A stretch of DNA of 64,000 nt from Sphaerodactylus townsendi (taxonomy: Eukaryota): assembly GCF_021028975.2 (NCBI RefSeq), contig NC_059429.1, positions 28,148,001 to 28,212,000 on the forward strand, in the 5' to 3' direction. Position numbers and translations under genes: made by a program. Positions 1 to 64,000 of this stretch are shown piece after piece. The notes beneath the pieces were generated by a model. The model was not told the origin of the DNA. It did no database searches and saw only the letters and a program-made list of their open reading frames with translations. Each line of letters begins with the position of its first letter. The stretch's first letter is position 1.

Positions 1-121
1 CATGAGTGCCAAGGATGTAGAAAGAATGTGCAGAAATACACCATATGGTGGCATCACACCAGCAGAGAGGGCATTAGATGCAGGGTGTCATTTTGAGAGG
101 TAAATTCACACATGTCATCAC

Positions 122-1513
122 TAAGCTTGAGCAATATCGAAAAAATTCAGGAAAATTCGGATTCAGCTTGATTTGGCTAGAAAATTATCAGTATGGCTGG
201 ATTAGCCAAATCCCCAATTCGGTATACCCGAATTTATTTGGGATCGTTAGCATTTTTAGGCATTTTAAGTGTTTTTTTCATTTTTGGTCAGTAGGAGGGC
301 ATTGTTAAAGCTAGTGGCACCAAGATTTCAGGGTATCTTCAGGAGACTCTCCTAATGACACCACCACAGTTTTGTGAAGTTTAGTTTAGGAGGTCCAAAG
401 TTATGGACACCCAAGGGGGTGCCACCATCCCCCCATAGTTTCCAGTGGAAGCTAACAGGAGATGGGGACTCCCCCTTTGATGGTCCATAACTTTGGACCC
501 TCTGAACCAAACATCACAAAACCTAGCTAATATCATCAGGAGAGTATCCTGAAGATACTCTGAAAGTTTGGTGCCACTAGGTTAATAAATGCATGAATAG
601 ATAACATTATCATAATCTCTGCTCTGAAATGGCTCCATTGCAGCCAATGGAGAATTTCTGGGTGTGTAAGCACGGTGCACATATTTCAAGGTAGAGGCAC
701 CAAACTTTCAGGGTGGCTCCAGGAGATACTCCTGGCATGAACACCCAGGTTTGGGGAAGCTTGATTTAGGAGGTTCAATTTTCTGGACCCCCAAAAGGGT
801 AGGACACATCTCACTCCATCCACAGAAGCAAAGTTCATGAAACCTGTGTGGTGTCATCAAGAGAGTCTCCTGAAGATACCCTGAAAGTTTGGTGCTTTTA
901 CCTTGAAAAATGTGCCCCCCAGACACCCCCAGAAATTCGTTATTGGCTGTTATGGAGTCAATTCAGAGCAAAGCTCTTCAGCAAATTCCATGGTGGGAAA
1001 GACTTCAATGGGGCTTGCTCCTTTTAAATCCTTGCCTTGATCCCTTGAAATCCTGCACCCCAATCCATGCCAAATGAACAACACCTCCCACGTTGTTTAA
1101 AGGGAGGCCAAAGATTCTCTTTAAATCCACCCCTTGGGGAGGACTTAAATTTAAAGGGACCCTCTGGCCTCCCTTTAAACAACATGGGTCTGTTTAAATC
1201 CTGATCCCCAATCCATGCTGAAAGAACAACACTTTCCACATTGTTTAAAAGGAACCTAGAGGCTCTCTTTAAATCCATCCCCATTGGCATGGATTGGGGG
1301 GGGGGGTGGATTTAAAGGGACCCTCTAAGCTCCCTTTAAACTCCCCTGAATCGATTTGAATGCCTGAATGGTGATTCATATTTGAGCATTCAAATGGATT
1401 TGGATTCAGCTTGCATTTTGGGAGCTTGAATTTATCCCGAATACAAGCCAAATTTGCCAAATCAGACCCAATTTGGCTTTTGGCTATTTGGGCATGCTGA
1501 ATCACCAAGCCTA
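122..1513. mobile_element. Non-autonomous hAT-type DNA transposon, about 1.39 kb
   Basis: Termini TAAGCTTG.../...CAAGCCTA. Perfect 8-bp TSD GTCATCAC at 114-121 and 1514-1521. Internal inverted modules; no transposase ORF. Confidence 0.85.
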
Positions 1514-2842
1514 GTCATCACAGTTAGTTTTGCCACCAATATATGATATCGTTTGAGTTAGTTCAAATCATATCTTGTCTAGGCACATGTGTACCTACTA
1601 CTCATTCTGAAGCTTTCAAAATAAGAGCTGCACAACAAACTGTTAAAAATGAAGCACAATTTTCTGAGGGCACAAAGTTCCTCTTTTTACTCATTTCTTA
1701 GGAGAGGAAGGGCAAGCTAAAGCTACGTAGAACTTGTACATACTGCAGGTCCCCTGCCTGGAGATTCTAGCAATACCAAGCCTGGATCAGTGATGTCATT
1801 TAAAACATGGCCAATCATTTAGTTCAGTTTATTTGTTTAGAACTTTTTTTCCTTCCTAGATTAGGTTGAGAGTCCATGACTGACCTAAGGTAAGCTTCAG
1901 GGCAAAGTGGAATTTTGAACTTGGTTAATTCAGATCCTACTCCAGTACTACACCCCATTGGCTTTCATAGTTAATAGGTCATCAGAGGTACATGAAAAAC
2001 CGGGGGGGGGGGGGGGGGGTTAAATTCATCACAGATTTCACACACCAGAAAGTGATGTTGTTCATTGAGTGTTTAGATGAATCAGCAAACAAGATGAAAC
2101 CCTGCTGTTCTTCAGCACAGTTTTCCCTCCCTCTCCCCCGAGGAAAAACTTAAGAGTTTTAATTCAGTCAGGATCCCTGAGACACTAATGAAGCATGCTA
2201 ATTTAGGGTGAACAGCATCAGTATGGATTTTTGATCAAAACAGCTGCTCATTTTGCAGAGCAAGCAACTAAATCTGAAGGCTACAAGATACGGCTGTACA
2301 AAGAAGATATAAGGAGAAAACAGATGGATCCAGGAGAACAGAGCTGAAAGAGCCCCTGTTTCCATCAGCATAGAGGGAAGAGACTGAATATAGGAAAGAA
2401 CTTATAGGAAAGAAAAGAAACTGTGGTCTGTCTGTCACATGTTTGTGTTAAACTAAAGCATGGCGAGGAGATGGGTAGGGGTCGTTGTTGCTATCTCCTA
2501 TCATACATGAGTTTCAGAAGATCACTATCCTCAAAGCTTGGGAGAAGGGACAGCCGTGGAGAACCTGACTCTCACTCCACACATTCAATGAACATGTGAG
2601 AAGAGTTCTCAGTGCTCAAAAATACACTTTTCGGGTAAAACCCACATAGCAAGAAGCATGCAAAAAGAGAGGACCAGTTGGCCTCATTCAAACATCACAC
2701 AATTCATGTATTAAAAATATTTGTTTCCCACCCTTGTTTTCCAGCTATGAAAGAAAGAAAGAAAGAAGCTGCAAAGTCATAAAAACAGCCTTAACAGTCC
2801 ATCAACAGGAGAAAAATATATGCACTGGTTACCAATGTAGCC

Positions 2843-2929
2843 AGATCTGCCAAATCTCAGGAGCGGTGGTGGTGTGATTTTTACTTAGATCTGCCAAATC
2901 TGAAGAGGGGAGTGTGGTTTTTTACTTAG
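2843..2929. repeat. Local 44-bp tandem duplication
   Basis: AGATCTGCCAAATCT...TTTTACTT starts at 2843 and again at 2887. Confidence 0.7.
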
Positions 2930-5510
2930 GTTTTTTGCTCCTCAGCATTGTTTGGTTCAATTTGGTTTGTGCATTGATTGCAAGTTTTCTTTCCCCCTTT
3001 AAGAAACCTGGAGTTTGTTTTCACCCAATAAACCAGGTTCGTAAATACAGGAAGGAAACAAGCTCTCATCTGCTTTGGTAGCTGCATTTGGACTTCATGG
3101 GAAACAGGAGTACCAAAAGCCTTCAAGTGTACTCTGTGTACAAGGGGAGGGGTGACAGGAAGGAGTACTTGAATGTAAGAACTCGCTCCACTTGGGCCTG
3201 TCTTGGATAGAAGTTTGTTGAGAAGTGAATGTCTTCATTCTGATTCTGAAATATTATCACCAGACTTTTGCAATGTAATTTACTTTTTTTTTTTTCAAGT
3301 ACCAATGTGTGTGGATGCAGTTTTTGGCATTTGCACATATGTTTGATCAACTTTTTTAAAAAATTCAGTCTCCAATGCACACTTTTCCTCCAAAGTTAAA
3401 ATTCATCAAGCTTCTCTCCTGCAGGAGATAAAGGGGGGGGGGGGATATAAATTCCAAAGTCGTCGTCTTTGAATATCTTTGAAATTCTATGCCATCTGCA
3501 GCTATCATTGTCCCATCTGATCAAATACTGAAAATGACACTTGGGTGGATCTCGGCAGCATTCTACACCACTGACTGAAGAACTGTTTCTCAAGTCAGTT
3601 CATATACACCCCAGTGCTGGGATCTAGTTGAGACAAAGCGTGGCCTTCCTGCAAACATCACAAGACTCTATACTTACCACTTGGCAGGATGTTTGAATTG
3701 TGAAAACTGCAACCTGCATGTGGGAGCTATTCATTGCAGTGCCACTCTTTCAGTGACACTGGCAGACCTCTGATGGGCTACTGCAATTGTGCAATCATAA
3801 CAGTGGCATGAATAGCTCCCCAGACATAGCTATTGGTTCTTATAATGATGTACTCATATGAGAGTGGGGAACTTGTTATATGCATTACCAAGTGTACCAC
3901 CAATCATGACTAGTCCCTCCGTACGTGACCACGTTCTTCTGCTAAATGGAATAAGGTTTGTCCCATTCAGCAAAAAAGATCAGGCAGCACCTGATGGATT
4001 TCCCAAATCAAACTGGAAGCAAGCAGCATGTGTCACTCTAGGATTTCTATCTGTGTTTGGCAGTGAAACCTCCCTCCAGATCTCATGGCAGTCTCACACT
4101 GGTGATAACTATGTTGATCTAGAGGTAGGCATAGATACTGGTTTCTCCTCCTATATGCTCTGTTTTTTCTTCTTTGATTCTGATCTGTAATACATCAAAA
4201 GATTTTCTAGAGCATCAGAAACTTAACCTGTCACCTTTGGCAGCCCAGTAAAATGTTAATTGCTTGCAAGTTGTTTGAATGATGATGCAATCTCATGACT
4301 GCTTCACTCTATACAAACTCTACATTGGTTCCCCTGTTCTCCATTAACTGTTTTGGGTCATGTGGGTTAATCCTGGCTTTTAAGGACCAGCCATGACTGT
4401 CATTTGGGCTCAATCAGGAAGGGCTCACTGTTGTGTATGGAAAGTGATGCATTTGATTCAAGACAGTACAGAAGCTTAGGCTTTATTTGAAACCAACAGA
4501 AGTCTTCGATTAAGTTTCAAAGGCAATATTTATTTTGGGGGAGAAATGATAACAAGAGAAAGCCGGTTCTCTCATTTGTAAACTCCTGGAGTACAATGGG
4601 CATGACAGATAGCTCTGCAATGCTGGCCCACCCTTTCTCTCCTTCTCTCTCCACAGAATATCCTCCAAAACATTTCTTATATTTACAAGGGAGAAAGAGA
4701 TCATTCTGCTCAGTAATGTAGGAAAAATGGACAACTACTCAATAAAGAGTAATAGGTAGGGAGGTATAACTGCAGGCAAAAAAAAAATCTGTCTCCTTTT
4801 CAACCCCCTGTCAAATCATTTCCATAGCCTCGGTGAGAGCCTGTAAACCAGGAATGAGGAATGAGGGCATGACAAGTTCTCTTAGAGGTATGCCGCAGCC
4901 ATAAAGGTCATAATAGTCTAGTGTGGTTAGATCGCAAGGTATTTAAAGGTTGCTCCCTTCAAGTTGCAAGTCTAGAAAGGGCAAAATGGAGACAGCCAGA
5001 GGAGAACTTAATTCAACAGAGGATTGGAATGGATTAACAATGATGACTTGCATCAATAAAATCCTGCTAACCCGGATCACTCCTTATTTCACATGGTCAT
5101 CTTCTGCTGTCTCTATGTATGCCATTACTAGTGTTATAAGATGTTAATGGAAACATCTTATATATCTTGTTGCTGCTGTCAACAGGACTGCTGGGTATAG
5201 CAATGAAGCAAGTTGAAGGGTGGGTCTGATAGTGGGGGAGGCATTTGATCAGAGATGGAGATTCAAGCTCAACTGAACAAGATGGGAGGGGTGTGTGATT
5301 TTTTTATGCAGCTTCTAGCTTTCCTTCTGCAAAACACTGCAAATTGCCATTACCTAGGTATCCTTGGAGAAATGTCACTTGCTCCTTAGCGTCTATGCTA
5401 GACTTTGGCCTCCCTCTTCTCTGCTGTTCCATCTTTGCCCTATTTATAGTCATATGAATGTAATTATTTAACACTATATGTTAGTTGCTATTGAGTTTTT
5501 TTTAATGATG

Positions 5511-5511
<1 letters not shown>

Positions 5512-5586
<75 letters not shown>
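5512..5586. repeat. (TTA)25 microsatellite abutting the 3' end of an R4/Dong element
   Basis: Direct count of 25 perfect TTA units. Confidence 0.97.
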
Positions 5587-5588
<2 letters not shown>

Positions 5589-5658
5589 CACATAACAACA
5601 CAGCACAAGTGTCTGGAATTCATCTCTGAATAGCGAGTCCTTCCCAAGGACCTAGGAT
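5587..5658 (-). mobile_element. 3' UTR of R4/Dong-clade non-LTR retrotransposon, separated from its body by an L2 insertion
   Basis: Minus strand ATCCTAGGTCCTTGGGAAGGACTCG...TTATGTGTA runs into (TAA)n. It is the plausible continuation of the sequence after the stop codon at 7962-7964. Confidence 0.7.
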
Positions 5659-7950
5659 ATTTTTATTTTTTATTTATTTATGTTTCAATTTATTATACGC
5701 TACATGTCCAGACTCTAGGCCAGTGTACAGCCTAATACCTATCATATACAAGAGTAAAATAACTAAAACCATTAAAAGCAGCAATAGAAAGAGACTAAAG
5801 TATAAAGACTAAAAATTAACTTGCAATGGTGTCCGACAATTTCCATTTCCAAACCACACCTCTTTCAAGGAGGGAAGATCAAGCAAAATCCCAGATGGCA
5901 GAAGGCACAGATGTAAAAGAGCCATGGGGGGGCGGGGGGGGGGCACCATCAGCGGCTGGTTCCATCCAAAGGAGCCCGGCCGGAACAGCTCCGTCTTGCA
6001 GGCCCCTCTTGAATTCGGTAAGGTCCCTTGACCGGACAGCTGGTGGAAGAAGCGTTCCACCAGGCTGGGAGCCAAGAGCTATACAAAAGAGCCCTGGCCC
6101 GCGTGGAAGCCAACCGTATCATCGAGGGCCAGGGACCACCAGTAGATTGGCCTCCGGCGCTGGCCCGAAGAGGCGTGTATAGAGGACATGTGAAGCGTCT
6201 GGTCCCGAAGCTGAAGAGTCCCAGGCAGCGTAAAGGCCTTAAAGGTCAGCACCAACACCTTGAAGATGATTGGGAACTCTACTGGAAGCCAATGCAGCTG
6301 AAACGCGCTTTGGAAACTGGATATGCTCCCAGATGGCACTGCCTGTGAGCAAACGTGCAGCTGCATTTTGGACCAGTTTTAACTTCCGAATCAGCACGCG
6401 AAGGAAGGCCCGCGTGAAGCGAGGGATTACTGGCATAGTCTAATCTGGAGATGACCGTTGCATGGATCACTGTGGCCAGGTCGGTCTGGGAGAGGAAGGG
6501 AGACCCCAGCCGGCGGGCCTGGCGAAGATGGAAAAAAGCAACCCGGGTTATATGGGCCACCTGGGTACTCCATTGATAGAAGGCGGAGTCCAGGTGGACC
6601 CCTGGGTCTGTCTGTGGAGAAGGTCGGTGCCAATGTGACCCCTCTCCACACACCGGCCCGGCTGAAACATCCCCCTCTCTCCCTCACGGCCAGCCAAGGA
6701 GGATCTCCGTCTTCGATGGATTCAGTTTTAACCTGCTCTGTCGTAACCATGGCACCAGCAACCGCCTCCAAACAATGCTGTGGCAGAGGCTGCAGGGGCG
6801 GTGGCTGTTCCCCCCTCCATCAACAGAATGAGCTGAGTGTCATCCGCATACTGATGACAAGACAACCCAAAACTTTCGTACCAGCTGAGCAAAGGGGTCG
6901 CATGTAGATATTAAATAACGAAGTAGCGGGGATAATAATGCCCCCTGGGGTACACAGCAATAGGCCCGGAGCACTTCCGGGAGGCCTCATCCCAGCGCCT
7001 CACTTGCTGATTCGACCCCAGAGAAACTTGAGGCAATCCATTTGAAGGACAGTGCCCGCCTCCAGAGGCAGCCAGGCGGTGGGTCAAAAAGGTTCATGAT
7101 GCGACCACATCAAACGCTGCGGTGGATCTAACAATACCAGCTTTGGCGCCGATCCGCCTCGGTCAAAGCTGCATCACGGAGTGTATCTGTGGCGGCGGCG
7201 AGAACAGTCTCCATCCCATGCCCAGGACGGAAGCGGACTGGAAGGGAATCAAAAGCCGATGTGTCATCCAGAACCTTGAAGCTGCTCCAGCACCACTCTC
7301 TCAATTACCTTCCCCAGAAAGCGAAAGATTCGAAACAGAGCGGTAATTATGGCCAGCTCTCCAGGATCTAATGATCGTCTTTTTAAGCGTTGGTGGACCA
7401 CTGCCCCCTTCAGCCCATCCGGGAAACCTCCTTGCTCAAGGGAGTTATTGATGATACTCTCAACAGATGGGGCCGTAGCTCCCAGCTTGGCAGAGCTTTC
7501 ACAAGCCAAGGCGGGCATGGATCCAGAAGAGGACAGGTAGTTGGTCTAACAGCAGCTACAAGGTCCTGTCAACAGCGGCTTCACAGAGGCCCGGGAAAAA
7601 CTGGGCCAAACAAAGGGCCTGAAGATGGCGAAGGGAGTCTCCAGTTCACTCAATTGTATGCCAACGTGGAGGGAAGGTCACGGCGGAGCGACGAATCCTT
7701 ATCCGCAAAAAAGCTCATAAATGCCTCACAGCTAATATCCAATTGAGAATTTGATGACCTCTTCTGACCAAAGAGAGGTCAATGACTCGGATTATCACTG
7801 AGAACAATTGAGCTGGGCGGAAGCTAGTGGACGCCAGGGAGGAGGAGAAGAAGCACCACTCTTGGCAACCATTCGTGCAGCCATCTCATAGGCTTTCATA
7901 AACGTCCTATAATATGTTCGCGCAGCTTCGTCGCGAGATTTCCTCCACAC
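5659..7950 (-). mobile_element. 5'-truncated L2-clade LINE (ORF2 reverse transcriptase to 3' tail), frameshifted
   Basis: Minus-strand motifs: FLGKVIERVV (about 7290-7320), LLD..AAFDVV (about 7105-7135), CHQYADDTQL (YADD at 6839-6850), VIHATVISRLDY, LVQNAAARLLTG, LHWLPV..IIFKVLVLTFKA. A-rich 3' tail at about 5659-5690. Confidence 0.9.
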
Positions 7951-8418
7951 TCCACACTATATTAGAGGTATTTGCGTAGAAGATAATGTTGTAGCAGTTC
8001 CTAGAAGTGCTGCTTCTCTTGCAGCATGTGGACTGGATGTTCTGGGTCCAAGTTTTAGGCTTTCCAGATGTATTTTCTTAAGATTTCTTGGGGATTTACC
8101 TCCTAGAGCACCGACTACTAAGTGTGGGATTACAGTTGTTCTTTTGCCACAATCATTTCCAACTTCAATTTGTAAGTCGCTTGTATTTTGTGATCTTTTT
8201 CCAGCTCTTTTTGCGTCCTCTAATTCCTACATGTCAACTGGCACAGCAACATCCTTCATGATCCAAACATGTATGTTTTTTTCTCTACCACTGTTATGTC
8301 TGCAGGGTGTTGTGTACTTGCCCAGTTAATCTGTCTGTCTGTATTCTAAAGTCCCAGAGTATTTTTGCTTCTTCATTTTCTGTGGTCTTCTCTGGCTTGT
8401 GCTCATACCAGGTCTTGC
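7951..8418 (-). mobile_element. R4/Dong-clade retrotransposon C-terminus (restriction-like endonuclease region), cut by an assembly gap
   Basis: Minus-strand peptides WYEHKPEK (8387-8410), ILWDFRIQTD (8333-8362), PADITVVEKK, DVAVP, VVGALG, AALLGTA..LRKYL then stop (7962-7964). These are typical of the R4/Dong RLE domain. Confidence 0.8.
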
Positions 8419-8584
8419 NNNNNNNNNNNNNNNNNNNNNNNNNNNNNNNNNNNNNNNNNNNNNNNNNNNNNNNNNNNNNNNNNNNNNNNNNNNNNNNNNN
8501 NNNNNNNNNNNNNNNNNNNNNNNNNNNNNNNNNNNNNNNNNNNNNNNNNNNNNNNNNNNNNNNNNNNNNNNNNNNNNNNNNNNN
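8419..8584. other. Assembly gap (166 N)
   Basis: Run of N. Confidence 1.
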
Positions 8585-9043
8585 GGTAGGTTCTAAGCTG
8601 TGGTCTAATTGTTATTTACATCTTTATTGTATTTTTCTGGATTGTTGGAAGTCAACCTGAGCCTAAAAGGGTGGTCTACAAATGTAATAAATTAAATGAA
8701 ATTAAAATATTAAATATTTTCAAACTTGCTGTCTCATTCTGTGATCTTTTCTTCAGCTCACATTCATACAGAGACCTCCAGGCATTTGTTCACTTTCAAC
8801 CACATATTTCATTTTTTTTTTTTGATGGAGCTGTGCAGCATCTTGTTTTTGCCTGCATGTTTTGATCCCAAGGCTCTTATACTTGCAATCAATGGATCTC
8901 AGAAGGTGAGAGTCTAAGGACAGGAAATGTTACATGCCTTGTTGAAATTTTTTTGGCTGTTTAGATTTAGGTGAATTTTGTTTCAGCAACATTACATGAG
9001 GATTTTAACAAAAGGCCTAAAGTTACTGAAACCCACCAGGATT

Positions 9044-9258
9044 TAGGATTGCCAACTCTGGGTTGGGAAATTCCTGGAGATTTATAGGCAGAGCCTAGGG
9101 AAGGTGGTGTTGGAGGAGGAAAGGAAGCTCAGCAGGAATGTAATACCATTTTTACCCTCCAAAACTTCCACAGTCTCCAGAAGAACTAATCCCTGTAGTT
9201 TAAGATCAGTTATAATTTCAGGAGATCTCTAGGCCTCATCTGGAGACTGGCAACCTTG
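9044..9258. mobile_element. Old ~210-bp hAT-type MITE (TAGGGTTGCCA-like termini)
   Basis: Starts TAGGATTGCCAAC, ends TGGCAACCTTG. Homologous to copies at 23376, 24449, 39102 and about 43700-43886. Confidence 0.7.
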
Positions 9259-9378
9259 TCATGACTTCCCAAGAAAATATATATATTGGGCATCTCTCAT
9301 AGTATCCAAACCTGACCAAAGCAGCATATGAAATCACATGACTTGTCTGTTTCCATGGGCCTCCAGGGGGACTAGGAC

Positions 9379-9476
9379 CAGTGGTGAGATTCAGCAAATT
9401 CCCACCACTTGGTCAGAACCGGTTAAAACAGTGCTTGTAAACAACCAGTTGTTAAATTATTTGAATCCCACCACTG
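9379..9476. mobile_element. 98-bp hAT MITE (CAGTGGTGGGATTCA TIR family)
   Basis: TIR CAGTGGTGAGATTCA / TGAATCCCACCACTG; perfect 8-bp TSD ACTAGGAC. Confidence 0.92.
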
Positions 9477-10759
9477 ACTAGGACCCCCAGAATTTTGTTT
9501 CTGTAGTCCCCTTCTGCCAATCCCCCCCCCCCCCGTATCATCATTGTTGTTCTGTTCCAACTGGGAACTTTTTACATACATTGTCCCTCTGGGATTCCTG
9601 AAATCACTGTAATTGCTGCTGCAAGCCGTGGTTCCCATGCAATAGAATTATACATGAAACAAGGAAGAAATAAAGAAAAGGCAATTTCAAATCAGCTATC
9701 CTCAGAGAAAAACAGTTAAGTTTTGTCATTTGGCTTCATCTTCTGTTCTTAAATCACTAACAATGTGCATCAATATTACACAAAGACAAAATCTAGAGGA
9801 ATAAAACTGAGTAGTGCTAGAAGCAAGATTATAATTATGTTAATCGCCCTTGTAATAAGAGAAAATGTGGGCTTTCTCCATGTAGAAAAGTGCATGAAAT
9901 AGCAGTTCCAAAAACCACTATACACACAAAGGACCTTGAGTCCCACATGATATTCTACCTGTAGACCTTAGTTCCCACCACTCATCAAGCACAGAACCCA
10001 CAAGTAAGGATGCAATGTCAGCCTTTCCTAAAAATAACCCTTTGTGTCGTCTTTATACACAGACATAAGATAATCCAAAGTATACTTCCAATTCCTCTTG
10101 ATTTCATTTTTCTGTTACATATATCTTAATCTATATCTGCAATTCCTGTCACCCCAGCCCTCAGTTATAGTCACATTTCCTGCCAAACATTTTTTCCATA
10201 TTGTACATCCATATGCGTCCCACATAGCTTCCCATTTCTCTTACTGTTTTTCCCCAGGTCTGATCAGTGCTTCTTGTTTTTTCCTACCATATGGCCAGGC
10301 AGCTGGTCATGAAACTGATAAACTAAAGAGTGGCAAAAGTAGTTCTTTATATGCCAGTATCAACTTCTCTCCCCCCGCCCCATCTTCCCATTCTCTGTGG
10401 TACTTAGAATACAAGAAAAAGAGAGAAAAAGAGGGGGGGTGTATTATATTTCCCAAACATTTTGGATCTACACAGCTATTTTCAAGAACTAGGTGACTTT
10501 CAGTGAACACAGCAACAGGAACTTCTTTCAAATCTTCCTCTACTCTCACTTGGTTTGGGGAGTCCATCCAGAATGCATCGAGCATGAATAAAATAAAATG
10601 TGCAACCTCAAAGCCTGCACCTGCCAATAGTGTTTGTCATTAATCATTATCAATGTTCAGCTCACCTGAGTGGATCATCATTACCTAAAATTCATTGAAA
10701 CAACTTTGAATTTGCAGAGGTGTATTAACGACAGAAATACTGAGAGGAATCATGACTCT

Positions 10760-10900
10760 GGCCCCTTCTGCACACGGAAAATAATGCGTTTTCAAACCAC
10801 TTTAATAACTGTTTGCAAGTAGATTTTGCTATTCTGCACAGCTTCAAAGAGCACTGAAAGCAGTTTGAAAGTGCATTATTCTGCATGTGCGGAATGAGCC
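10760..10900. mobile_element. 141-bp palindromic MITE, PIF/Harbinger-like
   Basis: TIR GGCCCCTTCTGCAC / GTGCGGAATGAGCC. Second copy in the opposite orientation at 54031-54171. Confidence 0.85.
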
Positions 10901-11597
10901 CATCTCTCATGCACTGTATACAGCCCTTATTCTAAGAGGCTCAGAACAGTGTACACTGTACTCCCATTCTCATTTTATACTTACAAAAAACCTTTAAGGT
11001 CAGTTAGACTGGGAAAATGGCTGTCTCAAAAGAGGTAATCCATTGAGCTTCTATTGAAAGGTGGACTAGCTTACAAGGAATATTCAGAACAGAGGCCAGA
11101 CACAGCCTTCTGGTAGGACCAAGGTTAATAATGTTTTATCCCTGTTGCAAACAGGGTTATATTGTATATTAATTTATATACCGCCTTCCCCCGAAAGGCT
11201 CAGGGCTATGTACAAGAAGAATGACCATATCAATAGTCATAACATAAACATCAGTTAGGCATAGTCAATCAGCAACATCAAATAAGCATATTTGAATAGC
11301 AAGATATCAGACAAAAACATAAAAAATATAATCAGCAATGTACTGTATAACAGGAGGTTAACTCTGATATATGTACTGTAGAGCAGGAGATTAGCATTTA
11401 GGTTAACTCAGCTTCATGGTAGAGTGGGGATGAGAATCTCGCTGTCCTAGATCTTTGTTTAATATTCCAACCACTACATCACTCTGACTCTTACTAAAGA
11501 AAGGAACTCTGCTCCAGCTGAGCAAGTTGTCCTCCACTGGAACAAGGCTCTTAGCTGAAGGCAACTGTAGGTATAAAAAGTTATATAAATATCACAC

Positions 11598-11834
11598 CTG
11601 AGTCTTCAAACTCGCTGTTGTAAGCATTCCAGGTCTCACTTATGCGAAGCAAGTTCTCCTCCATAGCTTGAATATCCATATATGGACAGTTGCATTCTGG
11701 GAATTTGGGGCCACACTGACACCAACAATCGTTTTCCTTGCAGATGAATTCTCCCTCTGAATTGCAGGCAATATAGCTCAGGGCTGCCTGCACAAACCGC
11801 TCTTGCAAATATTCAGGCAGGATGAGCTGCAGAC
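11598..11834 (-). CDS. BRINP3: BRINP3 internal coding exon, 237 nt (probably exon 6); cysteine-rich segment
   Basis: Translates (G)LQLILPEYLQERFVQAALSYIACNSEGEFICKENDCWCQCGPKFPECNCPYMDIQAMEENLLRISETWNAYNSEFEDS. Acceptor ccgccttttcag|GT; donor TCAG|gtgtga; phase 1-1. Confidence 0.96.
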
Positions 11835-13754
11835 CTGAAAAGGCGGGGGGAGGGAGAGAGGAAACAGTCTTACTAAGTCTTCTGGTTTCCTCCAAACCAT
11901 TGTTATATTTCTGTTGACACATGTAAAACAACCTTGCAAATAAATGTACAAAAGTCACTGGATCACAGTTTTATACTTCTCCAGCTGCCCACATATACCT
12001 ATGACAGAGGGGGGGAAATAGCCTGTTCTTTTGCAATTTATAAAGCTTTTCTTTTTGTATCACTTACTTTTTATTCTGGTTTTGTGGTCACTGCTGCAAT
12101 ATCAGGTGTCATTTTTGGGTTGCTGAAGCAACCCAGATTCATGAAGGCTGTGACATCTGCATATGCACTTTTGACATTTTTACCCCTTCACTGATTTTTT
12201 TAAACCAGATTTTTCTGCAAACCTCAGAATTGCAGAACCATAAGTGTAGCCATGATTGGCTCCGTTGTACACATTTTTTCTATCTTCATGGGGCCAAATT
12301 CAGCCTGTTAGATATCAGGTTTTAGAAAGGACATATGCTATGGGTTATCCCATGTATTAGCACCCCCTCTCTAGGATTCAGAGAGTATAGAAGACACCAA
12401 GTTGTTAGCCTCACATACACATTTGCTTGATCCATATACACTTCCCAGAACCACAGCACTGTGTCTTTGTGTGAAAGGGGACCTAGTCAGAGACTAGGAG
12501 AGATAAATTCCAGTCTCAAATGATCCAATTGATTAAGGACCTTAAAATTTTATCAATATTTGCATGTATGACATATACATAAAAAGTGCACATGGATATT
12601 TTTAGATATTTGGAAAAGTTTTATAGATGCTTATCTGTAGACTTGTCACCATTGTTCTTATGTTTTCATATATTTTTTATTTCTTTCTGTTTGGGGGGTT
12701 GCACATTTTTTAAAAAATTGCAACATTTAAAAATGAACACTGAAGTGAGTTAATGGCTTGCTCCCTGTTAACAATAGTTAGATTTGTGTGAGCTGGTTAC
12801 ATATCCTTATCTATCTTTAACTATTGTAACTATCTTTCTTCTTTTGGGTTATTTGAGCAGCAGGATGAATTTTGAATTTTCCTCCTGCCTGTGCCACCCA
12901 GAGCCCCTTTGGAGACAGCACAGTGTCACCTTCACTACGCTGTTTCCTGCTGCCACAGTGCTCCCAGAACTTTGCGCTGTAAGTCCATCCTACATCAGTC
13001 CTATAACCTCCAGTCCCGCATCTGACAATATTATAATCTAAGGGTCAAACAAAGAAGATTAATATAACGTAATTCACTTTATCTATAACATGCAATGTGC
13101 ATTTAAAAGGAAAAGCTCAAAAGGGGAGGGGGTATAGAAATTAATAAAATAGAATCAAATTAAAAAGTGTTGTTTTAATGGGCTTGGCTCTTCTTCTTTT
13201 AATAAAGCCTGGAACTTAGTTTCAAATAGCAAAACTGAATGGATGATGAAATTAACAAATACCACATGTACTTCCTAGCTGCATGATCCTAACACAAACT
13301 CAGCTTGCAATTTGTATTTCATGTACAGAACCAGAACAAAACAGGTGATCTTCATCTTGTCTGCAAGAGCCCCAAGGTGAGGAGAAGGATTGTTTTTCTC
13401 CCTGCCACCTCTAAGTGTATTACTATTTTTTCCTGTTCTGTAATGCTTCTTACAGAGCCATCCTAAATGGAGCTACACACTTCTAAGACCATTATTTTAA
13501 TGCAACTCTTCCTGGCCAAGCAGAGTCCTGGATTTATCAGCATTCCTCTTCATTCATAGAATGAGACTGACCTCCTTATACTGAATTCCTTCAAAACAAA
13601 TGTGAAAGGCTTCAGGTTTGAATGCTTCTCCCTTAAAAAATTAGCAGCTCAAGGTAAAGGATATCCTGGAAACTATCTCTCTGAGGTCGGAGTGTGCTAT
13701 ATGGGCAGAATGGGCTCAGTTTAGACATCAAATAAAACCATGGTTTAATTAAAC

Positions 13755-14051
13755 ATCACAAGTCCCATGGTGTGGAGTGGTAAGCTGCAGTACTGCAGCC
13801 AAAACTGTGCTCATGACTTTAGTTTGATCTTGACAGAAGTTGATTTCAGGTAGCTGGCTCAAGGTTGACTCAGCATTTTATCCTTCCAAGGCCAATAATG
13901 TGAGCCGCCAGCTTTCTGGGAGTAAAGTATAGGTGACTGATGAAGGCAATAGCAAACCACGCCATAAACATAGTCTGCCTAGTGAACATTGTGATGTGAC
14001 ATCACCCCATGAGTCAGTAATGACCCAGGGTTTGCACAGGGGACTACCTTT
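13755..14051 (+). mobile_element. Sauria SINE (Squam1-type)
   Basis: Internal CAAGGTTGACTCAGC and AAGGCAATAGCAAACCAC motifs; characteristic 3' end CACAGGGGACTACCTTT; flanked by the direct repeat (TTT)AATTAAAC. Confidence 0.85.
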
Positions 14052-16304
14052 AATTAAACCATGGTTTTCTAATTAAAGTTAGTTAATTACCACAGGGCCC
14101 CAGAATCACTGGCAACACAGTCCTAAGCAAAAGGTGATGGTTGCCTTGAATGAGTAGAGCAGGGATCACCACAAGCCAGCAGCAAGTGGTGGAGCATGAT
14201 CAGCTGTTTTTGTAGCAAGTAAGCATGAACAGTCACTGCCATAAACTGGCAGCCTCCCCTTGCATGCCTATTCTACCCTTCTTTCCACTTCCATCAGATA
14301 GTGGGGCTGTAGGCAGTGCCCTTTCTGGGGCCATTTTTGTTTCTCAATATCCCCCAGATAACTAGGTGTAGGGATGGATTCATGGCAGGGGTGAGTATAA
14401 ATTAGCTTAAGTGGGTCAAGGGCTCCTCCACCTCTGCAGCAGATTGTCCTGACAGCAATCCTGAAGCCACCATCACTGCCACGACCCCAAGGAGGTAAAG
14501 ATGGTTGTGTCAAGGCAATTAATGAACCTTCACTGGGTTCTGACCTCATCACAGGGCCTGGGACAACTGTTGTAGTTGACCTGTGGCTATGAACACCTGA
14601 CTATCAAGTCAGGATCTGATATCACTGTTCGAACTGGTCTATTAACCACAGCTAGTCTTAACTGCAATTTCTCATGATGTATTTATTAATTTATTTATTT
14701 ATTGTTATATTTATAAACCGCCCTCCCCCGAAGGGCTCAGGGTATGAATATGAATGAACCCCAAAGGGCTCAGTATGAATATGGACATCCTGGCTTAATC
14801 CTGGCTCATTCTCCAACACTGAATCAAAAGTGTTGAAGTAACATTTGATGAGGCAAAGCAGAATTTGGAAGATAATCTGTAAGGTGAATCCTGGTTTTTT
14901 TAAAAAATAACCATGGGTAAAATAAACCATGGTTTTGTGTTGTGATTTTGTCTGTACTTTTGGATTGCCTCTTTTCCTAATAAGACTTTGGGTCTTAAAA
15001 AGCTAAAGAACGGAACCAAATACAAAGTCCATTCACACTATTTGTTTTCATGGAAAAGTGATATTTCTTTATCTGTGGAAGCATAAAATGAAAAGTCATA
15101 AAAGGAATTGTTTTCGGAATGTCACTGATTATTCAATTATAATATTGCCAGTAAGCAATTATCATGTTTGAACTTTGTGTACATTGTGTTTTTCTGGATA
15201 TCCAGTTGGACAGATCCACATAACCCAAGGATCAGAGGTGGATGGCAGCAGACAGCAGAATTCCATGCTTATCAGAAAAAACACAATTGTCCTCTCTCCA
15301 CCCGGATTCTAAAGATTATATAGCCTTGTGTCTGACACAGTTGTATTCAATTCCCCACCTCAATATTTTTTTTCCTGTTTCCCTTTCCTTGCTCCTTTTG
15401 AATGAATGGAGAGATGGCTTCCTTTAATTTTCTGGACAGGGACTGCAGTCATAAAAGATCCCAGGGTTCAACTAGAAGATACACATGATATGAGTCACTG
15501 AGTAGTCCTTTGACCCAATTCATGTCATATATGTCACCTAGCTGAGTCCTGTCAAAGTGGAAACAAAGTTGGTCTCCCAACAACAGGGAATGAGGATACT
15601 GGGCAGCCTGGGTTGCAGGACAGTCTGACTGATAGTTGTGAGAATTTGATGGGCATTGCCTTGTATTTTGCACATCTTGTACAGAGGTGACAATTGTTAA
15701 TTTCTTGATAGGTTTGCTTGAGATGTGGAATCTGATTCTGGTGCTTTTAACTACTGATGAATACTAAAATATGTATGCTATGTGGTAATGAAAGGAATCT
15801 AATGAATTCAGTTGAACAACATTTTCATGTGGATTTTACCATTTTGACATTGAGATACCACAGACTGAATTCTGTACCTTTTCCATTAATTTCAACAAGC
15901 CTCATATAGAAGAAAGATTCTATGAACTGTATCTAGGTAATACTTCCTTACCTGGAGAAAAAAAAGTTCCTCCTCTCAGGAGTTGAAATGGACACAATAG
16001 AGCTTTTGCTGTAATAATAACCAGGTAGGCTGGGATCACTCTTCATAGTAATTAGACTCATCCTATTATTATCACCTCTGCTTACAGCTTTTGGATTCCT
16101 GTGTTTTAAAATTCTGTCTAATCTATTTGATAACATATGAGCAGTGTATTATGTTTGTGTGACTGCCATCGATGGCAGGGTATAAATGTTTCAATAAATA
16201 AAAATATATAAACGCTCACAATGGGAAATGAATGCTACTTCCACCCTACTACCTTAAATTCTTCTAATAAGAAAATAAAGCCTATACCAGGGCTCCTACT
16301 ATAG

Positions 16305-16816
16305 CAGTGATGGCGAACCTTTTCGAGACGAAGTGCCCAAATTGCAACCCAAAACCCACTTATTTATCACAAAGTGCCAGCATGACAATTTAACCTGAAT
16401 GCTGAGGTTTTAGTTTAGAAAACACGGTTAGCTCCGAGGCATGCATTACTCAGGAGTAAGCTTGGTGATAGTCGGTGGCTTTGCTTTGAAGCAACCGTGC
16501 AACTCTTCCAATGGGTGAATCACGACCCAAGGAGGGTTTACTCAGAAGCAAACCCCATTGCCAGCAACCAAGCTTCCTCCCAGGTAAAGGATTGCGCTTT
16601 AGTTCTTCACATGAAAATCAGTGGGGTTTAACAGCGCTTAACAGGGTTACCTACACTGCTTCCCCAAAACTAGGTCTTAGGTTTAATGCTAATAATTGAG
16701 GCCAGCGGCCCAAGCCAGACTAGATGTTGGGGGGGGGGGGACTCTGTTTGTGCGTGCCCACAGAGAGAGCTCTGAGTGCGACCTCTGGCACCCGTGCCAT
16801 AGGTTCGCCACCACTG
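16305..16816. mobile_element. 512-bp non-autonomous hAT (Charlie-type) element
   Basis: TIR CAGTGATGGCGAACCT / AGGTTCGCCACCACTG; perfect 8-bp TSD TACTATAG (16297-16304, 16817-16824). Confidence 0.95.
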
Positions 16817-18791
16817 TACTATAGTGTGGGGCCTTTCAGTATTCTGTTTTGTTGCAGAATGAAAAAATGCATTCCGGGGTTGCATAAGTATGCCTATGTT
16901 ACTTCTGATAAAAACCAGAAGTGACACAGTGAATACTCTAGCATTTCCCAAAAACTCTCTAGTAAAAATCATAGTGATTTTGAAAAAAGCTAGAGCAGCT
17001 ACCTTGTCTCTTCCAGTTTTTATCTGAAGTAACTGCCCTTCCCCCATGTACTCCGAAGGTTGCTGGCAGTAGCCTGGCAACAGACAAAAAGCTGCAGCTG
17101 ATGTATTTCAATCAACAGGAAAGGGAAAAGCTTGTCTTTTTGCCAGCAATTTTTGGGAGGTAGCGTAAGAAGCTGGAGTCAACTCACTGTGCTATGGAAG
17201 TATGTGCTTACTGACCAGTTAGTGGCCTCTGTGAACAACAATGCCCACCTCCACTTTGTGGGCTGCTAGCTAGGCAGTAGTCAAGCGCTTGCATGGTGGT
17301 GCCTGAGCTACTTGGTGGGGCCTTTCACTACTTTACAATAAAATATATATATTTTTAAAAAACCTGAAATTTAATGTACTGAGCTATTGGGTTTTTTAAC
17401 TGACTGAACACAAGTTTGTGTGTTTAATTCCTTTGCAGTTTAATTGACTGAACACAAGGTTAAATGAGTCCGCACAATAATAATGTCAATGTAGATTGGC
17501 CCTACCCTGTAGAATAGCTAAGTTGGGCAGGTCCATGTTGAACTCCATCTTTAAGAGTACAATTCTAAAAAATAATTGCCTGGTTGTAAGCCCAACTGAA
17601 TGCAATGGGACTTACTTCCAAGTCAACCTGCTTAGGATTGCACTTTAAAGTCACCCTGAAATAACATCAATTTCCTACCTGCAAAGCATCTCATAAGTTG
17701 AGGCTTTGTAAAGCCTCAAAACTAACTGGTGACAGCTAATGAGAAACTCAGCCAAAAACCAACTTCTTTTCTGTGTCAAAACATGTTAATTTCATTGGTG
17801 ATTTGGGCATGCTTTTAAACATAATTTGGAATAAATGAAAAGAAAACTTCTCAGTATGGAGCTCTTTATCGAAATATGATGGCATTGACTGAAATGGTTT
17901 TATGAAAAGCAATTCTTGTGCTGTGTTTTTGACTTTGACTAGGAATCCAACAGAATGTATCAAAACAGGTCCGTGATTGATGTAACAACCAATTTCCTAA
18001 GCATTTTACTGACAAATATTATGTCGAGCACTGAGAGAACAGCTTCAGAATGGCAAATAATTTCCATAAACACAGTGGAGATATGAGCCCCAATGAAAAT
18101 GACAGGATCATCTATCAAACTGTTACATGCCCAAAAAATATCAGGCGTATAATGTGATATTCTTGATAGGCTGCCTTATTATGGGAGGAAATGGAGAAGG
18201 AATCTTGAATTCTGAACGTCAATTCAATGGGAAGATAATTCTCATTGCCAGTTACCAGAGCCCCCCAAAATGGGATTTTCAGACAGCTTGCAGACTTAGT
18301 TTAATCCTGCAAATACTTCAGCATCTCAGGGGGTGTCATAAGGAGATATGCTGTTATTGTGACGGGAAAGCATTTCATTCAATGGTTCCATCAAATATTG
18401 CAAGAGCAGGAGCCCAAGTGAACTTTATAATAACTACAACTGATCTTGCATCACTCTTGGGTGGTTTTTGAATCATTCATATTCAGCCACTTCATGTAAC
18501 TATTGCTATTCAATTTTTTAAAATTTGAAACTGTAGACTGATAACTCATATTCCAGGTTAAAAGCCAAAGAGAACTGTGAACTGTTCATATTTATTAGAA
18601 CTTCATTTAATGTTATTAAAAAGAATGATATTTGGCAATGTTTGACAAATCAACTGATCAACTGGTGGGTCAGAAAATATTCAACTTGGAAATGTCATGA
18701 CCACATATGGCCCTTGTCCCATCATATCTCCCCTCTCCAATTTGCTAGCCTTTTTGAAACTTTGTAGGCTTTCTTCCAAATTCCTCACAGG

Positions 18792-18927
18792 TAGTGGTGG
18801 GATTCAGCAGGTTTGCACCACTTCAGCAGAACCGATTGTTAAAATGGTGCTTATAAACAACCAGTTGTTAAATTCTTTGAATCCCACCACCAGAACTGGT
18901 TGTTAAATTCTTTGAATCCCACCACTG
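18792..18927. mobile_element. 136-bp hAT MITE of the CAGTGGTGGGATTCA family with a duplicated right end
   Basis: Perfect TSD CTCACAGG; GTTGTTAAATTCTTTGAATCCCACCAC occurs twice. Confidence 0.92.
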
Positions 18928-19435
18928 CTCACAGGGCTGCTGAGCAGGAACATTTCAATTTTCCTCAAGCTGTGCTGAAGGATTTACTCCTTGACCACCT
19001 GGGGATGTGTAGAATTGAGTTAATCTTTAATTAAGTTCTGTTATCTTTCCTTGAAATATCTCAGATGGTTTATCTGGCAAGAACCCATGATGTAATCTTG
19101 AGGTTTACCCCTGATACTGGGGACATATTAACCACAATGCTACAAGTTTCAAAAATGATATGCTTGAACATGGCAACCCCAACATTGGACAAGGAAGAAT
19201 AATGTGTCACTGATGAAGGGGACAAGCCACCATGAAACAGGTAGTTACTGGATAACCCATCTCTTTGATGATTTAAGGACTAAATTTATGTAACCAAGTT
19301 TTCACTATTTGTCCTGGAGGGTGTATCTAGATAGATGCTTTAATTCCTTTGCCGTTTGCTGTTTGTTTACTTGTATATGGGGTGTGCACTCTTCTTGGAC
19401 ATCGTTTGCAACTTCGGATTCTGTATGCACATTGA

Positions 19436-19961
19436 GGCCGCTTCCACACGGCCACACTGGGGGTTGGGTCGGCGTACATGACGCTGACCAACCCCCCCCC
19501 CCTGCCCTGCCCGACAGGTAACAACAGGTAACAACAGGGAAGATGGCACTGCGCTGCACCGTCGCCCGATCGACTTACCTTTCCTGTGATCTTCCGACGT
19601 GTCGCCGAGGCCAGGGGACACCCCCCCCTGCCCTGCCCGACCGCTCCGGAGTTGCAGGGCAGGGGGGCATGTCCCCAGGCCTCGGCGATGCGCTGGAAGG
19701 TCACAGGGAAGGTAAGTCGATCAGGAAAGGGGGGGATGGCGCCTTCCATCCGCTGCCGTTTGCACGGCAGCAGCTGGAAGCCGCCATTTTCCAAAAACCT
19801 TGCTCGGGGAGCAAGGTGGGAAAATGGAGGCTTCGCGCCGCTGGGGGGGGAGCAAGGGCGGCGCGGCTGCGAAGCATCTGCGCCCCCCATGCAAACAGCT
19901 CCTTAGGGATGGCGTTTTTGCCATCCCTAGGGCGCTGTAAACGGCCTGTGTGGAAAGGGCC
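19436..19961. mobile_element. 526-bp CpG-rich PIF/Harbinger-type MITE with an internal palindrome
   Basis: TIR GGCCGCTTCCACAC / GTGTGGAAAGGGCC; 3-bp TSD TGA on both sides; inverted repeat at about 19568-19722. Confidence 0.9.
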
Positions 19962-21240
19962 TGACATTGTCACTTATTAAATCAGCCTTTTAATTGTCTA
20001 CTTTATATATTGCTTCTCATAACTGTGGTGTAGTAGGTTTATGTAGTATATTTCCACTACACCTCACAGTTTTTTGTTGTTTGGTTGTTTACCTTACAAA
20101 TAGCACATTCTGACATGCATGCATGCAATGGCACTGGGTGTCAGGTTGTGCTGCCCATTTTGCAGCTGTGCAGTGACAATGCTGCAGTTGTGGCTCCAGC
20201 ATCTCTGTCATGACTTCCCGATACCCTCTAGTAAAGGCTCCACTTCCCTGTCCCCCTTCAGTACACTCAGTAGTGTAAGGGCCCTCCCAACGCCCAATCA
20301 AGTAAGCCATTGCTGACATTCCTACTGGCTGTGTTTTTTTACAAAGCATCTGTAAAAAAAGGTTGTAAAAATCATCTCAGGTGTCTCAGGCCAATGTGTG
20401 TTCAAAATATGGAAATATGATCTTAGTCCAATCACCGTGATTAGCCAAGTATTTTGGTTAAACGAAGCAGCACAACTGACTGAACACAAGAGTGTCCTTA
20501 ATTTTGAAATATATGACTGTACTGTCTACCTGCATAAAAATTCTACTTTCATATGTGCAGGCTATAGAAAATTAACATTCTGAAGGTGTGACAGATAGAT
20601 ATAGCAATAATGAAGGTGAACATTGATATTCATTTTCAATAGTATCTCATTTCTCAGATATGAAATTTATGCTGATTCAGGCCATCTGTCCATCTAGCTC
20701 AATGTGTCTACTCTGATTAGGAACAGCACTCTAGACTCTCATGCAAGAGGCTCTTCATTAAAGTCTTTCTTCACGAAGAGAATTTCTAGAGTTAATTCTG
20801 TAACTAGATCATGTGCAGTTCACACAACATTCATTTCTTTCCATTCACTTGTTTGTTATTAATTTTCATGTGTATGTTGATAAAAAAACCTGCCAAAAAG
20901 TAATCTTACTAGAATTGTAAATGAGATTTTATCAGAATTCCTATTGTATCACATCTTGCTGAAGTAGGCTTTCTGCATAACCCCCTGAAAATGTTTTGCA
21001 AACATTTTGCAAACATTTTGAAAAAACCATGTTTGCCCTAAGTCACCTCCTCAAAAATGCTTCCTGACCACTATGTTGTGGTCATTCAGTTTTTTAAAAC
21101 AGATTCAATGCTATGAGGCTTCAAAGCCCCATGCTGCCATTCTCTAGAGCCCTGGATTTCTTTTTTTTTTAAATTATCAAAATACAGCCAGAGACTGCTG
21201 GCAGAAGCTCAGAAAAGGGTGCTGACAGGGAACTCCTGGG

Positions 21241-21896
21241 CAGAGGCGTAGCTGAGCCAAACTGTGCCCAGTGCGCAGTCTATATTTTCCACCCCCCATG
21301 ACCCCCCGCCTTTCCCCCCGTGCCCCCTGCAGTGCCCCCCGCATTCTCCCTGCAGCGCCCCCCCTTCCCACACTTACCTTAGTTCCTTTCCTTTTCCTAG
21401 AACTTTTTCAGGCTGAAAAAAAGGCCTATTCACAGTTCAGGCTTTAAAACTGCCTGATGGGAACTATACTTCCCAGGATACTTTGTGAGCCCCAAGGACT
21501 CCTGGGAACTGAAGTTCCTCAGGCTGTTTTTAGCCTGTACTGTGAACAGGCCTTTTTTTCTGTCTGAAAAAGTTCTAGGGCCGTGGTGGCGAACCTTTGG
21601 CACTCCAGATGTTATGGACTACAATTCCCATCAGCCCCTGCCAGCATGCCCAATTGGCCATGCTGGCAGGGGTTGATGGGAATTGTCGTCCACAACATCT
21701 GGAGTGCCAAAGGTTCGCCACCACTGTTCTAGGGAAAGGAAAGGAACTAAAGTAAGTGTAGGAAGGAGGGGGGTGCCATGGGGGGTCGGGGCAGGGGCCT
21801 GAGAAAGGGGAGGGGTTAGGGAGAATTGTCCACCCCCAACATGACCCAAAACCATGTGCCCAGTGTGTGGCCCCGTCCCTGATGGCCCTGCCTCTG
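21241..21896. mobile_element. Non-autonomous hAT-type element with an internal palindrome, hosting a nested MITE
   Basis: Termini CAGAGGCGTAGC / GCCCTGCCTCTG; TSD CTCCTGGG / CTCCAGGG (7/8); arms 21371-21480 pair with 21500-21580 plus 21727-21758. Confidence 0.85.
21581..21726. mobile_element. 146-bp near-perfect palindromic hAT MITE
   Basis: CCGTGGTGGCGAACCTTTGG...CCAAAGGTTCGCCACCACTG; perfect TSD TTCTAGGG. Confidence 0.95.
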
Positions 21897-22939
21897 CTCC
21901 AGGGACTGCAGAACAGATCAGAAACATTTTAAAAATCCACACAGCAAGTGAAAACTGTTCTGCAAAAGAAACGCTTCCAGAAAACTATTTTCAAAAATGA
22001 ATTGCCTCGGAACAGCATGCAAATAAAATGTTTTAAGGCAGGAAATGAAATGTTTCGGGGGGGGGGGGGACCATGTGGAACTCCATGAAGAAAACATTAT
22101 ATTTCCAGTCGGGAAATGTTTTATTTGGTTTGTGTGAAAAGTACATGTGCTGCTGTACTTCTCCAAACAGCACATTAAAAGAAACCTCATACAATTGTAT
22201 TAATAATTGCATCATTCTTAAAAAGTTTTTGCAGTGTTTTATCAAACATGATCATCAGGCTCACAGAGGTGTCAGTTCAAGGTTTTCCAGTACCTCAAGC
22301 AAGGTATACCTCTGCCTCTCATACCTCCTGTCAGCTGGCAGTAAGTTAATGACAGTTGGTCAGCCCAAGAAGTGATACAGATATTCGCTGCAAGTCAGAT
22401 AAGTCCCTGTGGTTCTCACTGAGATACCCCACACACTTGTTTGGTTGCTGGGCTAGAGAACTAACCGTAGCAAAGAAAAGATCAGTGTGAACAGAAGAAA
22501 GGGAAAGCTGTACCAAACTATAACATACACAGTGCTTTGGACAAAATTTGAACATAATTTTTTTAAAAAACTGGAGTATTTCTAATACATCAGTTCCACT
22601 GTCTAAAGAAAAATGAATCATTTCCAATTCCAGGTTGAAATCTGGACAAGGAGAACTTTAGAAGGTTATGATCCCTGCAGCACACATAACATCTAAATTG
22701 ATTTGAGTACATGGAAACTACAGACCTGCTTAGAATGCTAGAGGCTTCATATACCTGGACTTTCCAGCAGAGCTAACAGAAGCTAAATTTCTACTTTCAT
22801 GTAAGTCAAGATTAGAAAAATTAGACATTTAAATTGACCCTTGAGATGCACCGTTCAGACAAAGGTTTGCAGAAAATTACAACCACTAAAAACATTTTCC
22901 TTCTCCATAAGAAATTTGAACGAAATTCTACCAACATAC

Positions 22940-23045
22940 CTTGCAACTGAATCTTATTTTCCGGACTCTGTACCAGAACAGAACTGACAGAATCTAGGTT
23001 GTCATAGTTACTGCAGCCAAGAGGACCAGTCCGGGTTTCTGTTAC
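22940..23045 (-). CDS. BRINP3: BRINP3 internal coding exon, 106 nt (probably exon 5); not in the ORF track
   Basis: Translates [35 protein letters not shown]+G, the direct continuation of ...ASTAIK. Acceptor tcccttgctcactag|GTA; donor CAAG|gtatgt; phase 0 in, phase 1 out. Confidence 0.96.
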
Positions 23046-23375
23046 CTAGTGAGCAAGGGAATGGAAAACCATTTGCTGCATTATATGGAATATGTTGAAC
23101 TTGCTGTACAAAAGACTAGGCAAAGTGCAGTAGCAGAACTCAATACTGTTAAATTTCAGCTTCCTAAAATGAATATTTTGATATCTTTTTTAAAAAAATA
23201 CCCACATCCAGCAATAGTCATATGATAAATGAGGGGTAGTCTATTTAGCATGGTGTACATGTTTTGCAAGCAAATTCAAATTAGGACTTGACTCCAAACC
23301 ATTGCCAATCCCCCCACTTCCAAATAGATCTGATCATAGTCTGTGGGGAAGGTAAATTATAAAGAGGTTAATGAC

Positions 23376-23584
23376 TAAGGTTGTCAGGTTTGCATTGGGA
23401 AATAGCTGAAGATTTGAGGAATAGAACCTTGGGCTGGCAGGATTTGGGGAGGGGTATGGGTATAATACCAATGAGTCCACCTTCCAAAGCCACCGTTTTC
23501 TTCAGGGAAACTCATCTCTGTCACCTGCAGATCAGTTGTAACTGAGGTAGTTATCCAGGGCCCAACTGGAGGGTGGCAATCCTG
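23376..23584. mobile_element. ~210-bp hAT-type MITE, about 330 bp upstream of the 106-nt exon acceptor
   Basis: Homologous to the 9044 copy; flanks TTAATGAC / TTAATTAC (7/8 TSD). Confidence 0.75.
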
Positions 23585-24448
23585 TTAATTACACCTAGCT
23601 AAATAAACCCAACTGATTGATGACCATAAGCTTCAGGAACCTGTGGTCTGAGCAGTGGGTCACAAATGCCTCTTCCACTTTCTGATCACTTATGGGCACC
23701 AGTTATTTGTGCCAGCTCCTTCAGCAGTGAGAAACCATTCACAGGACACCATGAAATTTCATTTGATGTCAATGATCATTATTTGAATCTTGTAATTATA
23801 AAAAAAGAGATAACAATCATATATGACAATTATGCAGAACAGACTGGCCAGAGTGAGGAAGATGTGAATTAAGTTGTAAGCAGTGCTTTGCTTCCCTGAA
23901 CACAGTTTGACAATCAGTGCACAAGGTGGGGGAAATCAAGAGTATGCTTTTAAGATAACAGGTACTGTATTTAAGCAACAACTTTTTGCTTTTATGAGTT
24001 ACAGTTAAATATGAGAAAAGTTTGCACATCTGCTTTTCTTGCCTAGCTTGTGCCACAAGAAATCTGATTGTCTAAGATGACAACCTATAATATTGTCCAT
24101 TTGCAAGTGACCACAGTACATCAGACATGAAAATGGAATTTAATAATTGAACAAAAAGTAACTTAAAATTAGTAAGAGGGAGCAGAAGAGTTCAGAAATT
24201 GGAGGGAGGGAAGTAAAAAAGTGAGGTTTGGTCCAGAATTCACTGGTGTAATTTTGTATAAATTAATTTAATTATAACTGGCTTTTCTCTCCAAAGGGGA
24301 CTTGAAATAGCTTACTGCCCCCACTTTATTCTCATAACAACAAACCCATGAGGTAGGTTAGTGTGATATAGCCAGGATATGAAGGGCTCAGCTCCTTGCA
24401 TCATGGGAAAACTACTAGTGTCAGAAGAAAGTGTTCCTGCTAGCAGAC

Positions 24449-24641
24449 TAAGGTTGGCAACTCCAGGTTGAAAGAGTCTTGGACATTTGAGGAATGCAGA
24501 GTCTGAGGAGGGGAGAGCGCAGCAGCATGTAGAGTCCACCCTCAAAAACCACCATTTTGTTCAAGGAAACTGATCTCTGTAATCTGGAGATCCATTGTAA
24601 TTCTGGTAGAATTCCAGCCCCCACCTGGAGGTTGACAATAT
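24449..24641. mobile_element. ~200-bp hAT-type MITE (same family as 9044 and 23376)
   Basis: TAAGGTTGGCAAC...GGAAACTGATCTCTGTAATCTGGAGATC...CCACCTGGAGGTTGACAA. Confidence 0.7.
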
Positions 24642-25493
24642 CAAGTGGGAAAGATCAGGCTGTCCAGACCCTTTGTTTGCAAGAGAGGCCAGCCAGATGG
24701 CTCTGGAAACAAGGACCACCACCCTCCAAGGGGGTATTTGACTGACTGTTGTATGAAAAAGAAAGCTGGATGAGATGGACCTTTGATCTGACCTGGCAAG
24801 GCAAGTTTTCATAGCTTTTCTTTTATTCATGAAGCCATTTGCCTTTAATGCAATATGAATCCAGAATGTTGTTTTATAATGAGGATTTATGTGATCATAT
24901 TTGTACTTCCCATTCATTCTCATTACAGCTTGTAACTTCTAAGGTAACCAAATAAGGGAAGTGTGGTCATTAGCATGATCGTTACATGCTCTGCTTTTGC
25001 ATATTCATGTTCATCCTTCATTCAGAGAGGCCATTCAAGACAATTGAATATAGGCACTGATTGCCACTGATTTATTATACAGGAGCAGGGTGTGTGTGTG
25101 GGGAGGGGGGAATCCTTTAAAAATGTTCCATAGCTGTGAGAAATGTGAGGGATAAGGAAGAAAAGTTTCTCAGTTTGCTGTGAAATCCATTAGCCTGTTT
25201 ACCTGGAAAAGAACCATTATAATCATGGGGCAAGTATATGTCCATACCAATTATGCTTATGAACAACCTTCATTTATTTCGTTACTTTGAGATATACATG
25301 CTTGAATGATAATGAACTGGAAATACAAGTGAAGAAGAGAACAAATGGGCATGTCTCGACTTCTGCAAAAGTTTCATTCCCTTCAGTGGTGCACTTGGGC
25401 AGAGAAGCCTTCTGGTAGATTCCATCTTTGGGGCTGGGGCTTGTAAGTGATAACATGAAAAACAGAGATGGGAATGTTACTGAAACTTGGAAA

Positions 25494-25866
25494 GAAGAAT
25501 AAGAGATTGGATTTATACCCCACTTTCAGTGGTGGGATTCAGCAGGTTTGTACCACTTTGGCAGAACCAGTTGTTAAAATGGTGCTTGTAAACAACCAGT
25601 TGTTAAATTATTTGAATCCCACCACTGTCCACCTTTCTTTCCTGTAAGGAGTCTCAAAATGGCTTACATTTTCCCACAACATATACCTTGTGAGGTAGGT
25701 GGGGCTGAGAGGGTTCTGAAGAACTGTGACTCAAGGTCACCCTGCCAGCTTCATGTGTAGGAGTGGGGAAACAGATACAATTCCATAGCTCATTTAGAGG
25801 AGTGGGGAATCAAACCCAGTTCTTCAGATTAGAGTCCACTGCTCTTAACCATTATGCCACACTAGG
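25494..25866 (-). mobile_element. tRNA-derived SINE (Squam3-like), interrupted by a hAT MITE
   Basis: The minus strand begins with a tRNA-like head (GTGTGGCATAATGGTTAAGAG...GGGTTTGATTCCCC) and ends TATAAATCCAATCTCTTATTCTTCTT. Homologous to 59247-59541. Confidence 0.8.
25527..25627. mobile_element. 101-bp hAT MITE (CAGTGGTGGGATTCA family) nested in a SINE
   Basis: Perfect 15-bp TIRs; flanks CCCACTTT / TCCACCTT (6/8). Confidence 0.9.
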
Positions 25867-27959
25867 ATTTCTTCACTTTTTGAGTTTTCTTAAGTTAAAA
25901 GTTTCTTGAAGACGAAGCTGAACTCGGGAGATTTTGATAGATGTAATAGGATCAGAGAAGCTAATGATGAAAAAAGATAAGCAGCGCATATCCCCCAAAG
26001 GAAGGAAGAATCATAAAAAAGGCTTCCATCTTCCTCAGCATGAGACAAATGTGTAAATAATAGAAGGTATAGCTATTTATTTTAAATATGTAACTATAAT
26101 CTTTTACATTAACAGAAATGGAAGCCTTCCTCTTCACTCCAGATACAAAGAGCTGGCTGAGGTTCAACAATGGCAAAGAAACAGAGGTACTCTGGTAATG
26201 TAAAAGGTTATAGTTACATATTTAAAATTAACAGTTATACCTTATCTCATTGTATAAACATGTTTGGCAGGGTGGCACACAGAACATTTAGTAGCCATGT
26301 GGCTCTTTGGTTGATAGTAATATAAAAGAATGGGAAGATTCCTTAATTTCAGGGTCAACAATGGGCTATTCAAATATCCTTATTTAGGGTTTTCTTTGGA
26401 CAAGAATATCTTCCAAATAACCCTTCATGAAGATACCCAGGCTGGGAGGTGACAATTTTGTTGGTAGCTGCTCAGATGGTATAAATAATTATAGCTTCTC
26501 TCTAGATCCATCTCTTTATATACAAAGGGGGATTTCCACATAAGCATCCATGTTCACCATTTCTCCCCAATGGTGTAATCAATGGATCTGCATATATGCA
26601 CTGCCTTCTACAGAAAAGAACCATATCATTTTAGTCAGTTTTTTCTTAATAGATTACAGGGGGGCGGGGGGGGGTGTCATTCCATATTTTGCATCTTTTG
26701 ACTGAAAGTACCATCAGTGGAGTGATGTTAGTGAAGTAGGACTTCTTTCCTTCTCTTCTCATGCTACAGTTCACTGGCCCCTGGGACCCTCATGAACAAA
26801 ATGACGACCATCTGCAGAGGGAGGCGTGAACAGGCAAAAAGACCACTCCTCCCCTCTGCTACTAACAGAAGTGTTATTCAGACATCCTTGGATTCAACCC
26901 ATTATTCTCTCCACCTTAATTATATCCTCACAACAACTCAGAGATTGTTTAGACTGAAATAAAGCAACTGTCTGTAGTTCACCCAGCAGGCTTCGTAGCA
27001 TTTTAAGCCTGGGTCTCCCCAATCTTATTACAACACTCTAACTACTACTCCACACAGGTGCCAGTCATTTTGGGTGCAATCCTTTGTATACTTTGTCAGT
27101 GCTACATGGGTGTGTTGGCTCAAAACCTCTTGTAAAAGTCAGTCACCTTGTAGCAGTCCCCACCCTAATTTCAAAAATGATGGCATGGGTCAACTTTTAG
27201 GGTTCTTCCCCCATTCTCAGTCTAACCCAATGGGTGGCAGTAGACATGACGTAAACAGTTGGATGTTATCAGCCCTACATTTCATTCACAAACACATATT
27301 TCTTAGTAAATGCATGATGTCATCATACTTCATTTTCTCACAGATGGCAGCCTATGGAGTGAAGATAAGATTGAGAAACTCAAAGTTTGATGAATATTTG
27401 AAAGAACAGGTTATAAATGGATTGTAAATGCACTTGTACTGAACCATAGGCCCAAGAGAAAAGCTTGACTGAGCTTGCTGAGATTCTGTAATTTCAGTCA
27501 AACATCAATTATACTCCAGATAATTTGATTCACAGAGAGCTACACACCGGATAATTAGTACAATTATTGGTGCTGTTCCAGAAAAAATGACTTGAAAACC
27601 TAATCAAACCAAGGTAACAGAAGAAGCAAACCTTATTAGTGAAGAAGCACAGAAAGAAGGTGTGGAAAGGCCCTGAAGTTAATCAAAATCCTTCCTTGCT
27701 TTAAGGCTGTATCTGACATATTAGTGTGCTCTTTTTATGATTCAGGCAGATACTCTATCTCACTGGGGATGCCAATGGACTACATGATGGCTAAGAAACT
27801 GAAGCTCAGTAAAGGCAAGATGAAGATAATGTTGGTCAACAGTAAAACTAATTATGGGTTGTCAGACTGCCCCAGGCAGGGTTGTACTTTCCCAAAGAAA
27901 CAGCTTCACTCTATGGATCTACAGCTGGAATGCCTGTCACCAGCTTTGGATCAGCCTAG

Positions 27960-29270
27960 AACATCCCTTCTGATGTGCTCGCTATTCCTTTCAGTTTGGT
28001 ATCATCTGCAAATTTAATGAGTAGTCCCATCAGCCTCTCATCCAGATCATTTACAAAAATATTGAAAAGTACTGGGCCCATAACTGAGCCCGATGGGACC
28101 CCACTTGACACCTCCCTCCAATTCAGATAAAATGCCACTACTTTTCGAGTGCAGTTCTCCAACTAGTTTCCTATCCACCTAACAATCTTAGAGTCCAGTC
28201 CACAATTCATCAGAACATTGTGGGGAACCCTGCAGAGGCATAGGGGGCAAAATGGTGCCTGGGGCAAAATGAAAACTGTGCCCATCCCCGCCCACCTCTG
28301 TACGCCCCCGCCACACCATGTCCACATACTGACGTGTGCCTGGGGCAAGACCCCTCCACCCCATCTCTTGGCAGCTATGCCCCTGCTCCTCCCTTTCTTT
28401 GAAACTTGGGATAACATTAGCCCTCATTCAGTCTTGTGGCACATCTTCCAAGAGGTCTAGAACATGGTGGACAAAAGATCTGCAAGTTCTCTATAAAGTT
28501 CTTTGAGCACTCTTAGGTACATAACATCTGGAATGGGAGATTTGTACTCATCTGTATTGCAGCCAGGTGCTTATCAACTACCTCTCTTCCCATATCAGCC
28601 AGTAGCCTGGATGCTTTGCCTTGTCTACTACCATCTCTAGATGAGCCTGTTATCTTATTCAGGGAAACAAAACTGAGGCAAAATAACTACTGAACCTTTC
28701 TGCTCTCTCTCTGTTCTCTGTCAGCATTATTCCATTTTCACCCAACAATAGGACTATCATCTGTTTAAACCTTGTGTTTGCTTCTCACATATCTGGAAAA
28801 AAAGCTTTTCTTGCTGTAGCAAGCCTTCCTAGCTTGCCTCAGCTCACTATGATCTTTGGCCTCTCTGATGGCTGACCTACAGTGCCTAGCAATCCCTAGA
28901 CACTCTTCTTTGGAACTATGCCCTTGCCTCCATTTCTTTCACATTTCCTTTTTCTCCCTTAGCTCATCATAAAGTTCTCTGTTCATCCACATTGGCTTTT
29001 TGGAGTCCCATGTTTCCTAGTTGTTGGAATAGTGATGGCTTGAGATTTCCAGAACTCTGGTTTTAGGAAAGGCCAACCTTCATTTGTTCCTTTCCCAGCA
29101 GTCTTGCCCACTGAATGACTCTCATTATTCTGTAATCTGCCCTACTAAAATCTAACAGACATATACAAACTTCCTTGGTCCACCACAGTAAAAAAGAATT
29201 CCAGGAGGACATGGTCACTTCCCTCTAAGGTCCTCACCACCTTTACTCCATTTACCATCTCTTGCTTGTG
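27960..29270 (-). mobile_element. Degenerate CR1 LINE ORF2 fragment (RT and upstream region)
   Basis: [28 protein letters not shown]...[10 protein letters not shown] (ORF 27956-28162), RVPHNVL..CGLDSKIVRWIGN, and DxMRANVIP. The upstream boundary is approximate. Confidence 0.85.
28233..28385. mobile_element. 153-bp hAT-like MITE inside the CR1 fragment
   Basis: TIR CAGAGGCATAG / CTATGCCCCTG; no TSD visible. Confidence 0.7.
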
Positions 29271-29679
29271 GGAAACTCATTCCCATGTAGGGCCTGTATG
29301 GAAAAGGCTGCACTGGAGAAAAGGCAAACTTGCTCCCTTCTGCTTCTTCCATAAATGGCATTCCATTAATGCAGGAAGCAGGAGGGAGCAATTTTGCCCC
29401 CTTCCCTGCTGCAGCCTCTCAACCCACATGGCTATTACACTGAGTCCCCTGACTTTGGAAATAAAATTTCCTGGCATTGGAAGTGGCTGCTGGAGGAACA
29501 AAAGAGCCAAAAAGACCTACAGCCATCAGCATCTTTTTCCTAAAGGACTGGAGTATCCAACTCACCATCTGCAGAATTGGCTAATTAAGCCCTCCCCCCA
29601 CCCCCACCCCGCTCTGCTGTTCTGCTTCTGTAAAATCTTGCTGCTTTCCTTTTATATCGTTTACATGACTTCAGGGACT

Positions 29680-29900
29680 TATTTTATTTATTTATTCATA
29701 TCTCTCAGATGCAGGGGGGCAAACGTATCAGAAGAAACAGTATCAAATGCTCTCTGGAATATAATCACCTCACATGCCTTTCTGAATGCAGCAAGAGAGG
29801 GTGCCCTCTGCATCTGCTTTGGTAGGCTGTTCCAGAAGAATAGACCCACCACAGAAAAAGCCCATGACCTCTGTTGCCAACCAGACACTCCTAGGCAAGG
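29680..29900 (-). mobile_element. Old L2 LINE 3' fragment
   Basis: Peptide WAFSVVGLFFWNSLPKQMQRAPSLAAFRKACEVIIFQRAF resembles the L2 ORF2 C-terminus, followed by an (AAAT)n-like tail. Confidence 0.7.
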
Positions 29901-30616
29901 ATGCCACCAGGAAATACAACTTTCCAATGCTCTTAATTATTTTAGCATGCTTGTGCTGCTTTAGTAAGGTCTGGTCATATGTAGAGTCTATACAATGTAT
30001 TGCATTTTTGCATTTAATTTACTGTATGTCACTCAAAGCCTTCAGGCTGAAGGTAGGAATTTTTTTTTCACAAGTAAATAAATAAACAAACATTAGCCTC
30101 ATCTCCTGGTAAAAATAAAAATAGGATGGCATCTCTACTTGTCAGAGATGCTCATTTGACAGCAAAAACACCATATTTTTTGCCAATACATGACTGTTGA
30201 CAAATGGATACATTTTCATGACATAATCAATATCAATAATCCATTTTCATGACACATGATGAATATCCAAGGAGTGATGAAATGTGTACTGGAGGTCATG
30301 TACCCAAAGGTTAACTAATACAGTCCAGGTAATTTTTTGAGCAACACTTAAAGTTGACAGAATATGATCTGGCAGATCTGGGTTTACCTTTCCATTCTGA
30401 CATGAACCTTGCTTTATGACCATGAATCAGTCACAGTCTCTTAGTCTGAACTACCTCATGAAGTGGTTTTGATGATAATGTGGAAAAGGGAGAACGTACA
30501 AATGTACTGCCTTGAAATCCTTGGAAGTAGAGTGAGATAAAAATGTATTGGATAGAATCTACTGAAAAAGGAATTGAGCTTCTCAAACTTTGTTATAGGG
30601 AATTATGGAGCTCTTC

Positions 30617-30845
30617 AGAGCCAGTGTGGTGAGTGGTTAGGGGGTTAGCTTAGGATCTGGGAGACCCAGTCTGGAATCTCCACTCATTCAATGGAACCTT
30701 GCTTGCTCACCTTGAGCCAGTCACTCTCAGCCTCACCTACATCACAGGATAGTTGTGAGGATAAAATGGAGGGGAGAAGAATGTTGTGAGGCACTTTTAG
30801 TCCTCATTGGGAAGAAAATCAAGGTATGTTTATCTAAACAAACAA
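30617..30845 (+). mobile_element. tRNA-derived SINE (Squam3-like), diverged
   Basis: GCCAGTGTGGTGAGTGGTTAG head, CTCAGCCTCACCTACATCACAGG...TTGTGAGGATAAAATGG core, AAAC tail. Confidence 0.7.
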
Positions 30846-32306
30846 CCTGAAAGCATAAGAGCTTATTCTTAATGATAAGTTCATTTATGACATGTCATAT
30901 TCAGCTCTCATATTTAGCTTACTCACAACTACCACTCTTCACCTATCATACCCAATTGAGTTCCAAGGTATTTTCTCAGTTGATGTGAGACTACAGTGAA
31001 ATCCAGCAAGAATAGCACCTGGTGGCCAACAGACTAGGCTAGTGCCTTGCATAAACTGAAAGTGCTCGCTAGAATTCACTCCCAGAATCTTCACTCCCAG
31101 AATCTTCTGAGACACAGACAGAAATTCTGTAGCAAATGCAAATGGATTCCTCAGCAGCCAAGTCAATGTTCTCTGAAGGTACATGATATGGAAACTCATC
31201 CAAGTGGCTCAAGCAAGTGAACTGTTGCTTCCTGTGCTCCATGTCAGGCTGCGCGTAATTTCATGTACTTCCACCAAATTGCACACAATGCACATGATTA
31301 GTCCCTGGAGAAACTTGCAATTTGTAACCAATTTTTTGGCTACAAAAGCCCTTTTAAGACTGAGTGAAAGGAAAGTTTTGAAATGACAGTTTTGAAATGA
31401 CAGTTGGCCATTAGAGCTGCAAGTGGTCTTGGGCAAGGCACAGCCTTTCAGCCTACCTTACCTCATAGGGTGCTTTCAACAATAAAATGGGATCACTCCA
31501 TGTGTGCATCCTAAGCTTTCTGGAGGAATGGCAGAAATAGCAATGTAATAAACATAATAATGGTGTTTGTTTGTCTGTGTCAGAGTCTTATCAACTGGAT
31601 GAAGTGTTTGTGTTCAGTTTGACAGAATTTATGAAGTAGCACTACATCCATCATGAGAAACAAAGGAAATAGAGGACCAGGGATACACAAATAATAACAT
31701 TATGTTTCTACTGTGGCTCTCAGTCTCCTCTTGCTGGAATATAACAGATACTGAGGAAACTGTGCAGACTATAGTAGCAGAGGGTCTTCCTTGACTTGTT
31801 CAGTTCTGCATTTCTGTTGCTCCCTGGTAGAGGAAAGAACCTAGCCTGTCAGAAACCATTTAAAACAGTCCATTGGAAAAAAAATGTTTTGCTTTCCCAT
31901 GGTTCCTGAAAGTTCACTGACACTCCCCATCCAGGAACAATATTTGAGGAGGGATCAGTGGGCTGTAGTCAGAGGGAGAAGCAGAAAAGTTCCACTCCAC
32001 AAAGTCCATGGATAGCTGGATACATACTATGGCAGTCAAAGGCTTACTTCAATTCTGGTTTATTTTTTATTATTCAGAGCTCAGAAGATGATAGGTAATG
32101 TTTAAAAAGTGGTGCATGCTTCAAGAAGCAGAATTCCATAAATTAAATGAGGAATTGCCGGCATATAAAGCATCATTCACTTACAGCACTGAGACTACAC
32201 TGAAAACCTGAAACTATATTTGTTTTGTCTTGGACTATTCAGATAAATAGCAGTAGGACCAACCTTTGGCTTGTGAGTGATATTGCCTTTCATCACAGAT
32301 AATCTC

Positions 32307-32527
32307 CAGCCAGCATGGTGTAGTGGTTGAGAGTGGTGCACACTAATCTGGAGAATTAGATTTGATTCCCAACGCTTTCATGTGAAGTCTGCCTGGTGAC
32401 CTTGGGCTAGTCAAAGTTCTCTCAAAACTCTCTCCGCCGACTCAGAGGCAGCTATGGCAAATGTCTTTTACCTTGAAAACCCTACGAGTATGTGACTTGA
32501 AGGTTTGACTTAAAGGCACACACACAT
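32307..32527 (+). mobile_element. SINE with tRNA-like head and RTE/BovB-type tail
   Basis: GCCAGCATGGTGTAGTGGTTGAGAG head; CCTTGAAAACCCTAC...GGCACACACAC tail. Homologous to 45977-46218. Confidence 0.7.
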
Positions 32528-35500
32528 TTACACACTGTTTAGATTACCTGATTGGAGCTATGCACACACATCTTCCCCCCAATGAGCATGCTTACTGTTG
32601 GATGGGGGTGGGGGGGGAGGTTTGAACATTTCTAGTTGCTTAAAGGTAAAAAATCCAAATGTCACAAACATTATTCTAGAACTTCAATGGAAGTAGTATG
32701 AGTTCAATATCCAGGAGTTGCTCTGCTCTAAGAACAAAGGTTACTGCACAGATCAATGGCAATTGAATCACATTCACAGTTCAATTGACTTTGCCCATAG
32801 AAACAATGACTTCTAGCTCAGGCAGTTTTAAGGGATGATGTAGCAAGGATTTTTTAAAACTGGAATTAATTGAACTGTCTCATGAATACCGTCCATGAAA
32901 AGTTGTCTGTGACACTTACTGTTTCAGCTGATGGCAAAGAGATTGAATATTGCAAGTGACATGGCCCGACAGCACCAAGGATAAAGAAAAAACAATGGAT
33001 GTGTATTTCTTAGTTTGGTATTTATTTTTTGCGAGGCAAATCAGCCCCATTATACCTCTGCCAGATTGACCACCAGGTAAGGGTAAAATTGTTGATCTGC
33101 CACTAAGGATAATTTGATGATCACATCATAGGCACTGTAGTTCAGAACTTAATCCACCCCATTGTTGTACTATATCACCTACCCAAAGCCTTGTCCTCAT
33201 GGAAAAAATACTGGAGATGAATGATTATAATAGCTCAGTGGTAGCACAATAAACAGTGTTTTTTAAAGGGGGGACATTTTCTCTATCCTGGAAAACTGTG
33301 GCAAGTCAGAGTAGACATTAATTAAGTGGACAATGACCCCAACTCAATAGCTTCATATGTAAATTACCCATTTTCATTTTCAAATAAATATCCCAAACAT
33401 TCAAGGTCTATTTTCAGCAAGACAGAGATGACTTTCACCCAGCACCTTCCCCTATGTTTGAAAATGTACTTATTACAGATATTAAATAAATTTTGTTGGA
33501 TAGGCATGATGGGGAAGACAGGAGAGAGTTTGATCCTTGTAAGAATTGTCTTGCTGGGCATGCAGCATTTTATAAAAAAAAAAATACAAGACGTGTGTGT
33601 AAAGTGTTAATTTAGTTAATAACTTTTTTAAAAAATAAATAAGTCAATTCCCTTGTCCTTCAAATACCCCAAAGCAGTCAGCCAATCTTTTTCCCTTTGC
33701 CAGTCCTCTGCTAAAATAAATAAATAAATAATCCTCCCAACTGCAAAATCCAGGATTAATTTTAACCAGTATATCAATATAGGATTTAGAATCCTTTAAA
33801 AGCTGCAAAGCCTCCAAATTATTAGAAGGGCATTTAGTTTCCTTTGCAGATCCATGGGGCTTACAATTACACGGTCACTGAGGATGTAAATTATGATGTT
33901 TGAATTAGTGCTCTTTATTTATTTCTTCCACCAAGCATGCTGAGATCAATATAGTGCCGAATGTCATATTTCAGCTGAAAATTTTTAGGCTGAATAAATT
34001 CCGCATAAATAGACTAATACACACAGGCCTGCAAAGGAAGGAAGGGGGATAAAATGGAGCTCTTTAGACTATTTTCTGTGCTACCTGCAGTGTTTGAGTC
34101 ACTGGCTTGCATTGTTAGAAATTCAGTGCAGCACTGGTCCATTCTGCACAGCACAAAAAAGATGTCTATGTGATATCATAAAAAGAGGTAACGGCCTCTT
34201 TCTACCTCGCACACCCCAAATAACATGTACAGGAGAGGTCTTAATGAGAGGCTGCTTCTGGTGTGTTTTCCAGACATCAAAGGTGTCAGAGGGGAAAAGA
34301 AGTTGTTTCCTGCCTGACCATTATGCTCCCTGGTTAGTTTTACACTCAGCTTGCACCTAACATTTTGTTTGCAGCTGAAGGGATTCTCCCTGTCTCCATT
34401 TGCTGAAGGTTGCCTCAGGATGTTTGCCCTGCAGGTTTCATTCCTGGGTGCCTTGTCAGCCCAAAAAGTGCATAGTTGTACTCAGATCATCCTGCCAATT
34501 CTGGCAATACATTGTTTTCCTTTTTAAAAATCTCAATGAGCTATCTCAGTAGCTACATCGACACGAATAAGAGAATCTTAGCTGCTTGGAAGACAGGTCT
34601 ACCACTCATTGAAAAGCATTGGGTATACCTGCCCTCTGCAAACCCACTTGAGTTCCTTTTTTTTTTTCCTTACTGCACTGGCAGCAGATCACAGACATTA
34701 TGTGAGATATACTCATTTTTCTACTAGGGCCTTTTCTACCAGGATACATTTTTCTACCAGGATACATTCACTTGCCGAATTCATGAAGGTGCGTAAAACT
34801 ATTATTCTGGAGGAAATTTGGTGGAAGGTGAAGTGTTTGGTGGAGGGTACAGTGTTTCAACCTTTGACACTGATTTAGTCAAGACAATCCTCCCCACACC
34901 ATTTCCAATCTATTATTCTGGATAATGCTATGTGAAGTACAAGAGTGCGAGGCACATATTGCTGGGACACCTGGTATTGTAGCTGTGATGGACTGCAGAA
35001 GAAATGTATATTTTACTGTGTAGGTCTGTATAAATAACGTATTGTTTACATTAAAGTGTGAGGCATAAAGGCCTAGAAATGGAAGCCACCTGATTAGTTA
35101 TTGCATCCTCCACTTTGATTGGTTTAAAACCTTGATGACACAGAGAGGGAGAAGATTGACTCCCTGACTAGAACAAGTTTAGAGCCTTTTGGATCTGAAT
35201 GTCTATTAGTTAATTGATAACATTATAGTCTGATTATACTGTGTTATAGCCTGTGCCATGTGTTAAAACAATACAATACCCAGACTGAAATAACTGGTGG
35301 CAGATTGATGGAAGAGTGTCTTTCCACTGGGGCCATGTAAACCTGAACTAGGGATCAGATATTCCAGAGATAGGGAAGAAGAATTCCTGGAGTTTTTGCT
35401 TGGTTTCCACCAGAGAGAAAGAGTTATGTTTTAGTTGTAGGGTTTCTAATGAGTGAGGCTTGTGAGGGTACTGAGTATATGTACCAGCCTGTGATAGACC

Positions 35501-36504
35501 CTGAATGAACAATCCACTAGCCAATACCATCTGAAATATATGGAACTATACTATCAAAGAAACATCTAAAAGAACATTTAAGCAGACTAATAACTGAAAC
35601 TGAACACATTCATTAAGCCTGTGCCTGAGAACTATAGCGAATATTCTCTGCCAAACCTCTTTTGTAACTATATTTTATCCTGCCTTATCTTTTTACCTAT
35701 TCCTTCCATCCAAGTTATTTATCCCCCTTTCCCATCTCCTCTCTGTTAAATCAATCTTTTATTCTGTTTGAAATCAGTATTCTTTTGTGTGCCTTATCAA
35801 GGGGTTTTCCAGAAAATTTAAAATAACAAGCAACCTTCACCTTCTGGGAAAGCTATAGGGCTGAGGAGAAGGGCTTTTGTTCCATCATATGCTACCATAT
35901 TTGAAGCACCTCATTTCCTGAGTGGAAAAAGGAATTAAAAATCTGACAAGCTGGGTCAGACAGTGGTTTCCCTGCCTCAGAGAGATGAGAAGGTGAGGGG
36001 GTCCATTGCAGTAGCAATTTTCCTCAGCACTGAAGTAGCAAAAAGAGTAAAAGAGGGCTTAGTTGAATGGATGTGTATATTTTCTCTTTGTGCGCAGAGG
36101 CATACTCAGAAGGGGAGAATTATGCCCACTGTTTCTGACAAGCTAGTTTTCTTGTTTTAATAGATTTCACTTTTCATGTCACTAATGGATCTATGTGCCT
36201 AAACAATTTTAATGGGTTGGATCCAACCTCTTAGTTAACAGAACAAATTATTGTGAGAGCAGAGCAATCTCTGCACATGGAACAAATGGCTATGTGAGGA
36301 GTGTGTGCGCTAAATACTGCTGACCTTCTTTTCTACTGCAACTTCCCATGTCATTTCCATACATATCTCACAATTCCATGGGGAGGGGAACAAGACTTGA
36401 GTGTAGCTAATTGCATAAACTGATGGTGCACTAGAAAACTTTCTGCTGTATCAGGGCTTAAAAACAAGAAAAATAGCAAGTTCCCATCTATGGCTTGGTG
36501 GGGG

Positions 36505-36709
36505 AAAGTGTCAAGTTGCATCCAAGTCATGGTGGTCCAATAGGTTTTCAAGGCCAGGGACAAACAGAGGTGGTTTGCCATTTCCTGACTCCGTGTAGCC
36601 ACCCTGGACATCTTTCATAATCTCCCATCTAAATATTAACCAGGGCCAACTTTAGTTAGTTTCTTAGACCTGATGAGTTCAGGCTAGGCTAGGCCATCCA
36701 GGTCAGGGC
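36505..36709 (-). mobile_element. 5S-rRNA-derived SINE (SINE3-type) with RTE/BovB-type tail
   Basis: Minus strand GCCTGAACTCATCAGGTCTAAGAAACTAACTAAAGTTGGCCCTGGTTAATATTTAGATGGGAGA aligns by eye with the 5S rRNA internal control region. It is followed by ATGGCAAACCACCTCTG...CCTTGAAAACCTAT. Confidence 0.75.
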
Positions 36710-39101
36710 CATTGGCTCACCTGCCATCAAAAGACAGCTTTCAGATTTGGGGCAAATTTTAGATATATAGTATGAGAATGAGCATACAGTTAGAAATACT
36801 AAAGTAACACATGACCGTTGATTTCCAGTTTTATTTGAGAAAGCCACTAATTTATGACTGATTTGCCCACTGGGTGGAACTGGTGGGCTCTCAACAGCAA
36901 CAAAACAAAACAAAAACCCAAGCATATTGTGGATGGGAGTGGTTGTGACTGGAGTGAAACTTTAAACTCACTAAGGCAGAGGCATTGTGATACACTATGA
37001 CACAGGGTACCACATTTGGTGGCAAAGATCTCTCTGTCAAGGTCTGTTCATAGAATGGCTGGGTCCAAATCAGTATTTGCACTCTGCCAAAATAACAGTG
37101 TATGAAATGACTCCATAAATTAAAAAAAAAGTTGGGGGAAAGCCACTGAGGATGTGTTTCTCTTTGTCGATACTACTCATACACACTAGATTATTATCAA
37201 GAAATTGTCCTTGGCAGACTGTGTCAGTCGTGTTAAGGCAGAGAGGAGGTGACAATATGTTTAATCTGGAGGAGATAACCAATTTATGGTTTCAGAGGTC
37301 AACATCAGCACTTTCATTTTTGCTTGGAAAGTCATAGTATAGCCATTAGTGTTCCTAGGATGCCCCTGTAAACGATTTCTTCATACTCCCACTCTCTTTG
37401 TATCCTCTCACCAGCAAATAATTTCAGATCAATTACCTGTGGCAAGTTAAAACTGATACTCTCAATATCTGGAAGTTGCAGGACAGAGACCCGAAGCATG
37501 AAGTTGCACAGAAAGTCAGGTCTTGGCACATATGAAACTCCCTAAAGGAATTCTGGAGTGGAATTTGTTGTCTTGGCAACAGATTTCTGCCAAAAATATG
37601 AGTGACCTGTCAGATACTAACTCACCTGTTTTTGCTGCTTCTGTTTTTCTGTGCTCTCCCATGCTTGCTCTTTTTAACATCATGCATTCTTTATTCATGT
37701 ATGGATGACTATGAACTGCACTGGGTCACCAGCTTTTTACTCTATAGCTAGGAAGTTCAAAGTGAATAATCCTCACATTATGTGAAATCATTCTCCAGAA
37801 TGCAGAAAATATAGATTGCAAAGCTATTGATGCAGTGCAGGTTAGGACGGACTGTGCATGCACAAAGACAGTGGGGCAATGTAGAACCCAGAAATAAATA
37901 AGGTCCACTGTCACATTTATCATGAGCTTCAATTTCTCCATCTGTTTTAGATTGTAATGACTTATTTAAATGACATGGCTGAACATTCTATTCATCTCTT
38001 TTACTTTTATAAACAGTGCATCTTACACTTTGCAAGGGAGAAGAAAATGTCAAGCATGAGTACACAGCCCAAAGATTGGATCCATTGATGTGTGGACAGA
38101 AACCCACACTCAGTGCAGTACTGCTTGTGCAAGCGATCACAGTGGCTATAATACAAGACACTCAATTATTTGTAAAATGTCTGGTGCAAGCTGAAATGCA
38201 AATTGGGATACGGTAAGTTTAACTAAGGAGATAGAGAAATGTGCTTTGCTTTGGAAGTTTGACTGTACCAAAATCTGCATCTTTAGTATAAAAAAGTTTT
38301 TCTCTGTCATAGCAGAAAGCAGGCAGGAGGGAAGAGGTAAATTAAATCACTGTTCTCTTGCCTCACCTAGCTATCCTCTAGAAATACTAATGGCCTCCTG
38401 GACAAAAGACAATGCACCAGCTAGAAGCTGGCACCTAGTATGGAACAGAGATTTGCGAGGTCTGAGATAGAAGTTATCTTCATTGAGATTCCTGGAGATT
38501 GCAGGCTGATTCCATGTACAGAGAAAGAGCTTTTAGACCTAGGCTCCCGTGGAAAGTTGCCATTGCCAAGTAGAGGAATGCTGGTCCAGACAAAACTTCC
38601 AAGCTAATAGGAGCATTTTTGAACACTGTAACTTCTAACTTAACCTGTTTTAGAATAAAATCTGCTAGAACATGTAGAGAATGAGCGATAGAGGAATTTT
38701 GGGATCCCCTGGTCAATTTGTTGCTTGTGTGAGGACTTTTTTTTTCATTTTAAGTAATATTTTACAATTTTTCATGCTGTTAATTGTTGCCTGTGCCACA
38801 CAGACTTCCACCATCTAAACCCACTATATATATAAAGCCTGTTCAGAGAAGGGGAACTAATCTCTCAATGGTGTACAAGTACAGTCAGATATCCCTGTGG
38901 TAATGAGGGTAGCAGGAGTTACTGGCACCAGGTGGGGTCTTAGAACAATAATGCAGGGAAGGGAAGCTGAGAGCCCTCGGCAGATAATTCCTACGAAGGA
39001 AGCTGGTAGCAGTCGGGGGAAAGGAAGATTAAAACCCTTTGATGCCGGAAAGCTAGGAAACTGACTCATTGCCAGGCAGAGACTTGAAGGACTGCTGGAG
39101 A

Positions 39102-39314
39102 TAAGGTTGCCAGTCCCACAGGTGGTACCCAGAAATCTTCAGGTGTTATGACTGATCTCCAGGCAACAGATATCAGTCATCTGGAGAAAACATCTGCTTT
39201 GGAAGGTGGACTGTATGGCACTGTACCCACTGAAGTCTCTCCAAATTCCATCCTCTACGTAGGTTCCACTCCCCAAATCTCTAGGTATTTCCCAATTTGA
39301 AGCTGGCAGTCCTA
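39102..39314. mobile_element. ~210-bp hAT-type MITE, reverse orientation relative to 9044
   Basis: TAAGGTTGCCAG...CTGGCAGTCCTA; flanks GCTGGAGA / CTTGGAGA (6/8). Confidence 0.75.
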
Positions 39315-40496
39315 CTTGGAGAGCAGAACAGAACTGGGGCTACAGGTCAGTGGGGCTGCTCTACCATGAAAAAGGAAACTTTCAGAGCAGACCTCTTTTT
39401 TTGCGTATTTCAGTTTGTATATTTAGAAATCTTCCTTTGGACCCATGAAAAATGCAGTGGTTTTGCAAAATAGATAGACTTGCTTGCCATTATTGGGAAG
39501 CAAGTCAAGGGCAACTAGATGGTTTTATTTTTTAAAAGTTTAGTCCAGATTTCTCAGACATTACTTGCAGCCACACAGGAACTTCAGGGAACATCAGCTG
39601 ATAAATTTAAAGAGAGAGAGAGAAACTGATCAAGCTCAGAATGCTGCAGCAGGAAAAGGAAATGCTTCTGCTCCCACCATCCATTTTCCATGCCAAAAGA
39701 GGGCTGAGGAGAGTTATTTCCCTGATTTTGCAGTTCAATATGGAGCATTCAGTGCATGTAGGGCAGCAAAAACTGAATAGTGCCTCCCTCCCCCACAAGT
39801 GGTTTTGGTACAGAAAACATGGGGGATGGGCAGAAGAGACTTTTTCACCAGCAGTGTCCTGAGCCCAGTGGGGCTCTCCTTTATTTTTTAAACTGATATT
39901 CCCCACAGCTGATGTGGGTGCATAGAGGAAGGGTCTGATCTAGGAACCTAGACCCAATTATTTTTTTAAAAAAATCATCATGTCTAGTTTGCTCTAAAGG
40001 TGGTGATTGTGCAAAACCAAATTACCCCAAAACCAGGAAAAACAAACCTTGTTGAGTTTTAGGAGAGATTGTTTTTTTACTAAAAAAACAAAACAAATTC
40101 CCAGGCTATTTACCAGAGACAAATAGTCTGGAAGCTGATAAAGGCATATATGATTCAACTTTATAGCTGAGAGAGCTTCAACTGAACACTGGAGATTTCA
40201 GTTGAACCTCCCTCCCTCCCTCTCTTTTCCATTCTCTGCCCCCCCACACACACACACACATCAGCTCCTAAGGCTACATGGACTTGGGAACCAGCATCAG
40301 GTCTGATGGACCTGAGAAACAGTGGAGGGAGGACAGCATCATGTGGACTTGAGAAACAGTGGAGGGAGGACAGAAGTTAATCATTGTGGCCTCTGAGCAG
40401 TGCCACATGAGACTGTGCTTGCGTAGGCCAACTGCAGAACTTTTTGATAGCAAAAATTAAGAGCTTTAGGTTGCTAAACTGTATTTATATTTTTGT

Positions 40497-40584
40497 GTTG
40501 TACACCGCCCAGAGCCTTTCGGGGATGGGGCGGTTTAAAAGTTTAAGTAATAAATAAATAAAATAAATAAATACATAAATAAAT
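40497..40584 (+). mobile_element. Extremely 5'-truncated L2-type 3' end (stem-loop plus (AAAT)n tail)
   Basis: TGTACACCGCCC AGAGCCTTTCGGGGATG GGGCGGTTT followed by AATAAATAAATA. Similar minus-strand copies at about 11168, 14683 and 57654. Confidence 0.7.
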
Positions 40585-40628
40585 GGGTGCTCCCCTCTCT
40601 CAGCTTGGGCTACACTAGTTTCCAGCCA

Positions 40629-40867
40629 GGTCCATAACTTTGGTCCCCCTGAACGAAACTTCACCAAACTTGGCTGGTATCATCAGGAGTGTCACCTGAC
40701 AATAGTCTGCAATTTTGGTGTTTTTAGCCTAAAAACTGCGCCCCCTGCAGGCCAAAAACAAAAAACCACTTTAAAATGCAAAAATCCACAAACGGGGGGC
40801 GGAGCTTCGGACATGCAATGGGGGGGGGGTTGAACCCGAGAAAAAAAAACCCGTTATCTATGTCCCT
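40629..40867. mobile_element. Fragment of a hAT-type element sharing the internal module of 122-1513 and 47458-48845
   Basis: GGTCCATAACTTTGGTCCCCCTGAACGAAACTTCACCAAACTTGG matches 482-520 and 47840-47884; ends ...ATGTCCCTG. Confidence 0.65.
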
Positions 40868-40869
40868 GC

Positions 40870-41320
40870 ATCCTACCTGTCAAAAAGGACTCAAGCCATA
40901 CAGGTTTTGGTAACAAAATTCCAAGCTCACCAATACCAAAAAGAAATCGCTATACAGAAACTAATGGGTTTAATGGCCTTGGCTACAGCCGCACACTGTT
41001 ATGCCTTTCCAGGCTTCGCACGCACCTCATTCAAAATTGGATTGTGAGATCATTTAGGATTAATGTGGAACCTCAATGGCAGAGGTTGTCCATCCCCCAA
41101 TACATCCTTAAGTTCCTCAATTGACTGGATGAGATTAACCTACTAATGGGAATGCTGCCTGGGGCACTTGCCCAGAATATTTTAGTGACCACAGACCCTT
41201 CACTTGTGGGTTGGGGAGTGCACCGCCAAGGTCTTGAGGTACAGGGCCTCTGGTCACAACATGAAACTTCTCTGCACATTAATCTAATTGAACTCAGCAC
41301 CCATTTAGTGACCTAAATAA
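40870..41320 (+). mobile_element. DIRS-type retrotransposon RT/RNase H fragment
   Basis: 41179-41298 translates ILVTTDPSLVGWGVHRQGLEVQGLWSQHETSLHINLIELS, fitting the DIRS RNase H signature TTDAS..GWG...QG.W......HIN.LEL. IQKLMGLMA lies upstream. Confidence 0.85.
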
Positions 41321-43507
41321 CTTAATTTTTGCTTTCAAAAAGCTCCATGGTTGGTCTGCACAAGCACAGTCCTACGTGTGCCTGCACAGAGGATCACTAG
41401 ATGAACAACAATTACAATGAGGAACACTGTTTTTCTCCCTACCCCTGCTTCTCAAGTCCATGTGAACTTGAATAGCAGCAGCAGGAAAAACTGAAATGTC
41501 TTGGGTTTGGATTTTTAACATCTGAAAAATTCAGTAAAAGCTGAATAAAGCTGGCAGGTATTTGCTTTATTCAGCTTTAATGAAAATGTATGGGTGTTTA
41601 TTGCCCAAACCTGAAATGTACTGAGAACAATTTGTTTGTGTTCAGCCTTAGTTTGCTCCTAATGACTTCTCCAAAGTGGGATAGGATGGACTTAAAAAAT
41701 CAAATAAAAAAGGCAATTTCTTCTACAAAAATATTGTGGCTTAATCAGCCTCTAAAGTTAAGTAGCAAAAAGACTGGTGCAATGTTCTTCTAGCATTCAA
41801 CATGAGAAAGAGCTTCCTGCTAACTTTGAAAATAGCTGAATTTTCTAGGCTTGAAAGTTTCTGAAGTGGGCAGAAAAGCTTAGCAACATGACAGCTTTCA
41901 ACATTATATCTTTCAAGTTTTCAAAAACGGCAGGTTGTCCGATCATGTAAATATATCTATCAATGGAATATAGCCTTCAGGCATCTGGCAAGTTGCCAGT
42001 GAAGCCCCTAGGGTAACATGAGCACTGATTTAGGAAACAAACTTAACCACTTCAAACAGAGCAATGCATATATTTAACAAGTCTACTGAACCATTATTGG
42101 GGTATTCCATGTAAGATAATAATTGAAGCAGGTTTCTTGTCACATACTTGCATTCTATCAGGGAAAAGGGAAAGTGGGGGAAATAACATCAAGTGCAATG
42201 TACCTTAGTTTCCATTTGCTTAGATCTTTCCCAATGTTACAAGTCAAGTCTGCCTCGGGTTTTAAAGTAGCAACCTGAAGGGTATGGGCAGGAATTCAAC
42301 TAGAGCATTGCTCATTTCTCGCTAGAGGAGTGGACTTCAGGGAGGCCAGCCATAGCAGCAAGAAAGTCAGAACAGGATGGTACTTTCTTGCTGGCAATTG
42401 TCTTCACTTCATTTTGCTCTTTCTGCCTCTGTTTTGTCTTGCCCCACAGAGGAGTTGGTGCTAGGATATCTTTGGATCTCAATGCCACGCATGCAATGAT
42501 GTACAAGCACCAGTTTCTGATGCTTTTGTTCAGGAACTTCCATGTTGAAAAGCCCCTTCCTATTCTTGTATTTATGTTTGAGTTTAGCATGCAGTCTGTA
42601 TGTCCAATGGAAGGTGACCTTGTAAGTGGGAAACAGAATGGAAAACTTGGAGAACCTAAGATTCATCTTGCTTAATCATATCAAAGGTCCAAATGGTCCA
42701 GAAGTCTGTATCCAAAAAGCTCCTGCTATATGCAGTGAAAACCTCACAAACAAGATATCCATATAGTCCTAAATGTTAGAAAGACACTACAGAAGGTTAG
42801 CTGTGATGTAACTCATCAAGACGATTTTTTGACATGCTTTAGGACATGATGAAGGGAGGGTGCAAACAGACTGTAGAAATTAAAAGCTGTGGCAAAAGAT
42901 GTGCATAATATTATGTTCAAAATTCAGATTTTTTAAACAAAAGAACAATATAGATTTCACAATGTATTGGGTTCCTCTTTGGAAACAAGAGTGAATAACT
43001 TGGAACTTCAGAATCCAGGGAGAAGTTCAGATGAGGAGATTGTTCAGCAGTATCTCTAAACCTAAAGCACAGTACTGTGGCTCATAATGCAATGCTAATT
43101 AATTGGGTGAACTTCTCTATCTTCCTGTGTGGTTCTGGGAACTGCTCCAAAATGCTGAGAGGTCAGGCTTGCTGAAGAACCTGTCAAAACTTCTTCTCTT
43201 CTTGGCAGTTAGCAGCACAGCTCAGGGAAACAGGGACAATTGAATAATGGGATGGTAATTCTTAGGACAAATTGCCTGAGCAATCCAATTGTGTGGTTGC
43301 ACAATCTCAGAATAGCCATATAAGAATGGGTTTCAACCATGATTTCAATGGTGGTATTTTGATATAACAGTTTGTAATGATCAGCAGTGATTTTACAATC
43401 TCCGTTCAGAGTGGGCTGATCTTTACCAAGCTAATTCAGACATGATTCAGAATGGGCCCAAATTAGTTCATGGAAGCTCAGCCCAGAGTTTTCAGGTTTC
43501 CCTAGCC

Positions 43508-43653
43508 CCGTGGTGGCGAACCTTTGGCACTCCAGATGTTATGGACTACAATTCCCGTAAGCCCCTGCCAGCATGCCCAATTGGCCATGCTATCAGGGGC
43601 TGATGGGAATTGTAGTCCATAACATCTGGAGTGCCAAAGGTTCGCCACCACTG
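43508..43653. mobile_element. 146-bp palindromic hAT MITE (second copy)
   Basis: Nearly identical to 21581-21726; perfect TSD CCCTAGCC. Confidence 0.95.
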
Positions 43654-45976
43654 CCCTAGCCTCTGGTGGCAGATGGGAGAATGGAGATACCCGATCCATG
43701 TTGGGAAAGTCTTGGAGATTTGGGAATAAGGTCTGAGGAGGAGGACAGGGACCTCAGTGGGTTATGATGTCATAGAGTCTACCTTCCAAACCATCCATTT
43801 TATCAAAGGGAACTGATCTCTTTCATCTGGAGATGAGCTGTCCTTCTAGGGGATCTGCAGGTCCCACCTGGAGGTTGGCATCCCTAGCTCAATTCCATGC
43901 CAAGCTTAAACCCATCTAATGTTAACAAAAAAAAATTAAGAAGTCACAATCTACACACACTCTATTTATCCCAGTTTTGTTTACTATTCTGGGACATTCG
44001 AGATGGGATCCATACATTTGATGTCTTGTGTGTCAAACATCATGAACCAAGACAACATCTTCACACTATATACCATGCATGGGTGGAGGATTTGCCTATG
44101 CCTCTTTCAGGAAAGGAGCAGGAGGTCCTCTAGGCAGAAGTGAGATGCCTCATGTATCACAATCTTTCAGAAGAAACCTTGGAGGCTCAGCCTCCCCTCA
44201 GCAGTCTTTTGCTTCAGCATCAGCTCCTTCCCACATTCTATGTGATATGGAATAATTAGCTATTTGCCTAAAGGACCAAATAGTAATTTTGAGCTGCTTC
44301 TCAGATTGGCTTAGAGAGGGCCCTTTATAAAGAAACTGCTTTGCATTGGTAGGCCAGGAAGGCTGGGTCACATAAGCAGACCCTAAAAAGAATTAAAGTA
44401 CAGGAAGGGTTTGAATAGAAGTGTAGTGTAAATTGGCAAGCACTCTGAGGTATGCAGAGATGAAGGAACATTTACCTCAAACCATATGTTAAATATAGGT
44501 TTTCCTCAACTGTGGTGTGATACTGGAGGTTGGGGACTGAAGGTTGGGGACTGTGTGGGAAGATCCACACCAATAAGTGTCATTGGTGTGGGTCTTCCTG
44601 CACAGTCATGCCTGTATAGAAGTCATGTATCACTGTTGCACCAATAGCAGTTTTACTTTATTTGTCTGGTGCCACAGCAGCAGTGAGCAACTGGACTGAG
44701 GGTGAGAGAACCACAGCCACAAGTGGGTGCCTGACTACCCTGCTCATAACTTACTAGTTAGCAAGGACTAGTGAGAGTGCTCACTGGGTGCCAGGCAGCC
44801 TCATTGGAACTTAATGACAACCAGAAGGAAACTGATGGTGACAACCCTATCTAACCACGGTCGTTTCTGCAGGTTAAACAAGGGAAATATCCTGGTTTGG
44901 CCAAGAAGTTTGCATGGTTCCTGGCCCTAAAGCAGGTTTGTCTCACAATATTTCCCTCATCCTGGGATTTTCAAAAATTGCAGATTTGGCAATTCTTTTC
45001 AAAAATTCCACATTGAACTTGCTACTGTGCAAACACCACGGGAGCAGAAACAGTTTATTTTTCCTGCACAGCCACCTGATCTCCCCGCCCCACCCCACCT
45101 CGCCCAGCTCCACCCTGCCCCACTGCCCACGCCCCTGATTTTCACACCTGTGTCATGTCAGTTTCCCTCTGCTGAGCCACCAACCATTGCAGCCCGCCCT
45201 TCCCAAAACATCCCCCCATGCACATTTTCTGTTTGACCAGGTGCCATTTCACTTGGGTTAATCAGGAGTGGAGTCCCAAAATGTCCCCCTTTTCTTTTCT
45301 GTACATGTACTGGTTGCTCAGAGCACATAGCTAGGGTGATGTGCACTTTGGGTTAAATGTTGGTGGGCATATCACGTGGTGGGGGAGCCTCTTGTTTTCT
45401 AGAAAAATATGAGAATGTGAGTGGGAATGTGATGTGATTCTGTACCCCATTGATTTTTGCTGCCACTTGCTGTGTTGAGGCCTGCACCGGGCCCTATCCA
45501 GAAGTGGGAAAAGGGGGGTTCATTTTCCCCTGCTCACTGTGGGTCGGCCAATCAAAAGTGCAGCCTTTTTGTGGGGGTGGCCAATCAAAACATGGGACAC
45601 AGACTGTTTGTGTATGTGAAGATATGCTTGTGGTGTAAATACAAAAGACCCAGGTTTGTGTGAAACAAACTGGAGTAGTTCCTCCTGGTCTTTACTCAGT
45701 TCCTTCACAGAAATGGGTGGCCCTGTGAAGGGAGAAACCGGGACAAAATAGACCCAGACTGTAAGATACCGATTGTAACCCGGTATAATTGTGCCATGGA
45801 AAGGCTCACATATTTTGGCATGTAGCCTATGAGAACAAACCACAGCATTCTACACTGCTGATGTTTGAACCATAATGGGTTTGTCACCCTGAAGGCTAGG
45901 TGTTATGAAGGGAGTGAAGGTTAAATAAGTTATTGATGTAATTCTTCCATTAATAAAACCCTAATTTTATCCATTG

Positions 45977-46218
45977 AGAACCAGCATAGTGTAGTGGTTA
46001 AAAGCAGAAGACTGAAATCTTGAAAACCAGGTTTGATATTCCCCTTCTCCACATGAAGCCTACTGCGTGATGTTGGGTCGGTTATAATTCTTTTAGAAGT
46101 TTTTCAGCCCATGAGGAGGAAGGCAGCAAACCACCTCTGAACACCACTTGCCTTGAAAGCCCTACAAGGTTACTGAACTCAGCTGTTGCTTGGAGGCAAA
46201 ATCACATGCACACACACA
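45977..46218 (+). mobile_element. SINE with tRNA-like head and RTE/BovB-type tail
   Basis: CCAGCATAGTGTAGTGGTTAAAAG head; GCAAACCACCTCTG...TTGCCTTGAAAGCCCTAC; CACACAC end. Confidence 0.7.
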
Positions 46219-47457
46219 ATTTAACCCATCAGCTTGAGTCCTATCTCTTAAATCTGAGGGCAGTAGGCTCACCTTCACTTAAGTTTAAATGGCCAAGGTA
46301 AATATTTCATCTTCACAGCTGAACCACCAGAAAAAGAACTTTCATATTTTTTTTCCGATCATCTCAAATGCATGACTTGGTTCATGTTAGTTGGTGATAA
46401 TGCTGACATAAATTAGATGCCAGTTGTCAGAGAGCAAAGAGAGAACATGAGGGTTTTAAAAATATATATTAATAATGGAAAACTGTACCAAAGAACTTTC
46501 AAAGGAACCTCCAGTTTTATAAATCAAGCAACTCAAGTAGCTATTGTCTGAGAATTCCTTCACTGTCTTGAAATGTGCTGTTGTTAACAAGGAAGGTTGT
46601 TAGTTTGAAATAAAACAGTATGTTCCACAACTGAAGAGCCAGGCTTTGAACTAAAGAATCCAGGTCGATCGCTGGTTGAAAAAAGCTGCAACGGAAGGCT
46701 GCTTCACACATTTCATTTTAAGTGTATGATGCAGGTATATGCATCAGGACACAAGTGTAGGACACAGGTATATGCATAAAGAAAAACATGAGTGCAATTT
46801 ACCAGTGAATTAACATTGAATGGTAAACTCTATTTAGGCATGCCAGCTGCTGCTAAACATCCAGCAGAATTGGGGGGTTGGGGAGGAATGGGGTGAGGAG
46901 GCACACTAATGTCCTGCTGCTGTATGACATCACTTCTGGTGAACAACTAGAAGCAAGGAAGTTCTTCAACAAGAACAAAAAAGACTTTTAGGCAATCTGA
47001 TATTTAAGTTAATAAACAGATATAAGTAGATAATAAAGGGTCCATTATGCATGTTGAACTTGCCACAATCCCAAACAGAATTCTCCATGAAGTCTTTTGT
47101 CTGGGACATGTTGGTTATTACCCACTGCCCCTTTCCCCCCTTGGTTTGTCATCCTTTTTTGCAGCAGGGCAGGCTGGTGGGCTTAGGAGAGCAAGGGGAT
47201 CCACGATTTTTACATGTCAGCAGTGGAGAGAAAGCCCATGGAAACAATATTGGTTGTTTTAGAACCTTCAAATGGGGATGCTTCTCTTTTGCTATGAAGA
47301 CATACAGAAATGAACCCCCACAGCCATGCCAATTATTCCACAATCTAATCGGCTGCATCTGTGTAGCTGCACATGTGCAACACAAAAAATAATAGAAAAT
47401 GCAAAAGGGACCTCGTGCAATAATGAATGTATTGCCGTAGATATGCATGGCAGCCAT

Positions 47458-48845
47458 AAGGGTTGGTCGATACCCCAAAAATTCGGTAAATTTTGTATTC
47501 AGATGTTTTGGGACATAAAATGATCTGTATGCCTGAATCCAACTCATAGCCAATTCCGATATGCCCGACAATTTGGGTAAATCTGAAAAATTCGGGTCCG
47601 TTTTAATTTTTTTGGGGGTATTTTTTGTGTTTTTACACGTTGTGGCCTACAGGGGTGCATTTTTAAAGCTAGCGGTACCAAACTTTCAGGATAGCATCTG
47701 GAGACTGTTGTGATGATTCTCCCCAAGTTTGGTGAAGGTTGGTTCAGGGGGTCCAAAGTTATTGACCCCCAAAGGGGGTGCCCCATCCCCCATTGTTTCC
47801 AATGGGAGCTAACAGGAGATGGGGGCTACACCTTTTGAGGGTCCATAACTTTGGACCCTCTGAACCAAACTTCACCAAACTTGGAGAGTATCATCAGAAC
47901 AGTCTCCATATGATACACCAAAATTCTGGTGCCACTATCTCAAAAATGCACCCCGACAGGCAACCCAAGAAATTTCCCCAGATTCTGTGTTCTGCAGTGA
48001 CTTCACTGCATTGCAGCCAATGGGAAATTTCTGGGGGAGGGCTGTGGAGTGCACATTTCTCAAGGTAAAGCCACAAAAATTTCATAGCATCTTCAGAAGA
48101 GTCTCTTTATGACACAAGCCAGGTTTAGTAAACTTTGCTTCAGGGGGCAGTGGGAGATGGGTCCTACCCTTTTGGGGGCCCATAACATTCAACCCCCAGA
48201 AGCAAAGTTTACCAAACCTGGATGGTGTCATCAAGAGTCTTTCCTGAAGATACCCTGAAAGTTTTGCGGCTTTACCTTGAGAAATGTACACCCCACAGCC
48301 CTTCCCCAGAAATTTCCCATTGGTTGCAATGGAGCCACTTCAGAGCACAATCTCCCAGCTCTCTAGTCTTCCCACCATAGAACTTGAAGAGGCTTACTGT
48401 GTTTCACCACCACTCCTACACATGAAGCCTGCTCAGTTACTGGACACTGTGTAATAGACTTCTCTCTGTGATATATTCTGAAGGTGCCAGCCACAGATGC
48501 AGGCAACTTGTTAAGAACAAGATATACCAGATCACGGCAACACAGCCCGGAAAACCCTACAGAACCTCCACCTCTTAAAGTGAAGCCATTCTGCAACACT
48601 CTTCAAGCAAGGGGCACACTTGGGGCAGAGGGACGGAAGGTTTTTGTTGGGGACTCGGAAGGGAAAAGTTTTTTTTCGTTGGATTTTTTTTTTTAAAAAA
48701 CACAAGTTGGGCCATCCAAGGCCCGATTCGGTAATGGTGCCGAATCAGACTCCATTGATTCGGACCTGGCTCAGTCCAAATCTGCCCGAGTTGGAGGCGA
48801 TTCAGACTGAATTGTTGATTTGGTTGATCCGAATCACCAACCCTA
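47458..48845. mobile_element. Non-autonomous hAT-type element, about 1.39 kb, related to 122-1513
   Basis: Termini AAGGGTTGG / CCAACCCTA; partial TSD CCATAA on both sides; long collinear similarity to about 130-1020. Confidence 0.8.
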
Positions 48846-49651
48846 CCCATAATTGTTGCCACCAAGGGGAGAAAATGTGCTTGGAAAACATTGTACACCT
48901 TCGGGCTCTCAGAGAATCTTCCCACAATGTGCTGAGCAATCTGCACAGAATGGTGGGTAAACAGGTGGATTCTCCCTAACATAGTGGTTGGCACAGGACC
49001 TTAAGTAAACAGGTGGAATGGAGGGAAATAAAGCCCATTGTATTCACCTGGCACATGGCAGAGGCCTTATGCATAATCGGCCAAGGTTTGGCATTGTACC
49101 AGGGTTTACAAAATTTTAAATAATAGATTGAGACAGTTAACCAAAGAAAATGAGGTTATTTGTGTTTAGATTTTTATGGACATTTAGTGATATAAATGTG
49201 GCTACTTTTAAAAGGAAGGAAAAAATAATAGGAGCTGGTACAAGAGTATAAACAATTAGTTTTTTTTAAAAAAATACCATGTATAGGGTGAAGACAAGAT
49301 GGGAGCCATTTACTTTCTCTTTTCTATTCTGTATTCTGACCTTTTAATCTTTAAATATCAGTGTATGGGTTACCAGATAATTTCAGGGGGAGGAAACTAT
49401 ATCTTTCTTTTGGTAAGGTGGATGGTTCACCATCTTTGTGGTTATGTAGTATAAAATGGAATATATATTAGTGTGATGGTGGTGTGCCTGTCCCATTTTT
49501 CCCCTTGCCACTTTTTGAGGAACCTGTGAGTAATGGAGGTAGGGACTGCCATAAGGCCTCCTACCATAATGGGAGACCTGGAATCCTGAGATTTGCCTAT
49601 TTGCAGTGTTTAAAAGGACCAAAGTGACTACCTTGCTTGATCAACCAAACC

Positions 49652-49802
49652 NNNNNNNNNNNNNNNNNNNNNNNNNNNNNNNNNNNNNNNNNNNNNNNNN
49701 NNNNNNNNNNNNNNNNNNNNNNNNNNNNNNNNNNNNNNNNNNNNNNNNNNNNNNNNNNNNNNNNNNNNNNNNNNNNNNNNNNNNNNNNNNNNNNNNNNNN
49801 NN
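49652..49802. other. Assembly gap (151 N)
   Basis: Run of N, about 180 bp from the donor of the 191-nt exon. Confidence 1.
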
Positions 49803-49981
49803 CATACTTTCCCTTATATTTCAGCATTTTAAAGAGCTAGAGACTTTTAAAAATAAACTGTCGGAATTCAGAGGCGGGTATGATGTCCACATGCTTGTCC
49901 CATATGTATGTCCGTGTGTGCATGTCTATAACAAGGAAGAACACAACATTTATGGTGTGATTCCAGAAAGTTTTCCCATAC

Positions 49982-50172
49982 CTTTATGGCAGTAGAGGCA
50001 ATTTGAATATGGTGTAGCCTGCGCAGTGTGCTGTCCCTATCAATGAAGTAAGAGGCTGCCAACTGGTGCAGAGTCTCCAGCGTCACCGTGGTACTGTTAA
50101 TGCTGGGATCGCTCATTTCTGATCTTTTACTCAGCTTCCGCTTGTCCACAAAAATTGTGAGCGATTCCTCTC
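49982..50172 (-). CDS. BRINP3: BRINP3 internal coding exon, 191 nt (probably exon 4 by analogy to mammals); MACPF-domain region
   Basis: Translates (G)EESLTIFVDKRKLSKRSEMSDPSINSTTVTLETLHQLAASYFIDRDSTLRRLHHIQIASTAIK, matching recalled BRINP3. Acceptor ttgtgcag|GA after a T-rich tract; donor AAG|gtatgg; phase 1 in, phase 0 out. Confidence 0.96.
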
Positions 50173-50579
50173 CTGCACAAGTGAGACATGAAAAAAAATC
50201 AGAAAAAAATTAGAGAAAAGAAAACACCCACCATCCTTCCACTTTCCCTTGATTTTCATGCATTTGCTCTGGTTTTCCTGCAAGCAGAGGAGAAGGTCAG
50301 AGTGCATGCTTTGCTTTGCATTCAGAAAGTTCCAAGTTCAGTCCCTGATATTGCCGAACAAACATCCAGGGCACCAGAGCTGGAAAAGATTACTAATTGA
50401 GAATTTTGCATGAGCAACTGCACACGTGCACACACACTCACACACCCCCACATGGGCAGCTGCCCTCCCCCACCATGATCAAACAAATTTTTTTGCACCA
50501 GGTCATCTCAAAGTCACCATTACATTATAGAACATGCCCCAACTCACAAATCTTGGTAAAAGCTGAATCCAGATGATTT

Positions 50580-51240
50580 TAAACAGATCCTCATGAATTC
50601 ATATGATTTTTGCATTGGAGTGAAATGAAACAACCATGAAACTATAGAACATGTCTTAGTCTACAGGCAGCACCAAAACAATCACATATCCCATGCTCTG
50701 TGGCATCGCAGGGGCACAAAAACCTGCTTGAAAAATATGGATCCTCATGATTTTTGCAGTAAGTAATCCCAAAATCACCAGCACATCACTATTCCAACCA
50801 TTAGCCACATGTCTGAACACAACAATCATACACCCCATGCTTCATGGTGCTGCAGTGGCACAGTAACCTGCTTGAAAAAACATGGATTTTGGTGGATCCT
50901 CATGATTTTTCCACTTGGTCACCCAAAAATCACCAGCACATCACAGCTCATACATATCCCTAGACATATATCTGAACACAATAATACTTCATCCCATGCT
51001 CCATGGCACCACAGTGGCACAAATATGTGGTTAAAATACACGGATCCTCATGGATCCTCCTAACTTTTGCACGAAGTCTCCGCAAAATCAGCATCAAATC
51101 ATAGCCCAAGACCCTGGCCACATGTCTGAACACAACAATCATGCATCCCGTGCTCCATGGTGCAAAAACCTGCTTGGAAAACATGGATCCTTGTGGATCT
51201 TCATAATTTTTGCACTAAGTCACCCCAAAATCACCACCTC
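50580..51240. repeat. Degenerate ~150-bp tandem array (about 4.5 units)
   Basis: GGATCCTCATGATTTTTGC-like motif at about 50585, 50739, 50893, 51042 and 51185. CAAAATCACCA, TCTGAACACAA and ACCTGCTTG recur with the same period. Confidence 0.8.
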
Positions 51241-51261
51241 TCAGAACAATGTCAGCTGAGC

Positions 51262-51440
51262 TAGGGGTGGGGGAAGGAAGATAAGTGTTGGGTAGGTATT
51301 GGAGAAGGTGGCAAGGGGTGGCTAGGGTGGGGGAGGGTGGCAAGGGGTGGGGGAGAGTTGCAAGGGGTAGCTAGGGGTGAGGGAAGGTGGCAAGGGATGG
51401 CTGTGGGTGGGGGAACTGGGAAGGGGTGGTGGGGGGAAGG
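51262..51440 (+). repeat. G-rich low-complexity tract (GGGTGGCAAG-like units)
   Basis: Many runs of three or more G separated by short loops. Confidence 0.8.
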
Positions 51441-52939
51441 CCTCTGCCAGGCCTCTGTGGGCCTGGGCCGTACCCCTACCCTCTGCACCCCACTTGCCTT
51501 TACAGCATGGCAGCAGTCTCAGGTAGCCTTGCAGGGTGGGGCCTCTTTCCCCCTTTGCCTGCCCCCCGCTGGACTGCTCCTTCAGCTGGCTGTGTGATTT
51601 TCTGCCCCCCCCACATGACTCAATGGGGCAATTGTCCCTGGATGTACACCACTGAAGTGGACCAGTGATCTGACATGGTATAAGGTATGTTTCATAATAT
51701 CATTTCTGCCCTCGAGCAGGTTATATATAAAGAGAAACAAGGCAAAGGGCTGATCAGCAAGTGTGAAAGTTAAAGCAGCGACATCATTACCATTGAAACT
51801 AATGTAGAAGGAAGCTTGGGTGTAATTCTTACAAACACAAGCCTTAATTTACAGCTGCAAATAGATCCGACTGCCCCAGTTGATGAATCTCTCCTCGCCA
51901 GCTGCAGTCTACAACCATGAAATAGGCTTAGAAGATGATCTGAACATTCACTGACAAATGGATGCGATTTGGAAACCTATTCAAGGTTGTGAGTCTTACA
52001 GACTAAAAAGGATTAATCACACTGTACAGCGAAAGGATGGAGGGAAAGGGAGATTGCTCAGCACCAGAACAACGCAGCTGTGAGCCTTACAACTCTTTTT
52101 TTTAAAAAAAGACTATCTGCAAAAAACCTCCAGAGGCAGTTTTACTTCAGTTGCCCCAGGCAAAATGAGTGTAAAATACATTTTTGTTTCCTGCTCACAG
52201 GAGGGGGGGAAAAAAGCTTCATATAATCCAATAATTGGTTCATCGGATTAGCCAGCCTTCTAGGTTGATGCTTTTTTTCTCCCTACAGCAATGCTACTGT
52301 CTCGGCATTCATCAATGTTTGTAGAGTGACATTCATTCTATAGACTGACCTTCGTGCACTATTTTCCAATGTTCTGGCTAGCCTTGGCATGTACAAACTG
52401 CTCCTAAGACTAAATTTCATTCTTCTTTGGTATACAAGAGTATATTTTATTATCTAAGATTTATAGTAACCTTCATTGATGACATATCCCTTTCATTATT
52501 GTTGTTTTTCTATTTCGAGGTGGAATGTGATGCCCGCCCCTAAACATAAGGCTGCAGATGAAAACAGTCTTGATTATTAAAAAAACTCTCATAATAAATA
52601 TAACAGAATGGTTTATAATGCAGGAAAATATCTCAAGTTCAGATTCATTCATCCATGAGTGGAGACGGAAGTTAATGATTGTGTCTTGTTACATCTCTTT
52701 GTTTTTTTATTTGCAGAAACTATTTTTAATTTGTTTCTAATCTGCATGTTGTTGTGATGGAATACGTCAGTACAGATTCAATAATTTTTTTGCTGTTGTT
52801 TGTTGAAGTTTGTAATAAAGAGAAAAGCTCTATGTCTAGTTGCTTGCCTTTCTCTGATACGTAGCAATAAAAGGAGTGGCATGGTGTCATCTTGCTGTGC
52901 ATTCCCCCACACTGCATAATTCCTTGGCATGCCATTGTG

Positions 52940-52940
<1 letters not shown>

Positions 52941-52978
<38 letters not shown>
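52941..52978. repeat. (TG)19 microsatellite
   Basis: Direct reading. Confidence 0.97.
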
Positions 52979-52979
<1 letters not shown>

Positions 52980-53525
52980 CAAAGAAGTACTCAATAAGAG
53001 AATGCCACGTTATCACTCATTGCATTACTATGCATTACAGGCAATAATTTTCAGTGGAAGCACTGTTTTCAGTGGAAGCACTGTGTTTTGGTAACATCTA
53101 GTTTTGCCTGTGCAGCCTTGCCTTTGTATTAGCTCAGCACTAAGTGCCACTGAATCCAACAGGGATTTTTAGCAAACAAACATGCACAGAATTGCAGCCT
53201 TGGCCTATATTTAATTCTATGCAGGTATAGTAAAACATATTTTATTTTCCAGGATTTATATTTGCAATTTAAAGTCTTTGTTCAGCCAAGACCTGTTCCC
53301 TCCTATCTCTCAAAGGTGCCTGAAAATACAGGAAGTTGACGTTTCAAAAATACAGCACCCCACTGTGGCCACTTGAGCAAAGAGTAGGTGGCACATTAAT
53401 TGGGAAATGGCAGGCTGAAATAATGAATTGAATCCTCATGGGTCTTAGGAAAAACTTCAGGGATTATTTAAATAGAAATGCAGATCACAATATCCTAACA
53501 CAAGGGGCATTAGAATAGTACAGTA

Positions 53526-53862
53526 ACAGCTTTCACAACCAACGTAAGAACATACGAATACGCCGCCCTGAAGCCGCTGCCGAGCGATCGGCAGGGTCTT
53601 CACGACGCCTCCCGGACACGGCACTTACCTCCCCTGGCCTGCGCCGAAGAGCAGGCGCGCAAGGCCAGGGTTAAGCGTGTCCCTAGGCCTCAAGCGACGC
53701 AAGCCGAAGTCTACAGGGACACGCCGGGTCGGCCGGGCGCTGGCGCTCCACGGTACCGGCGTCCCGCCTCTTCCCGGGATCGTCCGTGCGGATCGTCCTT
53801 AGTGTAGCCGGTCGGGCGCCGAATGCGCCGACCTAGCCGCTTCCGCCTCATATGAAACGGCC
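53526..53862. mobile_element. Very CpG-rich ~335-bp element, probably a Harbinger-type MITE related to 19436-19961
   Basis: Right end ATATGAAACGGCC (GGCCG-type TIR) with a degenerate left end. Shares GGCCAGGG / GTGTCCC and ACTTACCT motifs with the 19436 element. About 44 CpG by hand count. Confidence 0.6.
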
Positions 53863-54030
53863 AGAGTTCCTAGAGAACTGCTGTTAGTCAGAGGAGACCA
53901 TGCTGGGCTTTAAGGATCAAAGATCTGACACAGCAGAAAGAAGGTATGTATCTTAGAATACTCGACATGCACAAAAATAATAGAATCAAGCATTTTGTCA
54001 TGTTCTTCATCATACTGTGACCATAGCTTT

Positions 54031-54171
54031 GGCTCATTCCGCACATGCAGAATAATGCACTTTCAAACTGTTTTCAGTGCTCTTTGAAGCTGTGCGGAAT
54101 AGCAAAATCCACTTGTAAACAGTTGTGAAAGTGGTTTGAAAACGCATTATTTTGCGTGTGTGGAAGGGGCC
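54031..54171. mobile_element. 141-bp palindromic MITE (inverted copy of 10760-10900)
   Basis: About 9 mismatches to the reverse complement of 10760-10900; flanks TTT / TTA. Confidence 0.88.
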
Positions 54172-57100
54172 TTAGTTAATATTCCTGGATAGGGCAATGA
54201 TAGTGTATTTGATGTTAACAAGCTTAAGTAGAGACACAGTAAGAGAAGAACACATGAAACTGGGCCTTGCTGTGGTGATACTCTGGGATTCTAACAGTCC
54301 AGTCCAATACTAAACTGAGTTACACCCTTCTATGTTTATTTAAATCAGTAAACTTAGAAGGGTGTAACTGTTTTAGGGTGGCACCATAAATGATTTTTAA
54401 AAGTGAGTGTTTAATTGTAACAGTACAGCAAAAAAAAGCAGAGGGAAATCATCCAGAATCAATGTGAGGGCAAAGCCAGATCTAGCAAATTCATGTTTCA
54501 GCCCAGATCTGACACAATTTAGAAAGCAGAGGGTGCAGTTTTAAGATCTAGTGGCAGTACCTGTCCAAAGGGCTGGGACAGGAGTCTGTTCCAGCCCTGT
54601 GCTCCACCTGAAATGTCTGTGTGTAAAGTGTCGTCAAGTTGCAGCCAACAAATGGTGACCCCAAGCAAAAGGCTCTAGGTATTATCTTCAAAGCATGAAA
54701 ACTTCAAAGTGGGTGGGGGATGTTTGGCTGTGCAGCCTTGCACATCACACTGTGGGTCCTCAGTAAAGTTCTCTAATGAGATATAAGTGAATACTAAAAT
54801 ATATTTTAAAGCATATATTCTGAGCCAACCCCCACTTCCACATCCATCATAAAAAAAGAGAAAGTATTATATTGCAGAACCTTGCTGAAAACTTGGGTGA
54901 TTTCCGCCCCGATGGTCAATGCATGACAGAAATACATGCCCATGAAATCACAAACAACAAAAACACCTCCCCTTCTTTGGTATTCCCAAGTTTAAAGTCA
55001 CTAGGGAAATCTGAACTATTCTCAACGATACTCCTGAATTTTAATCCATAAAGTTTCATTAAATTTAAGAGGAGGTTATCAGACCAAATCCCAATGAATG
55101 ACCAGAGAACAGAACATAATTGGAACAAAATGGGTGTGTGGACTTTGTTCAACACTTGCCAGAACAGAATTTACATGTGTACAGATTATACACACGTTGC
55201 TCACTCTGTATGATCAGAAAGGCTGAATTTCATAGGATTTTTAACTGACTATACATACTGAACCTATGGACATATAACATTCATGTACATATGATGACCC
55301 ACAAACAGACAAATGGGTATCAGAGAAAGACCTAATGTTTCCTGCTCCCTACTTTTGATGCATGAAAAGGGCTGGGGTAATTTTAATGTCTCAAAATTTT
55401 GGGGAGGAAATCAATACATTATCTGCAATACATTTACAAGAGACTTCAATACAAATGTATCAAACATGTAGAAAAGAAATCACACCAAAACACTTTAATG
55501 CCAGAGCACCTTGGAAAGACATGAAAATAGTATCAAAGGTAGGGTGAAGTTACTTTTGAAGAGTGAGACTAAAATACTCATTGAAAGGAAACTTTAACAG
55601 AATCTTATGACAGTGTAATTACACACAGATCACAGGTATGATTATGTAAACATATGGGACTGACAAGTCTGAGGGCAAACTCTGCACATATGTGAAGGAG
55701 TTGCACAGATCATTCTGTACTGGAAGAATATCACTGAAAAATTTGAGTATGCTATTGATTACAATTGTCATTCATGTTTTTTCTGTGTGATTGGAAATGT
55801 AGCATCATTATGAAACACAGCCAAATTCCTGCCATGCTGGATATCAAAGACAGGCAAACCAGATGCCCTGCCATAGAAGATGTCTCCCCCCCCACCACAC
55901 CCCAGCAATGCTGCCTTCTGCTGCCCCCTGTAGCACCAGGAAAAATGGGGTGGGGGAGTGCAAATGCCACTTCTGGTCATGTAACTAGTAGAGATGTCAT
56001 GCATATCCACAATACACTAACAGTCCCCCAAATCTTTGTGGTTTTACCATAGAATTTGGGGGTAGATTGCAAGCTTTTAAACAGCATACGATGTCACTTC
56101 TGGTCACAGAAACGAAAATGTTGTTGTGGTGTCAAACAATGCCTCGTCCCACTCCAAAAAGCTAATCTATGATCAGACATCCTAATGTGATTTTTGAGCA
56201 TACAGGGCAGCTATGGAGAGTCCTAATTAGATTAAAATAACAGAACATGGCAGAGGAAAGTATAACAATTTCTCTCAAATATTTTTAGTTGTGTTCCTCC
56301 CACACCACTGGCACAATTGCTGGTGACTAAGAAAGAAGATAAGCAAAGATAAATGCCTATCCTTTTCCCCTGCAGAGTTGAATGGCAGCTGTGGATGGCA
56401 AGAGGAGCAGGAAAATGGCAATGATGAGAAAGAGTCTGGGAGGAGGGGCAACTTGTCCAGTTGCACAGTCCTGATCTGAGTCGCCACCCTGGCCTGTGAG
56501 CAAAATAAAAACTATCAGGAAAACCTCCAACATAATGCATGTTGGGGCACAGTGCATATGCTTCTGTATTTAAGATGAGTCTGTTATGCCACATTGTATT
56601 TTACGACTGTAAAGTGATCACATGCTGAGATGACCTTTAAGTTAGGGTATCTGGCTACCTTTATGGCAGTGAAAACTAGCTGCTTGATAAGAATCCAGGA
56701 TTATGTAGCTGGTGTCACTAATTTTGCATGACTTGTTGCCAGGTTTCCCAAATAAACAGATTATTCAAGTTATGACAATATATATATTTTAAGTTGTGCG
56801 ACTCAACAAGATGGGTTGAGTGATTTGAGTTACAAGATTGAGTGAGTGGTTACAATTTGCTTTGTCTTCATCTGATTATCAGAAATGGTTTTTGGAATAA
56901 ATTGACTGTGTATTTGTAACATCTAAAACAGGGACCACCCAGGATCACAGTTTCCCTCTGCAGATTATTTGCAGAGTTTACTGCACATCTGCCCAGTGGG
57001 GCAATAACTAACTAACTGTGCTCTCATTGCACCAATATGGTTTATAGAGCTGTTGAGCGACCCAGCTCCCTGGAGTTGCTATCTATCTGAATTCCCATAC

Positions 57101-59246
57101 TAATCAGCAACAAGGTAATTAAAATATGATCCCTATTCTGCATCCAACTCCTTGGAGATGGGTGGTGAGCATCCTGAGAGCAGTCTTTCACCCTCATTTC
57201 CCAGTTTAGTGGCTCTGGAATGCAGTGACAGGTTCCTGTTTTAACCTCCTCCACAATTCATCCATATTTGAATGCATAGCACAAGCAGCAACCAGAGACA
57301 TGCGGGGGGAGGGAGGGGGAATTTTTTTTTTCCACAGAGGATTCCTCCTCCTTTCCCTCTGTCAAGAGAGAATCCATTTTGAAAGCTAAAAGCCTAGAAA
57401 AATATTTTGTTTTCTCTCACGAGTTACCAGCATTCAAATCTGCGGGTACTGTTTAATTAAGTGAATGTTCATCTGTTCAAGGTTACTGTGTGCTTTGTGA
57501 GAATGATGGTGTCATCCTCACTAATTGGGTTCAGCTGAAACTGGTTGTTTCAAGAACGCTGGAGAAAGTTTTGTTTTGCATGGGAGGGAAAACTTGCTCA
57601 CAGTCAATGAGACCCAGGAAGTTCTGATTAAAGTGTGCCCTCATTGGTCAATCATTCATTTATTTATTTTTATTTATTTATTTCTTCAATTTTTTTATAC
57701 CGCCCGATCCCCGAGGGGCTACAGTGGTCAGCCAAAAACATAAATTAGTACCTATGGTTTTGCCCAGTATTATTTTGCTTACTTTCCTTCTACTTTCCTT
57801 ATGCTCCACTCTGCACACAAAGCTAATGAAACTCTTGAAACCTCTAGTAGCTTCTGCTTGTAAGGGTTCACTGTGATATGTAGAAGCTAGTATTGTTATT
57901 TTTTTGTGTGACTGTATGTGTCGGAAGTGAAGGGTTTTACACTTTTTTGCCACAGGGACAGAGGAGGACTTACCAGTGAGTCAGATAGCTAGAGGGGGTC
58001 AAGATTATAGACACCTTTCTCTACCACTCTGACACTATCACTTTGATGTGTAGATTTTTACTCTGAGGCAGGGGCGTATCTGCCAGAGGAACATGGGGGG
58101 AGCAATTGACATTGGGCACCACCCGTAACATCACAGGGAGGGTGCAAAATTGCCCCCACATGTCTTTGTGGTTTATTAATTCATGCTGGATAATATTAAA
58201 ACAAAGCATAACAACCCTTGCTGGGTTCTTATTAGGCTAGATGTTAACATTGGACTAGTATGATCTATGGCTTAAAGATATACTTCTCTGCTTTTCTTTT
58301 TTCTACAAAAAGACTGTTGGTTAATGTTATATGGTTTGAAATATTGTTATATTTTAATATTACTGTAATAAAAATTCTTATCTATGTGAAGCCACAGTTT
58401 CCACAGGATAAACCAACTGGAAACACCACTAACTGTATTATCTCACAGTGACATAAAAAATATTACTGAACTCCTCTTTAGATCACCCAAGGGAGGCATA
58501 TTTTCGGGGCTTGTGAACAGAGACTTGGGAACATTTCAAAAAAGGCCACGTGTAGTATTTCCCTTTATGGCCAAAAAGGTATAGTCTCACCAGCCAACAG
58601 GTTGCAAACACACATACAAGTCTCACCACAAAGTCATTCATTTCCTGAATTTGTTTCCCTGCATGCTGGATACAAATGTTTGGCAGCTCTATTAAGGAAT
58701 CTAGAAGGACACATTTTTCTTACACCATGTAGCCACAACAGAAATTCAAAGAAAATGTAGATGTAATTAAAGGGAAAGAAAAGCAGTTCTGTTGGAAAAC
58801 TCAAAGATACGATTTTTGTACCGGAGCATAATACATCATATAAACAAAATATCAGAATAGAATCTTATTACAAAGGTCAGCCTATAGATGGAAATGAGCA
58901 TGTTTTCCAGCTGTGCATTTATTTCAAGACAAACTACATGTTACATGAATTTCTATGTGGGGAGATGGGAGGCACAGAAAATTGGCCACTGAGATCAATT
59001 GCTACCATATCTTATTGAGAGAGTCCATGACTATACATATCACTGAAATGTATTGAATGGTTATTTAGCAGGTAGTAAAGTGAGGGAAGTGAGGGGAAAA
59101 AAGGAAAGGTTCATTCCAATGTGTCATGCCAATCTAACAGCACAGATCAAATCTGGTGAAAAGATTAGCAGAAGGAAATGTCTTGAGAACTCCTAGCTCT
59201 GGTCTCCTGGTGTCAGCTGTTCCTTTTATCCACTTTAATCCACTTA

Positions 59247-59541
59247 TGAGAGCAGGTGGATTCCAATCTGGAGAACCAGGTTTGATTCCCCACTCCTCCA
59301 CCTGAGTGGCAGAGGCTTATCTGGAGAACCAGATGTGTTTCCGCACTCCTACATTCCTACACTCCTTGGGCTAGTAGTCACAGTTCTTCAAAACCCTCTC
59401 AGCCCCACCTACATCACAAGGTGTCTGTTGTGGGGAGAGAAAGGGAAAGGAGCTTGTAAGCCACCTTGAGTCTCCTTATAGGAGAGAAAGGTGAGATATA
59501 AATCCAAACTCCTCCTCCTCCTCCTCCTCCTCCTCCTCCTC
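59247..59541 (+). mobile_element. tRNA-derived SINE (Squam3-like) with a (CTC)n tail
   Basis: AATCTGGAGAACCAGGTTTGATTCCCCACTCC head with an internal duplication; CTTGTAAGCCACCTTGAGTCTCC...TATAAATCCAAA then (CTC)n. Confidence 0.85.
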
Positions 59542-61562
59542 CCAGGGCCATCTCAGATCAGGAGAGCAGAGGGCAGGGGAATGCTGATCCCCCTTCCCCA
59601 TGCATACAATGACCCTGATTAGAATGAAGAATTGATTCTTCATGCACCTGGAAAGCATGGAACTCCCAGTGGTGTGACTAAAAAAAATCATGGTGGCAGC
59701 CTCAAGAAGTTTCTATCATGTGAATTAGTTTTAAGGATGTGAAGGAAAAAGCCACCTCATGGTGATTCCTGTACTTTAAAAAAAGTCATTTCAAGTGAAG
59801 AGGGCAAGTCATGGGGGAAAGATTGCCCCAATATGCCTTCCCTCCTCAAATGAGGACATGAAACAACAGAAAATGGGTTCCTCCTTTTAATGCTGTGCAG
59901 TAGTAGTATGGTAGCCATACCATCAGAAAGGAGATGCAATTCTATTCCAGGCAACAACCAAATAAAAATAGACAGCTCCTGATGTGGCAGATTCTTGCAC
60001 AGCACCTGACAAGAATGCTTTTATTAGCATTTTGCAAAAAAGAAAAAAAACTGTTAAGTTTTATATAATTGAACTGAATGTTGGCAAGCAGGAAAGAGGG
60101 AGGCTTCTTTAGGGAGGGGAAGGGCTTCTCTTCAGTGAGATTTTGATCTACCTGCTATTTTCCGAAGGAGAAAAAAAATTATGATGGGGCTTAATGCACT
60201 GTTATCTAAAATGACAACAGAAAGCTATATCTGGAAAGGACCTTTACAGAACTGATGCTGCAGTGGGATGCTATGGAAGTCACTGAGATGTGAAACTGAA
60301 CAAGGTGACTGCTATTTTCTTAATATACAGCTGATGTTTCACACACAGAAACAAATTAAAGAATTTTTCATATGAATAAAAGGTGTTTGACAAGATTGTC
60401 TGGTGGGAAGGATGCAAAATCACAGGAATTATCTTTAATACAATCACCCACCAAGGGAGAAAGCAGTTTTGTTCAATTGTCACTTTTTGTTGGTGCCTGC
60501 GTGGGTATTTCTGAACATTAATTATCTTTCCTGCTGCATAATTCCTATTCTTTCTCTTCACTGAATTGTTTTGCCCTCCCAGCCTATTACAGAATGGATT
60601 GTGTATCTCTCCCCCCAACCCCATCTGCCCCATTCATTCCAAATTCCATGCACGATGGCACTGCTTTTCAAAACAGCATGTGAGAATTTAGGTATGCTGT
60701 TTCCATTAATGCTAATGGGATCCGTGTGGCTAAAGGTATCTGTGCTTTCTTTAATATTTTTGTCTACCTGTGGTCTTAGTCACAGGAGGAAACATGCATT
60801 CCACAGTCATCTGAAAGGCTTGTTAGCTGGAAAGTCTTACAACCAGCTGCCACTGACTTTTTATGTTGGACAACTTCAACTATAATAGTTTCCTAGATAC
60901 ATTCAGCATGAAACCTGAATAATCATAGCAAAGAAGATTCTATCAAAAATCAGAAAAAAGAGGATTGTTGGATCAGTCCAAGACAAGACATTGTTGGATC
61001 AGTCCAAGTCTTCCAAGATGGAAAGTCTAGGGTCCATTATGCATGGAACACTTACCTCGGGGCTCTTTGTTGCACAGTGGGGTTATAGTGGGAGTTTACA
61101 TGCAAGGAGGCACCCCACTGCCTGCTGTGTGGCTTGTCTACGGAACTCTCAGAGTCTCTGCTTTTCTGGGTTCTCTTAACTCTGCCCATCACCTCACTCT
61201 TAAAGGCACAGATCTCATCACATCTAGTCATCGCAAGATTGCTGGCTTTCTTAAAGCCCTTTAAATTGATGTTATATTGATATCGTGGTTGCAGTTATAT
61301 TGATATTGTAGCCCCTTTCCAAAAAATAATCCTCCCCAATGAAAGAGGCAAAGCAGTTTCCTGAACCTCAGCCAGTTGAAGAATAAGACAGTGTTCTAGA
61401 ACTGATATTCACTCCCCCCCTCCACACACATATACCTTCTCCCATTGCTGCTGCCACCATGAGATAAGAGAGAGGCTTGTCATTTCAATATTCCTTGGTA
61501 TTTCAACATTCTGGTATTAGATCTATCATTACTTAAATAGTTCTAATATAGTTCAAATGCTT

Positions 61563-62416
61563 GAACATAAGAACATAAGAAATAGCCTGCTGGATTAGAC
61601 CAGAGTCCATCTAGTCCAACACTGCTACTTGCAGTGGTCCACCAGATACCTTTGGGAGCTCACATGCAGGATGCGAAAGCAATGGCCTTCTGCTGCTGCT
61701 GCTCCCAAGCACCTGGTCTGCTGAGGCATTTGCAATTTCAGATCAAGGCAAATCAAGATTGGTAGCCATGCTTCAACTTCTCCTCCATAAATCTGTCCAA
61801 GTCCCTTTTAAAGTTATCCAGGTTAGTAGCCATCATCACCTCTTGTGGCAGCATATTCCAAACACCAATCACATGTTGCATGAAGAAATGTTTCCTTTTA
61901 TTAGTCCTAATTCTTCCCCCCAGCATTTTCAATGTATGCCCCCTGGTTCTAGTATTGTGAGAAAGAGAGAGTAATTTCTCTCTGTCAACATTTTCTATCC
62001 CATGCATAATTTTATAGACTTCAATCATATCCCCCCCTCAGACGTCTTCTCTCCAGACTAAAGAGTCCTAAATGCTGCAGTTTCTCCTCATAAGAAAGGT
62101 GCTCCAATTCCTCAATCATCCTCGTTGCCCTTCTCTGCACTTTTTCTATCTCTTCGATATCCTTTTTGAGATGTGGTGACCAGAACTGAACACAGTACTC
62201 CAAGTGCGGTCACACCACTGCTTTATATAAGGGCATGACAATCCTTGCAGTTTTATTATCAATTCCTTTCCTAATTATCCCCAGCACAGTTTGCCTTTTT
62301 CACAGCTGTCAATCATTGAGTTGGCATTCCCATGGAACTATCAACTAAGATGCTCAAATTTCTTTCCTGATCTGTGACTAATAGTACTGACCCCTGTAGC
62401 GTGTATGTGAAGTTTG
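61563..62416 (-). mobile_element. 5'-truncated CR1 LINE (ORF2 C-terminus and 3' UTR)
   Basis: [29 protein letters not shown]...[13 protein letters not shown]; [10 protein letters not shown]...RTRGH.LK...WNMLP; 3' terminal repeat read as GAACATAAGAACATAAG on the + strand. Confidence 0.93.
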
Positions 62417-62423
62417 GTGAGTA

Positions 62424-62973
62424 TGTAACCCCCATGCCCAGAATGGGTTGGCCCAGAATGGGTTGACCCAGTAAGGGGGTGGAGACTCGGAGCAGCAGAG
62501 AGGCTGAAAGAGCTCTTTGCAGAAGACAAGGGTACCAGACTCGGACCTTTATTTCTATAAGCCCTTAACACCTTGTTAAGGTAATTGCAATATTATTGGG
62601 AACTACTGGGAAGGTAGTTGTTTTTGCTATGTTGTAAATGTTGAAGTTTATTGTTTCAGGGTTTTCTTTTGTGGTTGTAATGGGTGAGAGTTCTCCTGGA
62701 GACCTTCATCATGTTGCAACCTGTTCATCAAGCCCTTGGAGTCTTCAGGAGCCAGCCAACTTGCAAAGAAGAATTTGGACTTGGCAATATCAGTAGACTG
62801 TAAATAGAAGGACTTGAAATGCAACCTGAACAGGACCTTGAATTGTAACGTTAAATGTTGATGTTTTAAAAGTGTTAATTGTAAAGAAAAGTAAACCATT
62901 TTGTTTTTTTAAATTTGGTTCTTTGCAACTCATTCCAGGTTCTGCCCGACAGAACCCACAGAAGGAGGTTACA
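62424..62973 (+). mobile_element. Solo LTR, 550 bp (Gypsy- or ERV1-type)
   Basis: Begins TGTAAC, ends GTTACA; 4-bp TSD AGTA (62420-62423, 62974-62977). TATAA at about 62556 and AGTAAA at about 62890 suggest + orientation. Confidence 0.85.
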
Positions 62974-63086
62974 AGTACACTAGAGTACACATGAACAGCT
63001 TATTTTCAAGATTGCCTTCCCCCCAAAGTGGCAGTTAGAGCTTAGTGGAGGATAGGGTAAGATATCATTTCAAAATCAGTTTAGAT

Positions 63087-63390
63087 TAGGGCTGCAAATC
63101 CCCCAGTTCTAGTTTGAGCAGAAGAGGGAGAATTAAAAAAACAAACTGGCAGCATCACATGTAGCACTTCTGGTGAAAAACTTGGAAGTGAGATAGGGTA
63201 GCTCTAGAAATCACAAACGCCGCCCCCCCCTTTATGCTTTTACCATAATCCTGGCAATTCCTAGAACTAACCTAGGTCACTTGTAGGTTTTTACCAGAAG
63301 TGCCACAGTGCCACATGTGATGCTGCCCTCCCCATTGTGTCGCCCCCTCCACCCTCCCATCAGTTGACAGGCACAGCTTGAGAACTTCAA
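63087..63390. mobile_element. Degenerate palindromic MITE
   Basis: GGCAGCATCACATGT..CACTTCTGGT (about 63148-63174) is inverted relative to ACCAGAAGTG...ACATGTGATGCTGCC (about 63293-63327). Confidence 0.55.
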
Positions 63391-64000
63391 TTTGAATTAT
63401 ACTAGTTGAAAATCATCCCAGGATGCAGCATGATCACATCAATATTGCCTATATAAACTTCATTTATACTAACAGTGTCCTTTGGAATTATTGAAAATTG
63501 ATTGTAATGGTTTCAGAGGTTTTCTTAGCAAATACTTTATGCAGCAACACTTAAAAATAATGAACAGACTGCAGGTTCATTGAATCGTACCCAATTTTCA
63601 ATGAAATCATACAATTTCCTCCCCCCCCCCCCATCCCTCTTTGAGCTCTGGATACTGTTCCTCAAAACACGGGGTAGGGTCCTCCCTCAACACCAGCAGG
63701 AAACAAGGGAATAGGGTTGTCAGAGCCAGGTTGGGGAAACTTCTGGAGACTTGAGGATGGAGACAGGGGAATTCAAGGACATCAGAAGGATACACTTTGA
63801 GGCTGGCATCCCAATGTCATGGGGATTTCTTTTAGCTATCATGACCATCAACATACTTTCCTCCATGAATCTGGCTAATCTTTTATGAAAGGCATTTATT
63901 GTCAGGTTCTGTCAGCCTCCCTTGCAATAATCACACTCTTGGATACAGAAATCAGTTTATTAAACAGGATTAGTGAACAGCTACTGGCAGCTCTTTGCTG

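Follow-up and report, generated by a model that had tools for sequence, protein, structure and literature searches.

A transposon-derived, exon-like segment in a BRINP3 intron of Sphaerodactylus townsendi as a predicted structure-masked pseudoexon

One question raised by this BRINP3 intron is whether a segment with all the outward marks of a cassette exon, lying within the central palindrome of a MITE, is treated by the splicing machinery as an exon at all. The original prediction, made on the 64,000-nucleotide stretch of DNA analysed here (the window), took it to be an exon that RNA structure could switch. The element, its family, the origin of the splice signals in family sequence and CpG decay, and the frequency with which equally complete cassettes occur elsewhere are demonstrated by the comparisons below. 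On these and on modelled RNA folding, we consider the 114-nt segment likely to be a silent, structure-masked pseudoexon, its splicing behaviour being predicted.

Read directly from the letters, the segment runs from 19692 to 19579 on the minus strand, preceded by AG and followed by the donor GTAAGT; its coordinates and its stop-free reading are those originally given. The AG dinucleotide of the acceptor occupies 19694-19693, and the donor boundary, AAG/GTAAGT, falls between 19579 and 19578. Upstream of the AG, and as anticipated, there is a C-rich, AG-free pyrimidine run (0.82 pyrimidine at -20 to -4) and a branch-like CTTAC, the A of which lies at -21 (19713), such that consensus branch, tract, AG and donor are all present in the sense of BRINP3. 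The plus-strand arm has no corresponding AG, also as originally read. When joined by script to the flanking 106-nt and 237-nt exons, the segment keeps the frame without a stop and yields the very peptide that had been proposed; it has no in-frame ATG. Its length fits the size definition of a pseudoexon (50-200 nt, intronic, with good acceptor and donor) given in PMC1935003. Four G runs at 19621-19638 of the minus strand make up a G-quadruplex-like motif within the segment, completed by changes private to the window copy. The donor had been called a perfect U1 consensus; it does fit the donor consensus, but it departs from the U1 complement at -3.

A strict consensus rule picks out a single acceptor-donor pair on the minus strand of the 64-kb window, that of the 114-nt segment, and likewise a single pair on the plus strand, within the same MITE, while a looser rule gives ten pairs on the minus and eight on the plus strand, the segment being the only one both open and a multiple of three. 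Since neither of the genuine flanking BRINP3 exons passed the consensus rule, this rule measures likeness to consensus rather than use, and it was rejected as a predictor of splicing. The features of the locus are collected in the table.

Table. Features of the element, of the exon-like segment and of the flanking exons, in positions of the window
Feature	Position	Strand	Basis or remark
Probable non-autonomous Harbinger-like MITE, 526 bp, 14-bp imperfect terminal inverted repeats beginning GGCC	19436..19961		Relatives, ends
Left target-site duplication, TGA	19433..19435	+	
Right target-site duplication, TGA	19962..19964	+	
Palindromic centre with arms of 72 nt (86% complementarity), predicted to fold into a long RNA hairpin	19565..19725		
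Private rearrangement: 10-nt duplication and 21-nt copy of central hairpin arm	19495..19535		Replaces the family's small hairpin
Exon-like segment, 72% GC, G-quadruplex-like motif inside	19579..19692	-	In frame, stop-free
Branch-like CTTAC, C-rich pyrimidine run and AG	19693..19718	-	A of AG (19694) a CpG-to-CpA change from family CCGG
Donor GTAAGT, BRINP3 sense	19573..19578	-	Variable across the MITE family
Well-kept family donor GTAAGT, antisense to BRINP3	19712..19717	+	Letters shared with the branch-like motif
BRINP3 coding exon, upstream, 106 nt	22940..23045	-	Script join, protein comparison
BRINP3 coding exon, downstream, 237 nt, EGF-like domain	11598..11834	-	Protein and domain matches

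The element that carries the segment is, judging from its ends and its relatives, probably a non-autonomous PIF/Harbinger MITE. Its terminal inverted repeats are kept across the family and have two mismatches in the window copy, and loose ends of contigs accumulate at both borders (19435/19436 and 19961/19962). A genome search returned 9,079 first-look candidates, 40 of which were scored; these comprise the window copy and 39 relatives of full or near-full length with 82-88% identity. Among the 30 best copies, which measure 513-545 bp, the 3-bp target duplication is exact in 17 and agrees in two of its three letters in 24, TNA being the commonest form (9/30). A 16-nt end motif is matched exactly at 4,484 places in the genome, sister families included. 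Inverted ends and 3-bp duplications are given as marks of Harbinger elements in PMC9179366, and PMC8437027 describes Harbingers of squamates that have given rise to short derivatives lacking coding sequence and have inserted into many introns. Tourist-like PIF/Harbinger MITEs, such as the sea krait Harbinger-Snek derivatives (PMC8437027; PMC9179366), resemble the present element in being short, non-coding, of high copy number, intronic and squamate, with inverted ends and a 3-bp duplication, whereas its terminal repeat of about 14 bp falls short of the usual 25-50 bp (PMC9179366), and it has in addition a central palindrome with outward donors and no matching autonomous partner at the loci checked.

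For a transposase within the MITE, two frames gave no protein match. The genome does contain 152 DDE_Tnp_4 matches of Harbinger type; at 30 short and 21 longer loci among them, no autonomous partner with the ends of this MITE was found, and two end-motif matches near transposase loci belong to adjoining sister MITEs, not to a parent. Two sets of Harbinger-type transposase loci, L071, L074, L075, L076 and L086 on the one hand and L072 and L073 on the other, keep open frames and agree at 98-99.9% over 3.5 kb; they represent recently active families, and their ends are unmatched to this MITE. Within the window copy itself, the 21-nt arm copy at 19495-19535 bears this copy's private change at 19637, and the rearrangement resembles an insertion made by templated repair. 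It gives rise to a strict plus-strand acceptor (19518) that pairs with the plus-strand donor at 19711 to delimit 194 nt antisense to BRINP3. Nearby, at 18793-18926, lies a small element with inverted ends of 14 bp, inside which 32 nt are duplicated. A microRNA precursor was considered and rejected, since none of the 14 Rfam matches reaches its gathering score (the best has 66 of 200 bits), a pattern typical of long hairpins.

How, then, did the separate signals arise? The branch-like ACTTACC is nearly invariant in the other 29 copies compared, which are best-scoring relatives and not a random sample, where it ranks 13 of 130 CpG-free 7-mers, and it is simply the family's donor read on the opposite strand. 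The gene-sense donor is the mirror image of that donor and is poorly kept, ranking 120 of 130 CpG-free 7-mers; GTAAGT in this sense is found in 15 of the 29, and one subgroup is without the GT. The AG, on the other hand, does not belong to the family sequence: CCGG stands at that place in most copies, and AG at the homologous position in 4/29. The CpG at the site reads CG in 16, CA in 5 and TG in 5 of the 29, much as do the other CpGs of the element, and divergence over the 29 copies is 21% at CpG sites versus 3.6% elsewhere. On this comparison, the donor and the branch-like motif are both inherited family sequence and the AG is a product of routine CpG-to-CpA decay. The claim that ACTTAC serves at once as donor complement and branch-like motif, with the palindrome making both, is therefore borne out by the letters, but the broader claim that the palindrome generates both splice signals holds for donor and branch motif and not for the AG. 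In the window copy 24% of the CpG letters are gone, the mean being 21%, and it thus shows no sign of CpG protection; nor does it show any sign of constraint.

Nor does the cassette single out this copy. Across the genome there are 45 exact copies of the 25-nt arm with AG and 180 with GG, and AG is found in either arm among copies, so that the asymmetry between the arms, from which the cassette had been thought special to the orientation of BRINP3, amounts to a coin toss. Because segment length tracks two variable C/G runs (102-117 nt among copies), the open frame is likewise a matter of chance. When the first 30 of the 45 AG arms were taken and the window's own copy left out, a sample chosen for the AG arm by construction, 9/29 have GTAAGT and 5/29 give equally complete cassettes of 114 nt, ended by GTAAGT and open in the same frame; copies picked instead by overall likeness give one complete 114-nt open cassette in 29. 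With decay to AG in either arm of many copies and other copies equally complete, a special relation to BRINP3 is unsupported.

The in-frame property had been made to depend on the length of a C8 run. A 45-nt contig of DNA run X1 covers 19608-19652 without differences, though with fewer than 31 letters per side it is supportive only; a contig of run X2 spans 19460-19579, the private rearrangement included, also without differences. A candidate frame-breaking allele, a 61-nt one-gap contig of run X3, was set aside, as paralog L065 has the same single gap. In a second organism (organism B, run X4) contigs enter the MITE from both flanks, and the insertion is therefore common to it at the same site; a 47-nt contig without differences covers the AG there, but paralogs could supply this contig. 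The contigs of the four DNA runs cover the intron evenly and are uninformative on splicing.

What distinguishes the segment from an ordinary exon is its predicted RNA structure. Its modelled fold has an energy of -156 kcal/mol (z -13 relative to 200 shuffled sequences), and the branch region pairs with the donor over 17 bp. To open the donor would cost 18.4 kcal/mol, to open the branch motif 21.7 and to open the tract with the AG 24.3, compared with 4.0-7.9 kcal/mol for the four real flanking splice sites and a background at random places in the intron (n=36) of median 3.6 and maximum 11.7 kcal/mol, all of these energies being equilibrium predictions without proteins, helicases or editing. In silico, then, the sites lack the accessibility looked for in a cassette exon (18-24 against 4-8 kcal/mol), and the proposal that the hairpin could mask both donor and branch motif is upheld by the predicted fold. 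Pairing of the 9-nt donor with a perfect partner would yield only 9.9 kcal/mol. The upstream arm, moreover, carries the letters of the 5' end of U1, and so would be a built-in competitor.

The timing of folding bears on whether such masking could leak. In modelled growing transcripts the donor already costs 19.0 kcal/mol to open when first complete, whereas the acceptor is open (4-5.5 kcal/mol) for the first ~95 nt of the exon, and branch and acceptor together until ~95-115 nt. An acceptor bound before the stem closes, or a stem loosened by A-to-I editing or helicases, could in principle lead to low-level, noisy exonization, with inclusion of a few percent, a 38-residue insert escaping nonsense-mediated decay and no selected role. 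The early opening of acceptor and branch site and the stop-free frame argue for this reading, as do cryptic Alu exons, numerous and held down by repression according to PMC5115870. It is nevertheless unlikely, the donor being predicted paired from its completion; the C-rich tract has no U run longer than two, and the four G runs of the exon would presumably also tell against it.

The silent pseudoexon reading has documented counterparts. Stems that hide otherwise good pseudoexon donors are on record, and pseudoexons may outnumber exons tenfold (both from PMC1935003). The structure-masked pseudoexons of ATM and CFTR, as set out there, are also intronic, of 50-200 nt, with good splice signals and the donor in a stem; in BRINP3, by contrast, the acceptor region doubles as the masking arm and derives from a transposon palindrome, and non-use is a prediction. 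A sequence of events can be proposed. A Harbinger-like MITE inserted into the BRINP3 intron and brought along a GC-rich palindrome, both arms of which hold a donor motif; routine decay of a CpG to CpA, presumably by methyl-CpG deamination, added the AG; in nascent RNA the stem would form, U1 would be unable to compete with the upstream arm pairing the donor over 17 bp, and, the hairpin keeping the donor paired, the exon would be skipped. Counting against a pseudoexon are the good consensus signals, in the window's sole strict minus-strand pair, and the acceptor predicted open for the first ~95 nt, which makes early binding possible.

Donors of this kind are not confined to one palindrome. The motif ACTTACCT followed 105-135 nt later by AGGTAAGT, the outward order, has 1,238 genome occurrences versus 65 for the control, while the inward order has 38 versus 49, and the outward matches listed include several different inner palindromes. 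Among 30 loci chosen by the end motif alone (the second end was called in 25, some wrongly or truncated), 11 hold the donor motif, with 16 motifs versus 2.3 in shuffles, and there are five outward pairs and no inward one. GTAAGT and GTGAGT alternate at the same place among subfamilies. Such counts stem from repeated amplification of a few related lineages rather than from independent events, and hence show inheritance and not selection; on the simplest reading the outward donors would go back to a first-exon donor retained from a parent element and mirrored as the palindrome arose. Outward donors are carried, for example, by the sister MITEs at L109 (6885-7447), L134, L136, L139, L142 and L151, which share these ends but differ in their inner palindromes. 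In the window, ACTTACC also stands at 21372, in a repeat-like stretch (about 21240-21580) that resembles a palindromic family at G000:C1:51522952, and at 53623, in a CpG-rich stretch (53540-53850).

Donors pointing outward from a GC-rich centre could also suggest that the CpG-rich middle of the MITE is a two-way promoter, in which case the segment would be an alternative first exon, spliced from 19579 to 11834 in a 5'-truncated BRINP3 RNA; a transcript begun inside the palindrome would, in addition, be without the masking arm. We regard this as highly improbable, given that the CpG loss is like that of other copies, as expected of methylated DNA, that no in-frame ATG is present and that conservation of the gene-sense donor among family members is poor. 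Slightly less improbable, though still very doubtful, is a more general proposition, that the MITE clade constitutes a self-masking exon and promoter kit, of which some copies, that in BRINP3 included, are spliced in under the control of RNA structure or editing, subfamilies keeping their outward donors (GTAAGT/GTGAGT), the mirror arm providing branch site and mask, and one CpG decay completing the exon.

The 237-nt exon shares 97% identity with a squamate BRINP3, and the junction at issue follows residue 241, between a MACPF match (54-165) and the EGF-like domain (259-293). Another coding exon (residues ~140-209) lies upstream at 49973-50182 on the minus strand, and the window has N stretches at 8419-8584 and 49652-49802. 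Of 120 proteins compared, 23 are without a match to the upstream exon; 95 of the 97 scorable have the plain junction, the other two carrying unrelated in-frame inserts (P0080, 61 aa; P0115, 33 aa). Cluster members, drawn from the 15 listed of 131 and of 979, were scorable in 27 of 33 cases, with the plain junction in 26; in the Pogona BRINP3 isoform P0124 (cluster member of P0001) a 15-residue, F/L/P/S-rich insert at the same junction looks like use of an upstream alternative acceptor. The in-frame inserts of P0080, P0115 and P0124 count against the pseudoexon reading in so far as they are predicted isoforms with an insert at its junction, but none is like the MITE peptide. No insert like that peptide occurs in the 97 and 27 scorable BRINP proteins, and no protein holding it was found for two frames (14 and 515 candidates), both of which are weak negatives for a lineage-specific element.

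These observations bring us back to the regulated, functional cassette exon, switched by RNA structure, that was first proposed. Its complete gene-sense signals and preserved frame, and an insertion common to organism B, speak for it; yet family sequence and neutral decay account for every feature, the copy is without sign of constraint, and the place of the insert belongs to a stretch in which this genome agrees at 95% with other reptiles and with birds. With the AG attributable to CpG decay and the gene-sense donor at rank 120 of 130, such regulation is not supported, and we hold it to be exceedingly unlikely.

Among repeat-derived exons, the cryptic Alu exons (PMC5115870) and the mulberry MITE exonization (PMC6593561) share with the BRINP3 segment near-complete signals supplied by a repeat, completion by point changes and repression in most cases. 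They differ in that the BRINP3 case concerns a reptile DNA transposon with hypothetical inclusion and, relative to the Alu exons, in that repression would be by self-pairing and not by hnRNPC on a U tract. Introner elements and self-removing insertions of the Ds/dSpm type are likewise DNA transposons with splice signals, but have these at their ends, and the element itself is spliced out; the sites of the BRINP3 MITE, in contrast, are internal and would splice a piece in. In titles and the beginnings of abstracts of openly accessible papers, we found no description of splice-donor palindromes in vertebrate MITEs, nor of a BRINP3 isoform with this insert; repeat libraries in the supplements of papers may already name the family.

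Exon-like segments derived from repeats are common in vertebrate introns and are mostly unused, so for the BRINP3 locus the segment is of little import. It does, however, illustrate cleanly that a palindrome containing a donor motif gains a branch-like motif at no cost and at the same time conceals both. If the family-wide retention of outward donors were functional, it would offer a route by which non-coding DNA transposons could seed first exons and cassette exons in reptiles.
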